Shown here: piece after piece, positions 1 to 64,000 of the stretch
How positions within the stretch are numbered: position 1 is the stretch's first letter
Layout: every line of letters begins with the position of its first letter
Translations under genes and position numbers: made by a program
Origin: Eledone cirrhosa
Taxonomy: Eukaryota
NCBI GenBank assembly: GCA_964016885.1
Contig: OZ024742.1
Coordinates: 154,194,001 to 154,258,000, forward strand
Reading direction: 5' to 3'
Length of the DNA stretch: 64,000 nucleotides
Notes under the pieces: generated by a model
What the model was told of the DNA's origin: nothing
Databases searched by the model: none
The model's input: only the letters and a program-made list of their open reading frames with translations

Positions 1-2030
1 AATGAGGGAGTGGGTAGAGCCGGTCAAGCGTTGAAAATGAATTATATACAGCAAATTCTAAGGAGTGTGTATGGAATTAGACTAGTTAGGAAGCAGGCGA
101 ATAAAGATTGTGGAGAAATTTGAGAAGGGACGTTATAGAATAGCTTAATAAATAGAGATTATAAGATAATAGTTAAATAAAAAAGTATATAAAAATAGTA
201 AAATTTGATAGTAAAAAGTAATAAATAAAAAGTAATAAAAGCAGCTGCTATAATTAGTTGGTTTTGCGTTTTAGGACAATGCTATATATAATTTACTGAG
301 GTGGGGGTACTGAGGCTACAAAAGCCCGATGGGCTGCCTCGGGGTAGGCAAAAGAGGAAAAAGGAAAAGGAAGATAAGGCGGAGTCGAAGGAAGTGATAG
401 GAAGAGATAAAGGGAAGAAGAAAAGAAAAAGGAAATGAAAATAAGTGCATTTACCTATGTTAGCTGGGGTTTTCCTATCTTGTTCGGCAAGTGGAGAAAA
501 GGAGTATGTTACAGCCATTGGTTACCCATCCGGGTCATGAGAGGGTTTGAGGGCGAAGTAAGTCCTACGCAATCGGTGTTTACATGCAGTTAGAAGTTTG
601 TCATTCTTGTTTAGGAGTTGGTCCTTCGTAAACAGCATTTGTAAAGTTTCCTCCGAGCATAAGTTACAGGGACGGCGTCCTCCCGTGTAGGTGTTAGCCC
701 TGGACAGTAAGCTCCAAGTAAGATTGTATGTTAGGTTATTAACTTGGAGGTCCCAGATGTGGCCCGAAAGTGTAGTGGCATGTTGCCGGGCGGGGTTTCG
801 GAACATAAGTCAGTGTTGGTAGAGCCGGGTCTTAAAGTCACAAGCGGTAAATCCTATATAGGCTTTGTTGGAGGTTTGCGTCCTAACGTTGCATTGGTAG
901 ATCACGTTACGTTCTTGGCAACTGTTGTTGAGTGGGCACGTAAATCTCTCAGGGCAGTTACACCTCCTGGTCGGCTCACCACTAATGTCTAGGATGATTC
1001 TTCCACAAGGGTTGAGTTTTTGTTGTTTGAGGAGGCGATGTTTTGTGCGAAGTTGGGTGTGGTGTTGTAGGAGAGCTTGATAGTGTTTTTCTTGATTAAG
1101 TCGTGGTAACGATGTTGCGGTGGGAAGTGCTTTTCGAGGAGCCTAAAGAAGATTTTCCGGATAGGTGTTGCTACCTCGGCATTGTGTAGAGGGTTGAACT
1201 ACGTTACGTGGCGTGAGTTGCGGCATCGCCTACTGGTTCCGCTAGGGGAAGCTGGATAAAAGGATATTTTCTTCCGAAAGCCGCTTCGCTTGAGGGCCTG
1301 GTTGTAATGATGTGTATGTTCATCGAATATCTGCTCATTAGCGGACAAACGAGATATGCGGAGGGAGATGTTTTTAACCAGGTTATTGGTGATGTTTTAG
1401 GATGGTTAGAGAGGTGGTGGATGTAGTGCAGTTTGTCGTATGGTATCCTGTATGGGTAGTACAGCTCATTTTCGAGGTTGATGGTAACATCCAGGAAATT
1501 GACTCGGGTTATGGGCGTTTGTAAAGTAATTTTAAATCAGCAGTCCGGAAGAAGTTCATTAGTTGTACTACTGGGCTTGTACCCTTTGAGGGTAAGGAGC
1601 CCATCGTCTCGGTATAATCCAGCGCCGAATGCAGGAAACGTTTCGGTGAGTTTATATAGTAGGAATAATCCTATAAGATCGGTCAACTCGGCCGAGTCGC
1701 ACGCGCCCATACTGACTTCGAAGGGGGAGTGGCGTACTCTCTTTATCGACTTGGAGTTGTCGAAAAGGAAGACTGTCTTCCTGGCGTGGAGAATGATGTT
1801 TCTTTCCAGGTCGGTGATGGGTGTGATTGTTTTGGCAAAGTCCAAAGCGGCCGTAAGGAGCGGTAGGGTAATGGAGGCGTAGTAACTCTCTATGTTGAAC
1901 TGGATGAATTTGGTGTCATGTTTGTCCTCAATATTACTGAACCATGAGATGACTTCCTGGGTGCTGATCCTAAGGCTAAGACTCGCGTTTTGTTTAACTT
2001 TTGGTATAACGTTCGGAGGAAATATTAGAA
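1..2030 (-). mobile_element. Penelope-like retroelement (Naiad-type), 5'-truncated and frameshifted: RT, GIY-YIG endonuclease and 3' UTR
   Basis: ORF 1537-1845 has RT motifs SMGACDSAELTDLIGL and GLYRDDGL. Manual translation near 850-970 gives CNCPERFTCPL and NVIYQC. ORF 522-806 has CNLC...ACKHR. Same family as 47530-48516. Confidence 0.9.
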
Positions 2031-2823
2031 GTAGGACTTACTTCGCCCTCAAACCGCCTCATGACCCGGGTGGGTAGACAATGGCTGCAACATACTCCTT
2101 TTCCCCACTTGCCGAACAAGATAAGGGAAACCCCATCTCGCATAGGTGGATGTACTTCTTTTCATTTCCTTTTCTTCTTCCCTTTATCTCTTCCTATCAC
2201 TTCCTTCCACTCCCCCTCCTCTTCCTTTTCCTTTTTCCTCTTTCCCCTACCCCGAGGCAGCCTATCGGGCTTTTGTAGCCTCAGTACCCCCACCCCAGTA
2301 AATTATATATAGCATTGGTCGAAAACCCATTACCAACTAATTTTAGCAGCTGCTTTAGACTCTAGAGTTTTTTTAATCACAGTTTACTATCCAATTTTAC
2401 TATTTTGTATACTTTTTATTTAAATATTATCTTTTAATCACTATTTATTAAGCTATTCTATAACGTCCCCTCTCTAATTTCTCCACAATCTTGTTTCGCC
2501 TGCTTCCTAACAAGCCTAATTTCGTACATACTCCTTAGAATTTGGTGTATAGAATTCAATTTCAACGCTTGACCAGCTCCACCCACTCCCTCATTGTTCA
2601 ACAGGCAAGTTCAGTCACCCCACCTCCCACCTACTGCCATGAAAGACTTAATTGTGTTTACAACAAATGTTGACCAATCCTTTTGACAACTACACTCTTC
2701 CCATATAAGAAATTACCCCTTGACAAGTTCGGCTATTTTTGTACCACGCTAAAAATTATAATTTAGTCCAGAAATAGACGTCGAAAAGGGTTGACCCCTG
2801 CCGTCGTGGTTAAACATTTTCCT
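2031..2823 (+). mobile_element. Inverted pseudo-LTR (copy of the PLE 3' end) attached to the 5'-truncated end of the element
   Basis: 2031-2595 is the reverse complement of about 1-568 (aatgagggagtgggt at 1 vs acccactccctcatt ending 2595). ORFs 282-518(-) and 2081-2278(+) begin alike. Continues to a (TA)n tract at 2823. Confidence 0.88.
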
Positions 2824-2849
2824 ATATATATATACATATATACACACAC

Positions 2850-2888
<39 letters not shown>

Positions 2889-2893
<5 letters not shown>

Positions 2894-3253
2894 ACAGTTT
2901 GTCCTTCATCAGTGATCTTCCAACTATCATAGGTATTTCAGCGCTTTAAAGACCATATACCTCCGGTTGGTGCGAGCAGCGGCTAAAAAAAGTCGTTGGG
3001 ACACGTAAATAAAGGGGACGCAAGGGTAAACAAACAAAATGGTGAGGCAACAGAAAGTGAGGAATACGGAGACAAGTCCCAGATTTCTATGAATTTAAGT
3101 TCGGTGAAATCGTGAACGAGAGAATAAAGACCATCAAACCTGGTTGAAATGTGAGCAAGGAAGGAATTTCGCACAGGTCTAACGGGAGGAAGAAGGGGTT
3201 GAAATACCTATGATAGTTGGAAGATCACTGACGAAGGACAAACTTTTTTCATA
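2889..3253 (-). mobile_element. Short non-coding repeat family A, copy 1, with about 52 bp terminal inverted duplication
   Basis: Homologous to 24487-24790 and 63030-63262. 2889-2940 is inverted at 3200-3253. (TA)n on the left and about 40 bp to the right. Confidence 0.8.
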
Positions 3254-3299
3254 TGTAACCCATTTGCAACTCCGCAGCGCCCTTATTATCATATATATA

Positions 3300-3384
<85 letters not shown>

Positions 3385-3518
3385 GTGTGGTAAGAATTTT
3401 TAGGAGAGGTGGACAGCTAAAGTTACCAAGCAGCTGTTTCCAGTTTTAGCTTCTTACACTAAAGGGGTGGGAGTGCTTCCAAATTACGATTAAGAAAAGA
3501 TATGAAATGAACCACAGG

Positions 3519-3549
<31 letters not shown>

Positions 3550-3593
3550 AAGTTAAATAAAAGTCAAATGATTAAAATTTAGCTTCGTTTATT

Positions 3594-3648
3594 ACTGCTA
3601 TATATATTTCAGTGACAGCCATCTTTGGCTGTGACCTCTTCAGGCAGT
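3594..3648 (-). ncRNA. Minimal type I hammerhead ribozyme
   Basis: Minus strand: ACUGC-CUGAAGA-ggucacagcca aaga uggcugucacu-GAAA-uauaua-UA-GCAGU. Stem I is 5 bp, stem II about 10 bp, stem III palindromic. Confidence 0.85.
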
Positions 3649-3880
3649 TTGAATTAGTGTGGTATAGACAAGTACATATGTTGTTGAGGTGTATAATATT
3701 GTCAATACTCTGATATGACTCCAGTTCCTGGTTGGGTTGTTATTTCACTGAGCAACTGGAATCATATGATTCCAGTTCATCAGTGAAATAACAACCCAAC
3801 CAGGAACTGGGCATATTAGAGTATTGACAAAATTATACACCTCAACAACATATGTACTTGTCTATACCACACTAATTCGG

Positions 3881-3935
3881 ACTGCCTGAAGAGGTCACAG
3901 CCAAAGATGGCTGTCACTGAAATATATATATCAGT
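3881..3935 (+). ncRNA. Mirror-copy hammerhead ribozyme with one stem I mismatch
   Basis: actgc-CTGAAGA-stem II-GAAA-tatata-TA-tcagt, followed by aataaa. Confidence 0.75.
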
Positions 3936-4344
3936 AATAAACGAAGCTAAATTTTAATCATTTGACTTTTATTTAACTTTATTTTACACTACTCCGGAGT
4001 AACCAAACCAACCTGCGCACCTCGTCGAGTGCTCCAGCCTGCATACTGAGGTGTTGGTATACAACCAACATAAACTCAAAATATATATATATATATACAT
4101 GTGCACATACATATATATATAGTTATATAATACACAAAAACACATACATACACACACACATATATATATATATATACATGTATATATATATTTATTAAAA
4201 TAACAGATTAAAGTATACATATATATATATATATAAATTTATATGCATATATATAGGATATATTTGCTCGAAAAGGCCGGAGCTCGGCTGTCGGTGTGAC
4301 TCTTTCTAATTATATATTTATTATATATATATTATGTATATATA

Positions 4345-4450
4345 TGTGGGTGTGTGTGTGTAAGTGCATGTGTGAGTTTGTGTGTGTGAGTGTGTGTGCG
4401 TGTGTGTGTGTGAGAGAGAGAGGGAGAGAGAGAGAGAGAGAAGAGAGAGA

Positions 4451-4536
<86 letters not shown>

Positions 4537-4547
4537 TGTGTGTGTGT
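4345..4547. repeat. Compound (TG)n/(GA)n microsatellite
   Basis: Direct reading. Confidence 0.95.
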
Positions 4548-4946
4548 CAGTGGTTAGGCATCGTATATTTTCGAACACACTGCAACTGTAAAAATACTTA
4601 ATAGTAATATTAAAGGAAACTTTCTAGTAAGGAACAAAAAGTGCGAAGAAATGACAGTGACTATTTCTAATTGAATTGCTCTACGACTCTAAGTTTTACA
4701 TCATTGTATAATGTGATTTAAAATAGATTCTCAATAGATGACATTTACTGAATTACTTCCAGAATAAATTCGCTTTATACGAATTACATGCAATGTAATT
4801 TTACCTAGATATTCGTCATACATATTTGTATGAAAATGGACAATAAGTAAAGTTTTAGCCTGTATGTATATATTTCTATTTATTACCTTATGAATACAGA
4901 CATATTGCATACATACTCACACACACACACACACATATATATATAT

Positions 4947-4992
<46 letters not shown>

Positions 4993-5103
4993 TAATATAT
5001 ACATATATTTACATATATATATATATACACATATACATATGAATACATGCTCTTACACGTTTACACACGCTTAAAAAGACACACACTCACCCTACACACA
5101 CAG

Positions 5104-5142
<39 letters not shown>

Positions 5143-5607
5143 CAAGAATTTTGTACATGGATGTGAGTTTCGTGTGTGTGTGCAGTATATGTGTATTTCT
5201 ATATATTATGATGTCCTTAGTGAAGATTACATACAGTTTCATCTTTTTCAATTATGTTTAATTTTCTTTTATTTAATATATTTTTTTACTCTATAATACT
5301 TCGATGAAAAATTACCGTAATGTCAGACTTTTGGCTCCGTATTTTTTCCATAAAGCAGATTATCTTCTAAAAGAGATTACCGATTGACGAAAAAGAATGT
5401 CTTGCCAGTATGCATTATAAAAATATAAATTAAATTACACCTTCTACAATTGACAGCTGTACTTTTATATCGCTAGTCTGACAAATAATTAAATAAACGC
5501 AAACTCGTTTCCTTAAAACCGTTTTTATGTTTTATCTGTCGTTTCTCTTTGTTGGGAACCTTACACATTCAAACTCATAGATATACGCACGTAAACACAC
5601 ACATGCA

Positions 5608-5800
<193 letters not shown>

Positions 5801-6814
5801 ATATAGATAGGTGTGTGTATAAGTATGTGTACGTATGTATAGGTGTATATTGTGATGCATGCATATCTAATCATACATAAACATAATTGCACATAACTGC
5901 ACATAACTGCGCATATATATTCATAAGTTTTAGTTTGTACACGGTTAAACATCGTATGTATATTGGTGTATTGATGATGTGTGTGTGCCTGCTTTATTTT
6001 ATTTTCATCTCAGTTTTCAAAGTTTTATATTATATGTTGAATCGTTATTGATGATGCTGCGTAAGTGGTTATTATTATAACGTTCAATACAATTACCTAC
6101 AAAATAATACATATGAAGGGAAGCTACATTCTTTGACAGGCCTTATGTATTTTTAAGAGAATTGGTGTTTTGTTTTTTCTTTGAATTTCCCCTTCAACGT
6201 TCAAATTGTTTAATGGACAAATGGAAAACCTAAAGGCAAAATTAATATAATACAAAGAGTATTAGAAAAAGTTGTTCTTCTCCAAATATATGCATACATG
6301 CATATTTAATCATGTATAAATATTAAAAGATCTTCCATCCCTATAAATGTACCACTTATGATACATCGTAATGCTAAATAGTTGCTAAAGATGCGAAGTA
6401 TATTTCAATATTCTGTATGATGGTTAAGTGATGAGTCTTGTAAGTCACCTCTGTGCTGAAAGGATCATCAGACGCCCAGACCCCCACACACATACAAGTA
6501 CACACGCACACATACACACACACACACATAGACACACACACACACGCACACACATACACACACACACACATGAAATGGAGGTAACACTCCCCAGGGCTTA
6601 ATTCAAAAATACAATAGATTTATTGATATTATTTGAACTCAAAATGGTTATGTGAGAGAATTGCATGTAAAAGAATACAAGTCTATGACCATACAATCAA
6701 CAGTTTCAATAAAAGTGATAGCTCTTTGGAAAACCGCTAAAGAGCATTAACACCAACATGTATATTATGATTTAGTTTATAATGCGTATTTTCCTCTGTT
6801 ATTTTAACAAATAT

Positions 6815-6992
6815 CGTTTCTACTTTAGGCACAAGGCCAGCAATTACCCAGTGCATTACTGGTACTTTATTTTATCGACCCTGTAAGGATGAAAGGCAAA
6901 GTCAACCTCGGCGGGATTTGAACTCAGATCATAAAGGGACGTAACTATGCTGGAAAGCATGGCGTCCGACCCTCTACCGATACTGCCAATTT
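6815..6992 (-). mobile_element. tRNA-derived SINE
   Basis: On the minus strand: A-box tggcagtatcgg, B-box gttcaaatcc, core ctttcatcctt..gtcgataaaataaagtaccag, tail ggccttgtgcc..gaaac. Confidence 0.85.
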
Positions 6993-7132
6993 TGACGACC
7001 CGCTGATGACGAAGATTCACACTTATATTCAGATTTACAATTTATTTACAGGTTCTCGGGAGTAATATATCATGACCGGTCCAATATATATATATGCACT
7101 GCCTCTCTGTTTTGTTCCTGTTCAAACGTTCC

Positions 7133-7184
<52 letters not shown>

Positions 7185-7185
7185 A

Positions 7186-7363
7186 TTGTTTCTACTATTG
7201 GCACAAGGCCACCGATTATCCAGTACATTACTGGTACTTTATTTTATCAACCCCGTAAGGATGAAAGGCAAAGTTAACCTCGGCGGGATTTGAACACAGA
7301 ATGGCAAGGGCCGTAACTCCATGCGTCAAAGCATGGCGCCCGACCCTCTACCGATACTGCCAA
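7186..7363 (-). mobile_element. tRNA-derived SINE, same family
   Basis: Closely similar to 6815-6992. Confidence 0.85.
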
Positions 7364-7534
7364 TAATAAAATGTTACAGAATCGTGAGAGAGAATAGAGA
7401 GAAGAAGCGTCATAGAAAGAAACGATACAGATAATTAATTGCCATAAGCAGGTGCATTAGTGCTCGATGCTTGTACAGACAGAGTTAAATACTAGAAGCG
7501 TTAATATTTAGTGTGTGAATTTAAGTAGAGTAAT

Positions 7535-8515
7535 TATAATCGAAGAAATAGATGAAAGAGAAGCAAGCCGTTAAAATATATTTATAAGAAGCTCTTATAC
7601 ATGTTACGCCCAAGAATGGCTCTTCAGAGGCACACGAGGAAATAAAGGATTTAATAAAGAACTCTGTATGGGTATGAGTAAGCTTTTATTATCGAAATTC
7701 ATATCTCCGTGATTATGTTTGTGAACAAAGGGAAGTAATTCCAGTGTTATTTAGATTTATCTGCTAAATTAAAGCCCACTATTATAAAATATTTATTTAT
7801 TCTTAGTTACTACGTGCTAATTTAATTATGCTTTGTCAAGCCAATTTAATGAAGCATGTCTTAAAACTTTGGACTAAAAATTAAACATCTGTGAACAATC
7901 GTCATCCCTCGAGGGTGTTGCACTACAAATGTTCAGACCGGATTACCTGTTCGTATTCTTCCACACTTATAGACTAAATTTTGAGTATCTCTGCAGAATC
8001 GATGATTGTACCATTTAAACACCGTGGACGTATGCTTATGTAATTGTACTGGGCCCAACGTATATGCTTTACATTTCTCGGCGCTTAAGCCTATGTTGAA
8101 ATTGCAGCGTTATACTAATTTAAAGTGGTGTATAATCCCTATTGACCTTAATCTGATTGAACACTCACATTCATACATTAACTGTGCCGCATTAAATTAG
8201 CTCGACAAAGCATAATTAAATTAGCATGTAGTAACTAGAAGTAGGGAATAAATAAATATGTTTTAATAGTGGACTTTAATTTAGTAGATAAATCTAAATA
8301 ACACCGGAATTACTTCTCTTTGCGCACAAACATAAACATTTAACGTTGTAACACGGAGATATGAATTTTGGTGTTAAAATCTTACCCATACAGGGTTCTT
8401 TATTATATCCTTTATTTCCTTGTGTGCCTCTGAAGAGACCTTCTTGCGCGTAACAGTGTAAGAGCTTCTTATAATTATATTTTAACGGCTTGCTTCTCTT
8501 TCATCAATTTCTTCG

Positions 8516-8520
<5 letters not shown>
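7535..8520. repeat. Diverged inverted repeat: about 325 bp arms (7535-7858 / 8183-8520) around a spacer of about 320 bp
   Basis: ataatcgaagaaatagatgaaagagaagcaagccgttaaaat vs attttaacggcttgcttctctttcatcaatttcttcgattat. Ends in (TA)n. Confidence 0.85.
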
Positions 8521-8585
<65 letters not shown>

Positions 8586-11389
8586 GTAAAATAAACAATA
8601 CAATATAATTACCTCATTACCAGAGATTTCCCGAATAAGACGAATACAAAAAACATCCTCATTCGTTCATCGGACAAGGCAAATTAAAACATAGTGACAT
8701 ATTTGAAAAATCTCCTCAAGAAAGGCAAAGGTTTAACGGGCCAAAAAAATATATAAATAAAAGTAATGAAAGAGATATATAAAAAAATAAGAAACATAGT
8801 TAGGGTATGTGCAGAAATGTGTGTATATTCACTAACAAATGTACATATGTGTGTATGTACAAATGCATGTGGATAGTGAAAATGTGTGCGTAAGTACATA
8901 TGTGAGGGCAAGCATATCAGTGTATGTGTGACCACAAATAATTATATAATAAAAAGAAATTGTAAGATAATATAATTAACATACATCCAGATTCAGGTAT
9001 TAAGGAATGAAATATATACACATAAAAGTATGAAAGCACGCGTATAAACACACACACACACACACACGCGCGATCACATATATGGGAATGATATACAGGG
9101 AAGGGAGTGTATTAGTCAAAGGAGTGTCAGTCTGAGGCTCGATACACGAGACGGTATGTTTTCAATTAAGAGGGGTAAAGAACCACTAGAGTGAAAAACA
9201 GAAACTCTACGAAAAGTGTGAAAATATATAAAAATTAAAAAGGTAAATTAAAATGTACAGACCACCTTTATAACTATAATGCGCCTGAACAAACTCAAAG
9301 CAGCGAATGTTTCGCCATAAACAGTGTCGTTACCCTACCCTCTCCTGGGTCACGGGCAGGTGTAAAGACGATATGGTCGACACTTCTAAACAGACTTTAA
9401 ACAACTGAAATATCACACATATCAGAGAAGAGATGGAAACACGAGTGCCAGACAGTACGTAGTGGCTTCAATGGATAAAAAAAAAACGGATAGACCTAAC
9501 AGCCTATAATCATTCAACTTAAAAAGCTGAACACTATAAAAAAATTAGTTAGGAGCCAAAATATCAGATTAAAAAAAAACGAAGATAAAGACTCGTGTTA
9601 ATCCCTGTAATTTAATGAGCTCAAGGAATAATTACCGGGCTCTTCATCATACAATATATAGAGAAGAAAACACGAACAGGTATGTTTTTCAATTACGAGG
9701 GGTAAAGAACGACTAGAGTGAAAAACATAAATGATTTGCCACAACAAAAATTATTTAAAAAAATATAAATTAATAGAATGTCCTTTGAAATTGAAACGGC
9801 CTTTCGTCATAATAAGAGGTAAGCTCTGTTTTTCGAATAAGGACTCTAGGAAGCAAAACAGTAGCTGCGACGTGTCTCTATGATTCACAAACATCTTTTG
9901 ATTTGAGGAATTTAGATTTCTGAACAATTAAGTTAATAAGACTATGTAATTATTTAATGTAATATGTTTTTTTTATTCTTTCTTACCTCAATTCATATCG
10001 ATACTTGTATTTAAACTTTGATGCCAATTCGAATAACTGTACATTACTCATTATCCATGGAAAGACTGACATTTTGGAATGAAAGACAGGGATAAAAACT
10101 AAGCAGCGTTTGTAGTGCGGGCATTTTTTATTCACCAAAATTAATACAATTTGAAATCAATAACATATTTATTTTTGGAAAGCATGAAATATCGAGTTGT
10201 TAAAAAGAAATATATCAAGTAATTTGAATTCTTTACTATGTATTTTATTATTATCTTCAGTTGGTTGCGAGAAGAATATCAAATTAAGGCTTTTAGTTAA
10301 ACCAGATTTGTTTCACATTAGGACTCATAATACTATAGGTTTAGTTATAAAAAGTTATAGTTATAATGAAACCGTGAGTTGTCATATTTTTACCCAACAC
10401 TCACTGTAGCAATAGATGTGTTCTACGCATGATATGTGAGGGAAATCTCGTAGGTAATTGTTTATAACTACACTCTTGTTTTGTACCTGTGATTGGATCA
10501 TTGAGTCCTATTCCAGGATATAGCATTCATTCTTGCTTAAACATAAGTTAACTATAGAAGTGCATCTGTAGTGCTGAACTAATTATGATATATTCAATAA
10601 GGAGATAATGTCAATGTTTGAGCGACTGCAAAACACATGTCTTACCGGACACGAGATTCTGTCACTTAGTGGTTTATAAAAGATTATATTTTAAGGTTTT
10701 TAAAGATTGAATGGATCTAATTTAATAAATACCGACTGAGTAATTTAATAAAAAAAATCTTTTGATAACATCTCTTCGAAGATATACGTCCATTTTCCCA
10801 GGATTTTATTCAGGTTTATACATCTTCACTATCCTTGGTCTGGAATAGAGTATCTTATGTCTCACGTAGACACAATTCCGTTTTTTTTGTTCTATTGCGC
10901 TTTACACTATGTTCCAGTACGATTTGAAATTACTCTGATAAACTTAGAAAACTAAATACGTCCATAGCTGGTTCAGGTGTCATACTGTGTATTTAAAAGA
11001 TATTGCACACATTATGTATGAGGCGCATACCATTACCATACATGTTGAGACTGAATCCTTAATGCTGAATCGGTTCACTTCCTGGATTCTATGTTCTTCT
11101 TATCTTCATTCCATACACATCCGCTTAAGTGTTAATATCAGAAACCTTAGTAGTCTGGCTACTGGATTATAAGTCTTCATTCATTTCCTACTGTAGTAAT
11201 AAATATCATGCTTTTAAGACGCACTTAAATATAGTTCTGTAATGACACTAACCACTGAGAAAGATGGTATTCTACTAGAACGGTTCGTCTTCAGTTAAAT
11301 ATGCTGGCGAAACTCTTGAATTTAAAATGTGTTTTGAAGGAGTTTACACACTGTATTCAATGTTCATGAGTTAAATAGTAACGACGAAG

Positions 11390-11520
11390 TAGAAAGTTGA
11401 CGAGATCACTTTGCAGTATTCTTTGTGGCTCGTTCTGCTCCGACTTCAAATTCCGTCAATATCACCCATATTCCTTGTTTCGTGGTCGATAAAAATACCA
11501 GTTCACTGTTTGGATCGTTT
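11390..11520 (+). mobile_element. Old degenerate SINE
   Basis: Residual ttcaaattccg box and gtcgataaaaataccagtt core. Confidence 0.5.
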
Positions 11521-12546
11521 TTCTGCCTCAAAATGTCCTAATAAACCCTTCTATCATTTTGACCTTTTTTTCTCAGGAAGAAATCTATTATGACCTGAAG
11601 AAGTTTAAAATGCCAAAGAACCAAAACATCACAAAAAAAGAATTGTTAAAATAGTGTGTGAAATTCTGTGTGTCAACAGCTATCCACATAAAAAAATAAG
11701 GATTAACTACCTCACCAAACCGAAGTTTGTCTAGCTTGGAGTGTACGGCTACGCTGCTGTCAAGAACAAAAGTGAAAAGAAAGGGGTGTTAGTCACCCGA
11801 TGAGGCCTTCTTTCAACAGGAGTGAGAAGAACATAAATATTCAAGTATATTATGCCTTTTTCTCCCATTTGAACCTTACTATGTTGTCTTGATTTAATGT
11901 TAGTATTATATACACAAAGTGTGTTGCTCACATATGCGTGTCTGCGTACGAAACTGCGTGTTTATATAAATACGTGTATGAATTTGTGTACATAGATTTA
12001 TGTAAGGAATACTTAATCTTATTTCTACTACATATATTAAATTCTTCATTGTATATATATGAAAGCAATAGAAATCTTGAAGTTTATAGAAGATAAAGCT
12101 GAGATTGATGTGTTTTGACTTCAACCTCCCAAGAAATAAACGTAAACAAAATGTATTGGTGACAATATGAAACTAAACGGATAATTATCCGATCTTTGTA
12201 TCTCTTGTGTGTTCTCAAGTTTCAACTGTGATATGTTAGACAGCATTAAACGTTCACGCCTCAAAGCCTGCAAGATATAAATATGTTTTTGCTTTTCATT
12301 TTATAACGTGTCACGGGAAAATGATTTTGATAAGTTTTCTTGAATTTCGGTTCTGTTTTCAAAAATATTGACACCATTACATAATGGAAAAAAGGAAGAA
12401 TATAAAAAGAAAAATAATTAAAAGGAATCAGCGTATGTCTGTCACAACAATACACTGGATACTTAGATTGTGAGAATAGTGAATATGAATATATTTACAT
12501 GTACTCAAACACACACTTGATATACAGACCCAAATATATATTCATG

Positions 12547-12990
12547 CAATGAGTACGAGGCCGAGGACCATTACATGGCTAGATCCATCACTCGGTATGG
12601 GTACCCTCTGCCTGTTCAAATCCGCCTTCACTCGTACCAGGAAAGGCGATCGCACCACCTCACTCCAAGCCCTGATCGCTCAACCACTGACTCCAATTAC
12701 TTTTCTCTACTACACCTCCACCACGACTATCAGGAGGACGATCATCCGGCTTTCTACCGTCTCCAGTCGGAACCTTCCATCACCACAATATTCTTCCTCC
12801 CACTCCTCTCCTCCTTCAAGCGGGCAGACGACATCCGAAATCCCACCCGCAGCTCCTTTGCTCACACCAACTCTTTCCCCGATCTTTCACTGGCTCCCGA
12901 CCGCACTGTCACACATGGCACTTCATCACCAAGACGACTAACCTCAGGAAGCCCAAAGACCAATCATTTCGAATAACGGACACCTTCCAC
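12547..12990 (+). mobile_element. PLE (Neptune-like) fragment, RT thumb/linker region
   Basis: Frameshifted peptides RYGYP, AFTRTRKGDR, PITFLYYTS and LQSEPSITTIF..SSFKR resemble the PLE post-RT linker. C-rich like the element at 45470-47050. Confidence 0.6.
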
Positions 12991-13108
12991 TACACCTCCT
13001 TCTTTCATGTCTGCTTTTTTCTGCATGCTAGGATTGTCTTTGGTTGTTTTGACATTTCTTAATATATATTTATATTAAATGAATAGACAATGTCGCTTTA
13101 CATAACTG

Positions 13109-13486
13109 AATACAATAAATGTAATCTGAGTTTTTCGAATATTAATAATAACATTCGATTCGTTTGTAATTATACAAACAAGCCTCGATTTTATAGCCTT
13201 GTCAATAGAATGAACCTTTCTTTCTTGCTCTTGTGTTGGCATGTGAACAGAACTGCAGACAATAAAGTTTCTGGGTATCACCCTTCATCAGTACAGCTCA
13301 CTGTTCACCTGCCAAACTGTCAGAGCTAGTGAACATATATAGTATTTTCAATGCCAACACAAGAGCAAGAATCAAGTGTTCATTCTACTGACATGAGCAT
13401 AAAATTGAGGCTTGTTTGCATAATTGCAAACGAATTTGAATGTTATTATTAATATTCGAAAAACTCAGATTACATTTATTGTATTT
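13109..13486. repeat. Inverted repeat with about 133 bp arms enclosing a hammerhead
   Basis: 13109-13241 is the reverse complement of about 13352-13486. Confidence 0.88.
13237..13314 (-). ncRNA. Type I hammerhead ribozyme with long stem I
   Basis: Minus strand: uggca g gugaacag ug agcugua-CUGAUGA-a gggu gau accc a-GAAA-c uuuauu g-UC-ugcaguu cuguucac a ugcca. GUC cleavage triplet. Confidence 0.82.
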
Positions 13487-13510
13487 GTATTTATGTATAT
13501 ATATATATAT

Positions 13511-13572
13511 AGTCCAGAAATAGCCGTCGAAACGGCTTGAGCTCTGCCGTCGGGGTCTTGAACTTATTCCTA
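13511..13572 (+). repeat. Family G fragment (PLE 3'-terminal motif)
   Basis: agtccagaaatagccgtcgaaacggcttgagctctgccgtcggggtc matches 2765-2823, 24375-24434 and the reverse complement of about 49060-49120. Confidence 0.8.
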
Positions 13573-13582
13573 TATATATATG

Positions 13583-13637
<55 letters not shown>

Positions 13638-13959
13638 GTGCGTGTGAGTGTATATACAAACACACACACACACATATGTATATACACAGAGTGAGTAGTT
13701 TATTTAATACGAAGCATTATGAGATATGTACTAAAGGGCAGGTACTTTTTTTAAAAGCCGAAAATAGAAGAGCAAATGATGATAAATGGAACAAAACGAA
13801 ATAAAGTATTGTTTTACCCAGTCTATTATGGCATGATAATTCAGGGTTATTACCCTAGGATCAGTTAAATCAGAGAACGCAAATTTGTCGTTTCTTTTAT
13901 CATGGAGTGTTTCAGCTCCCCATGCGAAATATTATGCATTGTATCGCATTGTAACTGCC

Positions 13960-16740
13960 TTTCAAAACACCTACTTTCTATCTAACAGGGCTTCGTTTTT
14001 GTTGTGAATGGGACATACGTCACTTGTCTTTGGACTTCTTTATCATTCTAATTGCACCGACGTTCATTGATATTGTACATACTTTAAGATACCACATTTT
14101 TCCAATTTCGATCGTTAGATCTTTATATTTACTAACTATTGTACTCAATTTAGCGATGTTAATATCCCAATTAAGGAATATGTTTTCTCTTTATGACTCT
14201 TCACAATTAAATCAGATCTGTTTGCCTCGATTGTTCCTTCAGTGTCCATAGGGAAATCACTTATGATTTTCACATTCTCGCCTTCTGTTACTGCATCTGG
14301 GTGATGGGTATGCAATTTTCCCTGTGTTCTTGCATAAAACAGTATAATATCCAGTGTAAATTTCCCACCCACTCTCTCATGATTCATTTTATATTCCTGG
14401 TGAGCTAATACTTTACAGCCTGAACCCAGGTGGCCAATCGTTTCAGTATGCTCATCACATAATCAACGATTTTGATCAGTTCAATTTCTGATCACATTTA
14501 TTTTAAATTGGTGCTTTGAGAGACACTGGCATTTGCAGATAAAATAAAGCTCTCATTCTCTGCATTTAGCCTAGAACTCAACAGCTACTGAAGGATGAAA
14601 CTTTGATCTACATCACGTTCTTTGCTACGGAGAACATAGTGCTCATGCACTGATTTCTTTTCTCCCAATCAGTAAAGACTCTCCGTTGACATTCATGTTT
14701 TATCGACATTTTGATATTCTTGGCGGCTTTATTTGCAGAAGCACCAACATTTTCGAAATGTTTTCGCAATACCTTCGCAAATCTGCTTTCTCTGATGACT
14801 GAATATAACCATTCCTTCCTTTCATAATCTGCAACAATTTGCATCATTCGGTCTTCTGGCGTTTTATGGTACTGATCGAGTCCAATGGGTGATATACTGT
14901 ATGACAGTTCAAGCTGGATCATTCCTCAACCTCCGTTTTGTCTAGGGAATAGATGTGCTCCACATCTGCTTTTTGGTGAAGTAGTTTATTCCAGGTTAGA
15001 GGTTTCCTGATCTTGGTATCCGTTTTCTTTATTTCAACAAAGTTCCAATTTATGATATACAAATTGTAGTTGACAACAGGGATTGCAAGTGCAATTATCG
15101 CAGTGTGCTTACCCAAGTTGGATTTAGTTTTCAAGACTACGTATTCTCAGGTAGCATTCCTTCTTGATTTTTTCTATTATGCTGGCATGATAACTACGAT
15201 TGCCTTTCATTGATCCCTACGATATATGTAAGCTTGCACTTATTCTAGTTCCTTAATCATTGTATTCACATCTATTTCCATTCGCGTTTGTGTTTGCATT
15301 CTGCCTTTTTTAATGTTGATTTAGCGCATTTTTTCCAACCAAAATATATCACTTCATCATTGCTGAACACCTTAACTGCCTTCAGTAGTTTTCCTAGTTC
15401 GCAGTTATTTTTGGCATACAGTTTCAGTTAATCCATATATAAAACATACGATCTAGGGTTTCGATGTCCATTTTGTATACGAATTTTGTTTTGATGAGCG
15501 CTAAAGAAAGCGATGTGACTGCAGTGCATAATATCAGAAAAGAAAAAAAGATTCACCTTGACAAATACCAGTTAATAATTATGCAATGAGAGAGTGAAAG
15601 ATTTGTAATCCATACAGCAGTTTGCATTTCAGGAAGAAATTCTCATAACATCCAAATATTTCAACGTGTAAGTATGGGGAACAATATCAAATGCTTTTAA
15701 AGTCAATCCAAGCAGTACTCACCCTTCTGGGATTGTTATGACAGTTTTACATAATCATATGGTTAATTAGAAGTTGGTATTTGCAACAGTAAGACAAACG
15801 ACAACAACCACTCTGCTCAAAAGTGAAAACATTATTTTCATCCATAAATTTGTAAGAATTGTGTGTAATGTGGGGAGGCGAGTGAGAGTACCATAATGTT
15901 TTGAAATATTTGTTTCTGTCGATATTGGCAAGAGATATGATATACCTTGTGTATAACAAGATTATTTTGACTGTGTAACAAAATTTGCTTTCCAAATCTT
16001 CTGATTCTTTGAATTTTCAGCAGTATTTTCTGTTTCAGTTTTTCTTTGAGTGATGGGATTTGAAGTAACTTCGTATTTCTTAATCACTTTACTTCCTTTT
16101 CTTGACTTGAAAGATTTCCCAGGACATATTTCATCCAGGATCGATATTTCTCCCCTCAGCATTTCAATTTCCTTCTCAATTCATTTTTCTACCAGGGTAT
16201 TTTTTTTATTTTCGAGTGTTCCGTGTTTTTCTCTTTTTATTTTGAACACATTTCCTTTCTATTACCATTGGTGCTGCCAAAACAACCCCATTCAATTCTA
16301 CTATATCAGGCTTCATCACTTCAATTATTGCTTTAAAAGTTTGATTTCGAGGTCATGTGCGTTGTTTTGTTTTGGTTGGTGCATATACATTTTTGCAAGG
16401 ACACCTTTTCACCCATACTAATGTGTGCGTGCGTGTTTCTTTTGCAAGTACATTGATAATTTCTTGTTTTGATTGTTCTATCTGATGTTTATGTTCCTGC
16501 GTAGGAATATCCTCATCCATGCTGTCAATATGTCATTCAAATTGGTCCTACACTGTTGTGTTTCTGATACTTTCAATTTTCTGTGAAACACGTTTAATGG
16601 CGTCTCTTCTGTCACATATTCATTTTCATCAATTTCTGATATTGGTATTCTTAAATTGTGTTCGACACTCTTCCTCTTCCTCATTTCTCTGCATATGTTA
16701 GTCTCTTATTTCTATGAATATCACTTATTGCATTTTAATT
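13960..16740 (-). mobile_element. Decayed R4/Dong-like non-LTR retrotransposon (RT + restriction-like endonuclease)
   Basis: Peptides ALAIPVVNY..IINW...DTKIRK, LYMD*LKLYA (about 15410-15445) and DFPMDTEGTIEANRSDLIVK (RLE 'RPD' region). Many stops. Confidence 0.78.
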
Positions 16741-16759
16741 ATTTCCCGCCATACCCTAA

Positions 16760-17530
16760 AATAACAAGAGTCGTTTTCCCCTTAGTGAGCCAGTCAGGTG
16801 TTTCTTCTGGTTCTATCAGGATTTCATAAAATTACTTTGCCAACATTCCATGTGACTCTGTTAAATATTTTAACCAGAAGGTGGGGATATTGTCATGGTT
16901 GGTGCCTTCCAGTTACGTGCCCCTCTTAGTGTGACATCATCTGCTGTAATATCCCCCCATAGTTGTTCGTCTGCTGTGTTTGCTGTACTTGCTAGCATTG
17001 TGCATGGTATTTTCTTTTCCCCTTCTGTCGATATTGTTCTCCAGAACTCTTCCACTTCTTTAACATTTGGGACTACATTAACTTCTATTTTGATACTATT
17101 AAGTTACTGGTAGAGTCGTTTTGGGCTGGAGTGAAACAGCTGATTTTGCTGAAAAGACTTTTTGGCGCTTTTCATATATCCTTTGTGCCTTTGCCAATAT
17201 TTGTTGTTTAAGGCTTTCCTTAGTATTTGGGATTTCCCTTTCAGTTATGCTATATTCTTTTAGTGTTTTTATATTTTCCCCTGTTCTTAGTTTTGTTTTT
17301 TTCGTATTTCATTTTAGATTGAGAGGTATTTTGTTCTATTTTCTATCTTTTTTGTGTCGTTGATTTCCACGTTTGAATGGATTGTGTTATTCTGGCTTTT
17401 ATAGCTTTAAGTGGGTATCCACTTTCTTTAAATCAACAGGGGCTGCTGCAAATATTATATTATTTAAATAAGTAATATTAATGTTTTTATTCATAATTTT
17501 TTTATTCAGTCTGTGATGCCTAGGTCATCG
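16760..17530 (-). mobile_element. Second R4/Dong-like fragment (pre-RT region)
   Basis: KESLKQQILAKAQRI, EEFWRTI, RNWKAP, PDWLTKGKTTLV. Confidence 0.7.
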
Positions 17531-17557
17531 TTTATTATTATTTTTATTATTATTATT

Positions 17558-20500
17558 GGCGACCTACGTAGGAAATCATATCGTGAGCACCGCAAAGGTT
17601 TGTTGTTTTCAATTGTTTCAAATTGCCAGTTATATCTGTTGTTAAGTGCTTATAAGTTCACATATATTGCTTTCTGAAAAGGACACTCAAAACATATTGG
17701 GGTCTGTGAGCCCAACATTTAAACTTTTTATTTATCAAACAAAATATTTCTTTAAAAAAAACATGGACGACAAATCTCCTGTTTTTAACAGACCAACATA
17801 TCTCCCCCCACCACCACCAACATCATTGTAAGCCTTGCCACGGTTGCCAACACTGAAAATATAATTAATAGCAGTCTCAATTATTTAGATTTGCCGCATA
17901 AAGACATGGATTTCACGCCATTACGAATAACTGCAGGTGTTAAAGACGCCACCTCACGACCACAATGTCAAAAAGAACAACGAACACCACTGACACCACC
18001 ACAACAACAGAACCACCCCCACAAAAAAATAAAATTGTTATCTCGTGACATCGAAATGGATTCACCCAGAATCGACTCTTCCACATCGAACACCACTGAT
18101 ACCACCACCACCTCCACCATAACTGCAATTAAAAATAACAATAACAAAAATAACAATAACAAAAGCAACAGTAACAATGAGAATAACAACAACATCATCA
18201 ACACCAGCGCAAAACAAAATGTGACGTTTTCCAAAGCAGCTAAGAAAAGCGAAACAATCGAGGTAAGCCAGGATCGTTTAAACGAAGCCAAGCGAATGGT
18301 ATTAAAAGACGGGTACGAGGTCAGCCCCCCCTCTTCTAATAAAATGGAGGATCGGCGCCTATGCACCGTCTCATATCGGACAATAAAACAAAATAACAAC
18401 GAGTGGAACGGGCACCCGAGTCCCAGATACAAAAAGCCTTGGGACATGTGTGAGCGAAAAAAACTCACATCAGACGTGGGCAAAAAATGGAAACGTGAAC
18501 GTGTTCTTTGGAACCACACAGGAAGCCAGATAGCACTCCATGGCCGCATTAAGAAGTAACTTGTCCTAAGCTATTGTGGTTAGAGACTCGTGAAGATCAG
18601 AGTGACCCACGTTCCACCGGCCATCGAAATTCCCTGGCTAATGGCTGCCGTCCTCGCCGGCATCGAGGCCAACACAAAAATAATTGAGATAACAAATGAA
18701 AAGCAGGATAACTGGTCCGGATCTGGGATGGAGCTCCTGATCCAAGCGGAACAAAAAAACATTGACAAAATTCCAGAGGTGATAGACCTCAATGACGGCA
18801 GACACCTCACCGTAATCGTTGAGGGTAGAAAGCCTAGGTGTGTCGTTTGTGGCGAAGGAACCCACCTAAAGGCTTTCTGCTCTCAGGCTAAAACGTTTAG
18901 GCCGTCTCACCTACTAACCCCAGTGACTCAACCATCAAAACCACCAGCAGCAGAAATGGCAGCAACAACTGTAGCAACAACAACAGAAGCAACTGTAGCA
19001 GCAACAGTAGTAAAACCAACACAACCACCACCCACCGCGCCAGAATTAGCACCAGCGCCTCCACCAGTCACCAGGCCACAAGCAAAATCAACGCCTGTGG
19101 AGGATCTTCCACTCCTCGACCCATCCGAACTGAAGACAGATTATGACGATGAGTAGGAGTGGGAAATGGTATCAGGATAAACGAAAAAGAAAAAAAAAAC
19201 CCCAAAGGAAAAAATCCCCTTCCATCGCCCGCCAAAATAAAATGCAGGGGGAAACAAATAAGTAAAGAAACAAAAACGTTAAGACATATTTGCCACCACC
19301 CACACCAGCATTACCAGCCGCATCACCATAGACACGAACGCCATCTCCATCATTAACCCCAACACCACCATCTCCAACACCACAAAAATTACCAAAAGGC
19401 GAAACAGAAACAAACCCACAACAAACGCAAACAAAACAAAGCAACCAAAACGATACACACTACACATAATTAAATTTGAACAACAACCAATTATTACACT
19501 ACATCCAACACAACAGCAGCATCACAGAAAAAGAGTACACAACATCCCACAAATTCACTCCACCTCCACATCATCTCCACACATACAAATCACTAGTATC
19601 ACACAGAAAACGTACAGGACACTAAAACAAATATTCCCCAAGGATATCGGAGAATTCCGAGAAACACTCTCCAGGAGGAGGCCACAAGCAGTGAGAAGGA
19701 TGGACAAACAATCCTTACCCTACGAGAAGTGAGGTAAGTGGTCTTTCCCATCTTTGTCTACTACTTTTCAACATGACCTCACTCAGAATAGGCAGCATAA
19801 ATGAGCATGGCCTGAGGTCGTCATAGAAGCAGGGCCAACTGCTCAACGACCTCAGGTCACTAAACGTAGATGTGGTGGCAATCAGTGAGACCAGAATCTC
19901 CGATGCACAAGCCTTTGCACCGATCTACTGCGGCTACGATGTGTACGCATCTCCCAACCGTCCTGGATCAGGTGGATGAGTTGCTGTGCTTTTTGGAGAG
20001 GTTTAGATCTCGCCCTACTGGCCATCTTCCTTGACCCAAAAGTTAAGCTGGTGGTGCTGGGCGTGACCAGCGGAGACAGGCAAGCTTTCAGGTTAGTTGC
20101 CGTCTATGCCCCGACAGGAGCAGGGCGGCCTGATTTTTTCCGGCATCTAGAGACCTTTCTTGGAACATCCCGCTCTTTAGTGTTAGTGGGCGACTGGAAC
20201 GGGATCTTAGATGAACGCTGGGACTGTATGGGATTAGCGGATAGGGGAGGAGGGTGCAAGAGCCTCACCAACCTGCTCAGGCGTTTTGAACTGTCTGACA
20301 GGTACCGATTGGATTTCCCGAATGTGCCAATGTGGACTTGGACAAATCACATGGGGTCATCCACATCATATCTAGATAGAGTATTTTGTAGAGAAATAGA
20401 TAGGTCTAGCATAGGCTGTCCACAATTCAAGATAGTCAGCTACACGGACCACAACTTCGTGATCTGTGTTCTTGACTTAGATAGGCTTCATAGACGAGTA

Positions 20501-23397
20501 CCCGGCTACTGGAAGCTAAACGCGTCCTTACCAGCGGGCAAGGCCTACAGAGACCGGATTAGCGAACTAGTTAAGCGGGCGTTGACGGGGGCAATTGTCA
20601 ACAACACGTGGTGGTTTACTCTGAAAAGAGCAATTAGAATAGAGTCCATTAGGTTTAGTAAGGCTTTAGCAATAGAGCAGAGGGAGAATTAGTTAGAAAA
20701 TTAGACGAGACGCTTAGCAAATGCATCGCGGCCGACGTACTTGCGGTGAAATTGGCCCTTGACCAATTCTTCAATGCAAAGCACGAAGGCTGCGTTGTCA
20801 GAGCTAGGGTGCGTGCTCTCAGACACGAGGGGACGAAAGCCATTCAATGGGCACGAGTGGCGGAGGCGCGTCGTGGCAACAAAGCCACGATCCAGTCTTT
20901 GATGGACCGCGACGGGCGCATGCTACTCGATTCCGGGCAAATATGTGAAGCTCAGTTGTTCGGGGGCAGTGGCGGGCCGGATCGATGGATGGACTTTTAT
21001 GTCTACCTCGACGGACTGCCGCGGCTGTCGGCCACTGAGGCAGAGTGTTGCGAAAAGGCGATAACAGCCGCTGAAGTACGGGAGGCAATGACTGGCTGCA
21101 CAAGGGGTAAATCGCCTGGTTTGGATGGTCTGCCCTATGAACTTTACGTACAGATGCCAGACTTGTTCGGAGGTCTCTTGGCGGACGTCTACTGCAACTG
21201 GCAACAGAACGGGAGAACTCCTATCTCTGTGAGCCGAGGAGCTGTGGTGTTACTGAGAAAGTATCCGAACAAGGGGGATAACATAGATAATTTTAGGCCC
21301 ATAACTCTGCTAAACACAGAGTTCAAGATTTTCGCCAAGGTGCTAGCAAAGAGGTTGGCGCTTGTCGTTGGTGGTCTGGTGGGAGAGGCGCAGACATGCC
21401 CCATTCCCGACAGATCAATCCATGACAACCTCCACCTCATGCGATACATCGTAGAGAGGGTAGCTTGGGTACCTGACACGGGTGGGTCCTTGATCAATTT
21501 AGATCAGTCGAAAGCTTTCGATAGGTTCGACCATCGTTACCTAGCTGCAGTTCTGAGGGCGGCTGGCTTTGGGCCCGTCTTCAGAGGCTGGATCGCTGCC
21601 ATGCACAGCGACATCTGGTCTGTGGTGAGTGTGAACGGTCACCTTTCGGAACCGTTCAACATCATGCGCTCGGTCCGCCAAGGATGTCCCCTCTCGTCCC
21701 TCTTGTACGTATTGACTCTCGAGCCATTATTGCACAAACTGGAGACGTTGAGGGTGGTCCCGCGCGAACTAGGATGCGGAATATCCGTGTCAGCATATGC
21801 GGACGATGTCAACGTAGTGGTGTCGAACGCTAAACACATCGAGGCGATCGGCACTACACTAAAAAATACGAAGCGGTGACAGGAGCAATGATCAACCAGA
21901 AAAAGTCAGTGAGCCTGCAGCTCAGCACCTGGAGAGGCAGGTCCATGCCGTCCAACAGCGTCGTCGGGCGCTGGACGGACGGACCAGTTAAATTGCTCGG
22001 GGTCTGGTTCGGTCCGGATTTTCCAGACGGACAAAAACTGGGACGAGGTGACGAGCAGGGTGGCTTCTCTCACCCAGAAATGGGCCCAGAGGAAGCTATC
22101 CCTGAAAGGTCGAGCGGAGGTGACTAACGCGTAAAATCGCGTCCGTCATCTACTACCGCCTGACCCTCGTACCTTGTCCTAAGCCCCGTCTGACTGCGTT
22201 GGATCGTTTACTCTTTCGCTTTTTGTGGAAGACACGCGCTCCGATAATCAGACGGTCCATCTCCTATCAACACCCACTACGTGGAGGGCTGGGAATGCCG
22301 TGGCTGATGATGCGCAGACACGCGCTCAGGCTACGACATCTCCACCTCTTCCTCGACGGTGATCAGGTGTGGTCTCTGTTTGCTAGATGCGTCTTTCCCC
22401 AGCTCGTCTCCTTGACGGAGCTGCAGTCCCGGGTCAAGCGAAGACCGAGAGGGAGCGCTTGAAGACTGGAATGTCTTCAGGCGCTCACAGCCCTCCACCA
22501 ATCGGGCAATGTGATAGTTGAAAGCTCCACCTTGGCGTTCTATAGAGAATTTGTGGAGGGGAAGAGCGGCGACGTACTTGGGGAAACTCTAGGCGTCGTC
22601 GAAAAGCAACAAGCCAATCTCTTCGGAAGAAATTTCGGGCCGGGGCCTATGGACAACTTCCAGAAATCCCTGGCCTGGCAGTGCTACTGAGGAGCTTTGA
22701 CAGTTCGGGATAAACTCTACAGGCATGGAGGTGCCGTCAAGCGGGCATGTCCGAGATGCGTGCAGGGCGACGAAACCGTCCTGCACGCATTCGTCCAGTG
22801 TCCGCGCATTGCTGACTTGTGGGTTTATGTCGAACACCTGCTGTCGCGTGTGGGACGGATCCGGCGTGAGGATTGCCCCGCCCGTTTCCTTTACCAGGGA
22901 AGGGCAGGCAGTTTTTATCTGCCTGGTGGCCATGGCGAAAGATATAGTATCGTGGACACGTTTGAAAGGGCTGAAGACGAGCACTTACCTCTTCGGTGAT
23001 GCCCTGATTAACTTTTTCAAATTTCATTTGAAAAGGAAAATCAGGGTAGAAAGGGATGTGCTCTCTTCCCAGCATTTTGTTGAAAGATGGGTGAGAGAGG
23101 CAAGAATGGCCCGAGTGAATGGGCCTACTCTGAGTATGTGTCTGTAAATTAAAGGTGGAAAACTGGGAGAGGGCACTTGCCCTGGTGGTCAGGGTCACTG
23201 TGGCTTTTTAATGGCCTTTCTCCACGAATATCCCTCGGAAGTCTCCCCCCTATTGGGGAATTTTTTCATTGTTCTATTATTACATCCTCTGTTTCTTGTT
23301 TTTTTTACACGCAGAAATGCCCATTTGTATTGCCCTGTATTGATATGTACTGTCCTTAATGTCCACTTTATGTAAACCCTTGTGGTTAATAAAGATA

Positions 23398-23437
<40 letters not shown>
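17558..23437 (+). mobile_element. Near-full-length Tx1/L1-clade LINE, inactivated
   Basis: ORF1 remnants with CCHC knuckle CVVCGEGTHLKAFC. ORF2 from ATG at about 19773 with APE (VYAP, GDWN, YLDR, TDH), RT (GKSPGLDGLP, FRPITLLN, RQGCPLS, YADD) and Zn finger (CPRC..ETVLH..C). AATAAA at about 23388 and an (ATT)n tail. (ATT)n also at the 5' flank. Confidence 0.93.
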
Positions 23438-23440
<3 letters not shown>

Positions 23441-24209
23441 GCTTTTCTAATCTGAAGCATAAGACCATCAATTTTAGAAGAAGGCAATGCTGGTTAGATT
23501 GACGCTAGTGAATTTATTTCAATTGTAATTTATGAACTGACCACGGAATAATGAAAAATGGACATCTGCAGGATTAAACTCTGTATTTAAAAAAAAAACA
23601 AAGCATAAGGTAATGATTTTTATCTGACGCTGTAAAATTCTACCATAATCGGATAGATATTTGGGATTAAAATCAGAAAGACCGATTAAAGATTACAAGC
23701 AATGTAATCTGGAATCACCAGTTGACATCAAATCCAGACATCGAATCGAAGAACGCTATTCTTACACTAAAGAACAACTACCCAAAACACAAAATTAAAA
23801 CTTCGTATAAAAATATAAACTGTAAATTATGTTTAACATTCCATTCCATAAGGTAGAATATAATAAATAAATTATAAAAAGAATGAAAATCCAGAATTTT
23901 CTTAAGTTGGTTCAGGAACTGGAATTCACTGAAGAAAATGTTCACACTTCATACTAGAGAAAACTAAATGAAGTTGAAACCAAAAAAATTGTGTATCCCT
24001 GTGCTAGCTGAACAGTGTGAATATATTAATTTATACAAGCTCGGTGATGTAAAAGAAACTATGCGTTTAGGAAAATCGCACGCTTCCCAATTGACCTTAC
24101 ATCTATAATTAACTTAAGGATGTGTAGTGCTTCATTTAAAATCTTATATTTAATTATATAGAAACACATATACGTGAAAAGACGCACGTGCATATATATA
24201 TATATATAT

Positions 24210-24251
24210 AATCAAGGTTTAGCAGTTAAAACGACCAAATGTTATCTCGAC
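24210..24251. repeat. Internally deleted remnant of the 62117-63010 repeat unit
   Basis: aatcaaggtttagca is joined directly to gttaaaacgaccaaatgttatctcgac. Both halves occur about 320 bp apart in the 62 kb unit. Confidence 0.7.
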
Positions 24252-24269
24252 GTATATATATATATATAT

Positions 24270-24431
24270 AGCGAAGGGAAAGTGGTAAGGAACCAGGTGG
24301 ACCATAACGCACCAAAGTACTCAATACTTAGGGTAGTAGAGTGGGTAATAGGAGTAAGTAAGACCCCGACGGCTGAGTACAGAATTAGCCGTCGAAACGG
24401 CTTGAGCTCAGCCGTCGGGGTCTTACTTACT

Positions 24432-24434
<3 letters not shown>
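24270..24434. mobile_element. Family G element folded back into a hairpin
   Basis: ataggagtaagtaagaccccgacggctgag ... ctcagccgtcggggtcttacttactcctat. Left part matches 48981-49090 and 52040-52078. Confidence 0.82.
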
Positions 24435-24486
<52 letters not shown>

Positions 24487-24488
<2 letters not shown>

Positions 24489-24790
24489 TACCCGTTAGAC
24501 CTGTGCGAAATTCCTTCCTTGCTCACATTTCAACCAGGTTTGATGGTCTTTATTCTCTCGTTCACGATTTCGCCGAGTTTATATTCATAGAAATCTGGGA
24601 CTTGTCTCTTTCTTCTCACTTTCTGTTGCTTAAACCATTTTGTTTGTTCACCCTAACGTTCTCTTTATTTACGTGTCCCAACGACTTTTTTTTAGCCGTT
24701 GTTCGCACCAACCTGAGGTATATGGCCCTTAAAGCGATGAAATGCCTAGGACGATTGGAGGGTCACTGATGAAGGACTTACTTTTTCATA
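24487..24790 (+). mobile_element. Family A copy 2
   Basis: Reverse-complement homolog of 2889-3190, flanked by (TA)n. Confidence 0.82.
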
Positions 24791-24845
24791 TATATATATA
24801 TATATATATTGCTTACCTATATATATATATATATATATAGGTAAC

Positions 24846-25096
24846 TTATTTCCGGTTGAATCGGAGGTAACCACAGTAAGTAATGTACTCAATACATAGC
24901 ACAGTATAAAAGTTTTAATATAGATGAGATTCTACAGGACTAGAACTGTTTCATTCTTTAGAAATCTTCAGGATGATTTCTAAAGAATGAAACAGTTCTA
25001 GTCCTGTAGAATCTCATCTATATTAAAACTTTTATACTCTACTATGTATTGAGTACCTTACTTACTGTGGTTACCTCCGATTCAACCCGGAATAAC
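24846..25096. repeat. About 250 bp palindrome centred on a partial hammerhead core
   Basis: Arms pair around about 24970. Minus strand reads CUGAAGA-uuuc uaaa gaau-GAAA-c..g-UC. The 5' strand of stem I is missing. Confidence 0.8.
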
Positions 25097-25135
<39 letters not shown>

Positions 25136-25137
<2 letters not shown>

Positions 25138-25595
25138 ACAAAGGAATATAACAGATAAAATCCATGGGGCTGAAAATCATACACGTGAGAATGAGCGACT
25201 ATTTAGCAGCCTCTACATCAGTCGGCCGCCCTCCAGGACGGCCGACTGAGGTAGAAGCTGTTAAATATTCGGTCGACCTCTTATCTCTGATTTTCAGCCC
25301 CATGGATTTTATCTGTTATATCCCTTTGTTATATTTTGATATTTACCTGATTATTTCACCCGATTCATACTGAATCCGGTCATTGAAATGATCATAGTTT
25401 AATAAACCTTTCAAGGATTTACACCAGCCCAGCCTCCTGTTATTTTATAATAATCAACTCCGTACTCGCACCACCAACTACACAAACGAAGACGGGTGAG
25501 TTGCATTACGTTGAGTGCTCTCCATAATATTACATCGAGATTGACCATACGTAAGGACCAGTTCTATCAAGTGGTTTAACCAACAAACCAAAATA
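25136..25595 (+). mobile_element. Element with a 200 bp hairpin (25136-25332) followed by a degenerate HHR and AATAAA
   Basis: taacaaaggaatataacagataaaatccatggggctgaaaatca pairs with tgattttcagccccatggattttatctgttatatccctttgtta. Then CTGATTA..gattca tac tgaatc..GAAA-tgatca-TA and aataaa at about 25401. Confidence 0.65.
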
Positions 25596-25599
25596 TATA

Positions 25600-26229
25600 T
25601 ATTTATATATACATATGTCCATACCTACCTACCAACATACATACATGCATATATACATACATTCATACACAAGTGAAATAAAACATATGTATGTACCTAC
25701 ACCTTCAGATACATCATACAGGCACACTTCATAACCCCTCCCAACTACATACACATATACACACACTTACACACACATTCACTCTCAAACACCCACAGAC
25801 ATACATACATACATATACAATTACGCACACATTCACACTTACACACACACACACAGACACAAACATACGTACTTACATGCATACACACCTGCATACATAC
25901 ACAATTACACACATTCATGATCACACATACACTCTCAAACATACATATTTGCATACATAAAGACTTACAAACACACACACAAATACATACTTACACGAAT
26001 TCTTGTTTGATTGTAAACAACACAATAAAATATACCAACATAAATTTTGAAGTTTGCATTTATTCTTGTTTGAACTATAGAGTGTATTACTGTGTGTCTG
26101 GTTGGCTAATTGTATATTCATTTATTAATGTTTCTTTTTATATCTTGTGTGATTCACACATTTCATATATATATGGAAAAATGTATATATATATATGTGT
26201 AAATATATATATATATGCGTATTGTATGC

Positions 26230-26313
<84 letters not shown>

Positions 26314-26341
26314 TTATGCATATATATATGCCTATATATAC

Positions 26342-26382
<41 letters not shown>

Positions 26383-26404
26383 CATATACATTTGTATATA
26401 TATG

Positions 26405-26444
<40 letters not shown>

Positions 26445-26672
26445 TATATATATATACATGTATATGTATGTATATATAAATATAAATATATATATACATG
26501 TATATATATATGCATATATATATTCATATATATATACATATATATATATACATATTTATATATATATATACATATATATATATAAATATACACATATATA
26601 TAAACATATATATGCATATACATATATGCTTATATATATACGCTTATATATAAACACACACACACACATATA

Positions 26673-26745
<73 letters not shown>
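25600..26745. repeat. Compound (CA)/(TA)/(TACA) low-complexity block
   Basis: Direct reading. Confidence 0.93.
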
Positions 26746-26747
<2 letters not shown>

Positions 26748-28849
26748 CTATATGTGTTTGTTTGTGTCTGTGTATTTAATTTACTTCTGTGTGTGCGTGT
26801 CTTGTGTTCTGCTTTGCTATGAATAAAAAAAATATAATCCGCTGATATGAACATAACACTTATTTTGTTGCAGCGCTGCTTATCTGCGTCTACTTTTATC
26901 CGCTTCTCTAAGATTTCAGAAGTTTGTTTATTTTTGTTTGCGTTTTTATGGATTCTTTGTCTAACTTTGTCTATAGATTAAAATATTTTGCCATCATCAT
27001 CATCATTATCGTCAACTTGATTTTGTCTGTTGTTTTTTAGTAGGTGTTGGTGTTAGAGGCTATGTTGATGATGATGTTGATAGTCATCCCCTTTTTATTC
27101 TCAAACATCGTCTACAATATCATTCGCTATATTATTTCTGTGATATTTAGACCAAATTATAAGTTGCACTTATGTCGTTTTTTTCCTTTGCATTAAATAA
27201 ATAATAATCTTAAAAGCGGAGAGCCACTCATATTACAGATTCTATACGAAATTCTGATTTTATTAGGTATCCGGTAGCGATCTTCGACAGATACTGCGTG
27301 TAGAATCTGGTTCATTTGTCATAAACGATTCCGTTGAAAGAAAAATTCAATCGTTTTCAGGTAAATTGCGTACGTAAAATTAATTGTCCAAAATATCGAT
27401 ATATTGAAAGCAATGACTGTCAACTATTTCAAATAAAAACATGATCAGACGGATGACTACTTCTAAGCTCACGTACGTTTAGCTAAACTATTGTTTGGGT
27501 TGTTATTTACCATTGAGATATGCCTTGTCTAGGATCATAGTCTTTTATGTGAAAAGAACATCTCTTCCATTGTTTCCGGAATAACGTATAAAGATATACA
27601 TTATCCGGTGCGTGGGTGTCTTCTCTCCTTTTTTAGGAGATATGATGGCGATTTGAAATATATTTGTTCCCCTTTACTAGTAGGGTATGTTGTCACTAGT
27701 ATTTGATTGAGTATGAGATGGGTCGCACACAGTAATGTTGAGATGCAAATTGTGAGTTAAGATTCGAGGAAAATTGTATTCCTTTGTAAATTATAGCTAC
27801 AAGTGAAATCAGAGCCAAATATTCATTAAACAATCAGAGAATATCTACATTCGTATATCCAGCATTAAGTTGAGAAATTGGTTTGGCAAATAGAATGGAA
27901 ATAAATCAAATGCGAAATCGTAACTTAGAGTAACGAAAATATAAAAACGACATTTCGCATTGAGGGATCAATCATGCGTTGCTTACAATAAATGAGAAGA
28001 CAGAATAATTCAATATCACAAAATGTTAAATGTTTTCTGCAATACAATAAAATTCCTTAACACGCACAGAAAATGTTTTGTATTTTAAACAATTTAGTTT
28101 CAAATATATGAGTTGTAATTATTATTTCTCATGTTAGCTGTGTGATTTTTGTGCACATTCAACTTTTCGGGTTGGTGTATAAAGCAAACACGGAGGTTAG
28201 GGTGAATATTCTGATGACATATTTGTGGATGACAGGACTGTTTGAAGGATTTTGTGCATGGTTTTGTGGTAAGGATTGTATACCGGGAGAGCAGATTCGG
28301 TTATATCAGTTGAGAGTTGGTAAAGCTGACATGCCACATGATATTTAAAATAGGATGGCGTTGTTTACAGTAATATTTAGTGAAATACACGTTTATTTTG
28401 TAATGATTAAATTTGTTTCGGTAATCAGCTATTGAATACGTTCTAGCGTGTTTGCGTGTAGGAACTGCACCGGACAATATATCTGAATATAATATAATGT
28501 ATTTCTTCTTTGAGATGTTTGGAGAACCATCAGAGATTAGACATGATCTGCTTTTGGAAAGTAATTCTAGTCATTGTACATCAGAAAAGAATATATATTA
28601 TCTGGCCCTAGAACTAGTTTTTGCACATCAGATTTCGGAACGTTAAAAGCATGTGCCAATATTAATTTCTACTTAAAACAAAAGACCAGCAAATTTGAGG
28701 ATGGATATAGTTGATTAAATCATTGGCATATGAATGTATCACGGCTAGAAAGATGACAGATAATGTTGACGTCGGCAGTATTTGAACTTGAAATGCAATG
28801 TGCAAAGACCAATACTGCAATTGAATTAAATTATGTGCTTTAACAATTC

Positions 28850-29560
28850 TACCAATATCAAACACTCGATGACGAGATAATGAATCGTAAAATGAAAGTC
28901 ACGAGAACATTTCGCAAGCCTCGCAATTACCTTTGGAATAAGAGGTGCCTATAACCGGACAAGCTACAAGTTTATAAAGCTGCTACAATGACAACACCAC
29001 TCTTATATGGAACAGAATATTAGACACCATGCAGATCACACATCAACTAATTAGACGTCTTACATAAATATTATCTCCGGGCAATCTGAGGGTACACACT
29101 CGAAGACAAAATGTCCAACGGTGACCGCCTCAATGAGTGCTAAATTGGAGACACTGAGACATTTCCTATGAAATTACGACTATTTTGAACTGGTCATATC
29201 TTGAGAATATGTGACAAAATAATACCAAATGTCCATAAGCACAGTTAGCGTGACAGAGAATATAGAAATGTTTGAGGGTACAAAGACAAGCCGAAGAGTA
29301 ATCTTTCAGCAATCAATATACCTTATGAATCATTTGAGTAAGTGGACTAGGAAGGGAAGAAATGGGGATCTCTGCGTCATAATGGGATAAGGAATTCCAA
29401 GTGCGGTTGTATCCCTAGGATGAAAGAAGCAAGAGGCACGAGAAAATCATTATAAAACATACAACCAACATTGTCCAGTAATCTTCCCGATCTGCAGACG
29501 TCATTGCAAATCCTTAGCTACTCCAAATATCATGCCCGAGGAAAATATCCAGACTGAGTG
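28850..29560 (+). mobile_element. Old RTE-clade LINE 3' fragment
   Basis: Degenerate VYKAATMTTPLLYGTE and following RTE C-terminal-like peptides. Confidence 0.55.
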
Positions 29561-29615
29561 AACTGAATAGGTTTATTGGATCCTTATAACTCGGAATCAA
29601 CGGGACCGTCTATAT

Positions 29616-29654
<39 letters not shown>

Positions 29655-29800
29655 CCTGAGAGTGTAAGGCGAAGTTACTGTAGGTTCACCCGGATGAGCA
29701 CTCGATTTTAGGTTCACGTCAGTATCGAGGTGTAGAACTAGACAAAGTGTGCTATAATAATACGAAGACGAATAGTTAAGCCTTCATTACGTTTATTGGT

Positions 29801-29840
29801 TGGTGACGCGCGTTTCGCTATTGATTAGCTCAAAGATCTT
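29801..29840 (-). ncRNA. Degenerate minimal hammerhead
   Basis: ga-gcua aucaa uagc-GAAA-cgcgcg-UC-acc, then aauaaa. The CUGA part is decayed. Confidence 0.5.
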
Positions 29841-30312
29841 CTGAAGACACGGTTAAGGGTGAAAGTAGCGATTCTTTGCTTAAACTTTAATGTGTTATTT
29901 TAATAAATATTTGCTCTAGTGTTCTTATGTATTTGATATATATTTATCCTTATCTTTGGATTTTATCTTCAGATTTATTATTATTACTATATATATATAA
30001 AATTACAAGAAACGAAGAAGGCTGTGTGGTTACTGTAAACAAGTTTTAAGATGGTAATATGTACGAAACAAGAGAAGAAACCCTTCATCAGCAGTTAACT
30101 GTAGATCATAGATATTTCGGCGCTTAAAACAGGACATCGAAATCGATCAGCAGCGCGCGCAAGGCCTTTTATCAATCAAACGGACCTGAGGGTAAGAAAA
30201 ACTAGTAAAGAGAAAAAAAGGAAAGAGGAAAAAGCGAAGTAAACTAACAGAATGGAGGGGGTCATAGGAGAATGGCACATGCAATTAAGAGTGTGAATGT
30301 GTGTGTGTATGT

Positions 30313-31085
30313 ATAATTTGTAAAGTGTGTAAGCACACATAGCTAGTTAGGTAACTAAATAAAGTTTAACTAGAACCTCAAATATAGATAACTTTTTTAA
30401 AAAAGAGATTAATCATTTTAAACGTATCTATATCTGATATTCTAGTTAAACTTTAATTAGTTACCTAACTAGCTATGTGTGCTTACACACTTTATAAATT
30501 ATTCCCTGAGATTGTTTCATGTGTTTATTTTATATATATATGTGTCAATCTATTTCTAGTTGATATAAAATGCTCGGATCTATTCATTGGAATCTTTAAG
30601 CTTATTCTGCAGTAAATATATCGTATGTCTCTCATACATGACAACCTTAATTTAATTGTGGATATATATACGGCCCCTTGATTGTAGAGCTAATTCAGTT
30701 GAATGGAATCGGCTGCTTTTTCTAGCTGTCGATAATCCTATTCACGCCACTGGGATGACGCGGTGCGATGTCTGTATTTTTTTACCAAATGCAACACGTT
30801 GTTCGAGTCATTCACAGATTTGCATTTGCTGTGTAAACGTAGATTTGACCGTGATTTGACCGCTGTGATTTACTGGTTAGTTGGTGAAATTTATTTTTTA
30901 TTTAAAGAAATATTTACAAAGGAGTTTAATCATTTTAAAAGGTATCTATATTTGAAGTTCTAGTTAAACTTTAATAAGTTACCTAACTAGCTATGTCTTC
31001 TTACACACTTTACTAATTATTCCTTGAGATTGTTTCATGTGATTATTTTATAAATATATGTGTCAATCTATTTCTAATTGATATA
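30313..31085. repeat. Palindrome (30313-30503) plus direct repeat (about 30410-30565 vs 30925-31085)
   Basis: ctagttaaacttta..agttacctaactagctatgt occurs once inverted and twice direct, a PLE pLTR-like arrangement. Confidence 0.78.
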
Positions 31086-31100
31086 TATACACACATATAT

Positions 31101-31198
<98 letters not shown>

Positions 31199-31960
31199 GC
31201 GTGTGTTTATGTGTGTGTATACATACAATGTGTTTTATTTTCGTTTATAAAAAACAAAAAATTATGTTTCAAATTTCACCATTTTATCACAATGAATGTC
31301 GGATTATGCTTTCCAGCCTGGGAATTCTTTTCCGTGTATAAATTTGAAGTCGACACTTGAAAATTCTCACAGACTGAAAATTGTGTTGTGATTTTAAAAT
31401 GAAATCTCCTAAAATGAAGCATTGTGCATTCATATCGATTTACTGAGATTTAATGTAGCAGTCGTATCGCAGTAAATCACGAAATATATCGTATTAATCC
31501 AAATTTATCATGAATATTGCATATTATAGATAGATCAAGTTATAGTTTATTATAGCCACCAATGAAATACTTTATATAAAGCTATAAGGATATCTGTTTG
31601 TTGGGTGATATATAACCGTGTATGTGATAAATATTTCATTTTGAAATCACTTTTTATAGAGAAATACATTCGAATATTCTGTTGTTAGTAATCAATAAAA
31701 TATATACAAACGCGAATTCCTTTTCTGTGGCGGGAATTTGAATTTAATAACGATATGTTGGTTTAGTAACTTGGCAGAACAGATTGGTAGTTTTACGAGG
31801 GAAAATAAGAATAGGAAAAAAGAACAAACCTATATAATTTGAAATATAATTTCATTATCACTAGAATATTTAACAAAAAGGAATAACGAAAGTGAGTTAT
31901 AACTAAACCAATTGGAACAATATATTCTGGAAGAGAGAATACTTGCTGGTTTAGTATATA

Positions 31961-34215
31961 CTAGCTGACGTACCCAGCTTCGCCCGGATAAACAGATGAT
32001 AAGAGAATACAGGTAATAGAGAAAATGACTGTATTGGACGTTTTCTGGTTACAGTATGTAGCGAGTCCGTGGTGTCGGTGTGATACAAAAAACATAAAAA
32101 AAAAATCTTCCATATATATCAGCTTCTTCGTTTACCGTGTGTACATAGTATATGAAAAGTTCTAGGTGCTCACACCTAGAATAGTGACCGCTAGGAGATG
32201 GTTCATCTTCTGCCTGACTTTAAATCGTGTACCATTGCATAAACGTGGTTGTTCCACGTTTCTCAAAAGAATGATGGTAGTTCCAATATTTTCTATTATA
32301 TGTAGATATAGACATAGATAATGAATATAAAAGATGTCCGTCAATGTAAAATAGGTCCCTATTTACTTGAAATGGCTTATACAAATGCCAAATTAATATG
32401 GATATGAATAACATGCTTATCTATAAGTGGTCAGCTATAATAATTGTTTCTGCTTTTTGGCACAAGGCCAGCAAATTACCCAGTACATTACTGGTACTTT
32501 ATTTTATCGGCCGTGTAAGGATGAAAGGCAAAGTCACCTCGACGGGATTTGAACTCAGACCGTAAATGGACGTAACTATGCTGAAAAGCATGGCGTCCGA
32601 CCCTCTACCGACACTGCCAATTCACCGCCCTCAGCTATAATAATAAAACAACAAATTATATGACACAAAAATGTATTCAGTAATTTCCAGGCTCTTAGCC
32701 ACTGAGTAATAGATAGTCAATATTGCACAGAGTTCACTCGGGGAGATGGCCTGGTTTGAATTCCAAATGGCGGATCCTTCTACTTCGAAAATAGAATCGT
32801 TTTTCAATATTACTCAAGCCCTTGCCGGCCATAGGCACCAAGCCTTTTGCCAGACACAGCATATGATGAGGTTTTATTACAACCGCTATCATAAGCGATA
32901 AATTTGAAGGCAATTTCTACCAATACTTATTGGTATTTATTGCGTAACATAGCAGTCAAAGCAATTTTTACCAATACTAGTTTGTTTTTATTGCTCATAA
33001 CGACATTAAATGACATTGAACATACATGATAACTATGTCAAAGCTCACAATACTGATTAAAGGACACCAATGTCCGATTCATTTACGTCGCTTATTATTA
33101 GCATTAAAGATATGCATACATCAACTCAAAGCTTCATTATAGACACTATTCAGTGTTGTTCCTCTGTTAGTGGTATCGATTCCACATTTTACACGATCAG
33201 GATCGCACACTCGAGAAGCAGCAACATACAGTTGCCGATGGCTGAATGCTGGATCATTCAAGTAAACACCGACTAGCTTGAAAGTCTGTCCCTGTGCCTT
33301 GTTAACAGTCATGGAGAAGGCCAAATTTACGGGAAACTGTTTACTTTGCCAAATAAATGGTTGCAGATCTCTACTTGGTCTCAGCATGATCCTCGAAATG
33401 AGAACAGATTCCTCTCTGCCTGAGAGTTTAGCTTCTAAAACTCTTCCGTTAATCAATCTCTCAACAATAAATCAGGTACCATTGCAAAGACCCATTTTAT
33501 GATTGATATTTTTAACCTTTTTCAACCTCAAAATAAGTGGGGGGCAATCCGGGTATTTGAAGTGAATTCAGATACTCAGTCGGAACATCCATATTGTTCT
33601 GCTGATTAGGCTGCATCGTATCCGCACTGACGGTCAACCATTCCTCTCCAGGAAACATTCCGGCTACTTGTGAATTTATTTCATCGACCGTTGCATTCGT
33701 ATGAGTTAGAATAACGCGTTCCGATATCCAGGAGATATTCAGCCAAAAAGCATTCAAATTAGGGAACACCCAGTCAATCAATGCTTGGCGGTCCAGTGGC
33801 ATGACCAAATGGTCTGGGATTCTTACAGTCTGATTATCACCAACGTGTGGCAATTCATCGTTTCCCATCTACATCAATCATCGGCTGTATGTATCAGCCT
33901 TTTAGATTTGCCCGAAAATACGAAGTCGTATATTATCGTGTAATCGCAAAACTCTGAAATGGCGCCAGAACGGAGACTTTTTCAGACATGCATCGACAAT
34001 TGGCGCTCTTTGAGCATTCCTAACAATTGGTAGCACGTGTCTGAGAACGATAGTCTTACCACCGAATGGCAGGTCACTACCGCAGATATCTCTCAATGTT
34101 CTGTCCAATGCCTCCAGCAAATTTCTGTGGGCCATTGGAGCCTCATCCCAAATAATCAGAGACGTATTGCATGCTCATTTACTCGGACCATGCTTGACTC
34201 TTTCACATATCTTTC
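31961..34215 (-). mobile_element. Helitron remnant: Pif1-family helicase pseudogene and 3' CTAG terminus
   Basis: MAHRNLLEALDRTLRDI..PFGGK, ILTHTNATVDEIN, QFPVNLAFSMTVNKAQGQT..QLYVAASRV, plus a second LLRN..PRLCNGTR fragment at 32162-32344. Minus strand ends ccgggcgaagctgggtacgtcagCTAG|T at 31961. Confidence 0.85.
32445..32630 (-). mobile_element. tRNA-derived SINE with 14 bp TSD, inside the Helitron
   Basis: TSD tcagctataataat at 32431-32444 and 32631-32644. Confidence 0.9.
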
Positions 34216-34218
34216 AAC

Positions 34219-35260
34219 AAACTGCTTGGAAATAAGCTAGTCTCTCTCCACTTATTTTTCTCTTCGGGTGAAACTTGAAATTGTTAATCAGAGCTTCGCT
34301 GAAGGGGAAAGTGTTTGTCTTATACTCTTTCAAATGTGTCAAATACATGACCTGTTTAGCCACGGCCACCAGGTAGATAAAAACAGCATGTTCTTCCCCT
34401 GTCAAAGAAGACGTTGGTGTGATCTTCATAATGGAATCAGTTGATAAACAGTTTCTTCCAATAGGGGATGGCAAAAGGCTAGACGATATGACCATCTTTC
34501 CGTTCCGCGGTGGCAAAACCCTCGTCTGGGATGCTACTTGTAGCGACACTTTCTCCAGCTGCAACCTGGTACAGTCTGCGACTAACCAAGGTACTGCTGC
34601 CCGTCTGGCTGAGGAGGCCAAACTCTCCAAATGCCGGTCGCTCTCCGACAGGTTCGCAGTCGTGCCCTTGGCACTGGAGACTTCTCGTGTCATTGGCCCT
34701 AGGGCTACCTCCCTATTCACCACCATAGGCACTGAGCTGCCAGCCGCAGACGTGAGCCTCGCGAATTGGAGTGGCTCTTCCAGTGCATCTCACTTACCAT
34801 CCTCCGGGGAAACGCTTTCTCCATCCTGTCCGACGGGGCTGTTGAGAAGGCTAGCACGTGGAATCCCATTTCCTCACCATACGGATTAATAGGCAAAGTT
34901 ATAATCTATTGTAAATACACCTATTTAAAGCTTTAAAAAAATAATAAAAAAATAAAAAATAAAAAGTATTCGACGTAAGACCATAAATCATCAATACTCT
35001 GACACTCGACGAGTGCAGGCATGAAGGTTTCGTCGCCTTGCGCGCATCTCAGATTCGCGCGGCTTACTTCAGTTCCAGGCCTGTAGAGTATATCTCGGTC
35101 TGGCGAAGCTCTTCAGTAGCACTGGCAGGTCAGGTATTTCTGGTAATTATCCAAAGGCCCTGGACTGATGGTTCTTTTGAAAAAAGTGGCTAGTTGGATT
35201 TCGTTGACGCCATGAGTCTCTCAAATAACGGCATTGTTTTTAGCGACCACTAAAACACTA
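34219..35260 (-). mobile_element. Diverged Tx1-type 3' fragment split by a CRE-like insertion
   Basis: 34219-34465 encodes AVFIYLVAVAK..ALINNFKFHPKRKI. The reverse complement of 34966-35260 aligns to about 22570-22835. Confidence 0.78.
34465..34965 (+). mobile_element. CRE-like non-LTR 3' end (restriction-like endonuclease + poly-A)
   Basis: DGKRLDDMTIFPFRGGKTLVWDATCSDT..AEEAKLSK..VPLALETS. A-rich tail at 34935-34965. Confidence 0.78.
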
Positions 35261-35941
35261 GAACAAAGGTTCTGAAGCCATTTCGGCCAAACGCCCTCTT
35301 TTGCCCCTCACAATCACGAAGCCCCTCCCCCCTACCCTATTTTTCCACTATCAATATACTACTGAATTTAATATCAGTAGATTACTGGGCCAAATCAAGT
35401 TATGTTAGAATCTTTAAAAAAATATTTAAAAAATGCTCGTACGAATTAAATACAAAAAAGTTTCAGTCCAAAACAAAAGCAAGCTATTTCAAATTATATA
35501 TTTAAAAAAAAGAAAACGTGAATGTTCTCAAAGATTTTGAGTGGATAGACAATTCTACAATTCAAACTGTAAAGATGCAACATATGAAGAAATTCTTACC
35601 TTTCTCTTGAATCACAACTGAAGCGAAAAATAGTACCTGGCAAAATAAAGTGCCTCGATCACAAACTGAGTTGCAACGAATGAATTGAGATGTTTAGTGA
35701 CAGTGAACAAACAATATCTGTATCACTTAAATATATATATATATATACATAGATAGATAAACACACACGCGTACATGCACGCGCACACTAACACACACAT
35801 AAATACACACACATACACACACTCACACACACACAAAAAAAACTTGTGTGTGTCTTGTTTTTGGTACAGAAAGTATTTTGTCTCCAGTTTTCATTGCCGG
35901 GTCTAAGGCCATTTCTCTTTTCAACAACGTCAAATAACAAC

Positions 35942-36235
<294 letters not shown>

Positions 36236-36354
36236 TTCATTTATTAACATTTTGAATAATATTAAATACTCAAGTAAAATCGTTTGTCGTGTGCTTCTAA
36301 TCTATTGTAAAATTGTATTCGTTGATTAATCAATGAACCATATTAATCTTTGGT

Positions 36355-36388
<34 letters not shown>

Positions 36389-36611
36389 AGAGAGAGAGAG
36401 AGAGAGAGGGAGCGATAGAGAGAGAGAAAGAGAAAGAAAGAGAGGGAGACAGAGAGAGATTAAGAAATGTGTGTGCGTGTATAAGTTTGGTGCACGTCTA
36501 TCTATCTATCTATCTATCTCTCCGACAGGGGGCTCAAATATGCGGCGCGCGAACTACTTTTCTATGGCACATGAGAACCAATATTTCAGATTCCATTATA
36601 ACTAGTGAAAG

Positions 36612-36790
36612 TAAGGCAGTGAGCTGGTGGAATCGTTAGAACATCTGGCGAAATGCTTAGCAGTACGTCTTCCGTTTTTACGTTCACAGTTCAAATTCCG
36701 CCGATATCGACTTTGGCATTCATCCTTTTGGGGTCGATAAATTAAGTACCAGTTGTGAACAGGGATCGATGTAATCGAGAGACACTAAAC
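36612..36790 (+). mobile_element. Diverged tRNA-derived SINE
   Basis: gttcaaattccg B-box and tttcatccttttggggtcgataaattaagtaccag core. Confidence 0.75.
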
Positions 36791-36895
36791 TCTAAATGTC
36801 ATGCCTTTTGCCTATATTAGATATCATCATCTACCATCATGTTTGGCCACTGTGCCCCTCCTGACCTTCAGTTTCAGACCCCTCTTCTACACACA

Positions 36896-36977
<82 letters not shown>

Positions 36978-37099
36978 CACATTACTTTGTTTCTGTCTCT
37001 GTACTACGCCCATGCTGAAGCATCACCTTCGTAAGTTATGGGACGTCAACAAACCAACAAGCATTGGTGGAAGTGCACACACAAACGCAAAGACACACA

Positions 37100-37235
37100 C
37101 AGACAAATATACATATATACGACGCGCTTCTTTTAGTTACGGTTTATCAAATCCACTCACGGGGCTTTGGTCCGCCCAGGCAGTGGGACTGAATCCGGAA
37201 ACATGTGGTCGGTAAGCAAGCTTCTTGTCACACTG
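37100..37235 (-). mobile_element. Fragment of a second SINE family
   Basis: tRNA-like head on the minus strand (ggattcagtcccactgc) and aaatccactcac segment. Confidence 0.55.
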
Positions 37236-37238
37236 CGC

Positions 37239-37294
<56 letters not shown>

Positions 37295-37416
37295 TGGTAG
37301 CTATGGTGCTTCCATATGCGGTATGCCAAAATTACCACTTGATATTCATCAGAGTAGAGTGTTGATATTATCAAGAAAACGAAAAATCAGTGATGCATCT
37401 GGACTTAGTTTATTTC

Positions 37417-37506
37417 GTGTTACAAATGTTTCGCCGGCATGTAGCTCGAGTCATGGTCCTTGTATGGATCTGGCTGATTCTACTTCTGCGGGTTCTTTCA
37501 GACAGT
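37417..37506 (-). ncRNA. Hammerhead-like variant with long stem II
   Basis: ugu-CUGAAAGA-(ccgca..guag / cuac..ugccgg)-GAAA-cauuug-UA-aca, then aauaaa. Confidence 0.5.
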
Positions 37507-38229
37507 GTCACCCAAGCGCCCCCACAAAGCTACAAACGCCCCCTAAAGCCCCTTGCTCTAAACATTGCTCCTATGGAGCTCCGAAACGCCCCCCGTTGAG
37601 AACCTTTGCTCTAGAGAATGTCATGGTGGAGTTTTCACCGGTCATAAATGTAATAAGTTCACTGAGAATAGTATAATTCGAGCTGTTTCTACGTCGTTCT
37701 TAAAAGAGAAATAAACTTTTATGAGAAACAAATCAAAACAAAACAAAAAAAAACAAAAAAACACCAGTTTCAGATCTGATTCATGATATAGTTTTCATTA
37801 TTATTACGATAAAAATACCAGGAAAAACCCACTAAAGTTCAATAGCGGAAATGAGTGAATATGCCAAACACGTTGAATCTAGAGAACGGCGTATTGTGGT
37901 TGGAACCTTAGGTGAAAGTCGTTCGCCTGACAGGTTTTCAATTGCTCAGCACGGTGGTTTCTGTCGTATTCAATGTAATATTGAATTAAAGAGAGTTAAG
38001 TGGGACAAAGTGTTTAACGAGGTTGTAGTGGAGTTCTATCTGTGAAGTAGGCCAGGAGGAAGGGTATATTGAAAAAGTATGATCAATCCGGAATACAATA
38101 AGTGTATTTCGTGCAAACTTGTCAAACCGGATGCATACGCGCGCGATAGAGAGAGGCTGTCACATGCAGAAATAGATGAGAATGAAATAAATGTTTCTAC
38201 TTTTGGCACAAGGCCAAATTCAGTGACAT

Positions 38230-39210
38230 GAGGGTAATACATAAAGGAAAAAGTATGAAGAGCCAAACTAGCGAGATTTTGTTGGATATGTTGTTGAAGG
38301 AATTGTGGCAGAACATTTTGAGAATTGGTGATGAACAATAAACAATCATAAACCATTTAAATGTGTAACTTGAACACCCAGTTCAACTTGAAAGAATTGA
38401 CCGGAGGGCTTCTGAAAGAAAGAATCTAGAGAGAAAATGAAGCTTCCAAATAAGTCATGAGCACAATACAGAAATCATTAATGATACAAATTGCCTAGTC
38501 CTTACTAAAGCAAATATTGAAGCTGACTTGCTGGGATTTAAAATCAAATTAAAAGGGAGACATATGCAGCAATGGGGGCGAACAGATTTTCATAATAGTG
38601 TTAAACAATCGAAAAAGGATCTAAGCAATTTGAAGGAATGGAAAACAGTAAGGTTACAAAACAAATGGATACAATAAACACAATATCATCTGAAGAATAA
38701 GGATTTATGTTAAATAATGTTAAAATAATGAATAAATGCAACGACTGCAAAACTAAAGAAATACAAAATAAGAAGTAACATGATTTGGGAAACTGGAAAT
38801 AAATCGAAAGAAACAATGATGTGAGGCCAGATGTAAAAGAAAGCATTGCTTTTTGGAATAACATTTGTACAAAATCTGTTCAATACACTGGTAAAGCAGA
38901 TTGGATAAGGAATGTTGAGAAACAGGTAACATGCGTACACAAGCAGAAAAACATCAAACTAAAAAGAGATGGGGGAAATCAGTTATGAAAAATGTCAAAA
39001 TGGAAAGTATCAAAATGAAAAATGTGAAAATGGATAGTGCGTGGGTCACAGCTTGTATATATATTGATTAAAAAATAGCAGCAACATTCATGGAGTAATA
39101 GTTACACAGCCAGAATAAGTCGGGAGTAGAACCATGAATACACAAATGGAAAGAGAAAACCTACTTCCTGGCGAGCAGTAGACGAGTAGGCATAATAACA
39201 GAAGAACAAA
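38230..39210 (+). mobile_element. Very old R4/Dong-like fragment
   Basis: Degenerate pre-RT peptides (AFWNNI, KMSKWK). Confidence 0.45.
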
Positions 39211-39239
39211 ACACTTACTGATGAGTGATAAAATGGTAC

Positions 39240-39710
39240 TGAAGAACTACTAAATGTGGTCGTTTCGAGAAGCAGGTTATGGAGGATGACCTAAGTTGCA
39301 GGCGACTCGCACCCCTAAGTCGACTCACGGTTGATGTTGTGTATCCATTTAGTTTAAGTATTCCAATAAATGTGCCGTGGAGGCCGCTTAGTCCCCCGCC
39401 TTTTTGCATTTGTCCCGTATACATGTGAGATCTTTCCTCAAAATGCGGTTTTTGTACCAAGTTTGAAAGCCGACTTGTTTATGCTTACAGAGGTTTTGCA
39501 GTCAGCTTTCCTGTAGAAGTCGGTTGGATTTCAAATTCTTCCGTCACATTAAGTTCGAGGACGATTAAGGATCTCGGTCCAGTCATTTCAGGTTATTCTG
39601 GGATGAAAGTGTTATCTACGATGATGGATAGGGGTTGCTGTATATCAGATGAAATTGAGTCCAAATCAGTATATGTTGTGAAAGATGATGCACTGAGATA
39701 CAGGTTGCCA
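39240..39710 (-). mobile_element. Degenerate PLE RT-thumb fragment
   Basis: TDFYRK, KSAF and LKLNGY motifs across frameshifts. Abuts (TA)n. Confidence 0.4.
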
Positions 39711-39713
39711 GTG

Positions 39714-39747
<34 letters not shown>

Positions 39748-40030
39748 AGTGTATGTGTGTATTTGTGTGTGTTTGTGTGTACATATAACATAAATATGTA
39801 AAACATCGCGACTAGACTATACAAAGGATTTCGTAAATTGTGCGACTTGTTAAACCTTGGAGAATAAAATGCCGAAAATGAGTTTTGTGACTAGGATATA
39901 TAGCTGAGGAAACGATGTCTACCAAGGCTAATTAACAAAAGACGGAAAATCTGGGCACGTGAGAAACTAATGTTCGAAAGAAGAGCCAATGTAGAAATAG
40001 ACAAGCTTGCGAGATTTATAGTAGAAAAGG

Positions 40031-40080
<50 letters not shown>

Positions 40081-40529
40081 ATAGGGGAGGGGATGAAGAG
40101 TAGGATAGAGAGAGGATGGGAGATGTAAAGAGAGAGAAACTAAAAATGAGATAGAAAATAAAATGTTTCACGTGTATAAAACATGGCATGATATCATATA
40201 AAGCGTTAATATTTTTCATATAAAGCGTTAATATTTTTCATATAAAGCGTTAACTTAAGTATTAGCAGATACTTATATTACGAACTGACAGCTGCATCAT
40301 TACCACATCAGCCAACTTGCTGGTGTTCAATTTTTCACAACAGACTGGAGAACCCTTGTGTTGATAAAGTATGTGATAGGATAACAAAAAAAAAAAACGA
40401 ATGGACAGAGAATTTTTAGAAGAAAAAATGTGCGTACACGTGAGTAGGTGCATTTGTGTGTGTGACTATTTGTCTACGTAAGTATACACACACACACACG
40501 CGCACATATATATATATATATATTGTTAT

Positions 40530-41426
40530 ACTTTGGGAGGGTCATGTTGCCAATAAGAAACACACGCACCAGTGTCTTCACTTAAATTTATTATAATAAA
40601 TTTATAACTTTAGGAATTTATAAATTTCCGGTTGGTTAGTTGGTTCCAGAACCAGATGGTTCTTTATAAATTGTCAAATTCTTTCATCACACATTATGTG
40701 ACCTCTTCAGTGACTGGGGGTTCTTTTCTTTGTTGTTTGTGCCTCTCCTCTGTTCTGTCCTACGCCATCTTGTTTTTGTGTGTGTGTTGTGTGCTTAGTT
40801 TGCGCATGTGTTACATCCGGGTGTCTGTGTGTGTTTCTATTCGTTTATTTATTTGTTTATTTACATGTTACTGGTTGGTTGTTTGTTCTATGTGTGTGTG
40901 TGTTTTCATTTTGTTCTTAATTGTAAGTTGTCATGTTGCTGTTCTACTCGTGTTTTCTATTTAATTTTGGTTGTAATTCATTTATTTTTATTGCCTCTGT
41001 GATTTGTCTAAACATTGCGTATTTTCTGTGTGTAGATTCTATTTTTATTTCTATGTTCTCTAATTTACCCTTATGTTCTATTTTAGCATGTTAGTAGAGT
41101 ACAGATGATTCTTTACTATCTTGAAGGTCTCGCCAGTGTTCATTTATCCGTTCCCCTATACTACGAGCTGTCTCACCTATGTACACTATAATTTTATCTC
41201 TACATTGTCCTTTAGTACATCTTATGCTATATACTACATTTCTAGTTTTACAGTTAATACGGGGGCTTAATTTACAGATTATACATTTCTTATCTATACA
41301 GGGCGGTCTTTGAAAAGGGTATGTCTTGCTAATAAGTGTTTTTATGGAGGTACCTGCTCTTTCTACTATCTTAATATTGAGTTTATGTTCATCTAGGGCC
41401 CTTCTAAATTTGTAAGCTAATTCACC

Positions 41427-41430
<4 letters not shown>
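40530..41430 (-). mobile_element. PLE 3' end: GIY-YIG endonuclease (absent from the ORF track), 3' UTR and HHR
   Basis: Manual translation from 41428: ...IKIVERAGTSIKTLISKTYPFQRPPCIDKKCIICK..NCKTRNVVYSIRC..C..VYIGETARSIGERINEH. (TA)n at both ends. Confidence 0.88.
40672..40715 (-). ncRNA. Minimal hammerhead in the PLE 3' UTR
   Basis: guca-CUGAAGA-g gucacau aau gugugau-GAAA-gaa-UU-ugac. Degenerate relatives at 49955-50000 and 53640-53685. Confidence 0.62.
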
Positions 41431-41486
<56 letters not shown>

Positions 41487-43475
41487 AAGAGAGAATGAGA
41501 GAGCGAGAGAGAATTTTAAAATTATAAACTTGCAATCTACTTCTATTAAAATTTTCCTTAGAATCGATGCATATTTCGAAAAAAATGTAGTTAATCTGTA
41601 ATCAATATTGTTGGATCTTTTATTTAGGAATTAAAGTTCAGAATGAAACCTTCCACATTCAACATTTAAATTAAACAGTCTTAAACAAAGGTACAAAACC
41701 ACATGATAATAAATGAATGAATACGATGGACTTATATAATATATGTTTACTTTAAGTTGCGCTCCATTAATGATGATTTTCCTACAAGGCCGATACTTAA
41801 TTATAAATTAAGGGCACTTATCAGTTTTAACTCAACTGGAAGCGCAAATAATTTCAGAAATCCATTATCATGTTGCTTGGATTCGTTTTCTATGCATTAT
41901 CGATATAATTATCAGGTTTGTCTATTATAAAAACCACAATGCGTAGGCGTAATTAAAAGTTAATTACAGTTTTAGAAAACATGTGGTTAAAATATTGACG
42001 CATTTCTGTACCAATTAATTATTCGTTAAGCGTTATACTTGTTTGGCTTTCACTTGAAATCGATAAATGCTTTTCGCTTTCATTTGCCTATTGATATTTA
42101 AATCTTACCATTCATTCTTCTTTATTTCGCCATCAACTATAATTTACCTTGTAGAATTCAAATCGTTAATTGTATTAAATTAATTATTGCACTTGAATTA
42201 CTGCGATTCAGATATCAAAACCTGTACCAAACATAAGTATGTTAAATATTTCATGTATCCTACAGCTAATATACACTAAAGCATACTAATCCTTTCATGA
42301 ACTCAGATGACCTTAGTATTACCTATTCACTAAACTATTGAATATTGACAAAGATAACTGAAAACTTACGAAAATATCAAAGTTTCACTTGACAAGAGCG
42401 TTAACCTCTCTAATCTGGATTTTATCGACTGGTAGAATGGCATTTCTTTGCACAATAAATATATAATGTATATATAGCAATCACAATACATATAGAGAGA
42501 TTTGAAATATGTCATTGTACTGCTATCAAATACAAGACAGATAGTGTAGTGAGAAAGATGTTATTCAGTTAGTAAACCTATTTCATATCTAACATTATAT
42601 GATATGCCAGATGATATTTTAAAAACAAATTATCAGATTACGTCTTATTCTCATATATTAGCGTAAACAATAATCCGACTGTAATCTCAAGAAACATTGA
42701 GCATTTTGCCAAATTAAACAAATTATATAGTATGTCAAGTGGGAAATGTTCGAAGTGCTTTATATGTGTATTGGCTACTAACTCCATAAATATTAGAAAT
42801 AAAATAAATAAACTCATAGTATAAACATCATGACATTCATATATAAATGAACATGGTTATTATATATAAATTATCAAATATTAATAACATCTATGTATTA
42901 ACTATTTAATTCGGATATTTTGGGACATGAAATAAGTATTGTATAAATATCACCCTTAACAATATGTATATATTATTAGAATTACAGTTTGTATGAGAAT
43001 GTAAGTGTAAAGAAAAGTTAAGAGATGTCTGTTTAAAAAAGGTTTACCAGCTGGTCAGAAAAAAGTACATCGACATTGATTCACACACAATTCTTGGCAC
43101 CAGTGAGAAAAAGAGAGAAGCGTCCTTGACACAGACAACACCATGGCACTAATGAGAATTGATTGGCCCAAACAAAACTCTGGTAATTGTGAGAGAAATA
43201 GAGCAGCTTGATTGACCCAAACAAAACACTGGCACTAGGGCGAGAAAGAGGGCAACTTATCTTCCTAGTAAAGAGTGAACTCCTCAAAAGTCACTCAGTG
43301 TTATATCGTTCCTGAAAAATAAAAGAAACAACAAACTAAAGTGATTTTAAATATGAACTAAACAATAGTTATAGATGTTTCCACAACACCCTTATATTTC
43401 AACAGTAAAACAGGAAACAAAACAGCTTCTTTATCGTCATTCAGTACGGTAGAATGAATACGTTAGATAAATAAC

Positions 43476-43662
43476 TGTTTCTAATTTTGGCACAAGGCCA
43501 GCAATTATCCAGTATATTACTGGTGCTTTATTTTATCGACCCGGTAAGGATGAAAGGCAAAGTTAACCACAACTGGATTTGAACTCAGACCGTAAAGAAA
43601 TGTAACTATGCTAGAAAGCATAGCACCCAACCCTCTACAGATACTGCCAATTCACTGCCCTT
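43476..43662 (-). mobile_element. tRNA-derived SINE with 18 bp TSD
   Basis: TSD atacgttagataaataac at 43458-43475 and 43663-43680. Confidence 0.9.
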
Positions 43663-43822
43663 ATACGTTAGATAAATAACATGGTCTGGAGTGCATTGTG
43701 GTTTCTAAAGAGAAAATCACAAATAAGATACGTTTTGGGTTAGCAGAATCGCCAAAATGTTAAGGATCTTTACGTTCTGATTTCTGATTTCGACATAGTC
43801 TTTCATTATTTCAATGTCAAAA

Positions 43823-43992
43823 AGGGTGGTAGATTGGCAGTATCGGTAGAGGGTCGGACGCCATGCTTTGACGCATAGAATTACGGCCACTCTCAGTTCA
43901 AATCCCGCCGAGATTAACTTTGCCTTTCATCCTTACGGGGTCGATAAAATAAAGTACCCGTTATTGCTGGCCTTGTGCCAAAAGTAGAAATA
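43823..43992 (+). mobile_element. tRNA-derived SINE with 18 bp TSD, nested in an older SINE
   Basis: TSD attatttcaatgtcaaaa at 43805-43822 and 43993-44010. Confidence 0.88.
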
Positions 43993-44336
43993 ATTATTTC
44001 AATGTCAAAATATAAAGTACCAGTCATGAAAATGGGTAAAATATATAATCGAATTTCGTTCCAGAGAAAGGTCCGGGGTGAGAAACATACATGAAGAAAT
44101 AGTTGAAATATGGATTCATAAATCTTCAAAATTTAATATTAATTAGAAATGTATGTTTTAATCCACAGAATGAATTTATATGTAGAATAATATATAGATC
44201 CTTATGCATCTTCACAACCAGCTGGTGCTTAGAAGCCTTTTACCAATTACATTATGCTGCAAGTTATCCCCGAATTAGAGATAATTCGTCTCTCTTCCCA
44301 ATCAGTTGCGGTGACCCTGCACATCCCTTCTAGACT

Positions 44337-44378
<42 letters not shown>

Positions 44379-44405
44379 AAAGAATAGTGGTGTAACACAC
44401 AAGTT

Positions 44406-44454
44406 ATTAATAACAGATCAGATTAATAACAGATCAGATTAATAACAGATCAGA
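44406..44454. repeat. 16 bp tandem repeat x3 (attaataacagatcag)
   Basis: Direct reading. Confidence 0.9.
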
Positions 44455-44669
44455 GCAAACAGCACGGACACTCTATCTCAAAATTATTTTTGAAAAGCAT
44501 TTAGAAATGCGCAACCGGTAAAAACTTAAAAACTTAAAACCACAACTGAATACTAACCCATACAATCACTAATACTCTTTTATTCCTAATTAAACCATTT
44601 TTCAACTGTGAACAATTTGTCAGCATTTTCTATTCCGTTTACCAATATATATATATATATATATATATA

Positions 44670-47050
44670 CTAAAAAATTGAACGGGAACAAAACATAGAG
44701 GCAGTACGAACAAAGGTTTATTCGTTTCACGCTCGTGAGAGTGGGGTGGTGGTGGGAAACGACGTTTCGGGCATAAGCCCTTCTTCAGGTGAAAAGTGTG
44801 TGGGAAGAGAGTTCCAAGGGTCCGTAGGGGAGTGGTGGAGAGACATATAGAAAAAAGGGGGTCAGAAGAAGAACACAGGCAATCATGGACAAAAAATCAT
44901 AGACAGAAATAAACAAGTACAGTAAATAAATAAATCAAAGGTAATGCAAAGAAAGGAAAAAATAAGTTTGGGGATGTGTGTGGAAAGTTCAGAGAGTGGT
45001 CACAGCGGATTAGATCGGGGTTGAGCCGATATATATATATAAATATATATATGTTTTTGTTTTCTGTATTAGGTTCACGCTTGAGAGTGTGTGTGGAGGA
45101 CGACGTTTCGAGCATAAGCCCTTCGCATAGAGAAAAGTGTGAAGGAAAAGAGTTCCGATGGTGTGAGGGGGGAGTGGTGGAAAAATATTAAAGGGAGGGG
45201 GGTGACGGGAAGGACAAAAAATTAAAGAGGGTAACAAAATTAAAATGAAACAAGTGGTGAAATGGTGTGAGGCGTGTGGGGGTGGTGGTGGGTGGATGTA
45301 AGAGGACCGGGGAGAGGGAGACAGGGGGTCCGAGCAGGGATGGCGGACGGTGGTGTGTGGGTATGTTTGTGTGTGTATGTGCGGATGTGAGTGTGAGAGT
45401 TTGGGGAAGAACAAGGTTGCATGTTCGGGTAATAGGAAAACCAGTGTGTACATGATGTGGGGTGTAAGTCAGTGTATGCGTCCGTGTGGATGGAGATGGG
45501 TCAGTGGGCGGAAGGGTCTTGCGGAGTCCGGAAGCCGAGTATGTGTATGTGAGGATACGCACGTGTGTGTGATTTTGTGTGGTGTGGATGTATGGTTATG
45601 TGTGTGCGAAAATAGTACAAGTGTTTGTGTGTTCGTATGTATGTGTGTGTGTTCCTGAGTGTTTTTCCGATGAGTATAAGAAGAGATAGTGAAAAATCCG
45701 AGTATAACAGGGTGGATGACTGGAGCGGTGTAACCAGTGGTGTAGAATCCATGGAATAGTGCGAAGGAAGTAGAGAGTTGTGGTGTGCGCGCACAACAGG
45801 AAGTGGTAAAGAGGGTCAAGGCAGGGCGAAGAATGTGGGAAAGAGGAAATAGCAGTAGGAGGGTGTCAGACAGGCAGTGGTAGGGATGAAGGCAGGCAGA
45901 CGGACGGCTGTTATGGTTGGTCTGTATATGTGTGTGGAATGTGTGTATGTGTGTGTATGTGTGGCGAGAAGTGGTGGTAGTTGAGGGGGGAGACGGTGGG
46001 TGAGGACGCGGGGCGTGAGGTGAGGGCGGTGGGTCGGTGGACTGCGTGAGCGCGAGTGAGGATCGCGTGGACGAGGGAGGGGCGGGGTAACAACTCTGGA
46101 TGAAATGGCTGACCAGAGACAGGGCCTGAGTCTCGAAGTCAGCATCTCGGCTGCAGAGGCGGTGGACCCGGAGGAGTTGGGAGTAGGGAATGGAGTGTTT
46201 GATGTGTGTAGATTGGGACAATGTGACGTCGAGGTAGGAGTGGGAGTGGGTGGGTTTGTAGAAGGCGGAGGTGACGAAGGCGGAGGTGACGAAGGAGCGG
46301 TAGGAGGGATCGCTGGCGACGTAGATGTCCAAGATGTGGACGTGGGTGATGGAGATATAGGTGGTGAAGTGGAGGCAGGGTTCGAAGGAGCAGAAGAAGG
46401 AGAGAAAGGGTCGAGCTGTTCTCGGGTGAGGGTCGTGGCTCCGATGCAGTCGTCGATGTACCGGCCGTACAGTTTGGGCGTGGGGCCATTGTATTGGGCC
46501 AAGAATTGGGCCGCAATATGGCCAACGAAACGGTTGGCATAGGTGGGGCTCGTTCTTCTGACCATGGCTACCTCAGTGACCTGCTGGTAAAACTCACCCG
46601 AGAAGGAGAAGCAGTTAAGGGTGAGGACCAGCTCGGTGAGGCGATGGGAACGGCGGAGGGATGAAAGTGGAGGCAGTGCCGGTGGGTGCGTAGGCCGTCG
46701 GCCTGAGGGATGACGGTGTAAAATAACTTAATATTTAGGGTGAAGATGAGGGTGTGGGCCGGGTGGGAAGGTGACGGTGTCAAACAGTTGAAGGGCGTGG
46801 TTGGTGTCCGAGATGTGGGAGCGGAGGGCGGTGACGAGGGGGGGGGGGTCGAGAAAGACGGAGATGAGTTCAGTGGGGCAGTTGAAGGCGGAGACGATGG
46901 GGCGGCCGTGGCTGTCGGGTTTGTTGATCTTGGGGAGGAAGTAGGGGGTGGGGTGTGGGGATGCAGATGATGAGGTTTGGAGGCGCTGGGAGGAAGAAGA
47001 ATAGAGAAGAGACGAGGTATGGATGGTGGTCAAAACTTGTTGTTGGTAGA
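44670..47050 (-). mobile_element. PLE (Neptune-like) with decayed RT and tandem HHR-bearing pLTRs
   Basis: YFLPKINKPDSHGRPIVS..CPTELIS.FLD, PTYANRFVG, GRYIDDCIG, FYKPTHSHSYL..SIPYSQLLRVHRLCS. Direct repeats at about 44725-44840 and 45073-45182. Confidence 0.88.
44755..44795 (-). ncRNA. Minimal (dimer-type) hammerhead
   Basis: cac-CUGAAGA-a gggc uuau gccc-GAAA-cg-UC-guu. Stem I is weak. Decayed twin at 45098-45135. Confidence 0.7.
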
Positions 47051-47099
47051 GGATGTGGGGTCGGAGTTGTCAAGAGTATTGGTTAATATGTGTTGTAAA

Positions 47100-48520
47100 C
47101 ACAGATAATTCTATCATGCCATTTGGAGGGAGGAAGGGATGGCTAAACTTATCTGTAGAACAATAGAGGAGTGCGTGGTGCGGACAAGCGTTGAAAGTGA
47201 TATGTATACAGCAGATTCTAAGGATAGTGTATGAAGTGGAGGAGGGAGGTTATAGAATAGGTAAATCGAATGAGAGTAGGAGACAATAAAAGATAATAGA
47301 AAGAAATAAAAAAAATATATAAAATTAGATAGAGAGAAATGAATTAAAAAAATCACAATGCTATCTTACAATTACAGGTTAATAAGTTGAGAATAGAAAA
47401 ACCATGTAAAAATTGAATAGTACCAGAACTGATACAAAATTAATGGAGTTTAACACGTCTGCTATAAGTAGTTAGTAAAACGTATTCGGCCAATTCTATC
47501 TTAAAATTACAGGGGTGGGGAAACTGATGCTACAGAGGCCCAATGGGCTGCATCGGGGTAGGCGTAAGGTGAAAAGCAGAGGAGGAAGGAAATAGTGGGT
47601 GGAAGGAAGTGATAGGATGAGACAGGGGAGAAGAAGACAAAGAGGAAAAGTAAAGATGGGAGATACATTTACCTAAGTAAGCTGGGGTTTCCCCTAACTT
47701 ATTCGGCAAGTGTGGGGGGGGGGGTATCAGCCCTTGTCCACCACCCGGGTCACTATGGGGTTTGCGCGCGAGGTAAGTGCTACGCAATCTGTGTTTGCAT
47801 GAGGTTACCAGTTCGTCTTTCTTGTGAAGGGGTTGTTCCTTCGAAAATAGCATTTGTAATGTTTCCTCCGAGCATAAGTTACACGGACGGCTTCCTCTCG
47901 TATAAGAGATAGCTCTGGACAGTAAGCTCCAAGTGAGTTTGTAGGTTATATTATTATCTTGGAGGTGCCAGATGTGGCCCGAAAGTGTAGTGGCATGTCG
48001 CCGGACCGGGTTTCGGAAAGTATGTCGGTGCTGGTAGAGTCGGGTCTTGAAGTCACACGCGGTTAATCCTATATAAGCTTTGTTGGAGGTGTCCGTCCTC
48101 ACGTTGCACTGGTAGATCACGTTACGTTCTTGGCATTTGTTGTTGAGGGGGCACGTAGATCTATCAGGGCAGTTACAACTCCTGGTCGTCTCTCCACTGA
48201 TGTCTAGGTTATTTCTTCCATAGGGGTTGAGTTTTTTGTTGTTTGAGGAGACGACGTTTTGTGCGAAGTTAGGTGTGGTGTTGTAGGAGAGTTTGATGGT
48301 ATTTTTGTTGATTATGTTGTGGTAGCGGTGTTGTAGTGGGAAGTGTTTTTCGAAGTGTCTAAAGAAGATTTTCCCGATAGGTTTTGCCACGTCGGCATTA
48401 TGGGGAGGATTGAACCACGTTACCTTGCATTTAGTGGCGGTGTCGCAAGCTGGTTCCGCTAAGAGAAGTTGTATAAAAGGATATTTCCGCCCGGAAGCCA
48501 CTCCGCTTGAGGGCATGGTT
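47100..48520 (-). mobile_element. Naiad-type PLE 3' half (GIY-YIG region open) and 3' UTR
   Basis: ORF 47530-48516: VTWFNPP, NTIKLSY, CNC..CPL..C, NVIYQC..YIGLT..FKTR..QH, CNLC..E, CKHR. Paralog of 1-1300. Confidence 0.9.
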
Positions 48521-48544
48521 GTCTATATGTATATAATACTACTA

Positions 48545-48695
48545 AAACTCTATGGATTTATGGTTCTCTGTAATTTAATACACCCAAAACGGTGCATAAT
48601 GGGAAAATGCTTTGAAAGGAAGTACCGCTGAAATAGGAATACTAATGTAATGACAGATTTTCGCAAAAATAGGAGCACGAGATCCCGAGTTACAC
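48545..48695 (-). repeat. Interspersed repeat shared with 61820-61950
   Basis: gcataatgggaaaatgctttgaaaggaagt is the reverse complement of acttcctttcaaagtattttcccattatgc. Confidence 0.7.
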
Positions 48696-48880
48696 GTTTT
48701 TTTTTCTGGTTGCCTTCATAAATGGAGAGAGAGAAAGTTATAAAGAAAGAGATAGTGAGAGAGAAGGAGATGGAGAAGGAAAACGGAACAGAGAGAGAGA
48801 GATCTGGTGGTGTTGTTGAACCCACACGCAAACACACACATACACACATATATATATGTATACGCACACACAGACACACA

Positions 48881-49165
<285 letters not shown>

Positions 49166-49544
49166 TTGACTCAAACTAATTAGTTTCTGTAAGGGGATAA
49201 ATATGGTTACCTAGCGTATTCATAGAGAAGCCTTACGTCATCGGGGAGTCTATTCTCAGCTAAGCTTCCAGGCAATAATTCAGTGGATGGAAAAAAGCGA
49301 GTGGGGGCTAGATTCCAAGACATTGAAAAATTCACTGCCTACTTGGTTAAGTGGCAAATTCAGAAGTATCTATCACGTGACACTGAGGTTAATCAGCTAG
49401 GAGTGGGGGTGCTATTAAGACAGAGCCTAGCCCCTACTATTAATCACAGTACTAATTTCGGCAAGTTTTGCTCAACAAATAATTTGGAGATAATTATAAA
49501 GAATTAGTATATCTACCAACATATGTTGGTAGATATACTAATTC

Positions 49545-49781
<237 letters not shown>

Positions 49782-49911
49782 TAGCCCTTCCAATGTCATT
49801 TTACAATATATGTGTGTGTTTAGTTTAAGATTATAATTAAAGATTATTTTTAAGAGAATATGATTGTTTTAAATATTTTAATGCGAACGTGAGCCAATGG
49901 GTCAAGGGTGG

Positions 49912-49950
<39 letters not shown>

Positions 49951-50571
49951 TAGTCTATCAATGTTCTATCGTCACATTTTTGTGACATCATCAGTGGTAC
50001 TATTGTTTAATGATTAGTGTGTGTATGCGTTCGTGTTTGAGTGTATGTGTTTTTGTTTTCTATTCTATCTTTGTTCACTGGTGCGTGTTTATATGTTTTA
50101 GTTGTTATTGTACTTGCGTATATATATATACCTAGCCATACACGTAACTTCTTCACTTAGGGTAGTCACACATAGACAAACACTCAGATGCACACATATA
50201 GTGACTTACACACACAAACATTAACACACACGCAAAAACACTCGCACACACATATCTATCTATCTATCCATCTATATATCTATTCATATTTATAATTATA
50301 CATAGTACAGTGTGGAACATGTATTAAGACAATTCCTCAGATGATTAGATTTGTCGTTCGGTGCGTTATCAAAATCGATAATTTCTAATCGATAATTGAT
50401 TACTTAGATGGGCGGTCTTGATTAATTCTTCGGGCAAATGAATCTTTTACCCTTTTAAAATATGTATATTTTCCTGACTTTTATTTACTTTCTGTATGCA
50501 AAACAAAATAATATGTGATTCTCAAACGATATATGATTCGTTCTCTCATATATCTTTCATAGTTAATTACA

Positions 50572-50635
<64 letters not shown>

Positions 50636-50677
50636 GTTTGTACACATAAACACACACATATATATATATAATTATAA

Positions 50678-51403
50678 GTAGAAATCTACTAGATAAATAA
50701 TCATTTAAACGGAGCAAAGTTTATAATGTAACTTTGAAGAAATAACAGATAAATGTTATCGATCTTCCTCTATGAGGAACAGTCAAATCAAATTTACCTA
50801 GTCAGGACTGGAAGAATTCTTGGTCCGTAGAAATTAACTAGACAAATAATCAATTGAACGGAGCAAAGTCTAAAATGTAAGTTTGAAGAAAAAAATAGAT
50901 AAACATTACCAAGAATTCTCCCAGTCCTGACTATCGATTGTTTCGCTCGTACTTTGTGGAAATGTTTAATCGTTGCATTATCCATAAGGCTCCGAGATTT
51001 TCAAGAGACTCCCTCAGGTAGGACCGACATTTCCATATTGATCGGTGTTAGTATCGAATTCAAAAGGAGCGAAAAACATCACGTTGCTAGCGGTCAAGAT
51101 AGAAGTGTTGAGAAGGGTAGGCCGGTGGCAAGTAAGTGCATTGCTACAAGAAGCAGTTAGTTACCTCCTAAGGTTTACTCAATCGTAAGGGAGTATGTAA
51201 CAAAGTCATAAGGACATATATATAATTAAACATAGTCACAGATACATATATGAGTGTTGGCTACCTTCAACGGTGTGGCTCGATGGGTGAATGAATTAAG
51301 TAAATACTTACCAATCAGAGCTATATAAAATTATAAGTTTGAAGAATAATCAGACAAAATTTATCCAACTTGTTCATCTTAGTCCGTAAAAATTAACTAG
51401 ATA

Positions 51404-51465
<62 letters not shown>

Positions 51466-51977
51466 GGGGGGGGGTAAATATATTTATATATACAGAAAAG
51501 TTGAAATTGGAAATAGCACGGAAAATATATTTAAGAGACGTTTGTTATTTTTTTTTTAAAGGATCTGGGTTTTTTTTCCTCTTTTGATTCTTCAAAGTGA
51601 CATTATTAAAAAAAGGAGAGGGACAATTCTTGTAAAAAGCGTTTTATGATATATGTAAAGAATATAAAGTATAGCCAGTTTCGATGTATTAGTAACATTC
51701 ATATGAACAAATGTTGAGTATTACAATTAAAAAGAATTAATATAAGTATTAATAAGAATGAAAAACTAAAAAGTAAAGATCTAATATTAAGTGTTGAGGC
51801 AATTTTTTTTCATTTTCCTTGTTGCGAAGGAGACTGGAAAAATTAAATATTGTGTATAGAGAGAGAGAGGTGTAGTCATGATAATAATATTTATATATAT
51901 GTTATCTAGTTGATTTCTACGGACTAAGAAGAAAAGATTGGATAAATTTTGTCTGATTATTCTTCAAACTTATAATT
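50678..51977. repeat. Cluster of direct and inverted copies of a short unit
   Basis: 50678-50760 is repeated at 50827-50910. 50801-50824 is inverted at 50909-50931. 51330-51410 is inverted at 51895-51977. Confidence 0.7.
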
Positions 51978-52077
51978 ATGCGTGGGTGTGTGTGAGAGTG
52001 TCTCCGTGTGTATGTGTGTGACCTATCTATGTATATATATAACGAAGGAAGTGTGGTAAGGAACCAGATGGACCATA

Positions 52078-52184
<107 letters not shown>

Positions 52185-52280
52185 TATTAAGTTGTTAAAC
52201 AATATTCGATTTATTATGTCAAAGAATGAGTTTTACAGTAGATTGGAACCTCTCAACTGTAAAATAATTGCCAGCAGTTA

Positions 52281-53422
52281 TTAATATTAAAATATAAGTA
52301 TTAATAAAATAGATGTTCTTTTGATCAATTACATTTTATTATACATATTTCGGATGTACAACAGTACGTTCTCATTAGACAAAATATAATGATACATGAC
52401 GTACCCTGAGATATTAAATGGTTAAGATTAAATCAAGGTAGTGATTACCCGATCTGTGTGAGAGTGCGAAAACGTAACAAATTCATTAGAGAATGTAAGA
52501 AAAAACGTTGCATACTTAAAGTGTTCTAAATTGTTAAATTGTATGATACGATAATATCTAGGGAAACGTCTCGTGAATCATAACAGCCAGTGATAGCCAC
52601 TGGAAAAACAGATTTATAAGGAGGGAAAGATAAAGTGTTGGTGTCGAAAGTTAAACGGTTAGAATTTGGAAATATTTAATTTATAGAATATAGAATTTGG
52701 AAATATTTAATTTATAAAATATAGATTCGAACTTATATATAAATGTGTATTTTGTTCGCTCTACTTTCGATCTCTTATTTATTTATTTATTTATAATATG
52801 ATGTTTTATAATATATATATTGTATATATATTGTATTCTATATATTATATTCTATATATTGTATTTCATTTTGTACGTCCTTTAAAATGTTATTATCACA
52901 ATTCAGAACTTTAGAAATGATAACACACTTATCGAATTTAAATAACAAATAATCCTGAAATCTGGGGTCTTCACATTAATATTGTAAATTAAATATTTCC
53001 AAATTCTAACTGTTTAACTTTCGAACCCCCCCCCCTCCCCACACACACACAGACTTTATCTTTCCCTCTTTATAAATATTTTTGCAGTGGCTATCACTGG
53101 CTGTTATGATTCACGAGACGTTTCCCTAGATATTATCGTATCATACAATTAAAAATTTTAGAACACTTTAAGTATGCAACGTTTTTTCTTACTCACACAT
53201 TCTCTAATGAATTCATTTCGTGTTCTCACTCTCACACAGATAGTATATAAGCAAAATTTTCTATCGGGTAATCATCCCCTGATTAAATCTTAACCATTTA
53301 ATATCTCAGGGTATGTCATGTATCATTATATTTTGTCTGACGAGGACGTACTATTGTACATCCGAAATATGTATAATAAAGTGTAATTGATCAAAAGAAC
53401 ATATATTTTATTAATACATTTA

Positions 53423-53430
<8 letters not shown>
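52281..53430. repeat. Large inverted repeat (about 400-440 bp arms) with an HHR near each outer end
   Basis: 52281-52685 pairs with 52985-53430. Confidence 0.88.
53332..53380 (+). ncRNA. Minimal type I hammerhead ribozyme
   Basis: tttgt-CTGACGA-ggacgtac tatt gtacatcc-GAAA-tatgta-TA-ataaa. The mirror copy at 52335-52384(-) has the mutated core CTAATGA. Confidence 0.8.
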
Positions 53431-53472
<42 letters not shown>

Positions 53473-53726
53473 CACACACACCACACACCCACACACATAT
53501 ATATATATATATTTTTTTTTAATAATTTAGGAGAGTAATGCTGCCAATATGAACACTTGTACCGGTTGGTTTTCACTTCAATTTATTATAAATTTCCGGT
53601 TGGTTGGTTCGTTGGTTAAACGGATGATTGTTTATATATTGTCAAAGCTCATTCGTCACACATTCTATGACCTACTCAGTTACTCAGTTTTTATTTTGTG
53701 TCTCTTGTTTTTTGCTCTCCCATAAG

Positions 53727-56700
53727 ATCTGTGGAGGATTTTCCAATCCCGGCCTATCAGAACTGGAGAGAGATTGTGACGATGAGGAGTGGGAAACGGT
53801 ATCAGGAAAAAAGAAAAAAAAAGAAACCAAAAAGAAAAAAATTCTGTTCCCTCCCCCTCCAAAAACAAAATACTGAGGGAAACAAATAAACTATCAAACA
53901 AAAAAGTTAGGACAGATATGCAACCATCCACACCAGCATCACCAACTCCATCACCACAAACACCAACACCATCACCATCATTAACCCCAACACCACCATC
54001 ACCAACACCACAAAAGTCCCCAAATAGCGAAACAAAAACAAACCCACAACAAACGCAAACAAAACAAAACAACCAGAACGATACACACTACACAACATTA
54101 AATTTGAACAACAACCAATTACACTACATCCAACACAACACCAGCATCACAGGAAAAGACTACACAACAACCCAAAATTTCACACCACCTCCACACATAC
54201 AAGTCACTCGCATCACACAGAAAACGTACATGACACTAAAACAAAAATTCCCCAAAGACATCGGAGACTTCCGACAAGCACACTCCAGGAGGATTTATAA
54301 GGACATCATTCCTGAGGAGGCCACAAGCAGTGAACAGGATGGAGAAATCGTCCTTCCTCTTCGAGAAGTAAGGTAAGTGCTCTTTCCCATCTTTTCCACT
54401 CTATTTCAACATGACCTCACTCAGAATAGGCAGCATAAATGCGCGTGGCTTGGGGTCGTCATGGAAGCAGGGCCATCTGCTCAACGGCCTTAGGTCACTA
54501 AACATAGATGTAGTGGCCAAGCGAGACCAGAATCTCCGAAGCACGGGCCTTCGCACCGATCTACGGCGGCTACGATGTGTACGCATCTCTCAGCCGTCCG
54601 GGATCGGGGGGAGTAGTTGCTATGCTTTTTCGGAGAGGTGTGGATCTTGCCATACGGGCCATATTCCTGGACCCTGAAGGTAAGTTGGTCGTGCTGGACG
54701 TGACCAGCGGAGACGGGCAAGCTTTCAGGTTAGTGGCCGTCTATGCCCCGACAGGAGCAGGGAGGCCTGATTTCTTCCGGCATCTGGAGACCTTTCTTGG
54801 AACGTCCCGCTCTTTAGTGTTAGTGGGCAACTGGAACGGGATCTTAGATGCACGCTGGGACTGTGTGGGATTAGTGTATAGGGGAGGAGGGTGCAAGAGA
54901 CTCACCAACCTGCTGAGGCGTTTTGACCTGTCTGACAGGTACTGATTGTATTTCCCGAATGTGCCAATGTGGAATTGGACAATTCGCATAAGGTCATCCA
55001 GATCATATCTAGATAGAGTATTTTGTAGGGAAATAGATAGGTCTAGTATAGGCTGTCCACAATTCAAGATAGTCAGCTACACGGACCACAAATTCGTGAT
55101 CTGTGTACTTGACGTAGATATGCTTCATAGACGAGGACCCGGCTACTGGAAGTTAAACGCGTCCTTACCAGCGCACCAAGGCCTGCAGAGACCGGATTAG
55201 CTAACTAGTTAAGCGGGCGTTGACGGGGGCCATCGTCAACAACAAGTGGTGGTTTGCTCTGAAAAGAGCAATTATAATAGAGTCCATTAGGTTTAGTAAG
55301 GCTTTAGCAATAAAGAAAAATAGAGCAGAGGGAGAATTAGTTAGAAAATTAGACGAGGCGCTTAACAAAGGCATCGCCGACGTACTTGCGGCGAAATTGG
55401 CCCTTGACCAATTCTTCAATGCAAAGCACGAAGGCTGCGTTGTCAGAGCTAGGGTGCGGGCTCTCAGACACGAGGAGACGAAAGCAGTTCAATGGGCCCG
55501 AGTGGCGGAGGCGCGTCGTGGCAACAAAGCCACGATACGGTCTTTGGTGGACCATTACGGGCGCATGCTACACGATCCCGGGCAAATGTGTGAAGCTTTT
55601 CAGCGACACTTCGCACAGCTGTTCAGGGGCAGCGGCGGGCCGGACCGAGGTATGGACATTAGTGTCTACCTCCACGGACTGCCGCGGCTCTCGGCCACTG
55701 AAGCGAAGTGTTGCAAAAAGCCGATAACAGCCGCTGAAGTACGGGAGGCATTGACTGGCTGCACAAGGGGTAAATCGCCTGATTTGGATGGTCTACCCTA
55801 TGAACTTTACGTACAGATGACAGACTTGTTCGGAGGCCTCTTGGCGGACGTCTACTGCAACTGGCAACAGAACGGGAGAACTCCCAGCTCTGTGAGCCGA
55901 GGAGCTATGGCGCTGCTGAGAAAGGATCCGAACAACGGGGGATAACATAGATAATTTCAGGTCCATAACTCTGCTAAACACAGAGTTCAAGATTTTGGCC
56001 AAGGTGCTAGCAAAGTGGTTGGCGCTTGTCATTGGTGGTCAGGTGGGAGAGGCGCAGACATGCGCCATTAGCGACAGATCCATCCACGACAACCTCCATC
56101 TCATGCGATACATCGTAGAGAGGGTAGCTAGGGTACCTGGCACGGGTGGGTCCTTGATCAATTTAAATAAGTCGAAGGCATTCGATAGGGTCGACCATCG
56201 TTACCTAGCGGCAGTCCTGAGGGCGGCTGGCTTTGGGCTCGTCTTCAGAGGCTGGATCGCTGCCATGCACAGCGACATCTGCTCTGTGGTGAGAGTGAAC
56301 AGTCACCTTTTGGAACCGTTCAACATCATGCGCTCGGTCCGCCAAGGATGTCCCCTCTCGTCCCTCCTGTACGTATTGACTCTCGAGCCATTACTGCACA
56401 AACTGGAGACGTTGATGTTGGTCCCGCTCGAACTAGAATCCGGAAGATCCGTGTCAGCATATGTGGACGATGTCACCGCAGTGGTGTCGATGGCCAAAGA
56501 TATCGAGGCGATCGGCACTACACTAAGAGCATACGAAGCGTTGACAGGAGCAATGATCAACCAGGAAAAGTCAGTGGGCCTGCAGCTCGGCACCTGGAGA
56601 GGCAGGTCCATGCCGTCCAACAGCGTCGTCGGACGCTGAACGGAGGGACCGGTTAAATTGCTAGGGGTCTGGTTCGCACTGGACCTCTAGACGGACAAAA

Positions 56701-58070
56701 ACTGGGACGAGGCTTCTCTCACCCAGAAATGGGCGGAGAGGACGCTTTCCTGAAAGATCGAGCGGAGGTGGCTAACGCGTACATTGAGTCCATCATCTAC
56801 TACCGCCTGACCGTCGTACCTTATCCTAAGCCCCGCCTGACTGCGCTGGAGCGTTTGCTCTGTCGCTTTTTGTGGAAGGGACGCGCTCCGATGGTCAGCC
56901 GGTCCATCTGCTGTCAACACCCGCTACGTGGAGGGCTGGGCATGCAGTGGCTGATGATGCGCAGACACGCGCTCAAGCTACGACATCTCCACCTCTTCCT
57001 CGATGGTGATCAGGTGTTGTCGCCGTTTGCTAGACACGTCTTTCTCCAGCTCGTCTCCTTGACGGAGCTGCAGTCCTGTGTCAAGCGAAGACCGAGAGTG
57101 AGCGCTTGGAGACTGAAATGTCTTCAGGCGCTCACAGCCCTCGACCAATCGAGCAATGTGATCGGTGGAAACTCCACCTTGGTGTTCTATAGAGGATTAG
57201 TGGAGGGGAAGAGCGACGACGTACTTGGAGAAACTCAAGGCGTCGACGAAAATGAACTAGCCAATCTCTTCGGAAGGACTTTCGGGTCGGGGCCTATGGA
57301 CAACTTCCAGAAATCCCTGGCCTGGCAGTGCCTCGAGGAGCTTTGCCAGTTCGGGATAAACTCTACAGGCATGGAGTTGCCGTCAGCCGGACATGTCCGC
57401 GATGCGCGCAGGGCGACGAAACCGTCCTGCATGCACTCGTCCAGTGTCCGAGCATTGCTGACTTGTGGGTTTATGTCGAACACCTGTGTCACGTGTAGGA
57501 CGGATCCAGCTATCAGCTGAGACCATAGCGAGGATTGCCCCGCCCTCTTCCTTTAGCCGGGAAGGGCAGGCAGTTTTTATCTGTCTGGTGGCCATGGTGA
57601 AAGAGATAGTATAGTGGACACGTTTGAAAGGGCTGAAGACGAGCACTGACCTCTTCAGTGATGCCCTGATTAACTTTTTCAAATTTCATTTGAAAAGGAA
57701 AATCAGGGTAGAGAGGGAAGTCCTCTCTTCCAAGCATTTATTTGAAAGATGGGTGACAGTGGCAAGTATGACCCGAGTGAATGAGCCTTCTCTGAGTATG
57801 TGTCTGTAAATTAAAGGTGGAAAACTGGGAGAGAGCACTTGCCCTGGTGGTCAGGGTCGCTGTGGCCTTTTAATGGGCTTTCTCCACAAATGTCCCTCGG
57901 AAGTCTCCCCCCTATTGGGGAATTTTTTATTGTTATTTTTTATTACATCCTCTGTTTTTTTTACACGCAGAAATGCCCATTTGTACCGTCCTGTATTGTC
58001 CTGCACTGTCCTTAATGTCTACTTTATGTAAACCCTTGTGGTTAATAAAGAAATCATTGTTATTATTATT
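53727..58070 (+). mobile_element. 5'-truncated Tx1/L1-clade LINE, same family as 17558-23437
   Basis: Aligns from about 19095 onward: ORF1 tail, APE, RT (YVDD), Zn finger, AATAAA at about 58044 and (ATT)n. Confidence 0.93.
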
Positions 58071-58075
58071 AGTAT

Positions 58076-58235
58076 AATACTAATAATAATTGTTTCTACT
58101 TTTGGCACAAGGTCAGCAAAACCCAGTGTATTACTGGTACTTTAATTTATGGGGTCGATAAAATAAAGTAACAGTAATACACTGGGTAATTGCTGGCATT
58201 GTGCCAAATGTAGAAACAATTATTATTAGTATTAT
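58076..58235. mobile_element. Inverted pair of SINE 3' tails
   Basis: tgtttctacttttggcacaagg..cccagtgtattactggtacttt is mirrored by aaagtaacagtaatacactggg..tgtgccaaatgtagaaaca. Confidence 0.8.
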
Positions 58236-58329
58236 TATTATTATTAGTACTTATTATTATTATTATTATTATTATTATCATCATCATTATCATCAGCATC
58301 ATCATCATCATCATCATTTTTAACGCCTT

Positions 58330-59060
58330 TACCCTGTTAAATGTTAAATGTTATGCCCGCACTATACCAAAAGAACGAGTCATAGCCAATAGCCCAAAGT
58401 CCTTTGGTTCATTCCTTCTGCTTCAACTTCCTAATACTCACCTTAAACTCCCTGCTGTTGTTAGCAAGGCTGTCTTCTTCAACAGTACTGTTCTGATGGT
58501 GATAACTAGCTTCACAAGCCATTCATCCAACATTTTACTAACTGCTACCAGTGCGCCAGCCACAGTCGGTACCTCTTCTATGTATCTATGTTTGATTTAC
58601 CTCTTCAGCTCCATGTATTGTTTAACTTTTTCACTTTCCTTCTCAGTCACTTTGTGAACCCACGGTGAAGCAATATTTCACAATACTTGTCTTGTTACTC
58701 TTGTTACACAACAACATCAGGTTTTTTAACCACGATAAAATGATCTTACGTTATCAGCTCTCAGCAATCCGTTCCGTTGGGTACTCATACCATTTCTCTC
58801 TTCTGCTCATGTCATACTTTTGACAGAGCTTCCAATTAAACAACCTATCTATGTTGTCGTGCCTTCTCTTGTAATCTTTCTCTGCAAGCATTTTACATTC
58901 ACTAATGGGATATATTGTTTCATCCTTCAAAGTGAGAAATTCACTAACCTCTATATTGAACTCCATTTAGTTTGTTCTCAGTGCTTGTTGCTTGGATGCA
59001 AAAATAAGGAATTCAAATATCTGAACGTTATTTTCATGTTCACGCCTACAAGCTTTTAAA
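58330..59060 (-). mobile_element. R4/Dong-like 3' fragment (Zn knuckle + RLE)
   Basis: ETIYPISECKMLAEKDYKRRHDNI..WKLCQKY..KWYEYP. Confidence 0.75.
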
Positions 59061-59064
59061 AACC

Positions 59065-59270
59065 GTTCTCCTCAAAAGTCGCCCTATTGGGGAATTTATT
59101 TTGTTTGTATTTTTACATCCTCTCCTTTTTTTGTTAAAAACACTTTTTAAATGCTAAATCCCACATTGTACAGTCATGTGTAATTATGTACCATCATCTG
59201 CCATTCTGTACCGTATTTTGTCGATCTTAATGTTTTCTTAACATGGATCCTGCATAGCTTATACTATTAT
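59065..59270 (+). mobile_element. Diverged Tx1 3' UTR fragment
   Basis: ccctattggggaattt..ttacatcctc matches 23247-23290. Confidence 0.6.
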
Positions 59271-60307
59271 TATTCGGTATTTATATATGCGTATCCAATA
59301 TCCATATTCCTATCATATCCCTATATAGCAGTGCAACAACAAGGCCTCATTTAAATCTTTGAATTCAGAAAAAAAGAATTAAAATAGTATTAAATAAAAT
59401 AATAAATGGATATACCCATATCCAACTTTATCAAACAGTGACAACTAGACCTTGTGACTTCAGTAAACTTGATGAGTAGATCAACATGTATTCCTGACAG
59501 TAAGTTGATATAAACAAAATGATGTCAGTTGAACTGAGGGGGCGAACGTACAGTAGAGGAAGTATAAATGTTATCTTCTAAACTTACAGTGTTGACAATA
59601 CAATTTCTACTCACACCTCTCATATCATTCTCAATACAGATTTATTCGTGAAATGTATACTTTTATTCTGTTATGTTTTTATTGATGTCATCCATCCTTC
59701 AGCTTGGCCATGTTGGGGCACCGCTTTCAAGTGCTTTAATCAATTATTTCGACTTCCAGTATATATTCTATTACTCATGTTATTGCTGTAAATGATAAAA
59801 TTATTATTTTATATGCGACGTCTCTTTACAGATGTTTTTGTCTCAAAGTAATAAATAACATTGATTTATAACGTTATCCGTTATAAAGTGATTGTTCGAT
59901 ATTGTGGTTACTACTTGTTAAATCTAATCGAGCTTGGGAGGAAATTGATCCCGGGATATCATGGTTTTGAACTGAAATTCTTAATCATCTTGAACTGAAA
60001 TTCTTAATGTTCCTGGAAACATTGTTTTATTGGTAAGTCTGGAGAAATGGGCAGTGTCCATAATGGCATATAATCCCGTTCCATAATATTTCCAATTATT
60101 TGAATTTCTGCAATGAGACATGACATAAATCAAATATACGTATATATGAGAAAACTGTATTTTTGCGTTCAGTTGCATTTATAGTGTGACTCCAGATCAG
60201 TTCTTGATGAAAAGGCGTATGAACAATGGACTTCTAGATATGGCATCCAATACCTTATGTTTAACTAGGAATAATGTTTGCAATTATTTCTCCCTTTATT
60301 AAGCTGA

Positions 60308-60520
60308 CGAGGGTGGTGAATTTGCAGAATTGTTAGAACGCCGGAAAAATGATTAGCATTAGTTTGTCCGGCTCTTTATATTCTAAGTTCAATTCCCACA
60401 GTGCATCACCTTACTTTTCATCTTTCCTGGTTCATTCAAATTAAATACCAGTTACGTAATATATCCGATATTCCACTCTCACAATTTGTTGAATTGTACC
60501 TAAGTTAGAAACCTTTTCAA
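60308..60520 (+). mobile_element. Old SINE
   Basis: ggtggtgaatttgcagaattgttagaacgccgg head and gttcaattccc box. Confidence 0.6.
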
Positions 60521-61453
60521 GTAACAGATGCATCGTACGTCATTGATGAGCTTAGATTGATCTGTGTCTATTGAATTTCAAAACTCAATTATGCCATATA
60601 ATTTCACACTCTCTACTTTGGTAAATATATGACTGTTAACATTGTAAGACTAGGATAATTATATGTTCCACTGTATAAAGGGAGGGATGATTTTCTGTAT
60701 ATATATAATTATTTGACTGAATTTTAGAAATGTAATTGGCAAAGTCAATCCCGATGAGATTTGTAGATTGAAGATCGGTAACATTTAGAGACTGAAACAC
60801 AATTAGATTGGCAAGATGTTGAAATGGTGATAACAGCTGCAGGTGACTTTTATAATATCCGGTTTGAGAGAAGCTCTACAAATATAAAGAAATGGTTTTC
60901 TCGACAATCGAGTGAAGCGCGAGTGTATTAGAATGTATATAATAATTTGAAACTCAACGCAAAAAAAAACGTCGTCATTTACGATCATTTTTTTTTACGA
61001 GCATTTTTTTTTTTTTACAATGAGTTTCAAATTATTCTATAAATTCTTCCAAATAATTTACACTGATAGATATTGCAATAGAAACTCACTCAAAACAAAC
61101 ACCTATGCATAGAATATGAAAATACACGATTGAAAATCTATGATTGAAAATGGAATAAGATGACCTTAGTTTGATGAACCGGATTACAAGACTGAGGATT
61201 AAACGTTTTAAAAATGATAACAAAAACTTTCGACTGCAAAGAAAGAAAACGACAACAAAAAGAAGGAGAGCAACAATGACGATGAACCAACAAAACAACT
61301 TATATATGTTTCATCAAAACAATATGTTCATGTTTGTTTCAACTTCTAGATATAGTAACAATTCCATCATCCAAACGTCTGGGGAAAACATAAAAATAAA
61401 TGATACGGACATTATGAATATTATCGTAGGGATGGTGCTCAGGGTTAAATAAT

Positions 61454-61638
61454 TGTTTCTACGTTAGGCACAAGGCCAGCAATTACCCAGTACATTACTG
61501 GTACTTTATTTTATCGACCCCGTAAGGATGAAAGGCAAAGTTAACCTCGGCTGGATTTGAACTCAGATCGTAAAGGGACGTAACTATGCTGGAAAGCATG
61601 GCGTCCGACCCTCTACTGATACTGCCAATCCACCACTC
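61454..61638 (-). mobile_element. tRNA-derived SINE
   Basis: Closely similar to 6815-6992. Confidence 0.87.
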
Positions 61639-62079
61639 TTTAATGTTTTCTAATTTAGGCACAAGACAACAAATATAGGAGAAAAGGATTTCGAGTATAT
61701 CGACCCAAGTGCTTTTAACTCAGGATTGCACACATTTTTCCAGTTAACCTTCGATCGAACCCATGTTCCTCCTAATCAAGCGGATATAATTATGTAGGTA
61801 GCCAGAAATCTCATCGGGATTCACCCGGGAACTCGTGCTTCAATTTACGCGACACTTTTTTTTATTTCATTTATATTCCCATTTCATCGACAACTTCCTT
61901 TCAAAGTATTTTCCCATTATGCGCTCTTTGGGCTGTATTACACTACAGACAATCAAGCAAGTAAGAAATCACTACACCACACGTTCATTTAAAAAAAAAG
62001 ATTTAAATCATGTTCACTTAAAAATAATTAAAATATATACGGACAAGTATATAATGTTAAATGAAACTGCCCCCCCCCC

Positions 62080-62119
<40 letters not shown>

Positions 62120-62186
62120 CAAGGTTTAACAAATAAGAAAAAGTTTCAAAATAAATTTCAAAAAAATCACTGTACTTACTATTGTT

Positions 62187-62273
62187 ACCTTTACTGAATC
62201 GGTTTCGAGCCTCAAAAATAAATGGACAATCATTGCGGCCTTCCATTGAAAAGATAAACTCTCGTCAGAAGGT
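62187..62273 (-). ncRNA. Hammerhead ribozyme, tandem twin with a stem III mismatch
   Basis: ACCUU-CUGACGA-gaguuu..aggcuc-GAAA-ccg auu cag-UA-AAGGU. Confidence 0.75.
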
Positions 62274-62670
62274 TCTTTTCACTTGGAGAATATAAAATTC
62301 CCGAGTTAAAATTACGAACTGGCGCTATTCAAAATTGTTCCCGATTTGAGAATGAATGATGTGGAAGCAATTCTGTCCAGTGCCGGGTGTAAAGATGGAA
62401 GCAGAGCCAGGGAGGTCAGTCTACTACCTCTATAAATAGCAGTAGTCAAAACGACCAAATTTTATCTCGACCAAAAGACGAATAATAATAATAAAGTATA
62501 TATCCTACACGCAAAAAGCGTATAGGGTCACATGTATTGTCCAAACATATGCCAATGTGGTCCAATGGCAGGTTAATAAATTAACGAGCCACAACATATA
62601 TAATCAAGGTTTAGCAAATAAGAAAAAGTTTCAAAATAAATTTCAAAAATTCACTGTACTTACTATTATT

Positions 62671-62757
62671 ACCTTTACCGAAACGGTTTCGAGTCTCCAA
62701 AATAAATGGACACTCCTTGCGGCCTTCCATTGAACAGATAAACTCTCGTCAGAAGGT
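62671..62757 (-). ncRNA. Canonical type I hammerhead ribozyme
   Basis: ACCUU-CUGACGA-gaguuu..aaugga..uccauu..agacuc-GAAA-ccg uuu cgg-UA-AAGGU. All three stems pair. Confidence 0.88.
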
Positions 62758-63029
62758 TCTTTTCACTCGGAGAATATAACATTCCCGAGTTCAAATTACG
62801 AACTGGCGCTATTCAAAATTGTTCCGGAGATGAGAATGAATGATGTGGAAGCAAATTTGTCCTGTGCCGTGTGTAAAGATAGAAGCAGAAGCAGGGAGTT
62901 CAGTCTACTACCACTATAAATAGCAGCAGTCAAAACGACCAAATTTTATCTCGAGCAAGAGGAGGTTAATAATAATAAAGTTATATATATCCCTACACGC
63001 AAAAAGCGTATATATATATATATATAAAT

Positions 63030-63260
63030 ATTCGTTCACGATTTCACCGAATTTAAATTCATAGAAATCTGGGACTTGTCTCTTTCTTCCTCACTTTCTG
63101 TTGCTTCACCATTTTGTTTGTTTACCCTCGCGTCCCCTTTATTTACGTGTCCCAACGTCTTTTTTTAGCCGTTGCTCGCACCAACCGGAGGTATATGTTC
63201 TTTAAAGTGATGAAATGCCTATGATGGTTGGAAGATCACTGATGAAGGACAAACCTTTTT

Positions 63261-63262
<2 letters not shown>
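63030..63262 (+). mobile_element. Family A copy 3, truncated
   Basis: Matches 24558-24790, flanked by (TA)n. Confidence 0.82.
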
Positions 63263-63325
<63 letters not shown>

Positions 63326-63849
63326 TATATGTAAGGCTGCATCACTGCTAACCAACTATTCATTTCACAGACTCATGCTTGCAAACTCTCTTGATCTGCC
63401 TGTACATCCTCTTTTTGCTGCTTGTGCTTTGATGCATATATGCTTTGCTTTGTCTTATATTTTAGGGGGTTTTCCGGGCCTTTTGTTCCTATATTGTTTT
63501 CTATTTTTTAATTTATCTCTTTTCTTATCTCTGTATTTTTGTACATTCTTATTATTTTTTTTATTATTGTTTATTGTTTCTGATCATGCTGAGTAATACC
63601 CTCACTCATCCTTTGCTACCCTCTCCCAACCTCTTTATCAACTATTGCACCATTTAAGTGATACATTTTTGGTGTAATTTTTAATTTATTTTTTTTTTAT
63701 TTTTAAGATATTTGATGACATTATGTGCATCATTTATTCTGTCTTTTTCCATATAGCGCTGGCCTCGGGACGCCCCTGCTGGTCCTTTAACCTTGTTCTG
63801 GTAACGCAGCTCGATGGATCATGCAACTACTGATATACTCATGTTTATA

Positions 63850-63896
63850 GGCTCTGATTATTCCTGCCATAGTGTATGGATGAAACAGAGTTAGCT
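63850..63896 (+). ncRNA. Hammerhead-like motif with core change G8U, followed by AATAAA
   Basis: ggct-CTGATTA-ttcc..ggat-GAAA-caga g-TT-agct-aataaa, at the end of a T-rich element (about 63330-63945) between (TA)n tracts. Confidence 0.5.
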
Positions 63897-63944
63897 AATA
63901 AAACAATGTATTTCTAAGCACTCTTAGGTTATTCCTATAACTAC

Positions 63945-63991
<47 letters not shown>

Positions 63992-64000
63992 ATTGCTGGC

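Follow-up and report, generated by a model that had tools for sequence, protein, structure and literature searches.

The question raised by this locus is what kind of element the tandem repeat near the end of the analyzed DNA represents, and how it came to be inserted there. The repeat lies within a window of 64,000 nt of the genome of Eledone cirrhosa (contig OZ024742.1), which is the whole stretch of DNA that was analyzed, and consists of two head-to-tail units, each with a hammerhead ribozyme motif on the minus strand. We consider it to be an old insertion of a non-coding non-LTR retrozyme that was likely copied by the reverse transcriptase (RT)/GIY-YIG protein of a Penelope-like element (PLE), probably of the Hydra clade, and we put the probability of this reading at roughly 0.78. 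On every testable feature the element behaves as a metazoan non-LTR retrozyme, with self-cleavage and a circular RNA as predictions from this assignment. The retrozyme class itself is known, and the locus is a decayed member of an abundant family; what appears to be new, judging from sequence comparison, is a covarying stem II of 48–55 nt combined with a predicted pseudoknot. The features of the locus are as follows:

62083..62117, no strand: (TA)n target microsatellite that flanks the element on its 3' side (in the sense of the hammerhead strand)
62117..62600, minus strand: full 484-nt unit; 62117 is the fixed 3' end S1 of the family
62187..62273, minus strand: type I hammerhead, predicted cut 62192/62191
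62481..62491, minus strand: position of the second fixed 3' end of the family, S2 (unit positions 365–375, 111–121 nt beyond S1)
62601..63010, minus strand: second unit, 410 nt, 5'-truncated at approximately unit position 410
62671..62757, minus strand: type I hammerhead, predicted cut 62676/62675, with a full core, a 4-bp stem III and a 55-nt interrupted stem II
62731..62738, minus strand: 5' side of the internal loop in stem II, which would form strand a' of the predicted pseudoknot (second copy at 62247–62254)
62758..62765, minus strand: strand a of the predicted pseudoknot, the purine-rich 5' flank of stem I (also at 62274–62281)
63009..63025, no strand: (TA)n on the 5' side of the element

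Between the two (TA)n runs lie 1.85 direct units (484 + 410 nt) on the minus strand, with a start-to-start spacing of 484 and a global identity of 375/414 columns (90.6%). The initial annotation had described a tandem 484-nt unit bounded by two minus-strand type I hammerheads, and the measured spacing agrees with this, as do the predicted cuts, which are 484 nt apart. The GUA triplet, the 5-bp stem I and the long interrupted stem II described at the same time were recovered in both motifs, which share the core CUGACGA...GAAA (at 62752–62746 and 62268–62262), place H17, the A of GUA, at 62676 and 62192, and have 55 nt between the core halves. The hammerhead cutting at 62192 is damaged in its distal cap and has a C.A mismatch at 62195 in stem III; the one at 62676 has a single mismatch in the predicted pseudoknot (62735), at which the other copy has an intact strand a' (62247–62254). 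With lesions in both ribozymes the window dimer may not release a monomer, and as a decayed copy it is a poor construct for a cleavage test. Each copy differs by approximately 5% from the main consensus (typical members differ by approximately 3% from theirs), and both contain a rare variant that is present in 6/173 pieces. From this comparison of sequences, the dimer is one old insertion of which each copy has since drifted by approximately 5%. S1 at 62117, 75 nt downstream of the cut site, would be the point at which reverse transcription started; S2 is not used as an end in this insertion.

The host genome was covered in 3.0 Gb (1796 contigs), in which a 25-mer from the hammerhead gave 598 exact matches and its reversed control none, excluding chance; a second exact pattern gave 670 matches, again with no control matches, and a first-look search returned 2800 candidates, of which 40 were scored. 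By capture-recapture (overlaps of 12/30 and 11/30) the main subfamily comprises at least approximately 1,650 units. The repeat is dispersed at high copy number, with a unit length of 484–485 nt and a GC content of 0.36–0.38, and forms four subfamilies among 93 near-full pieces, with further subfamilies at 72–85% identity. For the anatomy of insertions we used 115 distinct loci with duplicates removed, a sample that is not random as it was drawn from top BLAST hits, the first pattern matches on contig C1, hand-picked multi-copy loci and deletion variants. These comprise 69 single arms, 36 inverted pairs and 10 complex loci. Arms longer than one unit are common (62/165), arms longer than two units are rare (3/165), and the longest measures 1148 nt (at most 2.4 units); two full hammerheads in one arm were seen in 6/34 loci sampled by position. 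The long tandem arrays for which the initial annotation had suggested a search were thus not found in this sample.

The unit is non-coding, in line with the absence of an open reading frame (ORF) and the (TA)n on both flanks that were initially reported. ATG ORFs in tripled consensus units of the subfamilies reach at most 38–84 aa, the RT and GIY-YIG ORF of an autonomous PLE is absent from the unit, and no arm at the 115 loci continues from the unit into an ORF. In the four loci read for this purpose, PLE ORFs beside units are separate insertions, split off by microsatellite. Occurrence solely as the pseudo-LTR (pLTR) of coding PLEs, named at the outset as evidence against a retrozyme, was not what we observed at these loci, and the proposed non-LTR-retrozyme-type family is borne out by its dispersed, head-to-tail, non-coding units with one hammerhead each. 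The core is intact in 127/153 pieces and decays in inserted copies at approximately the rate of other sites (0.021 vs. 0.026). A search for short-stem relatives gave 10 matches, all of them family members with deletions or belonging to the A2 subfamily. Loci L090, L092 and L093 all lack the same 18 nt of stem II between direct repeats, suggesting mobilization of a variant that already had this deletion. An internally deleted fragment of the family is also found in the window at 24204–24251 between (TA)n, where unit positions 1–16 are joined to approximately 325–355 via a 5-nt microhomology.

A scan with the Rfam hammerhead model, which had been proposed as a check, gave no match on the window, nor on 62100–63300 at E-values up to 10, and the long stem II is likely the reason. 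Families with such a long-stem pseudoknotted hammerhead are therefore probably under-counted. A covariance model built from other copies scored both window motifs at 118–121 bits, as homologs do by construction. Stem II consists of a proximal helix, a pyrimidine-rich internal loop, a distal helix and a cap. The main unit aligns co-linearly, at 45–51% identity, with the units of two sister families, C (526 nt) and D (485 nt), and the sister families likewise form tandem units of 485–526 nt; like the main family, C and D have 48–55 nt in stem II, and the fixed ends of D lie at 96 and 203 nt. A model built from the main family alone finds the sister hammerheads with E-values between 1e-8 and 0.03. 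Across the sister families 18/21 hammerhead pairs show two-sided changes, including the distal helix of stem II, and 94.9% of the cells in the hammerhead alignment pair, against at most 48.5% when slid, in an alignment that was fitted to the model and with a relatedness of the sequences that inflates the shuffle test. Conservation of the core and helices by compensatory change at 45–51% identity points to selection on the ribozyme fold. Further loci hold families D (485-nt unit), E, F and G (L189, L118:2831-2925, L237 and L239), with the same predicted pseudoknot. A copy of family C (526-nt tandem unit) is present in the window itself at 49158–49470 on the minus strand, with the same long-stem hammerhead (49164–49259), a GUU triplet and, in that copy, a mutated core.

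In folding predictions, the circular consensus on the hammerhead strand folds better than shuffled sequence (z of -3.7 to -7.6 for four consensus units, 12 shuffles each; -2.0 for the window unit), with 58–67% of the predicted circle paired in the four consensus units, and the opposite strand likewise folds better than shuffles. When flanks of 30 nt are included, a structure other than the hammerhead has the minimum energy, and the hammerhead lies above it by 2.0–5.3 kcal/mol for the consensus (four units), by 8.6 for the window copy 62676 and by 13.1 for the window copy 62192; with short flanks the consensus hammerhead lies 1.0–1.2 kcal/mol above the ensemble (two units). Under constrained folding the window copies lie 7.7–13.1 (copy 62192) and 4.9–8.6 kcal/mol (copy 62676) above the ensemble.

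The initial annotation contrasted the stable stem III of this element with the minimal PLE hammerheads elsewhere in the window. The latter are indeed present as minimal type I motifs that lack a real stem III, like those at the ends of PLEs (36165 and 53337 on the plus strand, 3643 on the minus strand), but a real stem III is not unusual, as the hammerheads of Hydra-clade PLEs also have one (PMC8557442, File S2). A hammerhead-like motif with a short stem II and a long stem III adjoins Hydra-like ORF pieces at 24917–25016, and also at L231 and L242. A further TA-flanked repeat of very high abundance occupies 63026–63262 and approximately 24490–24790 and has a CTGATGA box close to its end; its copy at 63026–63262 sits in the same microsatellite as the retrozyme. 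Judged by eye from the ORF list, the window further contains broken retroelement ORFs of two PLE types and two LINE-like copies, plus a Helitron-type helicase fragment (810–2037, 47530–48522, 41091–41483, 17789–23147, 53786–57685 and 33121–33868).

How the units were inserted can be read from their ends. On the hammerhead strand the 3' ends are fixed and the 5' ends scattered across the 115 loci. S1, at unit position 1 and 75 nt after the cut site, is the start of 64/69 single arms, and TA adjoins 56 of these 64. S2 falls mostly at unit positions 365–375, which is 186–196 nt downstream of the cut site. Of the inverted loci, 29/36 combine an S1 arm with an S2 arm, and the others pair S1 (five loci) or S2 (two loci) with a different end; the same end was never used twice (0/36). 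The 5' side lies at (TA)n in 53/69 single arms, and the remaining 16 have no common extension at the break. A pile-up of 5' ends at the cut site was considered and rejected, as only 8/165 arm ends fall at unit positions 70–80, two of which come from loci selected for a change there.

The combination of 5' truncation, an inverted arm, a tail at one end and a (TA)n target is that of PLEs, whose insertions are described as truncated, partly tandem and biased towards (TA)n, with an inverted arm and with the tail restricted to one end (PMC8557442). For the PLE protein PAc, cutting of both strands of AT-rich DNA and starts of reverse transcription at two internal sites downstream of the hammerhead are reported in vitro (PMC11167929), and by analogy we infer that the two-start mechanism of PAc applies to the 485-nt family too. 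The insertion anatomy thereby backs the suggested mobilization by PLEs, although sequence homology of the unit to the pLTR of a PLE, by which Li et al. recognize PLE-derived retrozymes, was not found with the two Hydra-type PLEs examined in this genome.

The template of these insertions is constrained by variants shared within loci. Subfamily sites agree in 903/962 direct and 642/710 inverted comparisons, where chance alone would give a proportion of approximately 0.6. Sharing of rare variants was seen in 29/11,797 direct columns, eight of them from locus L125, which is probably a local duplicate, and in 11/7,746 inverted columns, compared to 13/92,955 between similar loci. On this evidence from sequence, the units and arms of one insertion derive from one template sequence. 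The base after the cut site differs in 8/678 copies (six substitutions, one internal deletion and one inversion junction). As a linear cleaved monomer would give only 75 nt from S1, the template was a circle or an uncleaved multimer, and the shared variants and the read-through of the cut site fit both alike. We lean somewhat towards the circle, since even very diverged families retain the ribozyme fold and no long array that could act as a source came to light. Marks of A-to-I editing were sought on the hammerhead strand of the 115 loci, where there was no excess of A>G (0.0115 vs. 0.0134 for T>C) and no hyper-edited piece.

An uncleaved multimer underlies the alternative that survives best, namely that the family is a non-autonomous PLE derivative made from uncleaved multi-unit transcripts of a few source arrays, with cutting rare and no circle intermediate. 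Arms are short and lack ends at the cut site, and in the text of PMC11167929 uncleaved RNA is the dominant substrate of PAc, with the hammerhead dispensable in vitro. A few differences between units moreover recur with one polarity (position 61 in three loci, reversed in none), but such differences are few and several fall within homopolymer runs. The conservation of the core and all helices by compensatory change across families only 45–51% alike speaks against rare cutting, as does the failure to find a source array longer than 2.4 units, and we regard this alternative as doubtful.

Under the preferred reading, a retrozyme copied by a PLE protein, a multi-unit transcript would self-cleave at its hammerheads and the monomer would likely be ligated into a circle. 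The PLE protein would cut (TA)n and prime reverse transcription from two DNA ends, starting at two internal sites 75 and 186–196 nt downstream of the cut site and copying through the cut site for up to approximately 2.4 units. Truncation at the 5' side, or joining of two cDNAs, would then yield single arms or inverted pairs.

In the predicted active ribozyme, an additional helix (a/a') would be formed between the purine-rich flank 5' of stem I and the complementary 5' strand of the stem II internal loop. A helix of 4–8 bp in the same register was found in 22/22 lineage representatives with one mismatch allowed; these representatives are related, and 9/22 come from a pattern that requires strand a. 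The own pairing of a and a' beats 2000/2000 permutations; at the family level 61/18,694 reach it, and within clade A the p-value is 0.0012. In 13 representatives, one more having been dropped for a mutated core, own strands pair with a mean duplex energy of -5.6 kcal/mol, compared to -3.5 when strands of different families are combined and -1.6 to -1.8 with control strands. In an unmodified MAFFT alignment 86.8% of the a/a' cells pair and 2/6 pairs change on both sides. The strands are of low complexity, purine against pyrimidine, with a mismatch in two subfamilies, and individual shuffle p-values range from 0.003 to 0.43. As none of the bases in this helix is paired in the hammerhead fold, we read it as a pseudoknot between stems I and II, and the comparative evidence thus gives a base-paired link of these stems with compensatory change, as in pseudoknotted hammerheads. 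The hammerhead is accordingly predicted to be held in its active shape by this pairing of the 5' flank of stem I with the stem II loop.

The same helix might instead belong to an alternative fold that keeps the ribozyme off, for instance in the circle. It does form in minimum-energy folds that exclude stems I and II, including that of the circular consensus, and some block in circles is expected by Cervera 2020 (text of PMC7229834). ViennaRNA, however, cannot display the hammerhead fold and the a/a' helix together; the a/a' bases are unpaired in the hammerhead fold and the helix begins at the distal end of each of the two stems; pseudoknots linking stems I and II are described as common and as activating about 40% of hammerheads (PMC3088659). 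An inhibitory role is therefore unlikely in our view, and an activating pseudoknot is kept as the preferred reading.

Two intact Hydra-type PLE families are present in the same genome, with proteins of 784 and 785 aa that are 39% identical. Each has two fixed ends at (TA)n, which lie 83 nt apart in the 784-aa PLE (38 and 55 ends) and 118 nt apart in the 785-aa PLE (20 and 16 ends), compared to 111–121 nt in the retrozyme unit. The 785-aa PLE is a young family with intact ORFs (L285, G000:C2:84134000-84142000); its hammerhead is of type I, with 91 nt in stem II, and its ends lie 45 and 163 nt after the cut; the predicted pseudoknot is, by eye, absent from it. Intact tandems of the 784-aa PLE are found at G000:C1:437.2 Mb (L222). 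The 3' half of a hammerhead is visible in this PLE, for which a standard upstream core was not found; the 3' end of this PLE also occurs in the window at 48978–49157 and 24281–24435. Neither family has DNA homology to the unit, and the retrozyme RNA model gave no match belonging to either of them, in 30 loci each plus the intact tandems. With no homologous PLE among the two Hydra-type families examined, the partner is suggested by its footprint, and on that footprint the 785-aa PLE is the best candidate mobilizer. Because Pfam did not recognize any of three PLE proteins, the Hydra label rests on a likeness by eye to the Hydra-1_Obim rows in PMC8557442. The neighboring PLE 3' ends in L041 and in the window are, by eye, of a different, minimal type.

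Alternatively, the units could derive from a coding PLE outside the sample, as its truncated 3' ends (pseudo-LTRs). The anatomy of the ends is the same as in PLEs, most PLE insertions are 5'-truncated (text of 10.64898/2026.07.22.740005), and 115 loci of more than 1000 were analyzed. The arms that pass unit position 485, however, re-enter position 1, the single arms end at (TA)n or without a common extension as given above, PLE ORFs nearby were split off where inspected, and the sister families are tandem units as well, so that we consider a pseudo-LTR origin quite improbable. A birth of the window dimer by local DNA duplication of a single inserted unit is more improbable still, for although Li et al. 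(10.64898/2026.07.22.740005) propose local amplification and the window copies are 9% different, arms in the family begin at a fixed phase and stop at scattered points, the S1/S2 rule of inverted arms already makes such an origin unlikely, and the shared rare variant and equal drift of the two copies are as expected of one old insertion.

A more far-reaching reading, which we put forward only tentatively and which may well prove wrong, is that these retrozymes of approximately 485–526 nt form an old, co-linear clade at approximately 50% identity, with a hammerhead architecture of its own, in which the internal loop of the long stem II forms a pseudoknot with the 5' flank of stem I, and two-ended PLE priming on circular RNA from two structure-defined starts that mimic those of Hydra PLEs. 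If true, a retrozyme and a young, intact enzyme would be matched within a single genome, and in vitro tests could address the circle-template model of how retrozymes move. For animal retrozymes, mobilization by PLEs has been proposed from co-occurrence and pLTR similarity, with the mechanism not shown in the text of PMC7229834 or 10.64898/2026.07.22.740005. The insertions described here record the two-start PLE footprint quantitatively, and an intact PLE of matching spacing in the same genome makes the proposal testable with purified protein.

Our literature search, which covered texts and few supplements, gave no report of a cephalopod retrozyme, of the 485-nt family or of its pseudoknot, and the text of an octopus repeat annotation (PMC13282606) has no mention of a ribozyme or retrozyme. 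Compared with metazoan non-LTR retrozymes as described in PMC7229834 and 10.64898/2026.07.22.740005, which include those of coral, mussel and axolotl (PMC7229834) and of vertebrates (10.64898/2026.07.22.740005), the family, known here from genome sequence alone, has the same head-to-tail non-coding units with a type I hammerhead each, a GC content under 45% (here 37–38%), a self-paired predicted circle, thousands of copies and coexisting PLEs. Its unit length is inside the 51–972 bp of Li et al. (10.64898/2026.07.22.740005) and above the 150–450 bp of Cervera (PMC7229834). It differs in its short arrays, in having a 48–55-nt stem II and a predicted pseudoknot instead of the usual 4-bp helix II and loop contacts, and in its two fixed ends and inverted arms, which are not described for retrozymes in the text of either source. 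Cleavage was reported for 1/9 predicted Xenopus dimers (Li, Clavereau, Pollet 2026, 10.64898/2026.07.22.740005).

With endonuclease-containing (EN+) PLEs, as described for the Hydra clade (PMC8557442) and for Poseidon PAc (PMC11167929), the family shares insertion at (TA)n, truncated 5' ends, partial tandems and inverted arms, a tail on one side and, downstream of the hammerhead, a pair of fixed ends. A short real stem III is found in Hydra hammerheads as well, which cut after GUA, GUU or GUC (PMC8557442), and a long helix II with a short helix I is given as typical of the minimal hammerheads of PLEs (PMC4209133). The unit, in contrast, has no ORF and no homology to the PLEs examined, and its tail is 111–121 nt, compared to 30–40 nt in described PLEs (though 83 and 118 nt in the two Hydra-type PLEs found here). 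The predicted a/a' helix resembles that of pseudoknotted hammerheads (PMC3088659), where 4–8 bp likewise connect stems I and II at their distal ends. For the HDV-like RNAs of toad and termite, whose hammerheads are of type III, one strand of the pairing comes from an internal loop of helix I that is capped by an extra hairpin (PMC7936874); in the family described here, in an arrangement not found in the main text of PMC3088659 or PMC7936874 and predicted to mirror the latter, the capped internal loop lies in stem II and its partner is the 5' flank of the open stem I of a type I hammerhead.
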